33,194 bases of DNA. It comes from Candidatus Falkowbacteria bacterium. Its GTDB lineage: Bacteria > Patescibacteriota > Patescibacteriia > CAIXNZ01. A program made the position numbers and the translations under genes. Below the pieces are notes generated by a model. The model had not been told where the DNA came from. It saw nothing but the letters and a program-made list of their open reading frames with translations, and searched no databases. Location: contig CAVZGV010000004.1 in assembly GCA_963774955.1 (NCBI GenBank), positions 261,522-294,715 of the forward strand, written 5' to 3'. Positions 1-33,194 of this stretch are shown here, in pieces. Positions within the stretch are counted from its first letter, which is position 1. The number at the start of each line of letters is the position of its first letter.

Positions 1-15
1 GTTGTTTTTTTCGCT

Positions 16-690
16 TTGTATTTAAACGATAAAATTCTTAAAAAAGTTTTAATCTATCTGGTCAGTTTTTCAGCTGGCGGCTTGATGGGTGGCGCTTTTT
101 TTCATTTGTTGCCGGAAAGTCTGGAGGAAATTGATAATCCACTTACGATTTTTATTTTTCTAGTCCTGGGATTTTGTTTATTCTTTATTCTAGAAAAGTT
201 TTTGCGCTGGCACCATTGTCATGATAAAGATTGCCATACTCATGCTCATTTGGGCTATTTAAATTTAATCGGTGATTCCGTCCATAATCTGATAGACGGC
301 ATTATTATTGCCACCACCTATGCGGTTAGTATTCCGCTGGGCATAGTGACGACAATATCCATTATTTCTCATGAAATTCCTCAGGAGCTTGGTGATTTTG
401 GCGTTTTACTTTATTCAGGCATGCCCAAGAAAAAAGCCATGTTATATAATTTTATGGTGGCTTTAATTGCGGTTGTTGGAGTTTTTATCGGTTATTTTTT
501 GGCTGTATATGTTCCGGGTATCACCGCTTTTTTAATACCTGCCGCTGCCGGGGGCTTTATATACATTGCGGCCACTGACTTGATTCCAGAATTGCAGGAA
601 GAAATCAATGCCAAAAGTTCAGTAAAACATTTTTTAGTTTTTATCCTGGCTTTGGTTTTTATGTATTTAGTCAAAATATTGGGTGAATAA
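16..690 (+). CDS. ZIP (ZupT/GufA) family divalent metal transporter; true start probably upstream of the window
   Basis: Multiple TM segments, His-rich loop WHHCHDKDCHTHAH, ZIP motifs GDSVHNLIDG and HEIPQELGD. The frame is open to the window edge. Confidence 0.93.
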   Translation: MYLNDKILKKVLIYLVSFSAGGLMGGAFFHLLPESLEEIDNPLTIFIFLVLGFCLFFILEKFLRWHHCHDKDCHTHAHLGYLNLIGDSVHNLIDGIIIATTYAVSIPLGIVTTISIISHEIPQELGDFGVLLYSGMPKKKAMLYNFMVALIAVVGVFIGYFLAVYVPGITAFLIPAAAGGFIYIAATDLIPELQEEINAKSSVKHFLVFILALVFMYLVKILGE

Positions 691-705
691 CTAGTCTAAT
701 GAGTC

Positions 706-734
706 TTGACAAGAAATTATTATTCTGCTAAACT
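706..734 (+). promoter_or_regulatory. sigma70-type promoter for 789..1031
   Basis: TTGACA (706-711), 17 bp, TAAACT (729-734) preceded by TGn. Confidence 0.7.
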
Positions 735-788
735 CTTTAATATTGTATCGGAGTATAATGTTTTTTTCAGCGTAAATGAGGAGGGATT

Positions 789-1031
789 ATGCCGCAGAGT
801 TTACCTTGTGTTGACCCGCAACAACTTTTAGAAGTACTGGAGGAGGTTGAGAGTGAGATACGTAATAACGGCATAGGCTCAAAGGAACAGGCAATGCTTT
901 ATCATCAGCTCGGCTCCATCCATGGTTTGATGGGCGACAGTTGTCAGCAACAATTTGCCTGGAGGCAAGCGCAAAAGCTGGATCCGGAGAATAAAATTAT
1001 TCTCTCTAGCTTAAAAAGCTTATCTGGTTAA
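789..1031 (+). CDS. small single-TPR-like protein
   Basis: AMLYHQLGSIHGLMGDSCQQQFAWRQAQKLDPEN fits TPR spacing; SD GAGGAGG; own promoter and terminator. Confidence 0.65.
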   Translation: MPQSLPCVDPQQLLEVLEEVESEIRNNGIGSKEQAMLYHQLGSIHGLMGDSCQQQFAWRQAQKLDPENKIILSSLKSLSG

Positions 1032-1071
1032 AGCTTTTTTTGTTTGCCGCAAGTGGTCCAGTCAGGGACCG

Positions 1072-1132
1072 GGACTCGTTAATAACGAGTCTTTTTTTGT
1101 AAAAGAAAAAGCCACCCGGGGTAGGGTGGCTT
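1072..1132. terminator. pair of intrinsic terminators between convergent genes
   Basis: GACTCGTT-aat-AACGAGTC followed by T7, and A-tract followed by AAGCCACCC-GGGTGGCTT. Confidence 0.75.
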
Positions 1133-1153
1133 GGAATAAGCTTTTCGCTGTTT

Positions 1154-1351
1154 TTAATGCGGAAAGCGAAAGATGATCGTGTCGCCGCTTCTGGTCATCA
1201 TGTTGCTGACCATGGCCATCACCGAAAGATGTTTGGCCTTATCGGACATGGGCAGAGGCATGACTTCAGTGTAAAGGGCTTCCGTCAAATCTCCGATTGT
1301 TTCGGCGACTTCGCGGTTGGTTTTGGCTTGATCGAGTGTTTGATTTTTCAT
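1154..1351 (-). CDS. small hypothetical protein, paralog of 1373..1579
   Basis: SD GGAGAGGAG; TIGDLTEALYTEVMPLPMSDKAK aligns with TIGDLIDALYDEIADLPMSDGAK. Confidence 0.8.
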   Translation of the reverse strand: MKNQTLDQAKTNREVAETIGDLTEALYTEVMPLPMSDKAKHLSVMAMVSNMMTRSGDTIIFRFPH

Positions 1352-1372
1352 GGCTTTTCTCCTCTCCTTGTT

Positions 1373-1579
1373 TCAGTTTGTATTTTTACGAATGGGAATC
1401 ATGAGGTAAAAGGTATCTCCGTCTCTTTTCAGAACATCGCCGAGCATAATAGTGACGAGCGCAGCTTTGGCTCCGTCGGACATTGGCAGATCAGCGATCT
1501 CGTCGTAAAGTGCATCAATCAGATCACCGATGGTGCCAACAACCATGCAATTCTGATCAGACTGAGTTGGCGTGTTCAT
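1373..1579 (-). CDS. small hypothetical protein, paralog of 1154..1351
   Basis: SD AAGGGAG; shares the TIGDLxxALYxExxxLPMSDxAK...GDT motif. Confidence 0.8.
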   Translation of the reverse strand: MNTPTQSDQNCMVVGTIGDLIDALYDEIADLPMSDGAKAALVTIMLGDVLKRDGDTFYLMIPIRKNTN

Positions 1580-1596
1580 GACTCTCCCTTTTTAGG

Positions 1597-1911
1597 TTAG
1601 TGGATGTCGAGTTCCAGCCCAAGGCGCTCAGCAATTTTCAGCCCTAGATCGAGGATCAGGTTCTGGAGTTCATTGCTGCAGCCGGGGCAGGTTCTCAAAA
1701 ATTCGAAGTATTTCCAGCGGGGCTCGAAGTGTCCGCCCTGATAGAATGTCAGAAGTCGCTTTGAAACAACTTTATCATTTATCAGGAGCTGACAGCAGAG
1801 CTTACGGAATTCTTCTACCTTGTCTGGATCATCCGGAAGGAAGATTTCGAAGCCGAAAGTCCGATGGATTGGGTCAGGAGTCGTAATCCACATACCAGTA
1901 GGTGTGGTCAT
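1597..1911 (-). CDS. hypothetical protein
   Basis: 104-aa ORF with SD GAGGAGG in a four-gene minus-strand operon. Confidence 0.7.
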   Translation of the reverse strand: MTTPTGMWITTPDPIHRTFGFEIFLPDDPDKVEEFRKLCCQLLINDKVVSKRLLTFYQGGHFEPRWKYFEFLRTCPGCSNELQNLILDLGLKIAERLGLELDIH

Positions 1912-1944
1912 CTCAACCTCCTCATTTGTGGGTTGTTGTTTGAG

Positions 1945-2211
1945 TCAGTTTGGTCCGCAGGAACCACTTTGGTTGGCTGAGTCTGAAGTCGGAACCCTGC
2001 ATTCGGTCGCAAGGCTTTCCGTTGGCGGCGTTTCTCCCTGGTTGAAATTGATGATGGTCCAAGAGGGATTGTAATGATATTCCATGGTTCCGTCGATGTC
2101 GGTGTCGGGGTAGTCAGTGTTCACGTTTTTGACCAAATCGCTGCTAACGAGGCAGACGATCAGGCACAGAAAGGCAAAGGAAAGCACCAAGAGAATCGGA
2201 ATTTTTTTCAT
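1945..2211 (-). CDS. hypothetical secreted or membrane-anchored protein
   Basis: MKK plus hydrophobic N-terminus; SD AAGGAG; first gene after a promoter. Confidence 0.65.
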   Translation of the reverse strand: MKKIPILLVLSFAFLCLIVCLVSSDLVKNVNTDYPDTDIDGTMEYHYNPSWTIINFNQGETPPTESLATECRVPTSDSANQSGSCGPN

Positions 2212-2269
2212 TAGTATCTCCTTTCGTAATTTTATGTAAAGAACAGCAACAATAATAAATCAACAGCTA

Positions 2270-2298
2270 AGTATAGCATATATTTTAGCTTTTGTCAA
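2270..2298 (-). promoter_or_regulatory. sigma70-type promoter for the 2211-1154 operon
   Basis: Minus strand TTGACA (2298-2293), 17 bp, TATACT (2275-2270). Confidence 0.75.
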
Positions 2299-2302
2299 AT
2301 AC

Positions 2303-2336
2303 AAAAACCTTCTCGGTGGGACTGAGAAGGTTTTTG
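2303..2336. terminator. bidirectional intrinsic terminator
   Basis: AAAAACCTTCTCGGT-ggg-ACTGAGAAGGTTTTT. Confidence 0.75.
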
Positions 2337-2391
2337 CTTTATCCAGATTTATATTCTGGTGTCTATTTGGCTTAAATTAGCCCATTTTCTA

Positions 2392-2781
2392 TTATTTAGC
2401 TGGTGTTGCCGCAGCATTGGCCGGATTGATGGCCTTGATCCAGCCACCAATCATCTTGGACACGTCTTCTAAGGCTTGATTTAACTCCTTATATTTACTA
2501 TCAGATATCTGCTTAACGTCCTTAGCCATGTCAGTAAATACCTTTAAAGTGTCCAATTTACGCATGATTTGCTTTAAAGTTTGAAATTTATCGGTTTTAC
2601 CTTGTCTGGTGGCAATAACAATCATTTCCAAGATTTCCAAAACAGTGATTTCCGAGCTTTTTCTCAGGGTATTTTCTTCACTTTTAGCCAGATCAGAAAC
2701 CTGGTTGTAAAGAGCGTAGAATTTTTGTAATAAGGGGAATTTTTCAGAAAAATTCTCAAAAATGCTTTTTCCTTTTTGCAT
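2392..2781 (-). CDS. four-helix bundle protein, Avd (DGR accessory variability determinant)/IVP-like
   Basis: Size and pattern PLLQKFY...LEILEMI...KLDTLKVF...ISDSKY...EDVSKMIGGWIK are typical of bAvd-like proteins. Confidence 0.75.
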   Translation of the reverse strand: MQKGKSIFENFSEKFPLLQKFYALYNQVSDLAKSEENTLRKSSEITVLEILEMIVIATRQGKTDKFQTLKQIMRKLDTLKVFTDMAKDVKQISDSKYKELNQALEDVSKMIGGWIKAINPANAAATPAK

Positions 2782-2887
2782 AGATTTGTTTTAATTTTTT
2801 CCGCCAGAGGCGGAAGATTTTTTAAGCTAATTTTAGTTAAATATTCAGTTGTCAAAGTGCAACTTTTAGTATCTTAGGCCTAAATAC

Positions 2888-2916
2888 TTGACAAATATAT
2901 AAATATGTGTTAATAT
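2888..2916 (+). promoter_or_regulatory. sigma70-type promoter for 2986..3264
   Basis: TTGACA (2888-2893), 17 bp, TAATAT (2911-2916) with TGn. Confidence 0.7.
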
Positions 2917-2985
2917 GTGCTATTAGTTTTTAAATAGGTTAACTTGGCAAACCCTTGTTTTTCTAGCATTGAAAGGAGAAAGGTT

Positions 2986-3264
2986 ATGTCTGAAGATCAA
3001 CGGAAATTCTACCTGAGAAAGATGAAAGAGTTCGTTCAACACTGGATCGGCAACAGCGACATCGCTGTCGAAGCGCGTACTTTCGTCACCAACTTCGAAT
3101 GCGAGGCCATGAAGCTCACGAGTGACGAATTCAAGGCGCGCCTGGTCAAAGCGGATACGATCCTGTGCCAGGCCCCGGACTGGCTGTACAAGAAGTATGC
3201 CACCAGTGGCATCAGCTTCCGCTACCCGACTACCGGCCAGAGCGAAGCCAGCGCCGCCGCCTAA
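2986..3264 (+). CDS. hypothetical protein, GC-rich relative to its flanks
   Basis: ATG 2986 follows SD AAGGAG; strong G/C bias at third codon positions; terminator at 3297-3322. Confidence 0.75.
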   Translation: MSEDQRKFYLRKMKEFVQHWIGNSDIAVEARTFVTNFECEAMKLTSDEFKARLVKADTILCQAPDWLYKKYATSGISFRYPTTGQSEASAAA

Positions 3265-3296
3265 TCACCAATCAACCAAATCCAGTTTTGACTGGT

Positions 3297-3322
3297 AGCC
3301 CCGATTCGTTCGGGGCTTTTTC
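3297..3322 (+). terminator. intrinsic terminator
   Basis: AGCCCCGA-ttcgt-TCGGGGCT followed by a T tract. Confidence 0.8.
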
Positions 3323-3360
3323 TTTTAGGCGAAAATGGCTGTGAATTGATTTCATCCACT

Positions 3361-3388
3361 GTAGAGACCCCGCGCGCGGGGTCTCTAC
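3361..3388. repeat. GTAG-type REP-like perfect palindrome
   Basis: GTAGAGACCCCGCGCGCGGGGTCTCTAC. Confidence 0.65.
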
Positions 3389-3400
3389 TTTCCCATAATT

Positions 3401-6022
3401 TTAGCCATTTTCACTCTTGTCTTTATTAATTTTATTTTTATAAATGAACGTAGTCGTAAGTCCAAGTCCGAGTACAACTGCAGTGGCCAGGAGATAATTA
3501 AGGACAAAAGTGGTTTGCTTTTGTGCTGGTAACAAAGCTGCTTCCTGTTCTTTGGTTGTTAGATTTTTTATTAGATCTTCTGTAAAGCGAGGCATGACTT
3601 GGAAAACATTATTGTACTTGCGCAGGATACCGGTGATTGTTAAGTTGTCGCCTTCGCTAAAATTGCCTTTGCTTATCTTGGTGTTTGTGTTTATATAGAC
3701 TTCAGCTTCGCCGGTTTCATCCTGAAGATAAAATTTGCTGCTATTTTTTTCAATTAAAGTTCCTTGGATTTGAATTAAATAATCGATAATCGCATCATTA
3801 ATTTCGTTAATTTTGATCGCTTGCGGCTCCGGCTCGGGTTCTTTATTTAAGACCACAATATTTTGGGCCGAGCTTAACTTTAATCTTTTATTCCCCTGGA
3901 TTTCACCGACAGTCCCATTAACTTCTACCAGATCTCCTATTTCCAGATCAGGCCAGTCGGCTTTGGACATATATAGTTGCGTGCCTGACCCGGCCAGATA
4001 CATTATAGTTTTTCCGAAAATATTAGGTAGGGCTGAAACCACTCCTTGCGTAATGACCGTGGTGCCAATATTTAAATTTTTTATTTCCTTTAAGTCTACT
4101 TTAGTTACAGACTCTTCAGATAGGGGTTTTTTATCGGCGGCTGTTTGCTCAATCGTCTCTGCTTTTGTTGTGGCCGCAGCTTTTGCCTTGGTCACGGTTG
4201 TTGTTTTGACTGCAGGAATAGCCGCTTCTTTATTCTCTGTAATTTTAATTTTTATTGTTTGTTGTGCGGACAGATATTTATCGCTGACAGTTAGGTTAAT
4301 GGTAAATGTCCCGGTTTGGTTAAATTGCAATTGGATAATGGGATTGGTAAAAATAGTATCATTGGCTTCCCAGGTAAACTGGAGTTTGTCGTTTTCCGGG
4401 TCATAACTGTCCGAAGCATCGCAGACAATTAATTCTCCTTTGAGTGCCTGTTTGGGGCAATAAATTGCAATTAATGGCGCATGGTTTAGTTTGTTTATAA
4501 TGTTTTCTTTTCCCGGAGTCGGGGTCGTTGACCAAAACCAGCTATTTTCAGAAGCCAGACTGTAGCTGACATTTTCTGGGATTGACGGGTCTTCACCGAA
4601 TTTTAAAGTCTGAATTGTTTTGTTAGTATTACTAATCAGCTTAACCGTGTCTTTTATATTATTTAAAGCAATGCCGCTCTGTTGCCGTCTGATCAGTAAA
4701 TATTCCCCGGGTTTAATTATTGTTGTCCCTAAACTTTCTTTGGAAATTTTATAGGTTATTTTACTAGTGGAACTAAGTTGCCAGCCTGCCAGATCAAATG
4801 GCATTGCACCGGTATTTTTTAGCTCTATCCATTCACCTTCGGCATCATTGCCGAGAGGGTTGGGCATAATCTCATTAAAGATAATTTGTTTTGGCTGGGT
4901 TTCCGGAATCTGGTATTGATTTAAGTTGTCATCTGACGAGGAGATTGGTGTGGCTGGAGAAGGCAGGGGGGTGTAGATGTTTTGTGCGCCTTTAGTTGGG
5001 GTTTGAGTGACGACAAAGTTTGTATCGCCGTCTATTTGTCTGGCAGTAGAATTTGGATCACTTGCCAATGGCGCTTTTACGGTTCCGGTCGGCGCTGTCC
5101 AGTTACCGTAATAAACAGTAGCAAAAACTTCTTCATTGTCATTTTGGAGAATAATGACGTCGCCGCTATTGTTTAAGGCTCCTTTGGGTTTTTCTATAAC
5201 ATAGTAGGGATTTATACTATTGGCTTCGATCTCTCCTTCCAAGGTTGTCGCCGTGTTTGAGCCATCTATGATTTTCCAGCCGGTTAAATCTAACCTAAAA
5301 TCATTTTGATTATATAGCTCAATCCATTCCACCTCGCCATCGCTTGGATCGCTGACAAATTCATTGATAACAATGGTGCCGGGACTTGGCTGAGAAGGAA
5401 TATCCGGTTCAGTATCTCCAGTCGGTGTATCAGGGTCATCGGGCTCATCTGCTGGCGGATCTTCACCCTGATTATCAGGATTCTGGCTGGCTATTTCATT
5501 GGCTCGGCCGGCGCTGTTGGCAGTCGCATGAACCAGCCAATTTGTTTCACTGTAATCGTTTACGGTCAGGTCTATTCTTTGCAGAGAAGAATTGGGGCAG
5601 GGCAGATATGTAAAGCTTTCAATAATTTCCAAATTTTTATTTTTTAAAGCAATTTCTTCGCCGTCTTCATTTAGTGTTGTCCAGGAGCTATCTAAAATGG
5701 TGCCAGTAAAGTCAGGGTAATCAGTTTTGAAGTTGGCAGCCACATCAGCGATTATGGCAAATTCACCCGGATCAATTATAAAGTCATTCTGAAAAGCTGT
5801 TAAACCATGATTGGTTGAGTCTTCAGTAAATTTCCAGCCGCTTAAATCTACAGGGTCGCTGCCTGTATTATAAATTTCCAGCCATTCGTGGTCGCCGGGC
5901 TCATAAGCGCCGATTTCAGAAATGACAATGTCGATATCAGCCGCGGAAACTTTAAGTGGAGAAATAAAAAATCCCAACGCAATTAATGTCAGGATTGTCA
6001 GGATTTGTTTTATTTTTTTCAT
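3401..6022 (-). CDS. surface protein: signal peptide, 3 lamin-tail domains, PKD domain, 2 OB-fold-like domains, C-terminal TM anchor
   Basis: Three ISE/INE/FNE...EW(L/I)E(I/L)(Y/K)N...DL(S/T/A)GW repeats; PKD motif DASDSYDPENDKLQFTW...GTFTINLTVSD; OB-like GDLVEVNG and FYLQDETG...GDNLTITG; C-terminal hydrophobic helix. Confidence 0.88.
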   Translation of the reverse strand: MKKIKQILTILTLIALGFFISPLKVSAADIDIVISEIGAYEPGDHEWLEIYNTGSDPVDLSGWKFTEDSTNHGLTAFQNDFIIDPGEFAIIADVAANFKTDYPDFTGTILDSSWTTLNEDGEEIALKNKNLEIIESFTYLPCPNSSLQRIDLTVNDYSETNWLVHATANSAGRANEIASQNPDNQGEDPPADEPDDPDTPTGDTEPDIPSQPSPGTIVINEFVSDPSDGEVEWIELYNQNDFRLDLTGWKIIDGSNTATTLEGEIEANSINPYYVIEKPKGALNNSGDVIILQNDNEEVFATVYYGNWTAPTGTVKAPLASDPNSTARQIDGDTNFVVTQTPTKGAQNIYTPLPSPATPISSSDDNLNQYQIPETQPKQIIFNEIMPNPLGNDAEGEWIELKNTGAMPFDLAGWQLSSTSKITYKISKESLGTTIIKPGEYLLIRRQQSGIALNNIKDTVKLISNTNKTIQTLKFGEDPSIPENVSYSLASENSWFWSTTPTPGKENIINKLNHAPLIAIYCPKQALKGELIVCDASDSYDPENDKLQFTWEANDTIFTNPIIQLQFNQTGTFTINLTVSDKYLSAQQTIKIKITENKEAAIPAVKTTTVTKAKAAATTKAETIEQTAADKKPLSEESVTKVDLKEIKNLNIGTTVITQGVVSALPNIFGKTIMYLAGSGTQLYMSKADWPDLEIGDLVEVNGTVGEIQGNKRLKLSSAQNIVVLNKEPEPEPQAIKINEINDAIIDYLIQIQGTLIEKNSSKFYLQDETGEAEVYINTNTKISKGNFSEGDNLTITGILRKYNNVFQVMPRFTEDLIKNLTTKEQEAALLPAQKQTTFVLNYLLATAVVLGLGLTTTFIYKNKINKDKSENG

Positions 6023-6062
6023 ATTTTTTGTTTTTATTTTTTAGTTCTTTTGGGCACGGCGT

Positions 6063-6115
6063 GCTCTCTTGTCACCCTGAGTATAGTCGAAGGGCTCACC
6101 ATGACATAAGAGAGC
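6063..6115. repeat. REP-like nested hairpin containing CCCTGAG...GTCGAAGGG
   Basis: GCTCTCTTGTCA-CCCTGAGTATAGTCGAAGGG-...TGACATAAGAGAGC; the core recurs at 7762-7791. Confidence 0.6.
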
Positions 6116-6327
6116 AGGCTGCGCCTTATTTGTTTCTTATAATTTTATCTTAGCAACTGCAATTATTAAGGCAATCAAATCAAGCGAAAAAATATGTTAG
6201 ATAAATTTATCATTTTTATAAATTGATAAACAATAAAACACCGATTTAATTTAATTTTTGGCAGATTAAAAAATGTTAAAATTTTTTAACAAAGTATCAA
6301 TTGAATTTGTGGATAAGTATTTAACAC

Positions 6328-6359
6328 TTGCATTTTTAAAATATTTTTTATACTATAAT
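6328..6359 (+). promoter_or_regulatory. sigma70-type promoter for 6391..6963
   Basis: TTGCAT (6328-6333), 17 bp, TACTAT, with an overlapping TATAAT at 6354-6359. Confidence 0.6.
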
Positions 6360-6390
6360 TAAATCAGTAAAAAGTTAAATGGAGGGTGGC

Positions 6391-6963
6391 ATGAAAATTG
6401 AAATCAGGGGTTTTCGGGAATTCATGCAGGCTGAGCTTTTTGAAATCGTGGAAAAAAGGCGAGGCCAATTACGTCCGGTGGAAGACATTGGCCAGGAGGA
6501 GCTGGCCTATCTGGTCGGTATGCTGGCACGATTCATTGATACTGCTCATTTTTTACAGCACTACACCAATAGCCCCATCTATGATTTGACTTTGTGTCAA
6601 AACAAGGGCGCTTCCAAAACAGCGCTGACCGGCCTGGGTGATTTCTGTCTGTTTCGCACCGGCTTTTTCCCCCTGGGGTTTAAGTCAAAGCGTACCCCGC
6701 CCAGGAAAAACTTTATTCTGGCGGGGCAGAAAGCCTATTGGCTGGTAGCAGAAAGTCACAATCAGACCCTGGAAATGTTTCGGTCTCTGGCTCTGAATTT
6801 CCTGATTTTTTCCAACTTGCTGAGTGAAATCAGACTGCGCTATTTGTCTGATCAGGAACTGATGGAGCTGTATGATTTATGGCTGGAGACCGGTAGTGAG
6901 TTTGCTGAGGAAGCGATCAGGAAACAAGGAGTGACTCCGCTGCGGGTGGATCACTTAAGTTAA
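6391..6963 (+). CDS. conserved hypothetical alpha-helical protein directly upstream of the TIGR-like array
   Basis: ATG 6391 follows GGAGG. Motifs YLVGMLARF, LGDFCLFRTGFFP, GQKAY and LYDLWLETGS resemble an uncharacterised proteobacterial family (recalled, not searched). No Nop, RuvC or HNH motif is visible. Confidence 0.8.
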   Translation: MKIEIRGFREFMQAELFEIVEKRRGQLRPVEDIGQEELAYLVGMLARFIDTAHFLQHYTNSPIYDLTLCQNKGASKTALTGLGDFCLFRTGFFPLGFKSKRTPPRKNFILAGQKAYWLVAESHNQTLEMFRSLALNFLIFSNLLSEIRLRYLSDQELMELYDLWLETGSEFAEEAIRKQGVTPLRVDHLS

Positions 6964-7015
6964 GGCAGACGTAACATGCAGTGTTTCTTTGAAACTAACC
7001 GTTGATTGTCTGCCG

Positions 7016-7043
7016 AAGCCCCCCCGCTTCGCGGGGGGGCTTT
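7016..7043 (+). terminator. strong GC hairpin after array unit 1
   Basis: AAGCCCCCCCGC-ttc-GCGGGGGGGCTTT. Confidence 0.7.
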
Positions 7044-7267
7044 AAAAAATTCAGTCTAAAGCGGACGATTTACCGATTGTTCCCCTGGGAACGACTGATC
7101 TGATGTCCGCTGATTTTGGCAAGACGATTGTCGAGGTGTTTTTTTAAAAACAAGTCCATCCATGTCTTGCCTTAGTTTAGCCAGGCGAAACCACCAATGT
7201 TTCTGGAAAACGTAGGTTGCATTGCCTGGCCAAACACCAAAGAGCCCCCCTCGGCTTTTTTCTTGGC

Positions 7268-7296
7268 TTGACATTAGGAAGTTGGTTTGTTACTAT
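7268..7296 (+). promoter_or_regulatory. sigma70-type promoter for array units 5-7
   Basis: TTGACA (7268-7273), 17 bp, TACTAT (7291-7296); no credible ORF before the terminator at 7526. Confidence 0.75.
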
Positions 7297-7525
7297 AGGC
7301 AGATATCTTAAAAAATAATAAAATGTTTAATATTTTATAGATGTTAACTGTAATAAGCGGACGAATAAGCATCTGTTGATTCATAACGAATACGCAGGTG
7401 TCCGCTGATTTTGGCAAGACGAACAGATCGGTGTTAAAAACGAACACGATTTTGTCTTGCCAGCAGATTTAGTCAGGCGATCCCGGCTCTGTTTTGAAAA
7501 CAATATCCTCGGTGCCTGGCTAACC

Positions 7526-7553
7526 AAAAAGAGTCCCAATCGGGGCTCTTTTT
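7526..7553 (+). terminator. intrinsic terminator closing the array
   Basis: AAAAAGAGTCCC-aatc-GGGGCTCTTTTT; a weaker homolog at 7239-7262 closes units 2-4. Confidence 0.75.
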
Positions 7554-7724
7554 ATTATGTGAAAAACCGCCCGCGTGAGCGGGCGTGTGCGTTTGGAGCG
7601 AAGCTTTTGGGACAGCATAATACGTTAAATATAATAAAAGGTTTAAGATAGAAAATAACTTTTAAACCAAAATTCAATAAATTCCGCCTTCGGCGACTTA
7701 CTTTTTTATAACTGAAAAAGTAAG

Positions 7725-7753
7725 CCCGCCTTCGCATAAGCTACGGCGGGTAA
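7725..7753. repeat. 29-bp palindromic repeat, intergenic copy of the element found inside rpsA
   Basis: CCCGCCTTCGCATAAGCTACGGCGGGTAA; 26/29 identical to the reverse complement of 12926-12954. Confidence 0.8.
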
Positions 7754-7761
7754 ACGAGCCT

Positions 7762-7791
7762 GCCCTGAGCGAGCGTAGCGAGTCGAAGGGC
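7762..7791. repeat. REP-like element CCCTGAG...GTCGAAGGG
   Basis: GCCCTGAGCGAGCGTAGCGAGTCGAAGGGC; same ends as 6075-6094. Confidence 0.6.
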
Positions 7792-8002
7792 TTATTCGGC
7801 CCCCCAAACCCCCTGGGAGGGGTGAAAATCGGTAAGTGCGATAATATTAATCAAAACGTTTAGCTTCGAGATGCGGGGGCTAGATAAATACCACCGGCTA
7901 TTTTACCGGCGGTAGCTTATTTTCCTTGACTAGTTGCATTTTGTCCTGCTAAGATAGCCACACATGCAATTTTAGCCACATAGAACCAAACAAGGAGGAA
8001 AG

Positions 8003-8299
8003 ATGACAAAATTGCAGAGAACATTTAAGTTTCTGGTGCTGTTTGAAAAACACAGCGATTTCAGCAAATGGCCACGGGCTATTTTGCTGAGGATGGTTTT
8101 TCTTAATCGCGCCTATATCCGCGAATTCTGCTGCTATTGCGACAAGACTTTAAGATTCAAAAAATCTGAAGCAGTCGTCGGCGATAGCGGTGAAATTTGT
8201 CCGACCTGCCTGCGTCAGGAATGCCGCGAGCTTTATGAGCAAATGAAAGCAGAGGGCAAATTTACTGAGCTGCAGATTTGTGAAGCGGAAAAAAATTAG
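8003..8299 (+). CDS. hypothetical protein with a putative Zn finger
   Basis: CCYC...CPTC; SD AAGGAGG; promoter TTGACT (7926)-TAAGAT (7950); terminator at about 8297-8330. Confidence 0.7.
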   Translation: MTKLQRTFKFLVLFEKHSDFSKWPRAILLRMVFLNRAYIREFCCYCDKTLRFKKSEAVVGDSGEICPTCLRQECRELYEQMKAEGKFTELQICEAEKN

Positions 8300-8347
8300 C
8301 CCCGAGTGCTATCTAGCAACCGGGGCTTTTATTATTGTAAAATAAAG

Positions 8348-8376
8348 TGGACAAAAATGGACAGGCGTTGTATAAT
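8348..8376 (+). promoter_or_regulatory. promoter with a tandem TGGACA direct repeat (10-bp period)
   Basis: TGGACA (8348-8353), 17 bp, TATAAT (8371-8376); second TGGACA at 8358-8363. Confidence 0.65.
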
Positions 8377-8403
8377 AGAAATATAATTAATTAACTAAAA
8401 AAT

Positions 8404-8583
8404 ATGTATTTATCCTGGGCATTAATAATTATAGGTGGTTTGGTTATTTATTTTATTGGCAAAGGGGCGGGGGCGAGAAGATCCGAAGGAAGAATTCAAG
8501 AGTTGGAAGATAAGCTGGAAGAAATTAAAGAAGAACTGGAAGCAAATGATATAGATATTGATACAGATGTTGAAGATTATTAA
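8404..8583 (+). CDS. 59-aa single-TM plus acidic coiled-coil protein (not in the ORF track)
   Basis: Translated by hand: MYLSWALIIIGGLVIYFIGKGAGARRSEGRIQELEDKLEEIKEELEANDIDIDTDVEDY*. Confidence 0.75.
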   Translation: MYLSWALIIIGGLVIYFIGKGAGARRSEGRIQELEDKLEEIKEELEANDIDIDTDVEDY

Positions 8584-8597
8584 TTTTTTAAATAAGT

Positions 8598-8750
8598 ATG
8601 AAAAAACTATATACCCCCAAAGAAGTCGCTGATATGCTAAGAGTGTCAAAGAAAACAATTTACAGGCATATTAAAAGTGGTAAAATTAAAGCCACTAAAA
8701 TTGGTCAATGGAGAATAAAACAAGAGGATTTAAATAAATTAATTAAATAA
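8598..8750 (+). CDS. excisionase-like HTH_17 DNA-binding protein, 50 aa (not in the ORF track)
   Basis: Translated by hand: MKKLYTPKEVADMLRVSKKTIYRHIKSGKIKATKIGQWRIKQEDLNKLIK*. Confidence 0.9.
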   Translation: MKKLYTPKEVADMLRVSKKTIYRHIKSGKIKATKIGQWRIKQEDLNKLIK

Positions 8751-8773
8751 TATTAAAATTAATATTTAAATTT

Positions 8774-9616
8774 ATGAAAAAAACAAGGCTTATAATTATT
8801 AGTATCATCTCAACATTATTTGTTGTCCTGATAATAATATTTGGTTTATGGCAATTCGGGTTAATAGGATTAAACAATGTCCAAACAGAGCAAAATGGGG
8901 AAAATGGAAATGACAATAAAAAGAATGTTGCTTCTGAATACTCTGAATTAGCCAATAACTTAGAATTGTTAGAACCGGATGTAGATTTTTATAAAAATAT
9001 TTATAATTATGTAAACTTGCTTGATGAAGAAGAATATAAAAAATTTAAAACCAGTGCAGGCAAACTTGATAGCGAAGAAAACAATGAAGATTTGGCGGGG
9101 CTAATTACTTTAATTTATGTTAATGAACTAAACAAAAATAATGAAGTCAAAGCAATAATAGAAGATTTAAAAAGCCAAGTGTATGAAAATACCAAAAAGG
9201 AATTAAGCAAAGACGAAGAAAACGAGCTGTTTGAGAAAAATAATACTTGTGCTCAGCTAATAACGGGAATTACCGAACAGTTAAAAAATAAGTATGAAAA
9301 CGAATTATCTACCACCGAAAACGAAGAATTAAAATTTATAACATATAGTCCAACTCTAAAAAAGTGTGTTTATGTTACTGATTACTCCTACAGATACACG
9401 AACATAAGTGATTACACTGAAAGTTATAATTATTCTTCTTATATTATTTATAACGCAACAACCAACACAAAAATAAATGATTACACATACTACTATTATA
9501 ATTACCCATACCTTAGTGACGAAGATGAAGATGTTAAGTCGGAAAATAATAAAAAAGCATATGCAAAATATATATTAGAAAATACAAACTACAATGTAGA
9601 CCTGCTAAAGGATTAA
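8774..9616 (+). CDS. membrane-anchored hypothetical protein, N/E/K/Y-rich, very low GC
   Basis: 280-aa ORF with an N-terminal TM helix. Confidence 0.8.
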   Translation: MKKTRLIIISIISTLFVVLIIIFGLWQFGLIGLNNVQTEQNGENGNDNKKNVASEYSELANNLELLEPDVDFYKNIYNYVNLLDEEEYKKFKTSAGKLDSEENNEDLAGLITLIYVNELNKNNEVKAIIEDLKSQVYENTKKELSKDEENELFEKNNTCAQLITGITEQLKNKYENELSTTENEELKFITYSPTLKKCVYVTDYSYRYTNISDYTESYNYSSYIIYNATTNTKINDYTYYYYNYPYLSDEDEDVKSENNKKAYAKYILENTNYNVDLLKD

Positions 9617-9775
9617 ATATTAAAGCGGTAATTAAAACTATTTACGGGCATATTAAAAGTAGTCATTTATTTAACAGTTTCAACTGAAGGAATATAAATT
9701 AAAATTATTATCAGAATTACACAACTAAAAAGAGTGCAACCTTACGGCGGCACTCTTTTTAAATATGAGAATTTC

Positions 9776-10057
9776 TTACAATACAGCTTCTTTGGCAGCT
9801 TTAGCTAATCGGAATTTAACTACAGTTTTAGCAGGGATCTTGATGGTTGCGCCAGTAGCTGGATTGCGGCCCATGCGAGCTTTGCGGTTAACTTTAACCA
9901 GTTTGCCTAAGCCGGCAATTGCAAAGACGCCGTTTTTCTTGACTTCAGCATAAGCCATTTCAATCAAGGCATCGATTAAAGCACCTGCTTGTTTTTTGCT
10001 GACTTCTGCTTTTTCAGATAAAGCAGCCAGCATTTGTGACTTTGTCATTTTTGACAT
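9776..10057 (-). CDS. hup: histone-like DNA-binding protein HU
   Basis: MTKSQM...GLGKLVKVNRKARMGRNPATGATIKIPAKTVVKF; terminator at about 9727-9760. Confidence 0.95.
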   Translation of the reverse strand: MSKMTKSQMLAALSEKAEVSKKQAGALIDALIEMAYAEVKKNGVFAIAGLGKLVKVNRKARMGRNPATGATIKIPAKTVVKFRLAKAAKEAVL

Positions 10058-10328
10058 ACGTTTTAAACGTTATTTCATTATTAATTAAATTTTAAATTTC
10101 ACCAGTTCCCTTATAGCTCCTATAGCTCTTATTATATTATACACCAAATCCCCAAAAATATGAATATTTCCTCAATAAAACTGTGCAAAACAGATTTGGG
10201 AGCCAGATTGTCTATTAATTTAAAATATGCTTTAATACCAGTATAGGTTCAAATATAATTATTTATATATAATGTTACAATCACCCCTGGGAGGGCGATT
10301 TTGTGGCTAATTATTAATAAAAGAACCT

Positions 10329-10589
10329 ATGGACAGTGACAAGAAATTTTTAGAAACAATAGTCAAAATGCTGGTTGACCAGCCAAAAAAAGTTAAGATT
10401 GACAGGCTAGTGAATGAGAGAGGAGTCCTCCTGACAATCGATGTTGCACCCGAAGACATTGGCACTATGATTGGTAAACAGGGTCGGAATATTGATGCGC
10501 TTAGGCAGATGGTTAGAATTATCGGTATGAAAAGCAAATCCTTTGTCAGCGTCAAGCTAAACCAACCGGACAGACCCGAGCAAAAATAA
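10329..10589 (+). CDS. khpA: KH-domain RNA-binding protein KhpA
   Basis: LVDQPKKV...VAPEDIGTMIGKQGRNIDALR (GxxG KH loop). Confidence 0.9.
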   Translation: MDSDKKFLETIVKMLVDQPKKVKIDRLVNERGVLLTIDVAPEDIGTMIGKQGRNIDALRQMVRIIGMKSKSFVSVKLNQPDRPEQK

Positions 10590-10669
10590 TATTTTTTAGT
10601 TTTTATAATAATAAAAAATAACTCCTTTTGGGGTTATTTTTTATTTTGTCGAGCCGGTTGTCATGGGGA

Positions 10670-12031
10670 TTACAATTCAACTTCCTGTTCATAGGCGGGA
10701 ACTTCGGCTGAAAATCCCAGTTTTATATTAACCAGATTTTTCAAGGCGTCAGCTGCGGCGCGTTCACCCTGAACAATAAAAATATTTTTAGGCGCTTTTT
10801 TGAGATTGCCGATAAATTTTATCAGTTGTCTTTGATCAGCATGTGCAGAGTAAGCGCCAATGGCTTTAATTTCAGCCTTGTTTTTTATAGGCTGTCCTAG
10901 AATTTCTACCACAGGAGTGCCGTCTAAAATTTTTCTACCTAAAGTACCTTCCACCTGAAAACCGATCACCAGAAAACAATTATTGGGATTGTCCAGATAA
11001 TTTTTTTCATGATATAAAATACGTCCGCCCGTGGACATGCCAGACCCGGCAATAATTATTTTAGGGGCAGGGACTTTATCAATACCTTTTGATTCATCAC
11101 GGTTCATAGTGAATTTTAAACCTGGGAAGCTGAAAATATCATCTCCGCTGGCGATAAGATGACGAGTTTTTTCATTAAAATAATTCTGATGTTTTTTGTA
11201 AACCGCGGTTATTTTTATGGCCAAGGGGCTGTCAATAAAAATTGAAACCGGAGGTATTAACTTGTTTTCTACAAAATCATTAAGCTCATAAAGGAGTTCC
11301 TGGGTGCGTTCAATGGCAAATGAGGGCATTAATAAAACCCCTTTACGGTTGATTACCTTAAGAATAGCCTGTCTTAATAACTCTTTTCTTTGTTTTTTTG
11401 GCTCATGGTTGCGGTCGCCGTAAGCAGACTCGATAATTAAATAATCGGCGGTTGTAATGATTGCCGGAGGTTTTAAAAGCGGAGTCGGCGGATTGCCCAG
11501 ATCACCGGTAAACACCAGCTTGCGTTTATTGCTATTCTCCGTAAGCCAAATTTCATAAATTGTTGAACCAAGAATATGCCCGGCTTCATTTAGCCGAATC
11601 GTAATATTATCATTTAATTTAATCTCCTGGCCATAAGTATAGGTTTTAATCAATTTTAGCATTTGCTGTAAATCAGCTTCGTCATACATAGGCGCCAGGC
11701 CTTTTTCCCTGGCTTCTTCCTGCATCAGATGAACAGCATCTTCCAGCGCTACAGCCATAAGGTCACGGGTGGGAAGCGTACAAATGATTTGGCCACGAAA
11801 GCCATCTTTGACGAGCTTGGCCAATCGGCCGCAGTGATCCAAATGAGAATGAGTAATTAAAACAAAATTAATTTCTGCAGGATTATAAGGGAACGACTGG
11901 TAATTTAATTCCTGAAGTTCAGGCGCACCCTGAAACAGGCCGCAATCAACCATAAGTTTTGTTTGGCCGACATCTATAATATAATTAGAGCCGGTGACGA
12001 CTTTGGCGCCGCCGAAAAAATGTAGTTTCAT
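10670..12031 (-). CDS. MBL-fold beta-CASP ribonuclease (YSH1/CPSF73-like)
   Basis: Start MKLHFFGGAKVVTGS; motifs THSHLDHCG, AGHILGS, FTGDLG, ESAYGDR and YSAHAD. Confidence 0.93.
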   Translation of the reverse strand: MKLHFFGGAKVVTGSNYIIDVGQTKLMVDCGLFQGAPELQELNYQSFPYNPAEINFVLITHSHLDHCGRLAKLVKDGFRGQIICTLPTRDLMAVALEDAVHLMQEEAREKGLAPMYDEADLQQMLKLIKTYTYGQEIKLNDNITIRLNEAGHILGSTIYEIWLTENSNKRKLVFTGDLGNPPTPLLKPPAIITTADYLIIESAYGDRNHEPKKQRKELLRQAILKVINRKGVLLMPSFAIERTQELLYELNDFVENKLIPPVSIFIDSPLAIKITAVYKKHQNYFNEKTRHLIASGDDIFSFPGLKFTMNRDESKGIDKVPAPKIIIAGSGMSTGGRILYHEKNYLDNPNNCFLVIGFQVEGTLGRKILDGTPVVEILGQPIKNKAEIKAIGAYSAHADQRQLIKFIGNLKKAPKNIFIVQGERAAADALKNLVNIKLGFSAEVPAYEQEVEL

Positions 12032-12162
12032 ATTGATAAGGGGTAAGAAGGGATTGTAAGAGTTAAGAGGGGGTAATAAGGGAAGTCCCTTCTTACATCT
12101 TTTACCCACCTTCCTCTTCTTTAACTTATTTAAATTATATCACGTTACTCACATTATAAATA

Positions 12163-12640
12163 AAAAAAATCCGGGGTGGTTTAGAGCTGTCTTATTCAGC
12201 ACCACCCCGGGGTTGCGGGTCAGATGACCCAGTTTCGTTCCCTCGTGCCCATTTGGGCTCCTTTTACGCGAAAAAACACGTCCCCTCGTGTGAAAATTTT
12301 CCGCCGGCAGTCGCCTTGAGCGGATGGGTTGGCGGTTTAGCACGCAGTGTTTCGTCAATGGCGATAGACTAGCTCTGCGTGAACTGCGATTTTAAGCTGG
12401 ATGCATTCATTTTGGGGTCCCTCATTTGTTCTCGTCTGATTGGCCCGTGCTGTATCGCTGGTCGCCGTTTTAGTTCAAGTGGGGTCCTTGTTCCTCATTG
12501 TCTTCCCCCTCGTGGAGAAATGAGTTTTGGGCTCATCGAGCCCTGGTTGCAGGAACCTTTCCCGGCATCGCACCTCCTTTTGCTCGCGGTTTTTGGTCGC
12601 AACAGTTAATCCTAGTAATCTACCCAAACAGTCCCTTTAA
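12163..12640 (-). ncRNA. candidate ncRNA or micro-ORF transcript
   Basis: GC-rich segment between a minus-strand promoter (TTGACC 12672-12667, TGcTATCAT 12653-12645) and a terminator (12163-12210); no long SD-led ORF. Confidence 0.4.
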
Positions 12641-12822
12641 TATAATGATAGCAAAATGAAATTTAGGGTCAAGCCTTTTGGGGATAAACCCGCCCAGGCC
12701 AATTAAAAGCCTTGGTGTCCAACGGATTAAATATAGCCATAATATTAAAAGCATCGATTAATAAATAACCGATGCCTTTAACTGACTCCAGTCTCGAGCA
12801 GGAAGTCTTTGTTTATTTAAGT

Positions 12823-14166
12823 TTACTTTTTTGTTTTCTTTTCTTTATCATCCGAAGCTTTAGCGGAGGAGGATGCCTTAGGCTTCTTTTCTGCTTTCGC
12901 TTTCGGTTCTTTGTCCTTTTTTTCTTTACCCGCCGTAGCTTCAGCGGAGGCGGGAGCCTTTTCTTTTTTTTCTTCCTTTTCCTCTTTGGCTTCAGTCTTT
13001 TCTTCTTTAACCTCTTTTTCAGATTTAGGTTTCTTGTCATCAGAAGCCTTGGCGGAGGATGATTCTTTCACTGCCTTTAAACTTAAGCCTAAGCGATGGT
13101 CCTTGGGTTCAATGGAGATAATCCTGAATTTAATCGTCTCGCCGGCTTTGGCTATTTCATTGACGTCAGTAATCGGTTTGTCTGAAAGTTCAGAAATATG
13201 AGCCAGGCCGTGAATATCAGGATCAAGTTCTACAAATAAACCGAAAGGATTAACCTTTAATACTTTACCATCAACCATGTCGCCAACGTTATATTTTTCA
13301 TTGATATTACCCCAGGGATCTTTTTGCAGCTTTTTCATGGACAAGAAAATCTTAGTGCCTTCAATATTGATAATTTCGGCCTCAACCTGATCGCCGACTT
13401 TAACAATATCGCGGGGATCATCGATTCTTTGCCAGGCCAGTTCGGAAATATGAACCAAACCTTCCATTTTGGTGCCAAATTCCACAAAGGCGCCAAAATC
13501 AGTAACTGCAGTAATTTTGCCTTTGACATTGTCGCCGACTTTGAATTTGGAAACAGCTTTTTCCTGCACTTCTTCCCAGGCAGCTTTTTCCGAAACTATC
13601 AGTTTGTCTTCTTTTTCATCAACATCAATAACCTTGATCTGCAGCGGAGTATTGATGAATTTTCTTAAAAATTCCAGGATTTTATTTTTGTCACCGCCCT
13701 CAACGCGGGGATAATGTTCAGGAATGAGCTGAGAAACTGGTAAAAATCCCATAATATTGCCGATTTTAATCATTAGTCCACCTTTATTGGCATCAGAAAC
13801 TTTCAAATTCAAAACATCACCTTTTTTCATAAGGTCTCGCAGGCCATCCCAAGCTTTTTGTTGACCGGCATAACGGAAAGACAGTTCCATTTCGCCGTTT
13901 TCGTTTTCCAGTTCAACGACCGTTGCTTCAACCATATCATCAATTTTCAAATGACCGTATTCATCTGATTCATTATATAATTCCCGGCCGCGCACTATGC
14001 CGGTTTTGATGCCGTCAAAATCCAAACGCACTTCGGCTTTGGACGCGTTAACGACTTTGCCTTTGATCACATCACCGACTTTGGGAAATTTCATAAACTG
14101 ATTGTCGGCAATAAGTTTGGCAAACTCGGAATCGTCGTTGGTTTGTTGGTTGGTTTTGTCTGTCAT
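12823..14166 (-). CDS. rpsA: 30S ribosomal protein S1, short 4-domain form with a charged C-terminal tail
   Basis: S1 repeats ANKGGL..GFLPVSQL, TDFGAFV..EGLVHISEL and NPFGLFV..GLAHISEL; likely start MTDK. Confidence 0.92.
   Translation of the reverse strand: MTDKTNQQTNDDSEFAKLIADNQFMKFPKVGDVIKGKVVNASKAEVRLDFDGIKTGIVRGRELYNESDEYGHLKIDDMVEATVVELENENGEMELSFRYAGQQKAWDGLRDLMKKGDVLNLKVSDANKGGLMIKIGNIMGFLPVSQLIPEHYPRVEGGDKNKILEFLRKFINTPLQIKVIDVDEKEDKLIVSEKAAWEEVQEKAVSKFKVGDNVKGKITAVTDFGAFVEFGTKMEGLVHISELAWQRIDDPRDIVKVGDQVEAEIINIEGTKIFLSMKKLQKDPWGNINEKYNVGDMVDGKVLKVNPFGLFVELDPDIHGLAHISELSDKPITDVNEIAKAGETIKFRIISIEPKDHRLGLSLKAVKESSSAKASDDKKPKSEKEVKEEKTEAKEEKEEKKEKAPASAEATAGKEKKDKEPKAKAEKKPKASSSAKASDDKEKKTKK
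12845..13062. repeat. three in-frame copies of a 29-bp palindromic element in the rpsA tail
   Basis: Copies at 12845-12873, 12926-12954 and 13034-13062, encoding SSSAKASDDK, PASAEATAGK and SSSAKASDDK. Confidence 0.8.
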
Positions 14167-14173
14167 AATAATG

Positions 14174-14262
14174 TTACAAATATACAAATTAAATACAAAT
14201 TATTACAAATTTTTTTGTTAGTTTATTTGTAATTATTTGTTACAATATTTGTAGATTTGTAT
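14174..14262. repeat. ACAAAT direct repeats followed by ATTTGT inverted copies in the rpsA leader
   Basis: 4x TACAAAT, then 4x ATTTGT. Confidence 0.7.
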
Positions 14263-14459
14263 CCTTATAAACAAATAAACTCCCCTTAAAGAGAGTTATC
14301 ATTTTAAGGTTAACCTGAAGGAAACTTTTAAAGCGTTTCAATCAAGTCTCCGCCCGAGAGGGTAGAGTAATTAGTCCCGCAGAGCGGGATGCCGTTACGC
14401 GGCATTAAATTGTTAAGTGATTTAAGATTACCTGATAGGCGAAAAATAGTCAAGAGCGA

Positions 14460-15214
14460 TTATCTCTGCAGTTTAGATATATTCCAGAGGAATTCATAGA
14501 TACTTTTAAAGCTATTTACAATATGTTCATGTTTAATGGCGACAATAAACGGCGGGTTACCGGAAAAGTGAATGAGCATATTTTTCAGCAACCAAATGAA
14601 GCGGAAAAGTTGATGCCCTCGGGCATTTCTCGAATATTGATAGATTGCTCAGTCAGTTTAAAATTTGGAATTTTTTTAAAATAACCGCTGGGTACCAGGG
14701 TGTTAGTAATAACGCCCCTTTTGGTTTTCTGCTGGTAAAGAATTTTTCTATAATTGTCAGAATATATTTTGGCATAGTTGCCGGCCCCGGGAGAATCAAT
14801 GGTATATAAAGTAGAATTCTTGGGTAGTTCAGCCAGGACTTTGGCAATAAACTGTTTGATGCCGGTTTTGGTGTCATAAACTTGGGCCAAAGGAAAGTGA
14901 GCCTCGGAACGATAAAGTCCGGTCAGTAAAGTATTTAAATGATTAGCCACATCCAACTTGGTTTCTAAAATGCCGGCCAAAGTTTTCGGGGATTCAATCC
15001 AATAATAGGTTACGCCGCGATACTTATTAGTGGTTAAATAATTTTCCTTGGCCAGTTTGTCCAAAATGCTGATCGCGGTTGTTCTGGGCAAGTTAGCTTT
15101 CTTGGCAATTTGCGCAGCCTTGGCTTCGCCCAGCTGGGTCAAGGCAATATAAACATTGACTTCATTATTATTGAAGCCCAATTCTTTGAGGTAGGTTTTG
15201 ATTTGATTAATCAT
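14460..15214 (-). pseudogene. TrmB-family transcriptional regulator with a 1-nt frameshift near 14594-14596
   Basis: N-terminal TrmB HTH (LGFNNNEVNVYIALTQLG...IAKKANLPRTT). The ORF stops at SFGC*; adding one T continues it as SFWLLKNMLIHFSGNPPFIVAIKHEHIVNSFKSIYEFLWNISKLQR*. Confidence 0.8.
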
Positions 15215-15217
15215 AGT

Positions 15218-15303
15218 TTACTGATTACAGATATGTACAGATATACAGATGACGGAAGTTACGAATTCGTAAATCTGTATTGATCTGTAATCTGTAGTTC
15301 TGT
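15218..15303. repeat. TACAGAT / ATCTGTA direct and inverted repeat cluster
   Basis: 3x TACAGAT, then 3x ATCTGTA, immediately upstream of the TrmB start. Confidence 0.7.
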
Positions 15304-15467
15304 CGAAATAGTTCGTCAGTTTTATACTTTAAATTTACCGCAACTTAGCGAAAATGTCAAGATTGCTAGAAAACATAAGTGGAAATTTCCACTTTATTTT
15401 TGTTTTTGACGAATAATAAAGACAAGGAACATTGAAAACTAAATAGTGTAAGCAAGGAGGAAGGTAA

Positions 15468-15866
15468 ATGGGTAAAATCGTGAAATTTGCAGGAAAAGCT
15501 TTGGCTAGTGACATTAAGCAATTGCAAAATGACTTATCGAAGTTGAATAGAAGTAAAGATAATAAGCTGAAATGGAAATTTGTACTAGATGATTTTCATC
15601 TTTGCAGCTGGAATACTACCGATGTCACTACCTATCAGGAAGGAACATTGATCGAAGCCTTTAAAAAAGCTAAACGAGTTTTTGGTGAAAATAATGGCAC
15701 AGATTACCTTGATATCAGCGGAAGTGGGATCCAGATCGCACTAGTTTGCTTTTCGGGATATGAGGTTTGGCTTCCTAAGCAGCTTTGGGAAAAAACAATC
15801 CATGAATTTTTACGCGATTCAGAATCACGACATTGGTGTGACGATAAAAAATGTCGAATTGTCTGA
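15468..15866 (+). CDS. hypothetical protein
   Basis: SD AAGGAGG; first gene of a three-gene operon. Confidence 0.75.
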   Translation: MGKIVKFAGKALASDIKQLQNDLSKLNRSKDNKLKWKFVLDDFHLCSWNTTDVTTYQEGTLIEAFKKAKRVFGENNGTDYLDISGSGIQIALVCFSGYEVWLPKQLWEKTIHEFLRDSESRHWCDDKKCRIV

Positions 15867-15889
15867 ATCTTGTAGAAAGGAGGAAAGTC

Positions 15890-16945
15890 ATGAAACCGAT
15901 TTACGTTTACGCGGGAAGCTTTTGTCCGCCGACTTATGGGCATCTGAACATTCTGCAAAAAGCCGCAGAGCTTTTTCCCGAAGTGGTTGTTGTCTGTTCA
16001 GTCAATCCCAACAAGAACGGCAACTGGTTTACACCTGAGGAATGCGCTCAGCTTTGGCAAAGTTATGATCTGCCGGCCAATGCGCGCATCACGACTTTAA
16101 GCGACATGAGCAAAAAGCAGACAAGCTTTGACAATATCGTGCTCATTCGCGGACTGCGTGGCCGGGCTGACTTGCAGGAAAACATTGGTGTGGTTGAACT
16201 GAATCATAATCAGTTTGGCATCAACAAGTTTTTTTATCAGTACGGCGATTCGGAATTTGCTGAGGTTTCTTCAAGCAAAGTGCGGGCAGCAGCCAGTAAA
16301 TTGCAGCTTGAGGAATTGGGGCGCATGGTTTCGCCCTTGGTAATCAGTTCTTTGCTGGAAAAAGTGCTTAAACTGAAAAATCTGTTTCTGGTTGTGGGTC
16401 GGCCGGGTGGGGGCAAATCAACATTTTTAAAAGTGTTGCAGCAGCAAAATCAGCTTAACGTCCACATCAACACCGATGATTTTCTGGCTGAGTTCAAATC
16501 GATACTGAAGGAACATTTCCAGACTGATGATCTGATAAGCCTGGCTTTGGAAAGGGATGAGGAAGTCAAACAAGTCCTGAAAAAACCCTATCTGGAAAAG
16601 TTACGGCAAGAGTTTACAAAAATGCCCGAGGGCAGCAATGTCTTTGTGGAGATTGCTTACGGCTTACAGCCGAATAAACACTCCTACCGTTATGTCGGCG
16701 GTAAAGTGCTTTATATCGGCTGCGACGATGAAGATCAAAACAGTAAACGTGTAAATCAGCGTGGCAATCCGGAACATCAGCCGTTTATTAAACTGATTCC
16801 AGACTGGGAACAGAGCCAAAGAGTGGCTGAACAAAACAGATTGAGTCTTTGGCAAATAAATACTAATTGTTCATTAGAGCAATTAGTAGACACTGCTTCA
16901 AGATTCAATCAAGTCTTGGAACAAGGAGGCTCTTGGCATGGATAA
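15890..16945 (+). CDS. CoaD-like nucleotidyltransferase fused to a P-loop (dephospho-CoA kinase-like) domain
   Basis: YAGSFCPPTYGHLNI, NPNK, LIRGLR and VSSSKVR (phosphopantetheine adenylyltransferase motifs), then GRPGGGKST...INTDD; ATG 15890 follows AGGAGG. Confidence 0.82.
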   Translation: MKPIYVYAGSFCPPTYGHLNILQKAAELFPEVVVVCSVNPNKNGNWFTPEECAQLWQSYDLPANARITTLSDMSKKQTSFDNIVLIRGLRGRADLQENIGVVELNHNQFGINKFFYQYGDSEFAEVSSSKVRAAASKLQLEELGRMVSPLVISSLLEKVLKLKNLFLVVGRPGGGKSTFLKVLQQQNQLNVHINTDDFLAEFKSILKEHFQTDDLISLALERDEEVKQVLKKPYLEKLRQEFTKMPEGSNVFVEIAYGLQPNKHSYRYVGGKVLYIGCDDEDQNSKRVNQRGNPEHQPFIKLIPDWEQSQRVAEQNRLSLWQINTNCSLEQLVDTASRFNQVLEQGGSWHG

Positions 16946-17336
16946 ATATTTTGCGGCCATTGTGCTCGGCCATTTAGCAGGGGATTATCTTTTTCAAAGT
17001 AAGGGCATGGCCTTGCTCAAATCCCAAAAGGGTTGGCAGGGAGCTAAATGGTGCCTGATCCATTGCCTCATTTATACTGCTAGCGTTTGTTTGTTTCTCT
17101 GGACAGCAAATCCGCTGATTGTCAGTCTGGTTTTCCTGAGTCACTATCCTTTGGACCGTTGGTCATTGGGATCAAAGTGGCTCAAGCTGATCCGGGGCAG
17201 GGACTTTTTGGCAGCTTATGTCAAAAAAGAACCGGGCTGGGAAATTGACGTGGCTTTTTCCTGCCTGGTCTATGCAGTCGTAGATAATACCTGGCACTTG
17301 ATTTTCCTCTGGCTGATCAACAGGTTCTTTCTTTAA
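16938..17336 (+). CDS. DUF3307 family membrane protein
   Basis: GHLAGDYLFQ...HCLIY...SHYPLD...DNTWH. Confidence 0.85.
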   Translation: MDKYFAAIVLGHLAGDYLFQSKGMALLKSQKGWQGAKWCLIHCLIYTASVCLFLWTANPLIVSLVFLSHYPLDRWSLGSKWLKLIRGRDFLAAYVKKEPGWEIDVAFSCLVYAVVDNTWHLIFLWLINRFFL

Positions 17337-17344
17337 CCAAAAAC

Positions 17345-17375
17345 AAGCCTCCTCGATTTTTTCGAGGAGGCTTTT
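17345..17375. terminator. bidirectional terminator
   Basis: AAGCCTCCTCGA-tttt-TCGAGGAGGCTTTT. Confidence 0.8.
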
Positions 17376-17406
17376 AAAATTCATTATCCGATAAATAAAT
17401 TTTTGT

Positions 17407-18054
17407 TTATCCGAATATAGCTACAATTTTATCAATTTCTCTTTGCACTTCTTTCGTCGGTATTCCTTTGAAATCGCCACGATCAAATTCAAGCATCTGT
17501 TGTTGTTTTTTTCTTTCTTGGATAATTGAAGCATCCAGTTTATAAATTCTACTTTTGCCACCCAGGTTATTTTTATCACGGAATGCTGCTGCTTTAATAT
17601 TGAAATGCATATTGTCTTTCGTTAAGGTAACCCAGCCACTAAATGACGCATCCTCGCCTACATTAAATGATATTTTATAACCATATTTTTCAGCCAACTT
17701 TCTTCGTGCTTGATTGAAGATTCCTAACTCAAATATGCTTAATTCATCGTTATCTGACTTTTGTTTTTTAACCCGTGGATACAAAGATTCAATATTTTGA
17801 AACCCCGCAGTTCTTATAAGCTCAACCCGCTCTTTTAGCAACTTATTTATTTGTTGACAAGTTTTGTCAATATTTTTTCCTAATAAATCTTTTCCGGTTT
17901 TTCCTTTAGCTGTGTCTTCGGGACGCCCGGCTAAAAGACCCTGTACGCCATAATAATCGTCAAGTTTTTTGTTTAATGTTAAACCATCATTGAGTAGTCT
18001 TGCATATTTTTGTTTTGGGTTTTCGTTTGTTGCTGGGGTTTCAAATTTTTGCAT
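17407..18054 (-). CDS. hypothetical protein
   Basis: 215-aa ORF with its own promoter. Confidence 0.75.
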   Translation of the reverse strand: MQKFETPATNENPKQKYARLLNDGLTLNKKLDDYYGVQGLLAGRPEDTAKGKTGKDLLGKNIDKTCQQINKLLKERVELIRTAGFQNIESLYPRVKKQKSDNDELSIFELGIFNQARRKLAEKYGYKISFNVGEDASFSGWVTLTKDNMHFNIKAAAFRDKNNLGGKSRIYKLDASIIQERKKQQQMLEFDRGDFKGIPTKEVQREIDKIVAIFG

Positions 18055-18088
18055 AAAGATCTAATTATGAATTAAGTTTGCTACTATA

Positions 18089-18117
18089 ATTATAACATAC
18101 CCCCCCCCCCACCGCAA
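18089..18117 (-). promoter_or_regulatory. promoter with a G11 homopolymer in the -35/-10 spacer
   Basis: TTGCGG (18117-18112), 17 bp containing G11 (18110-18100), TATAAT (18094-18089). Confidence 0.7.
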
Positions 18118-18201
18118 GTTTTCATTACAGTCCAAATTTGTTCTTTAAATTAAATAAGCCTCCCGCATTGAGGGAGGCTTTTAAATTGGCATTTGACTTT
18201 C

Positions 18202-18423
18202 TTAAAGATTTTCCGGCGGCGGTGGCAGTTGGTGATAGGTCACGAATATCACCGGAGGAATTAACCCCATACCTTCAGGGCTGTCAGCGGAAAAGGAGAC
18301 ATAGGCATCTCTGGAACTTTCAAAGGCGCCAGAAACTTCAATGCCACCATCAGGAGTTTGAGTCAAAGCGACCATTTGACCGGACTGCAAAGCTTGTTTT
18401 ATTTTTTCGAACGAATCAGACAT
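18202..18423 (-). CDS. small hypothetical protein
   Basis: SD AAGGAGG; TTGACA at 18483-18478; terminator at 18157-18182. Confidence 0.7.
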   Translation of the reverse strand: MSDSFEKIKQALQSGQMVALTQTPDGGIEVSGAFESSRDAYVSFSADSPEGMGLIPPVIFVTYHQLPPPPENL

Positions 18424-18543
18424 GACATCCTCCTTTCAAGTTTGTTTTGCCTACAGCTTAGTAAAAGTTGCCTGCTTTGTCAATTTAAAAAAATAAAAAA
18501 CGTATTCTGATACTCAGCCCCCATTTTATATTAGACTAGTTTT

Positions 18544-19173
18544 TTAACCTTTTGGTCTTTCCGACAGATGTTGATAGGTAAGCTCGCCGTTTTGCCACAG
18601 ACTGGTAAATCTGGCTTCAATTGTTTTCCCATCTGCAGTATAAGTGTAGAAGCCGGAACGAAGATTGGCTTCGGGTGAAAGCTCTTGGGTTTCTTCCTCT
18701 GATATTTTTCCCTGTAAAAAATTTTGAGTAATTTTCTTCTCAGATTTTGCCGAAGAATGATGGTGGAGAATCTGCCAGTCTCCGGCTTGGTTTTTTTTCC
18801 AAACATAAGTAAAGTCGGCATGAACTATTGTCCTGCCTTTTTTGTCAGGAGTATCAACTTCAAAGTCATATTCCCCGGAATGAAGATAAGTATCCGCAGA
18901 AACAGCAGTTACTTTTTCAGTAATTATTTTACCTTCGGGATTTTTTTCCAGAAAATGGTGAAAGTAATCAGTCGCACCTTTATGCCCTTTTTTAAATTCC
19001 CCCGAGACTGTGGGCAAAAATGTGTTGTCTGCAGTATAGAGTTCGGCGACTTTGGCTGGATCTTTGGTTAATAAAGCTTGATTCCAGGTCGCAAAATTTT
19101 CCCTGGCGATTTTTTCAAATTGTTCCTGGTTGTTTTCTGTTGATGATGTTGGATCTTCAAAAGGTTTGGACAT
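18544..19173 (-). CDS. NTF2-like SgcJ/EcaC (CaMKII association domain-like) protein with a partial C-terminal duplication
   Basis: WNQALLTKDPAKVAELY...FLPTVS...DYFHHFL...WQILHHHSS. Confidence 0.85.
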   Translation of the reverse strand: MSKPFEDPTSSTENNQEQFEKIARENFATWNQALLTKDPAKVAELYTADNTFLPTVSGEFKKGHKGATDYFHHFLEKNPEGKIITEKVTAVSADTYLHSGEYDFEVDTPDKKGRTIVHADFTYVWKKNQAGDWQILHHHSSAKSEKKITQNFLQGKISEEETQELSPEANLRSGFYTYTADGKTIEARFTSLWQNGELTYQHLSERPKG

Positions 19174-19391
19174 ATTGGTAACGTATTAGGAATTAGTTTG
19201 TTAGTAATTAGAAATTGGAAATTTGGCTGTTATTTTCTATCATAAGTTAAAATTGGTAGTTTGACAAGATAAGTAATCTTTATATAAACAACATTTGTAA
19301 GCGGGAGCATTAATAGTTTTTGTGTTTAAGAGTAAAAGAAAAAGACCGCCGGGAAGTTTCCTGGTGGTCTTGGCATAAGTCTAGTTGTTTT

Positions 19392-19676
19392 TTACGAAGT
19401 GGGAACAAGTTCTTTGAGATAATCTTGTTTGAGTTTTTCTTTTTTGTCCTCAATGTAGGTTTTGAACAACCAGCGTTCGAACCTGGTTAGCGGTTTGAAT
19501 TCAAGGCTTTTAGCTGCCTGCGCCTGATGACTGCTTTCCTTCAGGATGGTGGCCTGAACGCGTAAAAGCAGATTCTTGCGGCTTTTTTTTGAGTACATTT
19601 TGATGAGAACGAACCGCGGAACGAAGAGAAGCGGTATCACAATCGAACAGACTCCGGCGACTAGTTTAGGATACAT
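19392..19676 (-). CDS. hypothetical membrane protein
   Basis: N-terminal hydrophobic helix; SD AAGGAGG; own promoter and terminator. Confidence 0.65.
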   Translation of the reverse strand: MYPKLVAGVCSIVIPLLFVPRFVLIKMYSKKSRKNLLLRVQATILKESSHQAQAAKSLEFKPLTRFERWLFKTYIEDKKEKLKQDYLKELVPTS

Positions 19677-19735
19677 GGTTCCTCCTTGTTGATGCAGAGT
19701 TTAAATTGAGTCAAAAACATTGCCTGTTGGTTGTG

Positions 19736-19817
19736 ATAATATCATATTTTTGAATTTTTGTCAATATGTAGTTGGTTGGCTTAAAATATTGACAAATTTC
19801 TTTAAAAATGGTAAGAT
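19736..19817. promoter_or_regulatory. back-to-back divergent sigma70 promoters
   Basis: Minus: TTGACA (19764-19759), 17 bp, TATTAT. Plus: TTGACA (19789-19794), 17 bp, TAAGAT (19812-19817). Confidence 0.75.
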
Positions 19818-19878
19818 TACAAGTTCCTTGAAAAGTCAAGAAAGAACTAAACAAACCAAGAAAGGAAGGAGAAAACAC

Positions 19879-22020
19879 ATGGAACCGAAGCTATTGGAAC
19901 TTATGCCTGGCTGTCAGATTTTCGACTGGAGGGTCATGTTTGGCTGTCCGTCGGAAGTGGTCAAACTGCTCAAAAAGCAGGGCAAGACCGTGCCGACCAC
20001 GATCGTGCTGCCGGCAACTTTTTTCCGCCATGGGATCAACCAGGCAGCCCTGGAATTCCCGCTTTACGATTTTCTTTTCGTTTACGGCGGATTTTTCAAG
20101 GGTGAAAAACTGACCATCATCGGCGACAAGAAACAATTGGAGCGGATCAAAAATATCCTGCGCCTGACTCTGCTCGGGATCACCAAACAGGAAGCGGATC
20201 AGTTCGGCATCAGCGATACTGAATATGATCGCATTTCCAAGATCTCTAACGATATGGCCCTGAAAAATAAAGACGGGTCGATTGCCACCATGGACGACAT
20301 GATCAATTTCGTGGCCTTTGACCAGCAGGGCAAAGTCGAGATCGACGGCCTGGCCATTACCAGGCGCGCGGAAAATGTTTTTCAGATCAAGGAAGGCGGG
20401 GAAGAATTTTTTGCGGATATCAACCTGAATTCGCCCCAGAATCCGCCTTTGCCCATTGTTACTCCGGCCACCCTGCCCAAGCGTTCTATTCTAGGCGCAA
20501 TGGCTCTGAGCCAGTGCACTTCAGGCTTTGATCCCAGCGATTACACTTCAGGGGTGATCATCTGGATAAACGGCTTGCCCATCATCGTTGACGGCGTCAG
20601 CTGGTTGAAGGAGCACTGCCGGGAGTTCGGCCTTAACCCTCATGAAATCGAGGCTTTTGTGGCCACTCATATTCATGAAGACCACAATAATATCTATGAT
20701 ATGCTGGTCAATTCCAAAGTGGTCAGCATTATGACCACCAAAACTATTTACGCCGGTTTCATTTTGAAAACCGGATATGTCCTGGATCTGCCGGTGGACA
20801 TGGTCAAGCAGTTCGTCAATCTGATAGAAGTCAAGGTCGGTGAACCGTTTTCCTGGTATGGCGCGGAGTTCCTGTTCTGGAATACGGTGCATCCGATTCC
20901 GACTATCGGCTTCAAAGTCACGGTCAGAGATAAAAGCATCGGTTATTCCGGTGATACGGCCTGGGGCAAAAAGCTTCAGGATTTTGCAGACAGGGGCGTG
21001 ATCGATGAAAAGACCAGAGCTACTGTCCAGGGTATTCCAACCCAGGAATGCAATCTGATGTTTCTCGATGCCGGTGGCGGTGCCATTCATCCTCTGACCG
21101 AGGAACTGGCTCTGTTGCCGACCGAGGCCAAAAAGCATCTGGTATTGACTCACAGTGCCAAGCTCACTCCCGAGCTTTGCCAAGAATTCCAAACTCCCAT
21201 GGCCGGAAAAATCTGGGAAATCATTCCCCAGGATCCGGCCTTGGAAGCCATGAACAGTCTGCATCGGGTGCCTTTGCTGTCCTATCTGGATCCTCAGTGG
21301 ATTTCCGTACTGCTATCCAGCGGTCAGATCGAAGAGTTTCCGGTCGGCAAGGAAATTCTGGAACAGGGTGGACCGGGCAAGGCGTTTTATGTCATTCTCG
21401 GCGGCACGGCCTGGGTCATCGTTAATGGTGAAGAAGTCGCTCAGCTGGCAACCGGAGATTTTTTCGGCGAGATTTCCATCATGAATAAGTGTCCCTGCAC
21501 AGCTACTATCAAGGCCAGAAGCCCGTTGCGGGTATTGTCCGTGGCCAAAGAAACATTCAACCGTATGGCCAAGGAAACTCGTCTGGCCGAAGTCTTGGCC
21601 AAGACGCACAAGTACCGGCCTCTGATGATGAACATCACCATCTTTCGTGACCTGGATCCTCAGACCATGATGAAGCTGGCCCAGGAAGTTCGGGAAGAGC
21701 TATATGAGCCTGGTGAGTTCATTGTCAAGCAGGGTGAAAAAGGTGATGCTTTTTACATCATTGATCAGGGCAAGGCAGTGGTCACCATCGGTGAAAACGG
21801 TGGCGGTCGCGAAATTGCCACGCTTTTCCCGGGCCAGTGCTTTGGTGAAATGGCGCTCCTGGAAGATGGCATCAGAACCGCCAATGTCATTGCCACTGAT
21901 CGGGTCAGAGTCCTGAAACTGACGCGTGCAGACTTTGCCGAACTCATCAAGAATGCGCCGCATCTGCGCTATGAACTTTTGGTCATGGCCTCGCAGCGCA
22001 AGAGCGAGCAGTTAAAGTAA
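19879..22020 (+). CDS. MBL-fold hydrolase (putative cyclic-nucleotide phosphodiesterase) with two C-terminal cNMP-binding domains
   Basis: THIHEDH, HPIPT, YSGDT, IHP and LTH; cNMP motifs FYVILGG...GDFFGEIS...TATIKA and FYIIDQG...FGEMALL...RTANVIA; ATG 19879 follows AAGGAG. Confidence 0.88.
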   Translation: MEPKLLELMPGCQIFDWRVMFGCPSEVVKLLKKQGKTVPTTIVLPATFFRHGINQAALEFPLYDFLFVYGGFFKGEKLTIIGDKKQLERIKNILRLTLLGITKQEADQFGISDTEYDRISKISNDMALKNKDGSIATMDDMINFVAFDQQGKVEIDGLAITRRAENVFQIKEGGEEFFADINLNSPQNPPLPIVTPATLPKRSILGAMALSQCTSGFDPSDYTSGVIIWINGLPIIVDGVSWLKEHCREFGLNPHEIEAFVATHIHEDHNNIYDMLVNSKVVSIMTTKTIYAGFILKTGYVLDLPVDMVKQFVNLIEVKVGEPFSWYGAEFLFWNTVHPIPTIGFKVTVRDKSIGYSGDTAWGKKLQDFADRGVIDEKTRATVQGIPTQECNLMFLDAGGGAIHPLTEELALLPTEAKKHLVLTHSAKLTPELCQEFQTPMAGKIWEIIPQDPALEAMNSLHRVPLLSYLDPQWISVLLSSGQIEEFPVGKEILEQGGPGKAFYVILGGTAWVIVNGEEVAQLATGDFFGEISIMNKCPCTATIKARSPLRVLSVAKETFNRMAKETRLAEVLAKTHKYRPLMMNITIFRDLDPQTMMKLAQEVREELYEPGEFIVKQGEKGDAFYIIDQGKAVVTIGENGGGREIATLFPGQCFGEMALLEDGIRTANVIATDRVRVLKLTRADFAELIKNAPHLRYELLVMASQRKSEQLK

Positions 22021-22110
22021 ATAAATTTCAACTACAAAAGAGTTCCGAACGCGGGGCTCTTTTTTCTTTGGATAAAATAAATACCGCCTTTTTAGGGGCG
22101 GTATATTGGG

Positions 22111-23178
22111 TTATTTGGGGTGTACTATGGTCGTACACAGATATTCGCTGTGGACCTTGTTGGTGTGAACGACTTCGATGTCGGACGCATCCACTTCGAT
22201 ATCAACTTTATTATAGAAGGGGCAGAAATCATCGGGGAGGTTTAAGCCTCCTGAATGTAGGACTGCCCTGGAAGCGCAGCCGCCACGACAATTGGCGAAG
22301 TAATGACAGTCGTGGCAAAAGGGAACATCCCTGGCGCGCAATCTTTGAAATGGTTCACTGTTGTAGATTTCCACCAAGGATTGTTCCTGCAAAGAACCAG
22401 CTGACCAGTCAGCTCCGCCCAGGAAAGTGCAGGGCGAAATCTGGCCATTGGACTGAATGCGGCAGGATGCCCGGCCGCAATTGCAGCCGGGATGCTCGGA
22501 TTTTTCGCCGAACATGCCTTCCAAAACCGGTTCGGACAGATCTTCGAAAATCACGTTCTTAGACAGCAGTTTGATGATCTGCCAAAACCTTTGGGTGGTG
22601 ATGCGCAAATCAGCTTTGCCTCGGCCTTTTTCCCGAAACCAGGAACAGCGCCAGGACGTGCCGTATTTAGAGGCCAATTCTAGAAAGTCCAGAATGTCTT
22701 CGTCCTTGGTTTTGCTGGTAATGCAGGTAACGATTGAGGTTTCAATGCCAGCCTCCTTGCAAATTTGTAAAGACTGCATGGACCATTGCCAGGCTTTGGG
22801 ATGGCGTCTCATCTCGTTGTGTTTTTCCGGGTTGGCAAAATCAATGGAGATGTCAATGTCATGGAAAATTTGCCTGAGTTTGTCCGGACCCAGCAGCATG
22901 ATGGTCGTACCATTACTGGTAACCGCCTGTTCAACCTGAGGATAGGTGTCGGTAATATATTCGGCCAGGTTGGTCACGTGGGGATTAAAGATAAACTCGC
23001 CGGTGCCATAGTTGATGGAGTGGATCTGGGGACAGAGTTTATCTGCCACGAATTGCAGTTCTTCATAACTGTATTCGCGGGCGCGTTTGCAGGCTGCGGA
23101 ATAGCAGGTTTTGCATTTCATGTTGCAGACCCCGAAGCCCCAGCCAATGTTTTTCAGTTGCATGACTTCATTGTTCAT
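22111..23178 (-). CDS. radical SAM/SPASM domain protein
   Basis: CNMKCKTCY; SPASM cysteines CNCG...PC...CHDC...CRGGC...DDFCP; start 23178 follows GGAGG. Confidence 0.92.
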   Translation of the reverse strand: MNNEVMQLKNIGWGFGVCNMKCKTCYSAACKRAREYSYEELQFVADKLCPQIHSINYGTGEFIFNPHVTNLAEYITDTYPQVEQAVTSNGTTIMLLGPDKLRQIFHDIDISIDFANPEKHNEMRRHPKAWQWSMQSLQICKEAGIETSIVTCITSKTKDEDILDFLELASKYGTSWRCSWFREKGRGKADLRITTQRFWQIIKLLSKNVIFEDLSEPVLEGMFGEKSEHPGCNCGRASCRIQSNGQISPCTFLGGADWSAGSLQEQSLVEIYNSEPFQRLRARDVPFCHDCHYFANCRGGCASRAVLHSGGLNLPDDFCPFYNKVDIEVDASDIEVVHTNKVHSEYLCTTIVHPK

Positions 23179-23749
23179 GGGCAGGACCTCCGATCTGTTG
23201 CAGGACTTTGTTTCTGGCCGCATCCAGGTTCAGTTTGGTGGTGTCAATGATGATCGGATTAGGCAAGGATTGGGTGAAGATCTCCCTTTCTTTATCAATC
23301 AGTTCCGGCCTGAGCAAGTAGAGATTGTGAAAGGGATTGATCGCCACTTCATTCATCCGTCTGACTGATTCTTTAGTGCTGACGTCAATCTGGAAGGCCA
23401 GATCTGGTTTGGCCAAAAGCGGCCAAAAGATCTTGCCCAAAAGACGGTTGTACCAACGTGAGGCAGTATGAAAGACCATGACTGAAAAAAAGTAACGGTC
23501 GTGTAGGACTGTTTGTCCCTTTTTCAGCGCCGGTCTGACCACTGTCAGATTGCTGATCAGCAATTCCACGAGCAGGGTCAGGGTTGAAGGATGCTTACGG
23601 GCAAAACAGCCCCAGCCAGTGGTTACATCTCCCAGCCCTTTGACATAAAGCCAGTCAGGTCGGGATGCTAATACTGCTTTGATCAGGGAAGTTTTGCCGG
23701 CCGCATTGATGCCTTCAAAGATAATCAGTTTGCCTTTGGTTGCGTTCAT
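23168..23749 (-). CDS. thymidylate kinase-like NMP kinase
   Basis: IIFEGINAAGKTS, LHDRYFFS and KPDL; ATGA overlap with the upstream gene. Confidence 0.85.
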   Translation of the reverse strand: MNATKGKLIIFEGINAAGKTSLIKAVLASRPDWLYVKGLGDVTTGWGCFARKHPSTLTLLVELLISNLTVVRPALKKGQTVLHDRYFFSVMVFHTASRWYNRLLGKIFWPLLAKPDLAFQIDVSTKESVRRMNEVAINPFHNLYLLRPELIDKEREIFTQSLPNPIIIDTTKLNLDAARNKVLQQIGGPAHEQ

Positions 23750-24744
23750 CTGGTCAGCTCCCGTAAACTGAATTTTTTGCACAGACAGACAAAGGCATAT
23801 TTGCCGCTCGCGATCTGTTCGCGAAATTGCGGGTAATTGACGCAGCCGCCCCATTGATCAAAAAGGGGCTGGGTTTGCTGCTCGAAATATTCCTGGAGCT
23901 GCTGTTCATTTTCCCAGATTTGGCGCAGGCTCTGCTGGTGCAGATTGGCCAGCGGCTTTTGGTGTGCACACATAATGGCGCAGGGATAAACATTGCCGTC
24001 AGGCAAAATTTGCAGATGCCAGGGCCGCTCCATGTAGCAGTGGGTGTCGATCTTCCTGGTGAATTCGGTTTCAATGATCGGCGTCTCCATGGAGATTTCG
24101 ATCTTGTTGTAAAATTCGATTAGAAGCTGCCGGATGACCTGGATCCACTTGAGCGGATCAGCGACATTGGCCGTAAAGCAATCGCCGCGGCCGATGGGGC
24201 TGAAATAGTAAAAGCCCTGTTCGCGTGCACCCAGAAGTACAGCCATACGGGTGATAGCGATAAGATCATGCAGATTGGAATCAAAGACCACGGTGTTAAC
24301 CTTGGTGTAAAAGCCAAGGTTGGCAGCCAGCTCAATATTTTTGAGAATTTTTTTGTAGGTTTTTTCGGACACGGGTCGGATCTGGCTGTAATATTTATAT
24401 TGTGATCCGTCCAGGCTGATGGCAATGCCGTCCAGGCCGATGTCAGAGTAACGTTGCAAAAGCTCTTTGTTGAGCAAAGAACCGTTGGTAACCAGCTCGG
24501 TTTTGAAACCCAGCTGTTTGCACAGCGCCACTATTTGGAAACAGTCTTGGCGCATGGTGGCTTCACCGCCCGTGATGTCGATCCGTTTGCCGCCTAGTTC
24601 TTTGAATTCAGTCAGAACTGACTGAATTTTGGCAAAGGCCAGCTCAGTCAGATTGACTTCGCCGGAACGGAAGCAACAGTGATGGCAGCGGAAATTGCAA
24701 CGATTGGTAACGTTGAAATCCAGCTTAATGACTTGTCTTTCCAT
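23746..24744 (-). CDS. radical SAM protein with a SPASM/twitch domain
   Basis: TNRCNFRCHHC, ITGGEA, VTNG, ISLDG and CY...DGNVYPC; start 24744 follows AAGGAG. Confidence 0.92.
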   Translation of the reverse strand: MERQVIKLDFNVTNRCNFRCHHCCFRSGEVNLTELAFAKIQSVLTEFKELGGKRIDITGGEATMRQDCFQIVALCKQLGFKTELVTNGSLLNKELLQRYSDIGLDGIAISLDGSQYKYYSQIRPVSEKTYKKILKNIELAANLGFYTKVNTVVFDSNLHDLIAITRMAVLLGAREQGFYYFSPIGRGDCFTANVADPLKWIQVIRQLLIEFYNKIEISMETPIIETEFTRKIDTHCYMERPWHLQILPDGNVYPCAIMCAHQKPLANLHQQSLRQIWENEQQLQEYFEQQTQPLFDQWGGCVNYPQFREQIASGKYAFVCLCKKFSLRELTR

Positions 24745-24794
24745 GATTTTTCTCCTTAAATAAGTCGATTTTTTTATCAATGTGCGAATAGTTT

Positions 24795-24861
24795 ATTATA
24801 GCATAAATACAAATAAAGTCAAGCGTTTTACCTTGACAGTTTAAGGTTTTTCAGGTAAGAT
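24795..24861. promoter_or_regulatory. divergent sigma70 promoters
   Basis: Minus: TTGACT (24822-24817), 16 bp, TATAAT. Plus: TTGACA (24833-24838), 17 bp, TAAGAT. Confidence 0.75.
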
Positions 24862-24899
24862 TCAAGATTCAAGCCTTGCCCTTTGATAAGGAGATAATA

Positions 24900-25883
24900 A
24901 TGGATAATAAAGAGCGTTTTTTGTCAGGCATGAGGCCGACCGGTTTCATTCACTTGAAACACCTGATGGTGATTGATGAATGGCTGAAATTGGAGCAGAA
25001 ATATGAGTGCTTTTTCGGCATCTACAACAGTCTGGCCATGACTACAGCCAAAGTCGATACTTTGGTCCCTGACACGCTGACAGTGTTTAAAGCTTATCTG
25101 GCCGGGGGCTTAAATTATGATCAAAGCATTATTTTTGCCCAGTCCATGGTGCCTGAACACAGCCAGATGTTTCAGCTGCTTTTGCAAGCAACGCCGCAGC
25201 GTCTGCTGGAACGGGCTATTGTGCACAAAAGAAAATCGCATGACCGGGAAAGAATCAATATGGGGATTTTAAGTTATCCTGTGCAGGAACTGGCTGATGC
25301 TTTGATTTTCAACGCGCCCTACGTGACGTCCAGCATTCCCGGCAATGTGGAAATGACCCACAAGATCATTCGCAGCCTGTGTGCCTTTTTGAATTTAGAT
25401 CCAGGTCAATTTAATTTTCCCAAAGTTATTGTGCCGCCGATTCCGTCCATACCGGGTTTTGACGGTAAAAGAACGAGCAGCCAGCGCCAGAATTTCATCT
25501 GCCCGACTGATGATCTGGAATTAATCAGGAAAAAAGTGGCCAGGATGCCTACTGATAATAAGCGTAAAAACGCCAGTTATCCCGGTAATCCTGATAATTG
25601 CTGCGTTTATGCCTACTATGTCCTGCCCAAAATTCAGGACACAAAAGATAAAGAAAAAATCTTGAAGCGTTGTCAGGCCGGTACAATTGGCTGCCAAGAG
25701 TGCAAGGGGCTTCTGACCGAAGCGCTGTGGCAATACTTTGCCACTTATCGTCTCAGGCAAATGAGTTTTGATCTGGACGACAGACAGCTGCGCGAGATGT
25801 TGCGTTACAGTTCAGCCCGGGCCAGTCTGGCGGCCAGGGCTACTTTACGAAAATATCAGGACATTTTTAAAATGTCTATCTGA
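24900..25883 (+). CDS. divergent tryptophanyl-tRNA synthetase paralog
   Basis: SGMRPTG, IIFAQSMVPEH, GILSYPV, PGNPDNC and CQAGTIGCQECK identify the family; the catalytic motifs are altered. Confidence 0.85.
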   Translation: MDNKERFLSGMRPTGFIHLKHLMVIDEWLKLEQKYECFFGIYNSLAMTTAKVDTLVPDTLTVFKAYLAGGLNYDQSIIFAQSMVPEHSQMFQLLLQATPQRLLERAIVHKRKSHDRERINMGILSYPVQELADALIFNAPYVTSSIPGNVEMTHKIIRSLCAFLNLDPGQFNFPKVIVPPIPSIPGFDGKRTSSQRQNFICPTDDLELIRKKVARMPTDNKRKNASYPGNPDNCCVYAYYVLPKIQDTKDKEKILKRCQAGTIGCQECKGLLTEALWQYFATYRLRQMSFDLDDRQLREMLRYSSARASLAARATLRKYQDIFKMSI

Positions 25884-25986
25884 AAAAAATAGGCGGATCC
25901 ATCAGGATCCGCTTTTTTAAGTGGCAGTTTATAAAAAAATGTGTTAAAATTTTTTAGGTTAGCATTTATTAAGGAGGGATTATAAA

Positions 25987-26394
25987 ATGCTTAAGTTAAA
26001 AAAAGTTTTAATTGTTGAGGATTCTGACGTACAGGCGTATATGTATAATATTATTTTTGCAAAATACGCCAAAAAAGTTGAAAATAAGGAAGATAAGGTT
26101 GAAGTGTTGTTTGCGCCAAACGGCAAAGAGGCTATGCAAATTATCACCAAAAACGCTGATTTGGACCTGGTCATTACCGACATTAACATGCCGGAAATGG
26201 ATGGACTTCAATTTTTGACCATCTTAAGGCAAAGTCGGTTGGTCAATTGCCCGATCATAATTATCAGTACTTCTGATAATATGGCTAAGTTAAAGTCAGC
26301 TAAAGAACAGAAATTGGCTACAGAATTCGTGGTCAAACCCTGGAATATGAAGGAATTACAGGTTTTGATAGAATCTCTGACAAAAATCCGTTGA
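25987..26394 (+). CDS. single-domain (CheY-like) response regulator
   Basis: VLIVEDS, LVITDINMPEMDG, IIIIST and FVVKP. Confidence 0.92.
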   Translation: MLKLKKVLIVEDSDVQAYMYNIIFAKYAKKVENKEDKVEVLFAPNGKEAMQIITKNADLDLVITDINMPEMDGLQFLTILRQSRLVNCPIIIISTSDNMAKLKSAKEQKLATEFVVKPWNMKELQVLIESLTKIR

Positions 26395-26468
26395 AAGACG
26401 GATTTTTTATTTGACGTTGGATAATCGTTGTGATAAGTTGAGTTCAAATTTTAAAAAGGGGGATTAAA

Positions 26469-27059
26469 ATGAATAAGTATTTTCAGACAGTAGTTCATTT
26501 TTTATTTGAACTCGGACAGCTCAAGCGTCAACCGCACACTGGTTGGTGGCGAGTGGGCGTCAAGGATCCATACTCAGTGGCTGATCATACCATGAGGGCA
26601 ACCTTAATCGGGTATATTCTGGCAGTACTTGAAGGCGCCAACCCCGAGCGTGTTGCCTCGATGGTGGCTATGCATGACATTGGTGAGGCCAGAATTCAAG
26701 ATCGTGATCTGATTGCCTCCAAGTATCTGGGCAGTAAGAAAAAAGGGGAGTTGCAGGCAATTACCGATCAATTAGCGTCCTTACCACCCCAGCTGGGAAT
26801 CTGGCTGGAATATTTTAAGGAGTATAGTGAAAAAAATACGCCTGAAGGCAGATGCGCTTTTGATGCCGATTGCCTGGAACAGGCTGTTTCTGCCAAAGAA
26901 CTGGTTGATTTAGGTCATAAACATGCGGCTTTATGGCTGGATTCCTGTGAACAGTCCTTAACGACTAATTCAGCCAAGGAGCTTTTGGCTCTGATTCGGC
27001 AAACTGATTCCCAGGAGTGGTTTGTAAATATTTTGCACCAGTTCAAAGTGTTCGGCTAA
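26469..27059 (+). CDS. HD-domain hydrolase (YfbR/HDDC2-like 5'-deoxynucleotidase family)
   Basis: LKRQPHTGW, SVADHT, MHDIGEA and DADCLE. Confidence 0.88.
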   Translation: MNKYFQTVVHFLFELGQLKRQPHTGWWRVGVKDPYSVADHTMRATLIGYILAVLEGANPERVASMVAMHDIGEARIQDRDLIASKYLGSKKKGELQAITDQLASLPPQLGIWLEYFKEYSEKNTPEGRCAFDADCLEQAVSAKELVDLGHKHAALWLDSCEQSLTTNSAKELLALIRQTDSQEWFVNILHQFKVFG

Positions 27060-27181
27060 GCCGGGCACTTTTTTTAATTTTCCTGCCTAAAACCCCCTTG
27101 GAAAATTTTTTTCTTTATGCTAAAATGATATTAAGAATTAGGCGGGTCGCTTAATTCCTTAAGTTTTATAATATATTCAAT

Positions 27182-27805
27182 ATGACAATATTTTGGCACG
27201 GCCAGGGGGCATTTAAAATCGTGGATAAGGAGGTGGTGGTGGCAATCGATCCCCATGACAAGACGGGCTTAAAAATGCCCAAATTTCAAGCTAGTGTGCT
27301 TTTGGTAACCGATACGAAAGACGAAAATATTAATGCCGAAGGTTTGCGCGGTGATTCTTTTGTTATTGATGGCGACGGCGAGTATGAAGTTAAGAATGTT
27401 TTTGTTTATGGTCTACCAGCGGAAAAGAAAGACGGCGAGAAATTCACTATTTATTTAATGGAAGTAGAGGGGATTAAAATTGCCCATCTGGGCATGATTG
27501 CTCAAGATTCCCTGACTGACCAGCAAATGGAAATCTTGGAAGGCGTTGATATTTTATTAATACCAGTTGGCGGGGGGGATACTTTAAATGCCACTAAAGC
27601 GGTGAAAATTATTTCTCAGATTCAGCCTCGTATTGTTATTCCTATGTATTATAAAGTCCCGGGCTTAAGTCTAAAATTAGACGGATTTGAACCATTCTTG
27701 AAAGAGTACGGCGTATCAAAGCCAGAACCCATGGATAAGTTTAAAGTCAGTAAAAAGGATTTACCTCAAGAAGAAACTAATGTGGTTTTACTTACAGTCA
27801 GCTAA
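27182..27805 (+). CDS. MBL-fold protein (Lactamase_B_3-like) with degenerate metal motifs
   Basis: IFWHGQGAF, IDP, GEYEVK, VDILLIPVGG and PRIVIPMYY; HxHxDH is absent. Confidence 0.85.
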   Translation: MTIFWHGQGAFKIVDKEVVVAIDPHDKTGLKMPKFQASVLLVTDTKDENINAEGLRGDSFVIDGDGEYEVKNVFVYGLPAEKKDGEKFTIYLMEVEGIKIAHLGMIAQDSLTDQQMEILEGVDILLIPVGGGDTLNATKAVKIISQIQPRIVIPMYYKVPGLSLKLDGFEPFLKEYGVSKPEPMDKFKVSKKDLPQEETNVVLLTVS

Positions 27806-27838
27806 TTTAACTTATTAATATTATTGATTTATTTTATT

Positions 27839-28543
27839 ATGAAGGGGAAAAATAAAAAAATAAAAAAACCCGCTAAAAAGGTCAGCAGACGTAAGGTTAA
27901 TTCTGTTAAGCCAGCTATTAAGCGTAAAGCGGTAAAAAAGAAAGTCGAATCCGTTTTAGGTTCCAGTTTACCTTTTCAAGAATTGGGCACCAGAGTATTT
28001 GTCCGTCAGGAAAAAATTGATGAGCCGGTTGCAACGTCGGATCTGGCGCAGGCACCAGTGGCGGAGCTGCAAATTGATTCACTTTTTCCCGAGTTTGATT
28101 TTTCAACAGAAGAATTAGACGCTGAAGATGACTCTGCGGAGTTTGAGCCTGAATTAAATTCAAATAATAATGAGATGTCGGATAAAATAAAAGTTGTAGT
28201 CATGTATGTAGCCGTAACCAGTATCATGGCAGTCATTGTTTTTTTCTGGGTTTTGAGTGTAAAATATAGTTTGGGTCAGAACATGCAAAATAGTGAAGAT
28301 CCTCTGGCCAGTGAAAACATGGAAAAACTCAATTCTTCCCTGGGCGGGTTAAAGGATGATTTTTTTGCGGTTAGCGATTTTGCCAAAATACAGATTGATC
28401 AGACGATAAAAGCAGGTTTGCAGGCAGAACCGATTGAGGTCAAACCCCAAATTCCCGAGGAGATTACTAACCAGTTGAAAGAAAAGTTACAAAATTTAAA
28501 CACAAATTCTTCAAACACTAATACTGCGAATATAAATAATTAA
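27839..28543 (+). CDS. hypothetical single-TM membrane protein
   Basis: Basic N-terminus, acidic middle and one TM helix; ends 4 nt before gyrA. Confidence 0.75.
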
Positions 28544-28547
28544 TGTT

Positions 28548-31112
28548 ATGGCCAGATTAAAGAGAATTTTAAAAAATAAAACGGACAAGTCTGCGCAGCC
28601 TGAGGCTGAAAATGAGCAGACAGAAAACGCTGCTGACAAAAAACCGCATCAAGCCAAACTTGTTGAAATTGGAAATTTGGGTGAAATTGAAGAGAGATCT
28701 TTGGTCGATGAAATGCAGGAATCATATTTGGATTATGCCATGTCAGTTATCGTTTCCCGTGCCTTACCCGATGTCCGTGATGGCTTAAAGCCGGTTCATC
28801 GCAGGATCTTGTATGCTATGTGGGATGTGGGTTTGAAACCAAGCGCCAAATTCAGAAAATCTGCGACTATCGTCGGTGAAGTTTTGGGTAAATATCATCC
28901 TCATGGCGATGTGGCGGTATATGACTCCATGGTCAGAATGGCTCAGGATTTTTCCATGCGTTATCCTTTGGTCTGGGGTCAGGGTAATTTCGGTTCTATG
29001 GATGGTGATAGTGCTGCTGCTTATCGTTATACTGAAGCCAAATTAAAGCATATTGCCGAAGAAATGCTTTTGGATATTGAAAAAGATACGGTTAATTTTA
29101 TACCCAATTACGATGGTGTTTATAAAGAACCTTTGGTTTTACCGGCTAAACTGCCCAATTTGCTTTTAAACGGCGCCATGGGTATTGCCGTTGGTATGGC
29201 CACGAATATTCCGCCTCATAATCTGGGGGAATTATGTGATGGCATTACGCATTTAATTGAAAATCCAGGGGCGACAGTTGATGATTTAATGAAATTCATC
29301 AAGGGTCCTGATTTTCCGACCGGCGGCATAATTTATGATATTAAAGAAATCAAGCAGGCCTATGCCACGGGCAAGGGCAAAATTGTCATGCGGGCAAAAG
29401 CTGAGATTATTGAAGATAAGGGCGGTAAATTTAAAATTATTGTCACGGAAATTCCGTATCAGGTAAACAAGGCGACTTTGGTAGAGAAAATCGCCGAATT
29501 GGTCCGCGATAAAAAAATTAAAGATATTAAGGATTTGCGCGATGAATCAAATAAAGACGGGGTGCGCGTGGTGATTGAATTGAAAAAAGAATCTTATCCC
29601 AAGAAAATTTTAAACCAGTTATATAAAATGACTCAGTTGCAGGAAACCTTTCATGTAAATACCCTGGCATTGATTGACGGCTTGCAACCACGCGTTTTGA
29701 CTTTAAAAATGATTTTGGAAGAATATGTTAAACATCGTGAGGATGTGGTTAAACGCCGTACTATTTATGATTTAAATAAGGCCAAAGCGCGCGCTCATAT
29801 TTTGGAAGGCTTGGTCAAAGCTTTGGATATAATTGATCAGGTTATTGCCACCATTAAAAAATCTAAAGATAAGGAAGAAGCCAAGCAGAACTTGATGAAG
29901 AAATTTAAATTTACGGAAATTCAGGCGGTGGCGATTTTGGAAATGCGTTTGCAGCAACTGGCAAACATGGAACGCCAGAGATTGATTGATGAATTGAAGG
30001 AACTTAAGAAATTGATCGCTGAATTGGAATCAATTTTGAAATCACGCACCAGAATTTTAAATATTATCAAATCGGAGCTGGCCGACATTAAGAAAAAATA
30101 TGATGACGGTCGCCGTACCGAAATTGTTAAAGGAGCCGTGGGTGAATTTTCAGTCAAGGATTTGATTCCCAATGAGCCGACAATTGTCATCGTGACTCAA
30201 GACGGCTATATCAAGAGATTGCCGACTGATACTTTCAAGAGTCAGGCCAGGGGCGGCAAGGGCGTAGTTGGTTTGACCACCAAAGAAGAAGATATTGTTG
30301 AGCATTTCTTTACCACTACAACTCATTCTGATTTATTATTCTTTACCACCAGCGGCCGAGTCTTCCAGCTGAAAGCCTATGAAGTACCGCAGGCGACTCG
30401 TACCGCCAAGGGTCAGGCTTTGGTTAATTTTTTACAATTAGCTCCGCATGAAAAAGTTACTTCGATTTTAGATTTAGCTGATTTGTCTGATTATAAATAT
30501 CTGGTGCTAGTTACTAAAAACGGTTTGATTAAAAAAGTTGATATCACTGAAATCACCAAGGTCAGAAAGAGCGGACTGATTGCCATAAAATTAAAATCAG
30601 GAGACGGTTTGAACTGGGCTAAGCCTTCAACCGGCAATGATGATATTGTTCTGGTTAGTGCCAATGGTATTTCCATCCGCTTCAAAGAAAAAGGTATTCG
30701 GCCAATGGGTCGCGCCGCATCCGGCGTTCGCGGTATTAGGTTGAAAAATGGTGATCATGTAGTGCGCATGGATATTAATGAAAAGGCGGTTAAAGATGAG
30801 CATCTTGATTTATTGGTAGTCATGGAAAACGGTTTTGGCAAACGCAGTAATATCAGTGAATATCGTTTACAGGGACGCGGTGGTTCCGGCATTAAGGCAG
30901 CAAAAGTAACTTCTAAAACAGGTAAGATTGTTGGCGCGCGTTTGATCAATAATAAAGATTTGGATCGCGATATGATTATTATTTCTTCTTACGGCCAGGT
31001 TATTAGAATGCCGTTAAAGGCTGTCAATCAATTGGGTCGCGCCACTCAGGGTGTGAGATTGATGAGATTTAAAGAAGCGGGAGATAAGGTGGCGAGTATT
31101 ACGGTAATATAG
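28548..31112 (+). CDS. gyrA: DNA gyrase subunit A
   Basis: [22 protein letters not shown], catalytic YRYTEA, GyrA-box QARGGKG and C-terminal pinwheel repeats. Confidence 0.98.
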
Positions 31113-31118
31113 GAAAGC

Positions 31119-31193
31119 TTAACCACGAAATAAATTCTCGAAATAACACGAAAGTTGAATTTCGTGTTTTTTCGTGGTTAAAATTTCGTGGTT
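31119..31193. repeat. CACGAAA / TTTCGTG repeat hairpin after gyrA
   Basis: 2x CACGAAA plus CTCGAAA, then 3x TTTCGTG. Confidence 0.7.
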
Positions 31194-31210
31194 CTACATT
31201 TTCATATAAT

Positions 31211-31242
31211 AAAAAATCCCCTCGCGGTTGCGGTGGGATTTT
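31211..31242 (-). terminator. repeated terminator, copy 1
   Basis: AAAAAATCCCCTCGC...GGGATTT; also at 31957 and 32280. Confidence 0.75.
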
Positions 31243-31319
31243 GTCGTTTCATTCGCAGATGTTGGCACTGAATTCTTTTTCTCAAAGGCAGTTTTGTTTT
31301 TTTTCAGCCCATTGCATCT

Positions 31320-31595
31320 TTAGTCACTTTGCTTTTTCGGCTTGGCCGGTTTTTTTCTGATTTCGCCTTTTACTTTTAAAGCGCCGACCTCATAGCCGAC
31401 CCTAAGCATACATGTGCGGATCTTCATCAAATCTTTAAAAGAGCCGGCGATGGTATCATAGACCTTTCGTTTGCCTCGGACTCTTTTTTTAGTGGTACAA
31501 TAACCACAGTTGGTACTTTTGCGAATCAACCAGAGCGAAAGCAACATTTTGGGAAGGCTCGCACGATTAGGGGTAATGATCACTAACGTTGCCAT
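31320..31595 (-). CDS. small basic hypothetical protein
   Basis: SD AAGGAG; CGYC motif. Confidence 0.65.
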   Translation of the reverse strand: MATLVIITPNRASLPKMLLSLWLIRKSTNCGYCTTKKRVRGKRKVYDTIAGSFKDLMKIRTCMLRVGYEVGALKVKGEIRKKPAKPKKQSD

Positions 31596-31607
31596 GATAT
31601 TCTCCTT

Positions 31608-31883
31608 TTACCACTTTGTTTCATTTTCAGTAATGTTGATATTCCCGGCCTGGGTTAAAAGCCTATTGGCATAATCTGTCAGTGCTTTTCTGATGACCGG
31701 AACCAAGCGCCTCAATTCTTCAGCCGGGCCTTGGATATAAAGAAGCCCATTGGCAATAGTTTGTTGTACCTGTGGTCTTTGGCTTCTGTCCACTAAATTT
31801 ATTGCATCGCCAATAAAACAGTGAAGACCAATGACATCAATGTCAGGCTTAGGATAAACCACTGGAATTTTGATTTCAGCCAT
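31608..31883 (-). CDS. small hypothetical protein
   Basis: SD AAGGAGG; TTGACA at 31942-31937. Confidence 0.7.
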   Translation of the reverse strand: MAEIKIPVVYPKPDIDVIGLHCFIGDAINLVDRSQRPQVQQTIANGLLYIQGPAEELRRLVPVIRKALTDYANRLLTQAGNINITENETKW

Positions 31884-31956
31884 TTTCGTTCCTCCTTGTT
31901 TTGAGTATTAATATCAGTAGCATTTTTAAAGTATTTTGTCAATTGAGGGTTGAATT

Positions 31957-31986
31957 AAAAAAATCCCCTCGCAGTGCGGGGGATTT
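31957..31986 (-). terminator. repeated terminator, copy 2
   Basis: AAAAAAATCCCCTCGCAGTGCGGGGGATTT. Confidence 0.8.
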
Positions 31987-32209
31987 AGTAATCAATCATT
32001 TTAGTAACGTGGCCTTTGGCTTCAAAGGCGCGTTGCAGATCGAGTAAAATATTTTTTTCACCTTTGATTTTTACCAGGTGTTTGGCTTGATCCTGGTAAG
32101 TAAATTTAACAACTATCAAGCCGTGACTATCTCGTAGGATTTTCTCGACGAGGTCTTCAACTTTAAAGTCACCAAATTCTATATAAACCATGAGTTTAGC
32201 TTTAGCCAT
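31985..32209 (-). CDS. small protein with a possible ACT/NIL-like fold, paralog of 32310..32528
   Basis: VKIKGEKNILLDLQRAFEAKG; SD GAGGAGG; own promoter. Confidence 0.72.
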   Translation of the reverse strand: MAKAKLMVYIEFGDFKVEDLVEKILRDSHGLIVVKFTYQDQAKHLVKIKGEKNILLDLQRAFEAKGHVTKMIDY

Positions 32210-32279
32210 TTTGCGAACCCTCCTCTTCCTTGAGTATATTTTAACAAAATATCATAATTTGTCAATTGATGATTATAAT

Positions 32280-32311
32280 AAAAAATCCCCTCGCATTGTG
32301 AGAGGGGATTT
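32280..32311 (-). terminator. repeated terminator, copy 3
   Basis: AAAAAATCCCCTCGCATTGTGAGAGGGGATTT. Confidence 0.8.
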
Positions 32312-32528
32312 AGGTATCAACGAGAGTGCTTGTCTGACCTTTGGTCGTAAAAGCTTGTTGCAGCTTGAGGAGTTCTTCTGCAGAACCTTTGATTTCCAGC
32401 TGATTAGCGTGTTCAGCCAGATAACCATAATTTACAGTCACTGTACTGCGGTTTTCCATGATTACTTCCTCAATCAGCTCTGTGTTAGCGCCGATCTTGG
32501 GAACAATTGACAGTAACAGCCTGGCCAT
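32310..32528 (-). CDS. small protein with a possible ACT/NIL-like fold, paralog of 31985..32209
   Basis: LEIKGSAEELLKLQQAFTTKG. Confidence 0.72.
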   Translation of the reverse strand: MARLLLSIVPKIGANTELIEEVIMENRSTVTVNYGYLAEHANQLEIKGSAEELLKLQQAFTTKGQTSTLVDT

Positions 32529-32545
32529 GACTTTGTGGCTCCGCT

Positions 32546-32785
32546 TTAAGTCTGGGAATCGGTTTCAATTTCTTTGGCCAGTTGTAGGAATTTTTGCAGT
32601 TTGTTCTGGGCCAGTTTACCGGCTTGCAAACGGCGCAGCAGCTCCTGCCTGATTTGAGCTAAATTTTCCCGAGCTTCCGGCACGGTTTTGTCTGCCTGTC
32701 CAAACCCTGCGACTGCTCGAAATTCGGTTTGTATGGCTGCCGCAAAAAGAGCCAGCAGTTCTTCATTGGTTTTATCTTGATACAT
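32546..32785 (-). CDS. small helical hypothetical protein
   Basis: SD AAGGAGG; TTGACA at 32850-32845. Confidence 0.7.
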   Translation of the reverse strand: MYQDKTNEELLALFAAAIQTEFRAVAGFGQADKTVPEARENLAQIRQELLRRLQAGKLAQNKLQKFLQLAKEIETDSQT

Positions 32786-32881
32786 GTTTTCCTCCTTTCA
32801 AGAAGACTCGTATCTGTTAGAACCTTAATTTATAAAGCAGGGATTGTCAACACTTGTCCGGTCGCTCACGAGCGACAGGAC

Positions 32882-32910
32882 TTGCCAAAAATTGAAACTT
32901 CGGCTATAAT
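32882..32910 (+). promoter_or_regulatory. promoter for rpmF
   Basis: TTGCCA, 17 bp, TATAAT. Confidence 0.75.
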
Positions 32911-32977
32911 TAGTTATAATTGTAAGTGATCTACAATCAACTTTCAACTTTAAACTTTTAACTTTTAACTTAATTTT

Positions 32978-33194
32978 ATGTCAGTACCAGCCAAAAAACG
33001 ACCAGTGGGGGAAAAAAGGCGACGCGCATCTCATTTTGCCATAAAAAAAGTAAAATATGCCACTTGCCCAAAATGTAAGAAACCCAAATTGCCTCACAAA
33101 GTTTGCCTGTTTTGCGGCACATATAAAGGCAAAGAAGTTTTGAAATCACATTTGGATAAAAAAGAATTGAAAAAATCTCAAAAACAAAAGGCCA
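32978..33194 (+). CDS. rpmF: 50S ribosomal protein L32, cut off by the window end (not in the ORF track)
   Basis: Translated by hand: MSVPAKKRPVGEKRRRASHFAIKKVKYATCPKCKKPKLPHKVCLFCGTYKGKEV... Confidence 0.95.
   Translation, partial: MSVPAKKRPVGEKRRRASHFAIKKVKYATCPKCKKPKLPHKVCLFCGTYKGKEVLKSHLDKKELKKSQKQKA

Follow-up and report, generated by a model that had tools for sequence, protein, structure and literature searches.

Stem-loop TIGR units, as described in section 9 of PMC12045711, carry two spacers in a hairpin that has box C and box D positions. A small loop hairpin between the spacers is assigned to the CPR TasR clade in section 4 of bioRxiv 10.64898/2026.09.09.750476, where reporter assays are also described in which guides given apart from tas still worked. 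The same preprint gives 9MTY as the structure of TaTasR, and for CsTasR it reports R8 at the position of the first RuvC aspartate and an inactive domain.

In this study, an array of stem-loop units was analysed in a 33,194-nucleotide stretch of Candidatus Falkowbacteria bacterium DNA (assembly GCA_963774955.1, contig CAVZGV010000004.1, positions 261,522 to 294,715), the whole of which is referred to here as the window. The source genome comprises 1.50 Mb in 7 contigs and is 95% complete. The array resembles the CPR TasR-clade stem-loop TIGR arrays presented in the main texts of PMC12045711 (Faure et al. 2025) and bioRxiv 10.64898/2026.09.09.750476 (Xu et al. 2026), including that of CsTasR, in its palindromic stems and tandem units, in its two 9-nt spacers, fixed short motifs and loop hairpin, and in its Patescibacteria-type host with a large TasR having Arg for the first RuvC Asp. 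It differs from them in lying 231 kb from tas, whereas the catalogues given in these texts were collected around tas loci; in being placed within the 3' UTR of a conserved but unrelated gene; and in having three-unit cassettes with terminator hairpins, the second cassette with a promoter-like site as well. At the box C position the units have CGA, compared with CUU or CCA in the solved examples of these sources, the box names in the window units having been assigned by position after section 9 of PMC12045711. The main texts of both papers make no mention of remote or orphan TIGR arrays in another gene's 3' UTR; their supplements may list them. The array belongs to the known stem-loop TIGR class, and adjacency to tas, a feature of the published sets, is absent here.

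Box C/D sRNAs (Nop5-family) and IS110 bridge RNAs are alike in having two guides, a structured RNA and Nop-fold binding (PMC12045711), but the window has no methyltransferase or recombinase context and the units are not located at mobile element ends. A further likeness to IS110 is the weak match of the Tas profile to the IS621 and ISCro4 transposases. Orphan CRISPR arrays, which a cas locus at another site can serve in trans, are alike in having no adjacent effector and a cognate effector elsewhere in the genome; they differ in RNA architecture and protein family, and TIGR has no known adaptation machinery.

Seven units were found, all on the plus strand, consisting of unit 1, directly behind the gene of a 190-aa protein, and two cassettes of 3 units each (Table 1). 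The first-pass annotation had placed the start of unit 1 on the base following the stop codon of this gene, and this proved correct, as the stem GGCAGAC starts at 6964 and adjoins the TAA at 6961-6963. The units follow the grammar stem-CGA-N9-TG-loop-C(G/A)A-N9-TG-stem, in which the loop is able to form a small hairpin. Palindromic stems of 7-10 bp were present in 7/7 units, unit folds had z values of -3.6 to -7.1, and the spacers were all distinct from one another (14/14). Cassettes 1 and 2 represent one scaffold copied, approximately 295 nt apart, with variable parts that are unlike. The boxes of unit 1 are degenerate, with GT and TA instead of GA; a hairpin scan demanding GA boxes missed units 1 and 4, and relaxed boxes recovered both. 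Rfam gave no match in the whole window at gathering thresholds, and a single chance-level match (E 0.74) was obtained for 5900-8100.

Table 1. Features of the array region, with positions counted from the first base of the window
Feature	Position	Strand	Remarks
Likely promoter of 190-aa gene	6328-6356	+	TTGCAT-17 nt-TACTAT, read from sequence; would also drive unit 1
190-aa protein ORF	6391-6963	+	All-helical; widespread uncharacterised family; neighbour unrelated to Tas
Unit 1	6964-7014	+	Stem GGCAGAC; stem-loop guide unit; 190-aa gene 3' UTR; model R1 E 1.3e-5
GC hairpin, 13 bp, then UUU	7015-7043	+	Terminator-like, probably leaky; from fold
Unit 2, cassette 1 first unit	7060-7111	+	Stem AGCGGAC; R1 E 1.5e-4
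Unit 3, cassette 1 second unit	7118-7171	+	Stem GGCAAGAC; second box AA; R1 E 2.5e-7
Unit 4, cassette 1 third unit	7180-7230	+	Stem GCCAGGC; second box GT; R1 E 1.6e-3
Cassette 1 terminal hairpin and U-run	7237-7266	+	Fold of 7172-7268
Cassette 2 promoter-like site	7268-7296	+	TTGACA-17 nt-TACTAT, 10/12, TG before second hexamer; consensus match only
Unit 5, cassette 2 first unit	7356-7406	+	Stem AGCGGAC; R1 E 3.8e-8
Unit 6, cassette 2 second unit	7411-7463	+	Stem TTGGCAAGAC; R1 E 8.9e-7
Unit 7, cassette 2 third unit	7469-7523	+	Stem TTAGTCAGGC; second box AA; R1 E 2e-3
Cassette 2 terminal hairpin and U-run	7527-7552	+	Fold of 7465-7552

Folding of 6964-7050 gave the unit 1 hairpin followed by the 13-bp GC hairpin (z -7.05; 0/200 shuffles equal). 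The first-pass annotation had unit 1 lying before the terminator hairpin of the 190-aa gene. This holds for the position, but the hairpin is a weak terminator by form, since it is trailed by just three U. It is also missing from the terminator scan, as are the other two plus-strand hairpins ending transcription units; all 3 are based on folds.

The relation of the window units to the units flanking tasR was assessed with a covariance model, R1, made from 29 distinct tasR-flanking units and zero window units. With filters off, R1 matched 7/7 units on the plus strand of the window (E 3.8e-8 to 2e-3), with the next best match at E 0.31. Genome-wide, 43 matches were obtained at E <= 0.01: the tasR locus accounted for 32, the site at C4:22.5-23.1 kb for 6, the window for 4 and contig C3 for 1; at genome scale 3 of the 7 window units were above E 0.01. 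One grammar is common to the window units and about 36 units at the three other genome sites. By their sequence, the window units can be assigned to the stem-loop TIGR class, like the tasR-flanking units. Two of the other genome sites, the array at C4:22541-23128 and the single unit at C3:456310-456359, each carry a promoter-like site together with a terminator-like hairpin. The C4 array is preceded by a terminator and another small ORF. A 185-aa ORF lying upstream of this array was considered as a paralog of the 190-aa protein and rejected (BLASTP E 1.6).

Searches for Tas agreed with the first-pass annotation, which had recognised neither a Tas nor an IS110 ORF within the 33 kb. The Tas profile, PF02371, PF01548, and PF01798, searched against the genome, had no match in the window; tblastn with 6 Tas homologs against the window gave a best E of 0.32, and a six-frame HMM search of the window for Tas gave a best E of 0.78. 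Pfam Nop (PF01798) had no match over the whole genome. The sole place in the genome matched by the Tas profile, PF02371 or PF01548 was the locus of a 516-aa ORF, tasR (C4:35961-37511), situated on the same contig as the window array and 231 kb off. The PF01548 match to tasR was below the cut-off (E 0.041, 13.6 bits), and a precomputed PF01548 match is present in some relatives. In PDB, the single sequence matched only 9MTY_A (E 0.031), while the TasR family profile (35 members) matched 9MTY_A at E 6.2e-24, IS621 at 3e-4, and ISCro4 at 1.2e-3. TasR relatives numbered 617 at E <= 0.001, many of them with PF02371, and those named were Parcubacteria, Falkowbacteria, Buchananbacteria, Uhrbacteria, and Nealsonbacteria records. 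These profile matches identify the 516-aa ORF as a predicted Tas, namely a large TasR, and as the single Tas-like gene of the genome. The family consensus starts with IGIRH, having Arg at the Asp position of RuvC enzymes, and would fit placement in the CPR TasR clade with inactive RuvC as described for CsTasR in bioRxiv 10.64898/2026.09.09.750476, the placement being drawn from the family consensus. Arrays on the same strand flank tasR at C4:33130-35862 and C4:37610-38707, all on the minus strand.

We therefore consider it likely that 6964-7552 is a satellite stem-loop TIGR array, using host-gene transcription and served in trans by the remote TasR. As the likely partner is a TasR 231 kb off on the same contig, the array would be an outlying part of a system already known, with no new effector involved. 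One of the readings offered in the first-pass annotation, an orphan array acting in trans with a Tas encoded elsewhere, thus gains support from the sole Tas-like gene and from its flanking units of the same grammar. In this explanation, seven guide units, whose hairpin scaffolds hold two 9-nt spacers apiece, lie between the 190-aa gene and an HU gene, and their RNAs would be processed and bound in trans by the single TasR (C4:35961-37511). The activity expected of this TasR is RNA-guided DNA binding and repression, rather than cutting, because RuvC is inactive in the CPR TasR clade. Since free-standing units exist elsewhere in the genome and guides were supplied separately in the assays mentioned above, action of the window guides in trans is plausible.

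Transcription of the array would involve two promoters. The 190-aa ORF is preceded by GGAGG at 6381-6385, 5 bases upstream of an ATG whose Met is also used by the homologs. The likely promoter of this gene was unlisted in a consensus promoter scan, and the same layout was observed upstream of the homologs in loci L004 and L006. Unit 1 would be transcribed from this promoter as 3' UTR, and its co-transcription with the 190-aa gene is a reasonable expectation from the arrangement. No promoter was seen in the sequence upstream of cassette 1; with unit 1 and the GC hairpin between the gene and this cassette, read-through from the 190-aa gene promoter would be needed for its transcription. Cassette 2 would be transcribed from its own promoter-like site, ending at its own terminator.

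Own-genome targets were searched with 43 units in both spacer arrangements, the correct one being derived here from what PMC12045711 says of the 3' overhang. No site with 0-1 mismatch was present. Twenty sites had 2 mismatches in this search, which was run without shuffle control, and matches with 3-4 mismatches were noise. By our estimate, a viral collection is large enough for an exact 18-mer to turn up by chance.

Several observations count against the explanation by a remote TasR: the disruptions in tasR, the degenerate boxes of unit 1, the three window units above E 0.01 at genome scale, the hairpin at 7015-7043 standing before cassette 1, for which no promoter was seen, and the lack of own-genome sites with 0-1 mismatch.

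Compared with the intact P0161, tasR has four frame disruptions, with approximately 99% protein identity outside the affected stretches. At codon 10 one base is missing, so that reading from the native start meets a stop after ten codons; one base gained and one lost (+1/-1) leave the roughly 44 codons between them out of frame, covering a conserved helix-hairpin-helix-like motif; and the fourth disruption is a shift near the C-terminus. If real, these would leave the array without a working partner in this strain. The system may then be a relic in which tasR is a pseudogene and the arrays are intact but functionless leftovers. Four indels within 1.5 kb of otherwise well-matching sequence speak for it, and so do the long genes of the window, which are intact with full-length domain matches (the ORFs of 873, 479, and 454 aa and two radical-SAM genes) and thereby indicate that frameshifts are not common throughout the assembly. 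However, units, terminators and the promoter-like site of the cassette are all well preserved, the tasR frame stays open for 516 codons despite the shifts, the related genome G002, of the same genus, has an open tasR of 500 aa, and the disruptions may stem from a local assembly error. Overall, a relic appears unlikely.

The 190-aa protein itself was another candidate partner. The first-pass annotation had seen no Nop, RuvC or HNH motif in it, and the searches upheld this. Pfam had no real match (best E 0.22), NCBIfam had 0 matches, and PDB had 0 matches by sequence and a best E of 0.21 by family profile. The family has 582 cluster representatives (E <= 0.001), nearly all of the 150 listed being 177-218 aa in length; Pfam across 142 members showed no family in more than 2, and ESM Atlas returned solely clusters named hypothetical protein. 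An AlphaFold model from 142 sequences (pLDDT 92.9, pTM 0.89) predicted ten helices with confidence and was used in place of an earlier 9-sequence fold (pLDDT 58). A Foldseek comparison had been named as the way to reveal a likeness to Nop, Tas or IS110, and it revealed none: against PDB nothing was found at E <= 0.001, the best being a 14-3-3 protein (E 0.4, TM 0.25), and against BFVD nothing was found at E <= 0.001 (best 0.67). In hhalign, the 190-aa family and the Tas family were matched with a probability of 0.5%.

Co-occurrence was determined in 61 genomes, namely the source genome (G000) and 60 relatives; these are kin, so the counts are descriptive, and absence refers to the genomes searched. 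The 190-aa gene was present in 6/61 (G000, G002, G004, G005, G009, and G011) and Tas in 9/61 (G000, G002, G003, G007, G013, G016, G045, G059, and a weak partial one in G056), with both together only in G000 and G002. Of the genomes with Tas, six or seven have no 190-aa gene. Matches to a strict unit pattern numbered 19 in G000, 27 in G002, 7 in G016, and 5 in G013, all of which are Tas-positive, and G007 and G059 had 2 each, all beside tas. The remaining genomes had 0-3 scattered matches each, the reversed-pattern control giving 0-1 per genome, and 0 matches were found in G004, G005, G009, and G011, which have the 190-aa gene without Tas. Units were located at four sites in G000 and on seven contigs in G002. 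Among these 61 related genomes, the arrays track Tas and not the 190-aa gene.

The first-pass annotation had proposed a system with a new effector or accessory partner. In the form of a neighbouring protein that binds tigRNAs and is linked to the array through co-transcription, this proposal is already largely refuted by these counts. In its favour are a family of no known function and the gene abutting unit 1 in the window and a three-unit cassette in G002, but 4 of the 6 genomes with the gene have neither Tas nor pattern matches, and neither fold nor profile indicates likeness to Nop, Tas or IS110. A check for N9-TG arrays behind homologs of the gene in other genomes had been suggested. One such case was found, in a same-genus relative (L004) whose 190-aa gene is 82% identical to that of the window, but R1 on 11 homolog loci (56,126 bases), some of which are duplicates of one place, detected units in L004 only (n = 3). 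The short spacing from the gene to HU in most relatives, given below, also argues against a coupled partner. A role of the 190-aa protein as partner is thus highly improbable; it is a bystander without Nop or IS110 likeness, and only its transcription is lent to the array.

The surroundings of the 190-aa gene are conserved in relatives, in the order LTD-domain gene (minus strand), 190-aa gene (plus), HU (minus), and KH-domain gene (plus). HU follows the 190-aa gene in 7/7 loci that reach far enough (L004, L005, L010, L011, L027, L028, and L029), which may include one organism from different assemblies. Two further loci are little informative, as L030 ends inside the gene and L006/L009 ends 212 nt past it. 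The gap between the 190-aa gene and HU was 62-79 nt and empty in five loci, 236 nt with three units in L004, 507 nt with a small zinc-ribbon ORF and no unit in L027, and 2813 nt with the array and further ORFs in the window. In G002 a three-unit cassette occupies the same slot, beginning at the stop codon of the 190-aa gene and having a terminator after it; its stems are homologous to those of the window and its spacers are different. The intergenic slot separating HU from the 190-aa gene is variable, and here it holds the array.

Another reading in the first-pass annotation was that the tas gene of this locus had been replaced, to which loss can be added. Past insertions are hinted at by the 2.2 kb of additional DNA that separates the array from HU (window ~7560-9700) and contains an HTH_17 gene and ORFs without a Pfam family. 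However, the tblastn and HMM searches described above found no remnant of tas in the window, none of the 7 related loci reaching HU has tas in the slot, and the G002 cassette is located directly between the gene and HU without extra DNA, so that a former tas at this place is very doubtful.

It is equally hard to regard the hairpins as REP-like or terminator-type palindromes instead of guides, for although other palindromic elements are present in the region and Rfam has no match, each hairpin contains two variable segments of a fixed 9-nt length between fixed dinucleotides, a grammar given for stem-loop TIGR units in section 9 of PMC12045711, and the units match the tasR-flanking units under R1, share conserved stems but not spacers with G002, and occur many-fold in Tas-positive genomes only.

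A satellite array served by the remote TasR implies no new effector: the gene in front of it is a bystander, and its partner would be a TasR of a known kind. It is possible, and is put forward tentatively, that in this CPR genus the scattered tigRNA genes form a trans guide set, a native programmable repressor network of one nuclease-dead TasR in place of a compact locus. Its members would be independent transcription units of three kinds: single-unit genes, cassettes of three units that each carry a promoter and a terminator, and cassettes lodged in a conserved gene's 3' UTR. With tasR apparently broken and the arrays apparently intact, the strain would, if the disruptions are real, represent effector loss with guides retained. 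TIGR guides can sit hundreds of kilobases from tas, in self-contained cassettes or in another gene's 3' UTR. Surveys limited to the surroundings of tas would therefore undercount guides, and candidate targets would be missed.

The source genome (G000) carried a single tasR gene, and comparison with P0161, an intact protein nearly identical to its product, revealed four frame disruptions in this assembly, in which the region of the conserved motif is coded in a different frame. The tasR of G000 is either a pseudogene or misassembled. In the main array by tasR, several units contained a spacer pair that was present twice, as in units C4:34991-35044 and C4:33639-33692; these repeated pairs suggest a segmental duplication within the array.

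Guide units were also observed at other sites of the genome (see table). The additional array on contig C4 was preceded by a 64-aa CxxC ORF and had a promoter-like site and a terminator-like hairpin of its own. The single unit on contig C3 was flanked by a promoter-like site upstream (TTGACA, 17 nt, TAATTT) and a terminator hairpin downstream, and therefore looks like a solo tigRNA gene.

Guide-associated and neighbouring features in the window and in the source genome (L001, stretch of C4 with the tasR locus)
Feature	Location	Strand	Remark
98-aa zinc-ribbon-like ORF	window 8003-8299		homolog in same slot in L027, a locus of a 190-aa gene homolog
HTH_17 gene	window 8598-8750		within extra DNA 7560-9700
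Beta-CASP/metallo-beta-lactamase ribonuclease-type gene	window 10670-12109	-	3 kb from array
Additional array, ~7 units	L001:2541-3128 = C4:22541-23128	+	10 kb from tasR locus
Main-array stretch with spacer pairs present twice	L001:13416-15285	-	by tasR
tasR	L001:15961-17511 = C4:35961-37511	-	sole tasR
Solo guide unit	C3:456310-456359	-	contig other than C4

In the window, the array was separated from the downstream HU gene by additional DNA (7560-9700) that was absent in G002, a tas-positive relative of the same genus, and contained, besides the ORFs listed, an AT-rich 280-aa ORF matching no Pfam family. The slot between the 190-aa gene and HU is variable. GC-rich palindromic elements lay at 6050-6130 and 7700-7920, sharing a 12-nt word (6085-6096 and 7781-7792), and a 25-nt inverted repeat was located at 7736-7760/7896-7920; no Rfam match was obtained for the palindromic elements.

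Directly upstream of the likely promoter of the 190-aa gene, TGTGGATAA was found at 6308-6316, and the same word, the complement of the DnaA-box consensus, was present upstream of the homologs in loci L004 (same genus) and L006. The enzyme processing stem-loop tigRNAs is described as unknown in the preprint (bioRxiv 10.64898/2026.09.09.750476); the nearness of the beta-CASP gene to the array may be meaningless.

Pattern-matching units in G002 were distributed over seven contigs (C11, C23, C46, C51, C67, C113, and C117), just one of which carried tas, although contig breaks may split some of these arrays. Scattered arrays therefore seem usual in the genus of G000 and G002.

Follow-up and report, generated by a model that had tools for sequence, protein, structure and literature searches.

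The window, a 33,194-nt stretch of the genome of a CPR (Candidatus Parcubacteria-like) bacterium, contains seven stem-loop units on its + strand that are very probably tigRNA genes, arranged as satellite stem-loop TIGR arrays and serving one TasR whose gene is about 231 kb distant on the same contig. The grammar of the units matches the published definition of stem-loop TIGRs, a TasR is present in the genome, and the units flanking its gene share both the grammar and a covariance model with those of the window, in agreement with the TIGR-like guide array proposed in the initial annotation. The window units belong to an already published kind and do not represent a new kind of system.

Grammar, spacers and structure of the units

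A grammar scan located seven units (U1 to U7), all with the same order: an outer stem of 6-9 bp, box C, 9 nt, TG, an inner segment of 7-12 nt, box C, 9 nt, TG and the complementary stem. The arrangement initially described (stem, CGA-type box, 9 nt, TG, hairpin, box, 9 nt, TG, stem) was thus present in 7/7 units. The spacers were exactly 9 nt long in 14/14 cases (published range 8-12 nt, mostly 9), and box D was TG in 14/14. Box C was CGA in 9/14 positions, CGT in 2/14, CAA in 2/14 and CTA in 1/14; twelve of the 14 fell within the published CCA/CGA/CTA/CAA set, and the remaining two were CGT, a one-base variant. The predominance of CGA had been regarded as a variant box C, a novelty that has to be withdrawn, since CGA is already among the stem-loop motifs that the TIGRFinder preprint lists (CCA, CGA, CTA and CAA, with TG/CG; 10.64898/2026.09.09.750476). 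The same preprint describes a conserved CUU at the stem base as marking the processing site of stem-loop tigRNAs; a CTT at the 3' stem base was seen by eye in one of the seven units (U3), and the CUU motif may be clade-specific.

A looser grammar (C-N-N boxes, stem ≥5) gave 95 matches on both strands of the 1.50-Mb genome, 34 of them in four TIGR sites and 61 scattered. About 0.01 matches were expected by chance in a 560-nt stretch and seven were observed, which excludes chance as the origin of the units. The 14 spacers had been listed correctly, and all were unique, with a minimum pairwise Hamming distance of 3. Spacer A formed a mean of 3.3/9 in-register pairs with its cognate spacer B, compared with 3.5/9 for the 42 non-cognate combinations, as anticipated by the claim that A does not pair with B.

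Alignment of U1-U7 showed pairing in 100% of the cells over the seven pairs of the outer helix (counting the C-G pair between box C and box D), and five of these pairs changed on both sides. The inner helix was paired in 96.4% of the cells, bearing out the suggestion that the inner hairpins keep their pairing, and the C:G pairs were invariant at both helices in 7/7 units. When the partners were slid by 1-3 columns as a control, 32-50% of the cells paired. A stem was required when finding the units, so pairing alone is circular evidence, whereas the covariation between stem classes is not.

A covariance model shared with the tasR-flanking units

A covariance-model check of the kind proposed in the initial annotation was performed with model R1, built from 24 units on the tasR side and none from the window. 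R1 recovered 7/7 window units at 27.7-40.5 bits, with no other + strand match in the 33-kb window. Genome-wide it gave 48 matches, which fell in clusters on the contig that carries both tasR and the window and in one solo unit on a different contig. Guide units were found at three places on the first contig (around tasR itself and at distances of 13 kb and 231 kb from it), the solo unit being the fourth site; some 30-40 like units flank tasR. Among 41 genomes, R1 matches were present in all those with a TasR (n = 6/6), compared with 3/35 of those without; the three genomes with matches and no detectable TasR had 1-2 each. With the effector 231 kb off, the link between the window units and tasR rests on family membership and co-occurrence rather than on adjacency.

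Organization of the window locus

From 5' to 3' the locus opens with a solo unit and its hairpin; a triplet, again with a hairpin behind it, comes next, and after a promoter-like site the second triplet and one more hairpin complete the locus. The units are thus laid out in tandem as 1 + 3 + 3 within 560 nt, with linkers of 4-11 nt inside the triplets. All of these features are on the + strand. The initial annotation had described a single seven-unit array; the units themselves stand, the single array does not, being divided into a solo unit and two triplets with hairpins and a promoter-like site between them.

The solo unit U1 (6964..7014; R1 31.7 bits, E 1.8e-6) starts one base past the stop codon of an upstream ORF and consists of GGCAGA / CGT / AACATGCAG / TG / hairpin / CTA / ACCGTTGAT / TG / TCTGCC. 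It is followed by a perfect 12-bp G+C-rich hairpin (7016..7042; inverted repeat I8, 100% complementary) with TTT and then an A-run on its 3' side, possibly a leaky or bidirectional terminator. The first triplet is formed by U2 (7060..7111; stem GCGGA; 31.2 bits, E 2.4e-6), U3 (7118..7171; stem GGCAAGA; 40.5 bits, E 7.5e-9) and U4 (7180..7230; stem GCCAGG; 29.8 bits, E 5.7e-6). After it, a terminator-like hairpin overlapping a T-run was read by eye at 7239..7262; it resembles the hairpin that closes the second triplet, with which it shares direct repeat D8 (7528-7543). The best-scoring + strand promoter-like site, TTGACA-17-TACTAT with a TG before the -10 (7268..7296; 10/12 matches, a consensus match only), lies about 60 nt upstream of U5. 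The second triplet contains U5 (7356..7406; 40.5 bits, E 7.7e-9), U6 (7411..7463; 36.6 bits, E 8.5e-8) and U7 (7469..7523; 27.7 bits, E 2.2e-5), paralogues of U2, U3 and U4, respectively, and ends with a terminator-like 12-bp hairpin (7526..7553; inverted repeat I17, 92% complementary) that runs into a T-run. The terminator scan missed all three hairpins closing the blocks, owing to T-runs that are placed inside the stem or directly abut it. A repeated 305-nt element is present near the units.

The upstream ORF, P0001 (6379..6963, +; 194 aa, or more probably 190 aa with the second Met as start), is given for context; it encodes a lineage-specific protein of unknown function with no link to tasR. 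It had 11 homologues, no Pfam match and no PDB sequence match, and its protein-atlas clusters were all annotated as hypothetical protein. The P0001 orthologue loci of four TasR-less relatives had no CGA-type units downstream, and P0001 was dissimilar to the ORF that precedes the array at 22.5 kb on the contig. With no domain match, and with orthologues in four genomes that lack both TasR and units, P0001 was rejected as an effector. Rfam searches of the whole window gave no family at the gathering score, and at E ≤1 over 6900-8100 gave two chance-level matches only (Atu_C8 and sar); a tRNA/tmRNA gene search of the window found none.

The TasR effector

The genome has a single tasR-like locus (35961-37511, - strand), outside the window and 230,974 bp from its first unit on the same 455-kb contig. 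A search for Nop-domain proteins had been suggested at the outset; with the Pfam Nop model PF01798 nothing in the genome matched at a threshold as loose as E ≤10, but this model is blind to Tas proteins, so that the negative carries little weight. The sole PDB sequence match of the protein was TaTasR (9mty_A, E 0.031). It had 617 homologues at E ≤0.001; among the matches listed, 72/120 carried PF02371 and/or PF01548 by hand count, and the carriers named belonged to CPR phyla.

The AlphaFold model (pLDDT 88.1, pTM 0.81) of an intact homologue, P0003, which is 91% identical to this TasR, matched TIGR-TasR best among solved structures (9mty_A/B, E 1.4e-10 / 2.1e-10, TMt 0.63-0.67), followed by the IS621 recombinase (E 2e-8 to 7e-7) and TasH-tigRNA complexes, and weakly by Nop56/58/Nop5 (E 0.06-0.4). 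In the model, an insertion of about 80 residues separates strands 31-37 and 117-121; CsTasR, which has been published as inactive, has a comparable insertion (Xu et al. 2026 preprint, 10.64898/2026.09.09.750476). RuvC position 8 was R in 39, Q in 5 and I/V/L in 3 of 47 aligned sequences, and D/E in none. Judging from this motif position and from the description in the preprint, the RuvC of this TasR clade is probably inactive; the lack of an acidic residue at the presumed first catalytic position suggests that the protein is likely to bind DNA or to silence foreign DNA without cutting it.

As assembled, the tasR gene has four frame changes relative to P0003, one of which puts a conserved PF02371-like segment out of frame. 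Taken together with the 231 kb that separate the arrays from the gene, this might indicate that the arrays are orphaned relics of a system whose effector is now broken here, the units being functionless leftovers, whether transcribed or silent. We consider this improbable. The essential secA is also split over frames in this assembly and rpoB is intact, for which reason the tasR frame changes are read as assembly indels, with a genuine pseudogene of recent origin as the less probable alternative; two of the four are losses of a C in a CCGG context, which we infer to be a systematic error, and the in-frame parts of the gene are nearly identical to P0003. In 7/7 units, moreover, the spacers are still exactly 9 nt long, the boxes are retained and the stems pair, and a congener (G002) keeps a unit triplet at the same site, although the single tasR-like gene found in that genome contains one TAG inside the match and may not be intact.

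Spacer turnover and self-targets

Comparison of U2-U4 with U5-U7 revealed 81/92 identical scaffold positions and 13/54 identical spacer positions. The same-genus genome G002 carries its unit triplet at the orthologous site, and against it the two window triplets were identical at 74/94 and 78/96 scaffold positions (79-81%) and at 16/54 spacer positions each, a spacer identity (30%) at chance level. Overall, scaffolds were 79-88% identical, compared with 24-30% for spacers. Only two spacer pairs were common to the 34 units of the window genome and the 51 units of G002. It had been stated beforehand that 9-mers as conserved as the scaffold in orthologous loci would speak against guides; in the congener locus the scaffold is conserved and the 9-mers are not, a result that favours guides.

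No site with ≤1 mismatch was found for 33 units, in either geometry, in the 95%-complete own genome. Sites with two mismatches numbered 17 and 12 in the two geometries, compared with 7 and 14 in same-strand controls, and self-targeting was rejected, these sites being no commoner than in the controls. In public viral or metagenome collections an 18-nt site would be expected by chance, given their size, and target searches are reported to yield many false positives (Xu et al. 2026 preprint, 10.64898/2026.09.09.750476). Two passages of Faure et al. 2025 (PMC12045711) differ in how they word the cut site, which makes the target orientation ambiguous. The own-genome results bear on a further explanation, in which the units would be self-directed regulatory guides that steer an inactive TasR to the cell's own promoters or genes, with mismatches tolerated. 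Reprogrammed inactive TasR and TasA repressed transcription according to the same preprint, and the units occupy stable chromosomal positions with putative promoters of their own; nevertheless, we regard it as distinctly unlikely, given the absence of close own-genome sites, the control-level numbers at two mismatches and the almost wholly different spacers of the congener, which fit changing foreign targets rather than fixed regulation.

Comparison with known systems

CPR TasR systems have already been described as having stem-loop arrays in which a hairpin separates the two spacers (PMC12045711; 10.64898/2026.09.09.750476). As portrayed in those sources (Faure et al. 2025, PMC12045711; Xu et al. 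2026), the CPR TasR arrays, e.g. that of Candidatus Staskawiczbacteria CsTasR, likewise have two 9-nt spacers per unit, box C of CGA/CAA/CTA with box D UG, an outer stem that is palindromic and variable, a short hairpin separating one spacer from the other, and tandem units in sub-arrays split by intergenic stretches; their TasR proteins likewise run to about 490-550 aa, with a RuvC domain that holds a large insertion and has no acidic residue at the first catalytic position (R8). Compared with these descriptions, the window units differ in lying about 231 kb from tasR, with another solo unit on a different contig, in forming blocks that each have start or end signals of their own, in being grouped in triplets of three stem classes, and in having no evident CUU at the stem base.

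[quoted passage not shown] In contrast, the window units have no conserved edge or loop repeats, have long variable stems and measure about 50 nt, and their effector clade probably lacks nuclease activity and, going by the account in the Xu preprint, does not have the Y/H processing loop.

The bridge RNA of IS110/IS621 has an effector of related fold and carries guide segments in internal loops, but it is a single two-loop bispecific RNA beside a DEDD recombinase in a mobile element, whereas the window has many one-loop-pair units in arrays, with no adjacent recombinase and no element ends; no transposase domains were found in the ORFs neighbouring the units. A bridge RNA was rejected on the basis of the arrayed units, the lack of an adjacent transposase, and a related protein that is 231 kb away and non-acidic at position 8. 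The box C/D s(no)RNAs of archaea and eukaryotes (Nop5/Nop56/58, L7Ae, fibrillarin) also combine two box-flanked guide segments with a Nop-domain dimer, and their K-turn boxes are RUGAUGA and CUGA. The window units have no K-turn boxes and are expected to address DNA, not RNA methylation sites; this class was rejected because neither box occurs at conserved columns and PF01798 was unmatched in the genome. CRISPR arrays resemble the locus in their tandem conserved scaffold with variable guides and in the fast guide turnover between close relatives, but they have identical direct repeats of about 25-40 nt and spacers of about 30 nt, compared with two 9-nt guides per hairpin and no cas genes here. 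A direct-repeat search gave only short imperfect repeats that mirror the unit scaffold, not CRISPR-type identical repeats, and a CRISPR array was rejected on this basis.

Another explanation would make the units structured repeats that have nothing to do with Tas, be they terminator-like hairpins, a MITE-like element or an ncRNA from some other system that resembles box C/D or bridge RNAs. It would agree with intergenic hairpins lying beside other hairpins and the 305-nt element and with the lack of an Rfam family, but is hardly credible in view of the fixed 9+9-nt variable loops between invariant C..(9)..TG, the model shared with the tasR-flanking arrays, and the absence of a Pfam Nop family in the genome search, of an IS110-type recombinase beside the units and of RUGAUGA/CUGA boxes at conserved positions.

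Proposed working and implications

For tigRNA genes serving the distant TasR, a plausible course can be proposed for transcription, processing, binding, mode of action and targets. U1, and possibly U2-U4, would be transcribed as a 3' extension of P0001, and U5-U7 from their own promoter-like site, each block closing with a hairpin. Host RNases may then cut the 4-11-nt linkers to release hairpin RNAs of about 50 nt, each of which would be bound by a TasR dimer via both box C/box D pairs. In these pairs the C of CGA is predicted to bond with the G of UG, closing the outer stem and the inner hairpin and leaving the two 9-nt spacers as open loops. Spacers A and B would pair with opposite strands of an 18-bp DNA site. 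Most likely, the complex would stay stably bound and silence foreign DNA without cutting it.

The TIGR loci described in the accounts available to us have their array beside or within the tas gene, and the published survey, by its description, extracted a flank of up to 10 kb on each side of every Tas protein of its tree. Two aspects of the present locus appear to be new: judging from sequence, dispersed and seemingly separately transcribed units far beyond that ±10 kb flank, and complete spacer turnover at a syntenic site. Searches of the TIGR-Tas literature found no report of distal arrays; its supplements and TIGRSafari resource may list them or this locus.

A wider reading is put forward tentatively, and we lean somewhat against it: the tigRNA genes of this lineage may be scattered over the chromosome in small transcription units of their own, among them 3' tails of ordinary genes, triplets driven by a promoter and a gene of one unit on another contig, with spacers replaced in place on the dispersed scaffolds. 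At the syntenic site, both 9-nt spacers of every unit would have been exchanged, with stems, boxes, linkers and terminator kept in place. If this is true, a process of in-place spacer replacement acts on dispersed scaffolds, and published censuses undercount guides, provided that they went no further than about ±10 kb from tas. According to the preprint, the natural targets of TIGR systems and their spacer acquisition are unknown, and most known loci are on short metagenomic contigs (10.64898/2026.09.09.750476); the comparison of the window genome with G002 would then offer a direct handle on how TIGR arrays acquire spacers.

For the family, the locus indicates that guide censuses restricted to the tas neighbourhood can miss units, and that tigRNA units can be free-standing genes with promoter-like sites and hairpins of their own. 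It also provides a conserved chromosomal site that can be compared between congeners for the study of spacer turnover.

Seven dual-spacer units in the window

The initial annotation had described the plus-strand stretch beginning at window position 6964 as a TIGR-like array of seven dual-spacer guide units. Unit positions and spacers were obtained with a script scanning for the unit grammar, and the sequence of window 6700-7800 bore out seven plus-strand units sharing a single layout: between the two complementary halves of an outer stem lie two modules separated by a short inner hairpin, each module made up of a three-base box that begins with C, a variable stretch of exactly nine bases and a TG. 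The units lie at 6964-7014 (U1), 7060-7111 (U2), 7118-7171 (U3), 7180-7230 (U4), 7356-7406 (U5), 7411-7463 (U6) and 7469-7523 (U7), all on the + strand. The 14 spacers returned were the same as those originally listed, all of them different. Box C was mostly CGA (n = 9), with CGT (n = 2), CAA (n = 2) and CTA (n = 1) in the others, and box D was TG in 14/14. As had been claimed, the two spacers of a unit do not pair with each other: in-register pairs amounted to 3.3/9 in cognate units, compared with 3.5/9 in 42 non-cognate combinations.

The proposed structure was paired in 98.7% of the cells of the seven-unit alignment, a value that fell to 32-50% when the 3' partners were shifted by 1-3 columns, and both sides change in five of the seven outer-stem pairs. 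A loose grammar (any C-N-N box, stem ≥ 5), searched in both orientations across the 1.50-Mb genome (7 contigs, 95% complete), yielded 95 matches, 34 in four TIGR sites and 61 scattered; about 0.01 matches would be expected by chance per 560-nt stretch, the length in which the seven units are present.

Organization of the locus

The seven units stood, but the single array did not, since the locus consists of a solo unit and two triplets with hairpins between them. U1 starts one base past the stop codon of an ORF (P0001, 6379-6963) and is followed by a perfect 12-bp G+C-rich hairpin detected by inverted-repeat search (7016-7042); the triplet U2-U4 begins sixteen bases beyond it. After U4, a hairpin overlapping a T-run was read by eye (~7239-7262), and a promoter-like TTGACA-17-TACTAT (7268-7296, +), the top plus-strand site of the scan with 10/12 matches, precedes the second triplet U5-U7, which is closed by a 12-bp hairpin with a T-run (7526-7553, inverted-repeat search). 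These three hairpins, read by eye as terminator-like, were not listed by the terminator scan because their T-runs lie within or against the stem. The triplets are paralogous, U2 corresponding to U5 (stem GCGGA), U3 to U6 (GGCAAGA) and U4 to U7 (CCAGG), with stems, boxes and linkers identical at 81/92 positions and the six spacers at 13/54, which is the chance level.

Other features were recorded around the locus. Directly 3' of the last triplet is a structured element some 305 nt long (7617-7922, +; fold z-score -4.25), by a promoter-like TTGGGA-17-TATAAT (7607-7635); it had no match in Rfam, and copies occur in the same genome at C6:70868-71172 (88% identity) and C3:413215-413559 (76%), together with short fragments. 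It may represent an undescribed ncRNA or a small mobile repeat. The ORF downstream of it (8003-8299) is not repeated. A beta-CASP/metallo-beta-lactamase RNase (RNase J-like, RMMBL domain; 10670-12109, -), 3 kb downstream of the arrays, is probably a housekeeping protein, but stem-loop tigRNAs could be processed by a host enzyme of this sort. Upstream of the locus are a bAvd-like four-helix protein (2392-2781, -), whose score equals the Pfam cut-off, and a protein of 873 aa (3401-6022, -) that combines three lamin-tail domains with a PKD domain and DUF5689; domain annotation of the window revealed no link between either of them and the arrays.

An RNA family shared with the tasR-side clusters

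In genome coordinates the window spans C4:261522-294715. The genome-wide scan detected the same grammar (CGA/TG boxes, 9-nt spacers) at three further sites: a tasR-side cluster (C4:33130-38155, -; 21 strict units), a second cluster on the same contig (C4:22541-23128, +; 5 strict units) and a solo unit on a different contig from tasR (C3:456310-456359, -), which is accompanied by its own promoter-like TTGACA-17-TAATTT as well as by a hairpin carrying a T-run. In the main array (C4:33130-35862, -) the unit order tends to AGGGGA-stem, TTTTGCGGA-stem, GGGYGAGA-stem, that is, triplets; two spacer pairs are exactly duplicated within it, indicating segmental duplication.

A covariance model (R1) was built from 24 units, all located outside the window in the two tasR-side clusters. 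In their alignment 95.8% of cells were paired; for the inner helix, on which the detection of these units did not depend, the figure was 89%, with both sides changing in 3/4 pairs. Run across the entire window with filters off, R1 recovered all seven units (27.7-40.5 bits, E 7.5e-9 to 2.2e-5) and no further plus-strand match; U3 and U6 each gave a weak antisense echo. Genome-wide, at least 48 matches at E ≤ 0.1 were obtained with 150 of 790 candidates scored; they fell without exception in the C4 clusters and the C3 solo unit, and U4 and U7 were absent from the list.

A single TasR-like protein

The profile search found only one tasR-like locus, and Pfam Nop had no match in the genome. The ORF (P0002, 516 aa; C4:35961-37511, -) sits within the first C4 cluster, 230,974 bp from the window units. 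Its sole sequence match among solved structures was 9mty chain A (E 0.031), described as a TaTasR structure (Xu et al. 2026, 10.64898/2026.09.09.750476). There were 617 homologues at E ≤ 0.001; among the matches listed (120 of 617; hand count), 72 carried the IS110-type Pfam domains PF02371 and/or PF01548, and those named came from Parcubacteria, Falkowbacteria, Uhrbacteria, Nealsonbacteria, Buchananbacteria and 'Patescibacteria group'. Among named genome records, a Candidatus Parcubacteria MAG was the closest.

Compared with an intact database homologue (P0003, 492 aa, 91% identical), tasR showed four frame changes, one near each terminus and one on either side of residues 300-345, the middle segment being found in another frame by the profile search; taken at face value, these would make tasR a pseudogene in this genome. 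However, two of the four sites are a single C lost in a CCGG context, and secA (C3:324972-327374, +) is broken across three frames while rpoB is intact in the same assembly, and for these reasons the changes are more probably consensus indel errors than marks of a dead gene, in an assembly that probably carries such errors systematically; a pseudogene is the less likely alternative. Overlapping same-strand ORF runs in different frames at window 22068-23250 (+) and 15468-16945 (+) may be further frameshifted genes.

P0003 was folded unaltered, with 46 homologues (pLDDT 88.1, pTM 0.81). The top solved-structure matches of the model were TIGR-TasR with tigRNA and DNA (9mty_A/B, E 1.4e-10 and 2.1e-10, target-normalised TM 0.63-0.67), followed by IS621 recombinase-bridge RNA and TasH-tigRNA complexes, and then by weak matches to Nop56/58/Nop5. 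About 80 residues are inserted between strands 31-37 and 117-121, which fits the description of CsTasR (Xu et al. 2026). CsTasR is reported to carry R8 in place of the first catalytic residue; at this position, where the first strand ends, the 47 aligned sequences had R (n = 39), Q (n = 5) or I/V/L (n = 3), and none had D or E.

Distribution and spacer turnover in relatives

The source genome was compared with 40 relatives, which are not independent of one another. TasR was found in 6/41 genomes, all with R1 matches at E ≤ 0.001 (G000, the source, 42; G002, 63; G003, 1; G007, 4; G013, 10; G016, 5). R1 matches also occurred in 3/35 genomes without TasR (G012, 2; G028, 2; G039, 1), and the profile search found no TasR in these three either. 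P0001 was found in G000, G002, G004, G005, G009 and G011; a tie between it and tasR was rejected, since the last four lack TasR and have no CGA-type unit after P0001.

In G002, of the same genus, a single triplet comes directly after the P0001 orthologue (82% identical), matching the window triplets in stems and linkers and accompanied by a terminator-like hairpin. Its scaffold was identical to those of the window triplets at 74/94 and 78/96 positions and its spacers at 16/54 each, so that the spacers are less conserved than the scaffold; equal conservation would, according to the initial annotation, have spoken against guides. Among all strict units (34 in G000, 51 in G002), two spacer pairs were common at ≤ 2 mismatches of 18, neither from the window; the remaining comparisons differed at 6-18 positions, most commonly 13. 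The shared pairs (C4:22599-22649 and C4:35440-35494, against G002 loci L002, L019 and L020) differ at 1 and 2 of 18 positions and could reflect targets that both genomes have long had in common. Units lie on seven contigs in G002 and three in G013, and dispersal therefore seems to be a lineage trait, with distance measurable only on the long contig of the source genome.

Self-targets were sought in the source genome for 33 strict units, with spacer A adjoining the reverse complement of B and in the opposite arrangement (gaps 0-2). No site with ≤ 1 mismatch was detected outside the arrays, and sites with two mismatches numbered 17 and 12, against 7 and 14 for same-strand control arrangements, so self-targeting is not indicated. 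Foreign DNA as the target would fit spacers that turn over fast and lack self-matches.

Relation to known stem-loop TIGR arrays

Stem-loop TIGR arrays have been described as processed to single, Tas-bound hairpin units (Faure et al. 2025, PMC12045711), and 2,559 have been reported (Xu et al. 2026). A CPR TasR clade has a hairpin within the inter-spacer loop and inactive RuvC domains; inactive TasR and TasA repress, and targets and spacer acquisition are stated as unknown (Xu et al. 2026). The window units agree with this family in spacer length, boxes, paired stems and tandem order; of the CUU motif reported at the stem base of stem-loop tigRNAs (Xu et al. 2026), a CTT at the 3' stem base was visible by eye in 1/7 units (U3). 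They differ in not adjoining tas, and none of the TIGR-Tas publications surveyed placed units at a distance of tens to hundreds of kb from it. The TIGR-like reading was right in kind, and the units belong to an already published type, not to a new system. U1-U7 very probably function as tigRNA genes for the distant TasR. Three aspects go beyond the published accounts surveyed: the dispersed arrangement, with predicted independent transcription; the triplet organization with three stem classes; and the complete replacement of spacers at a syntenic site.
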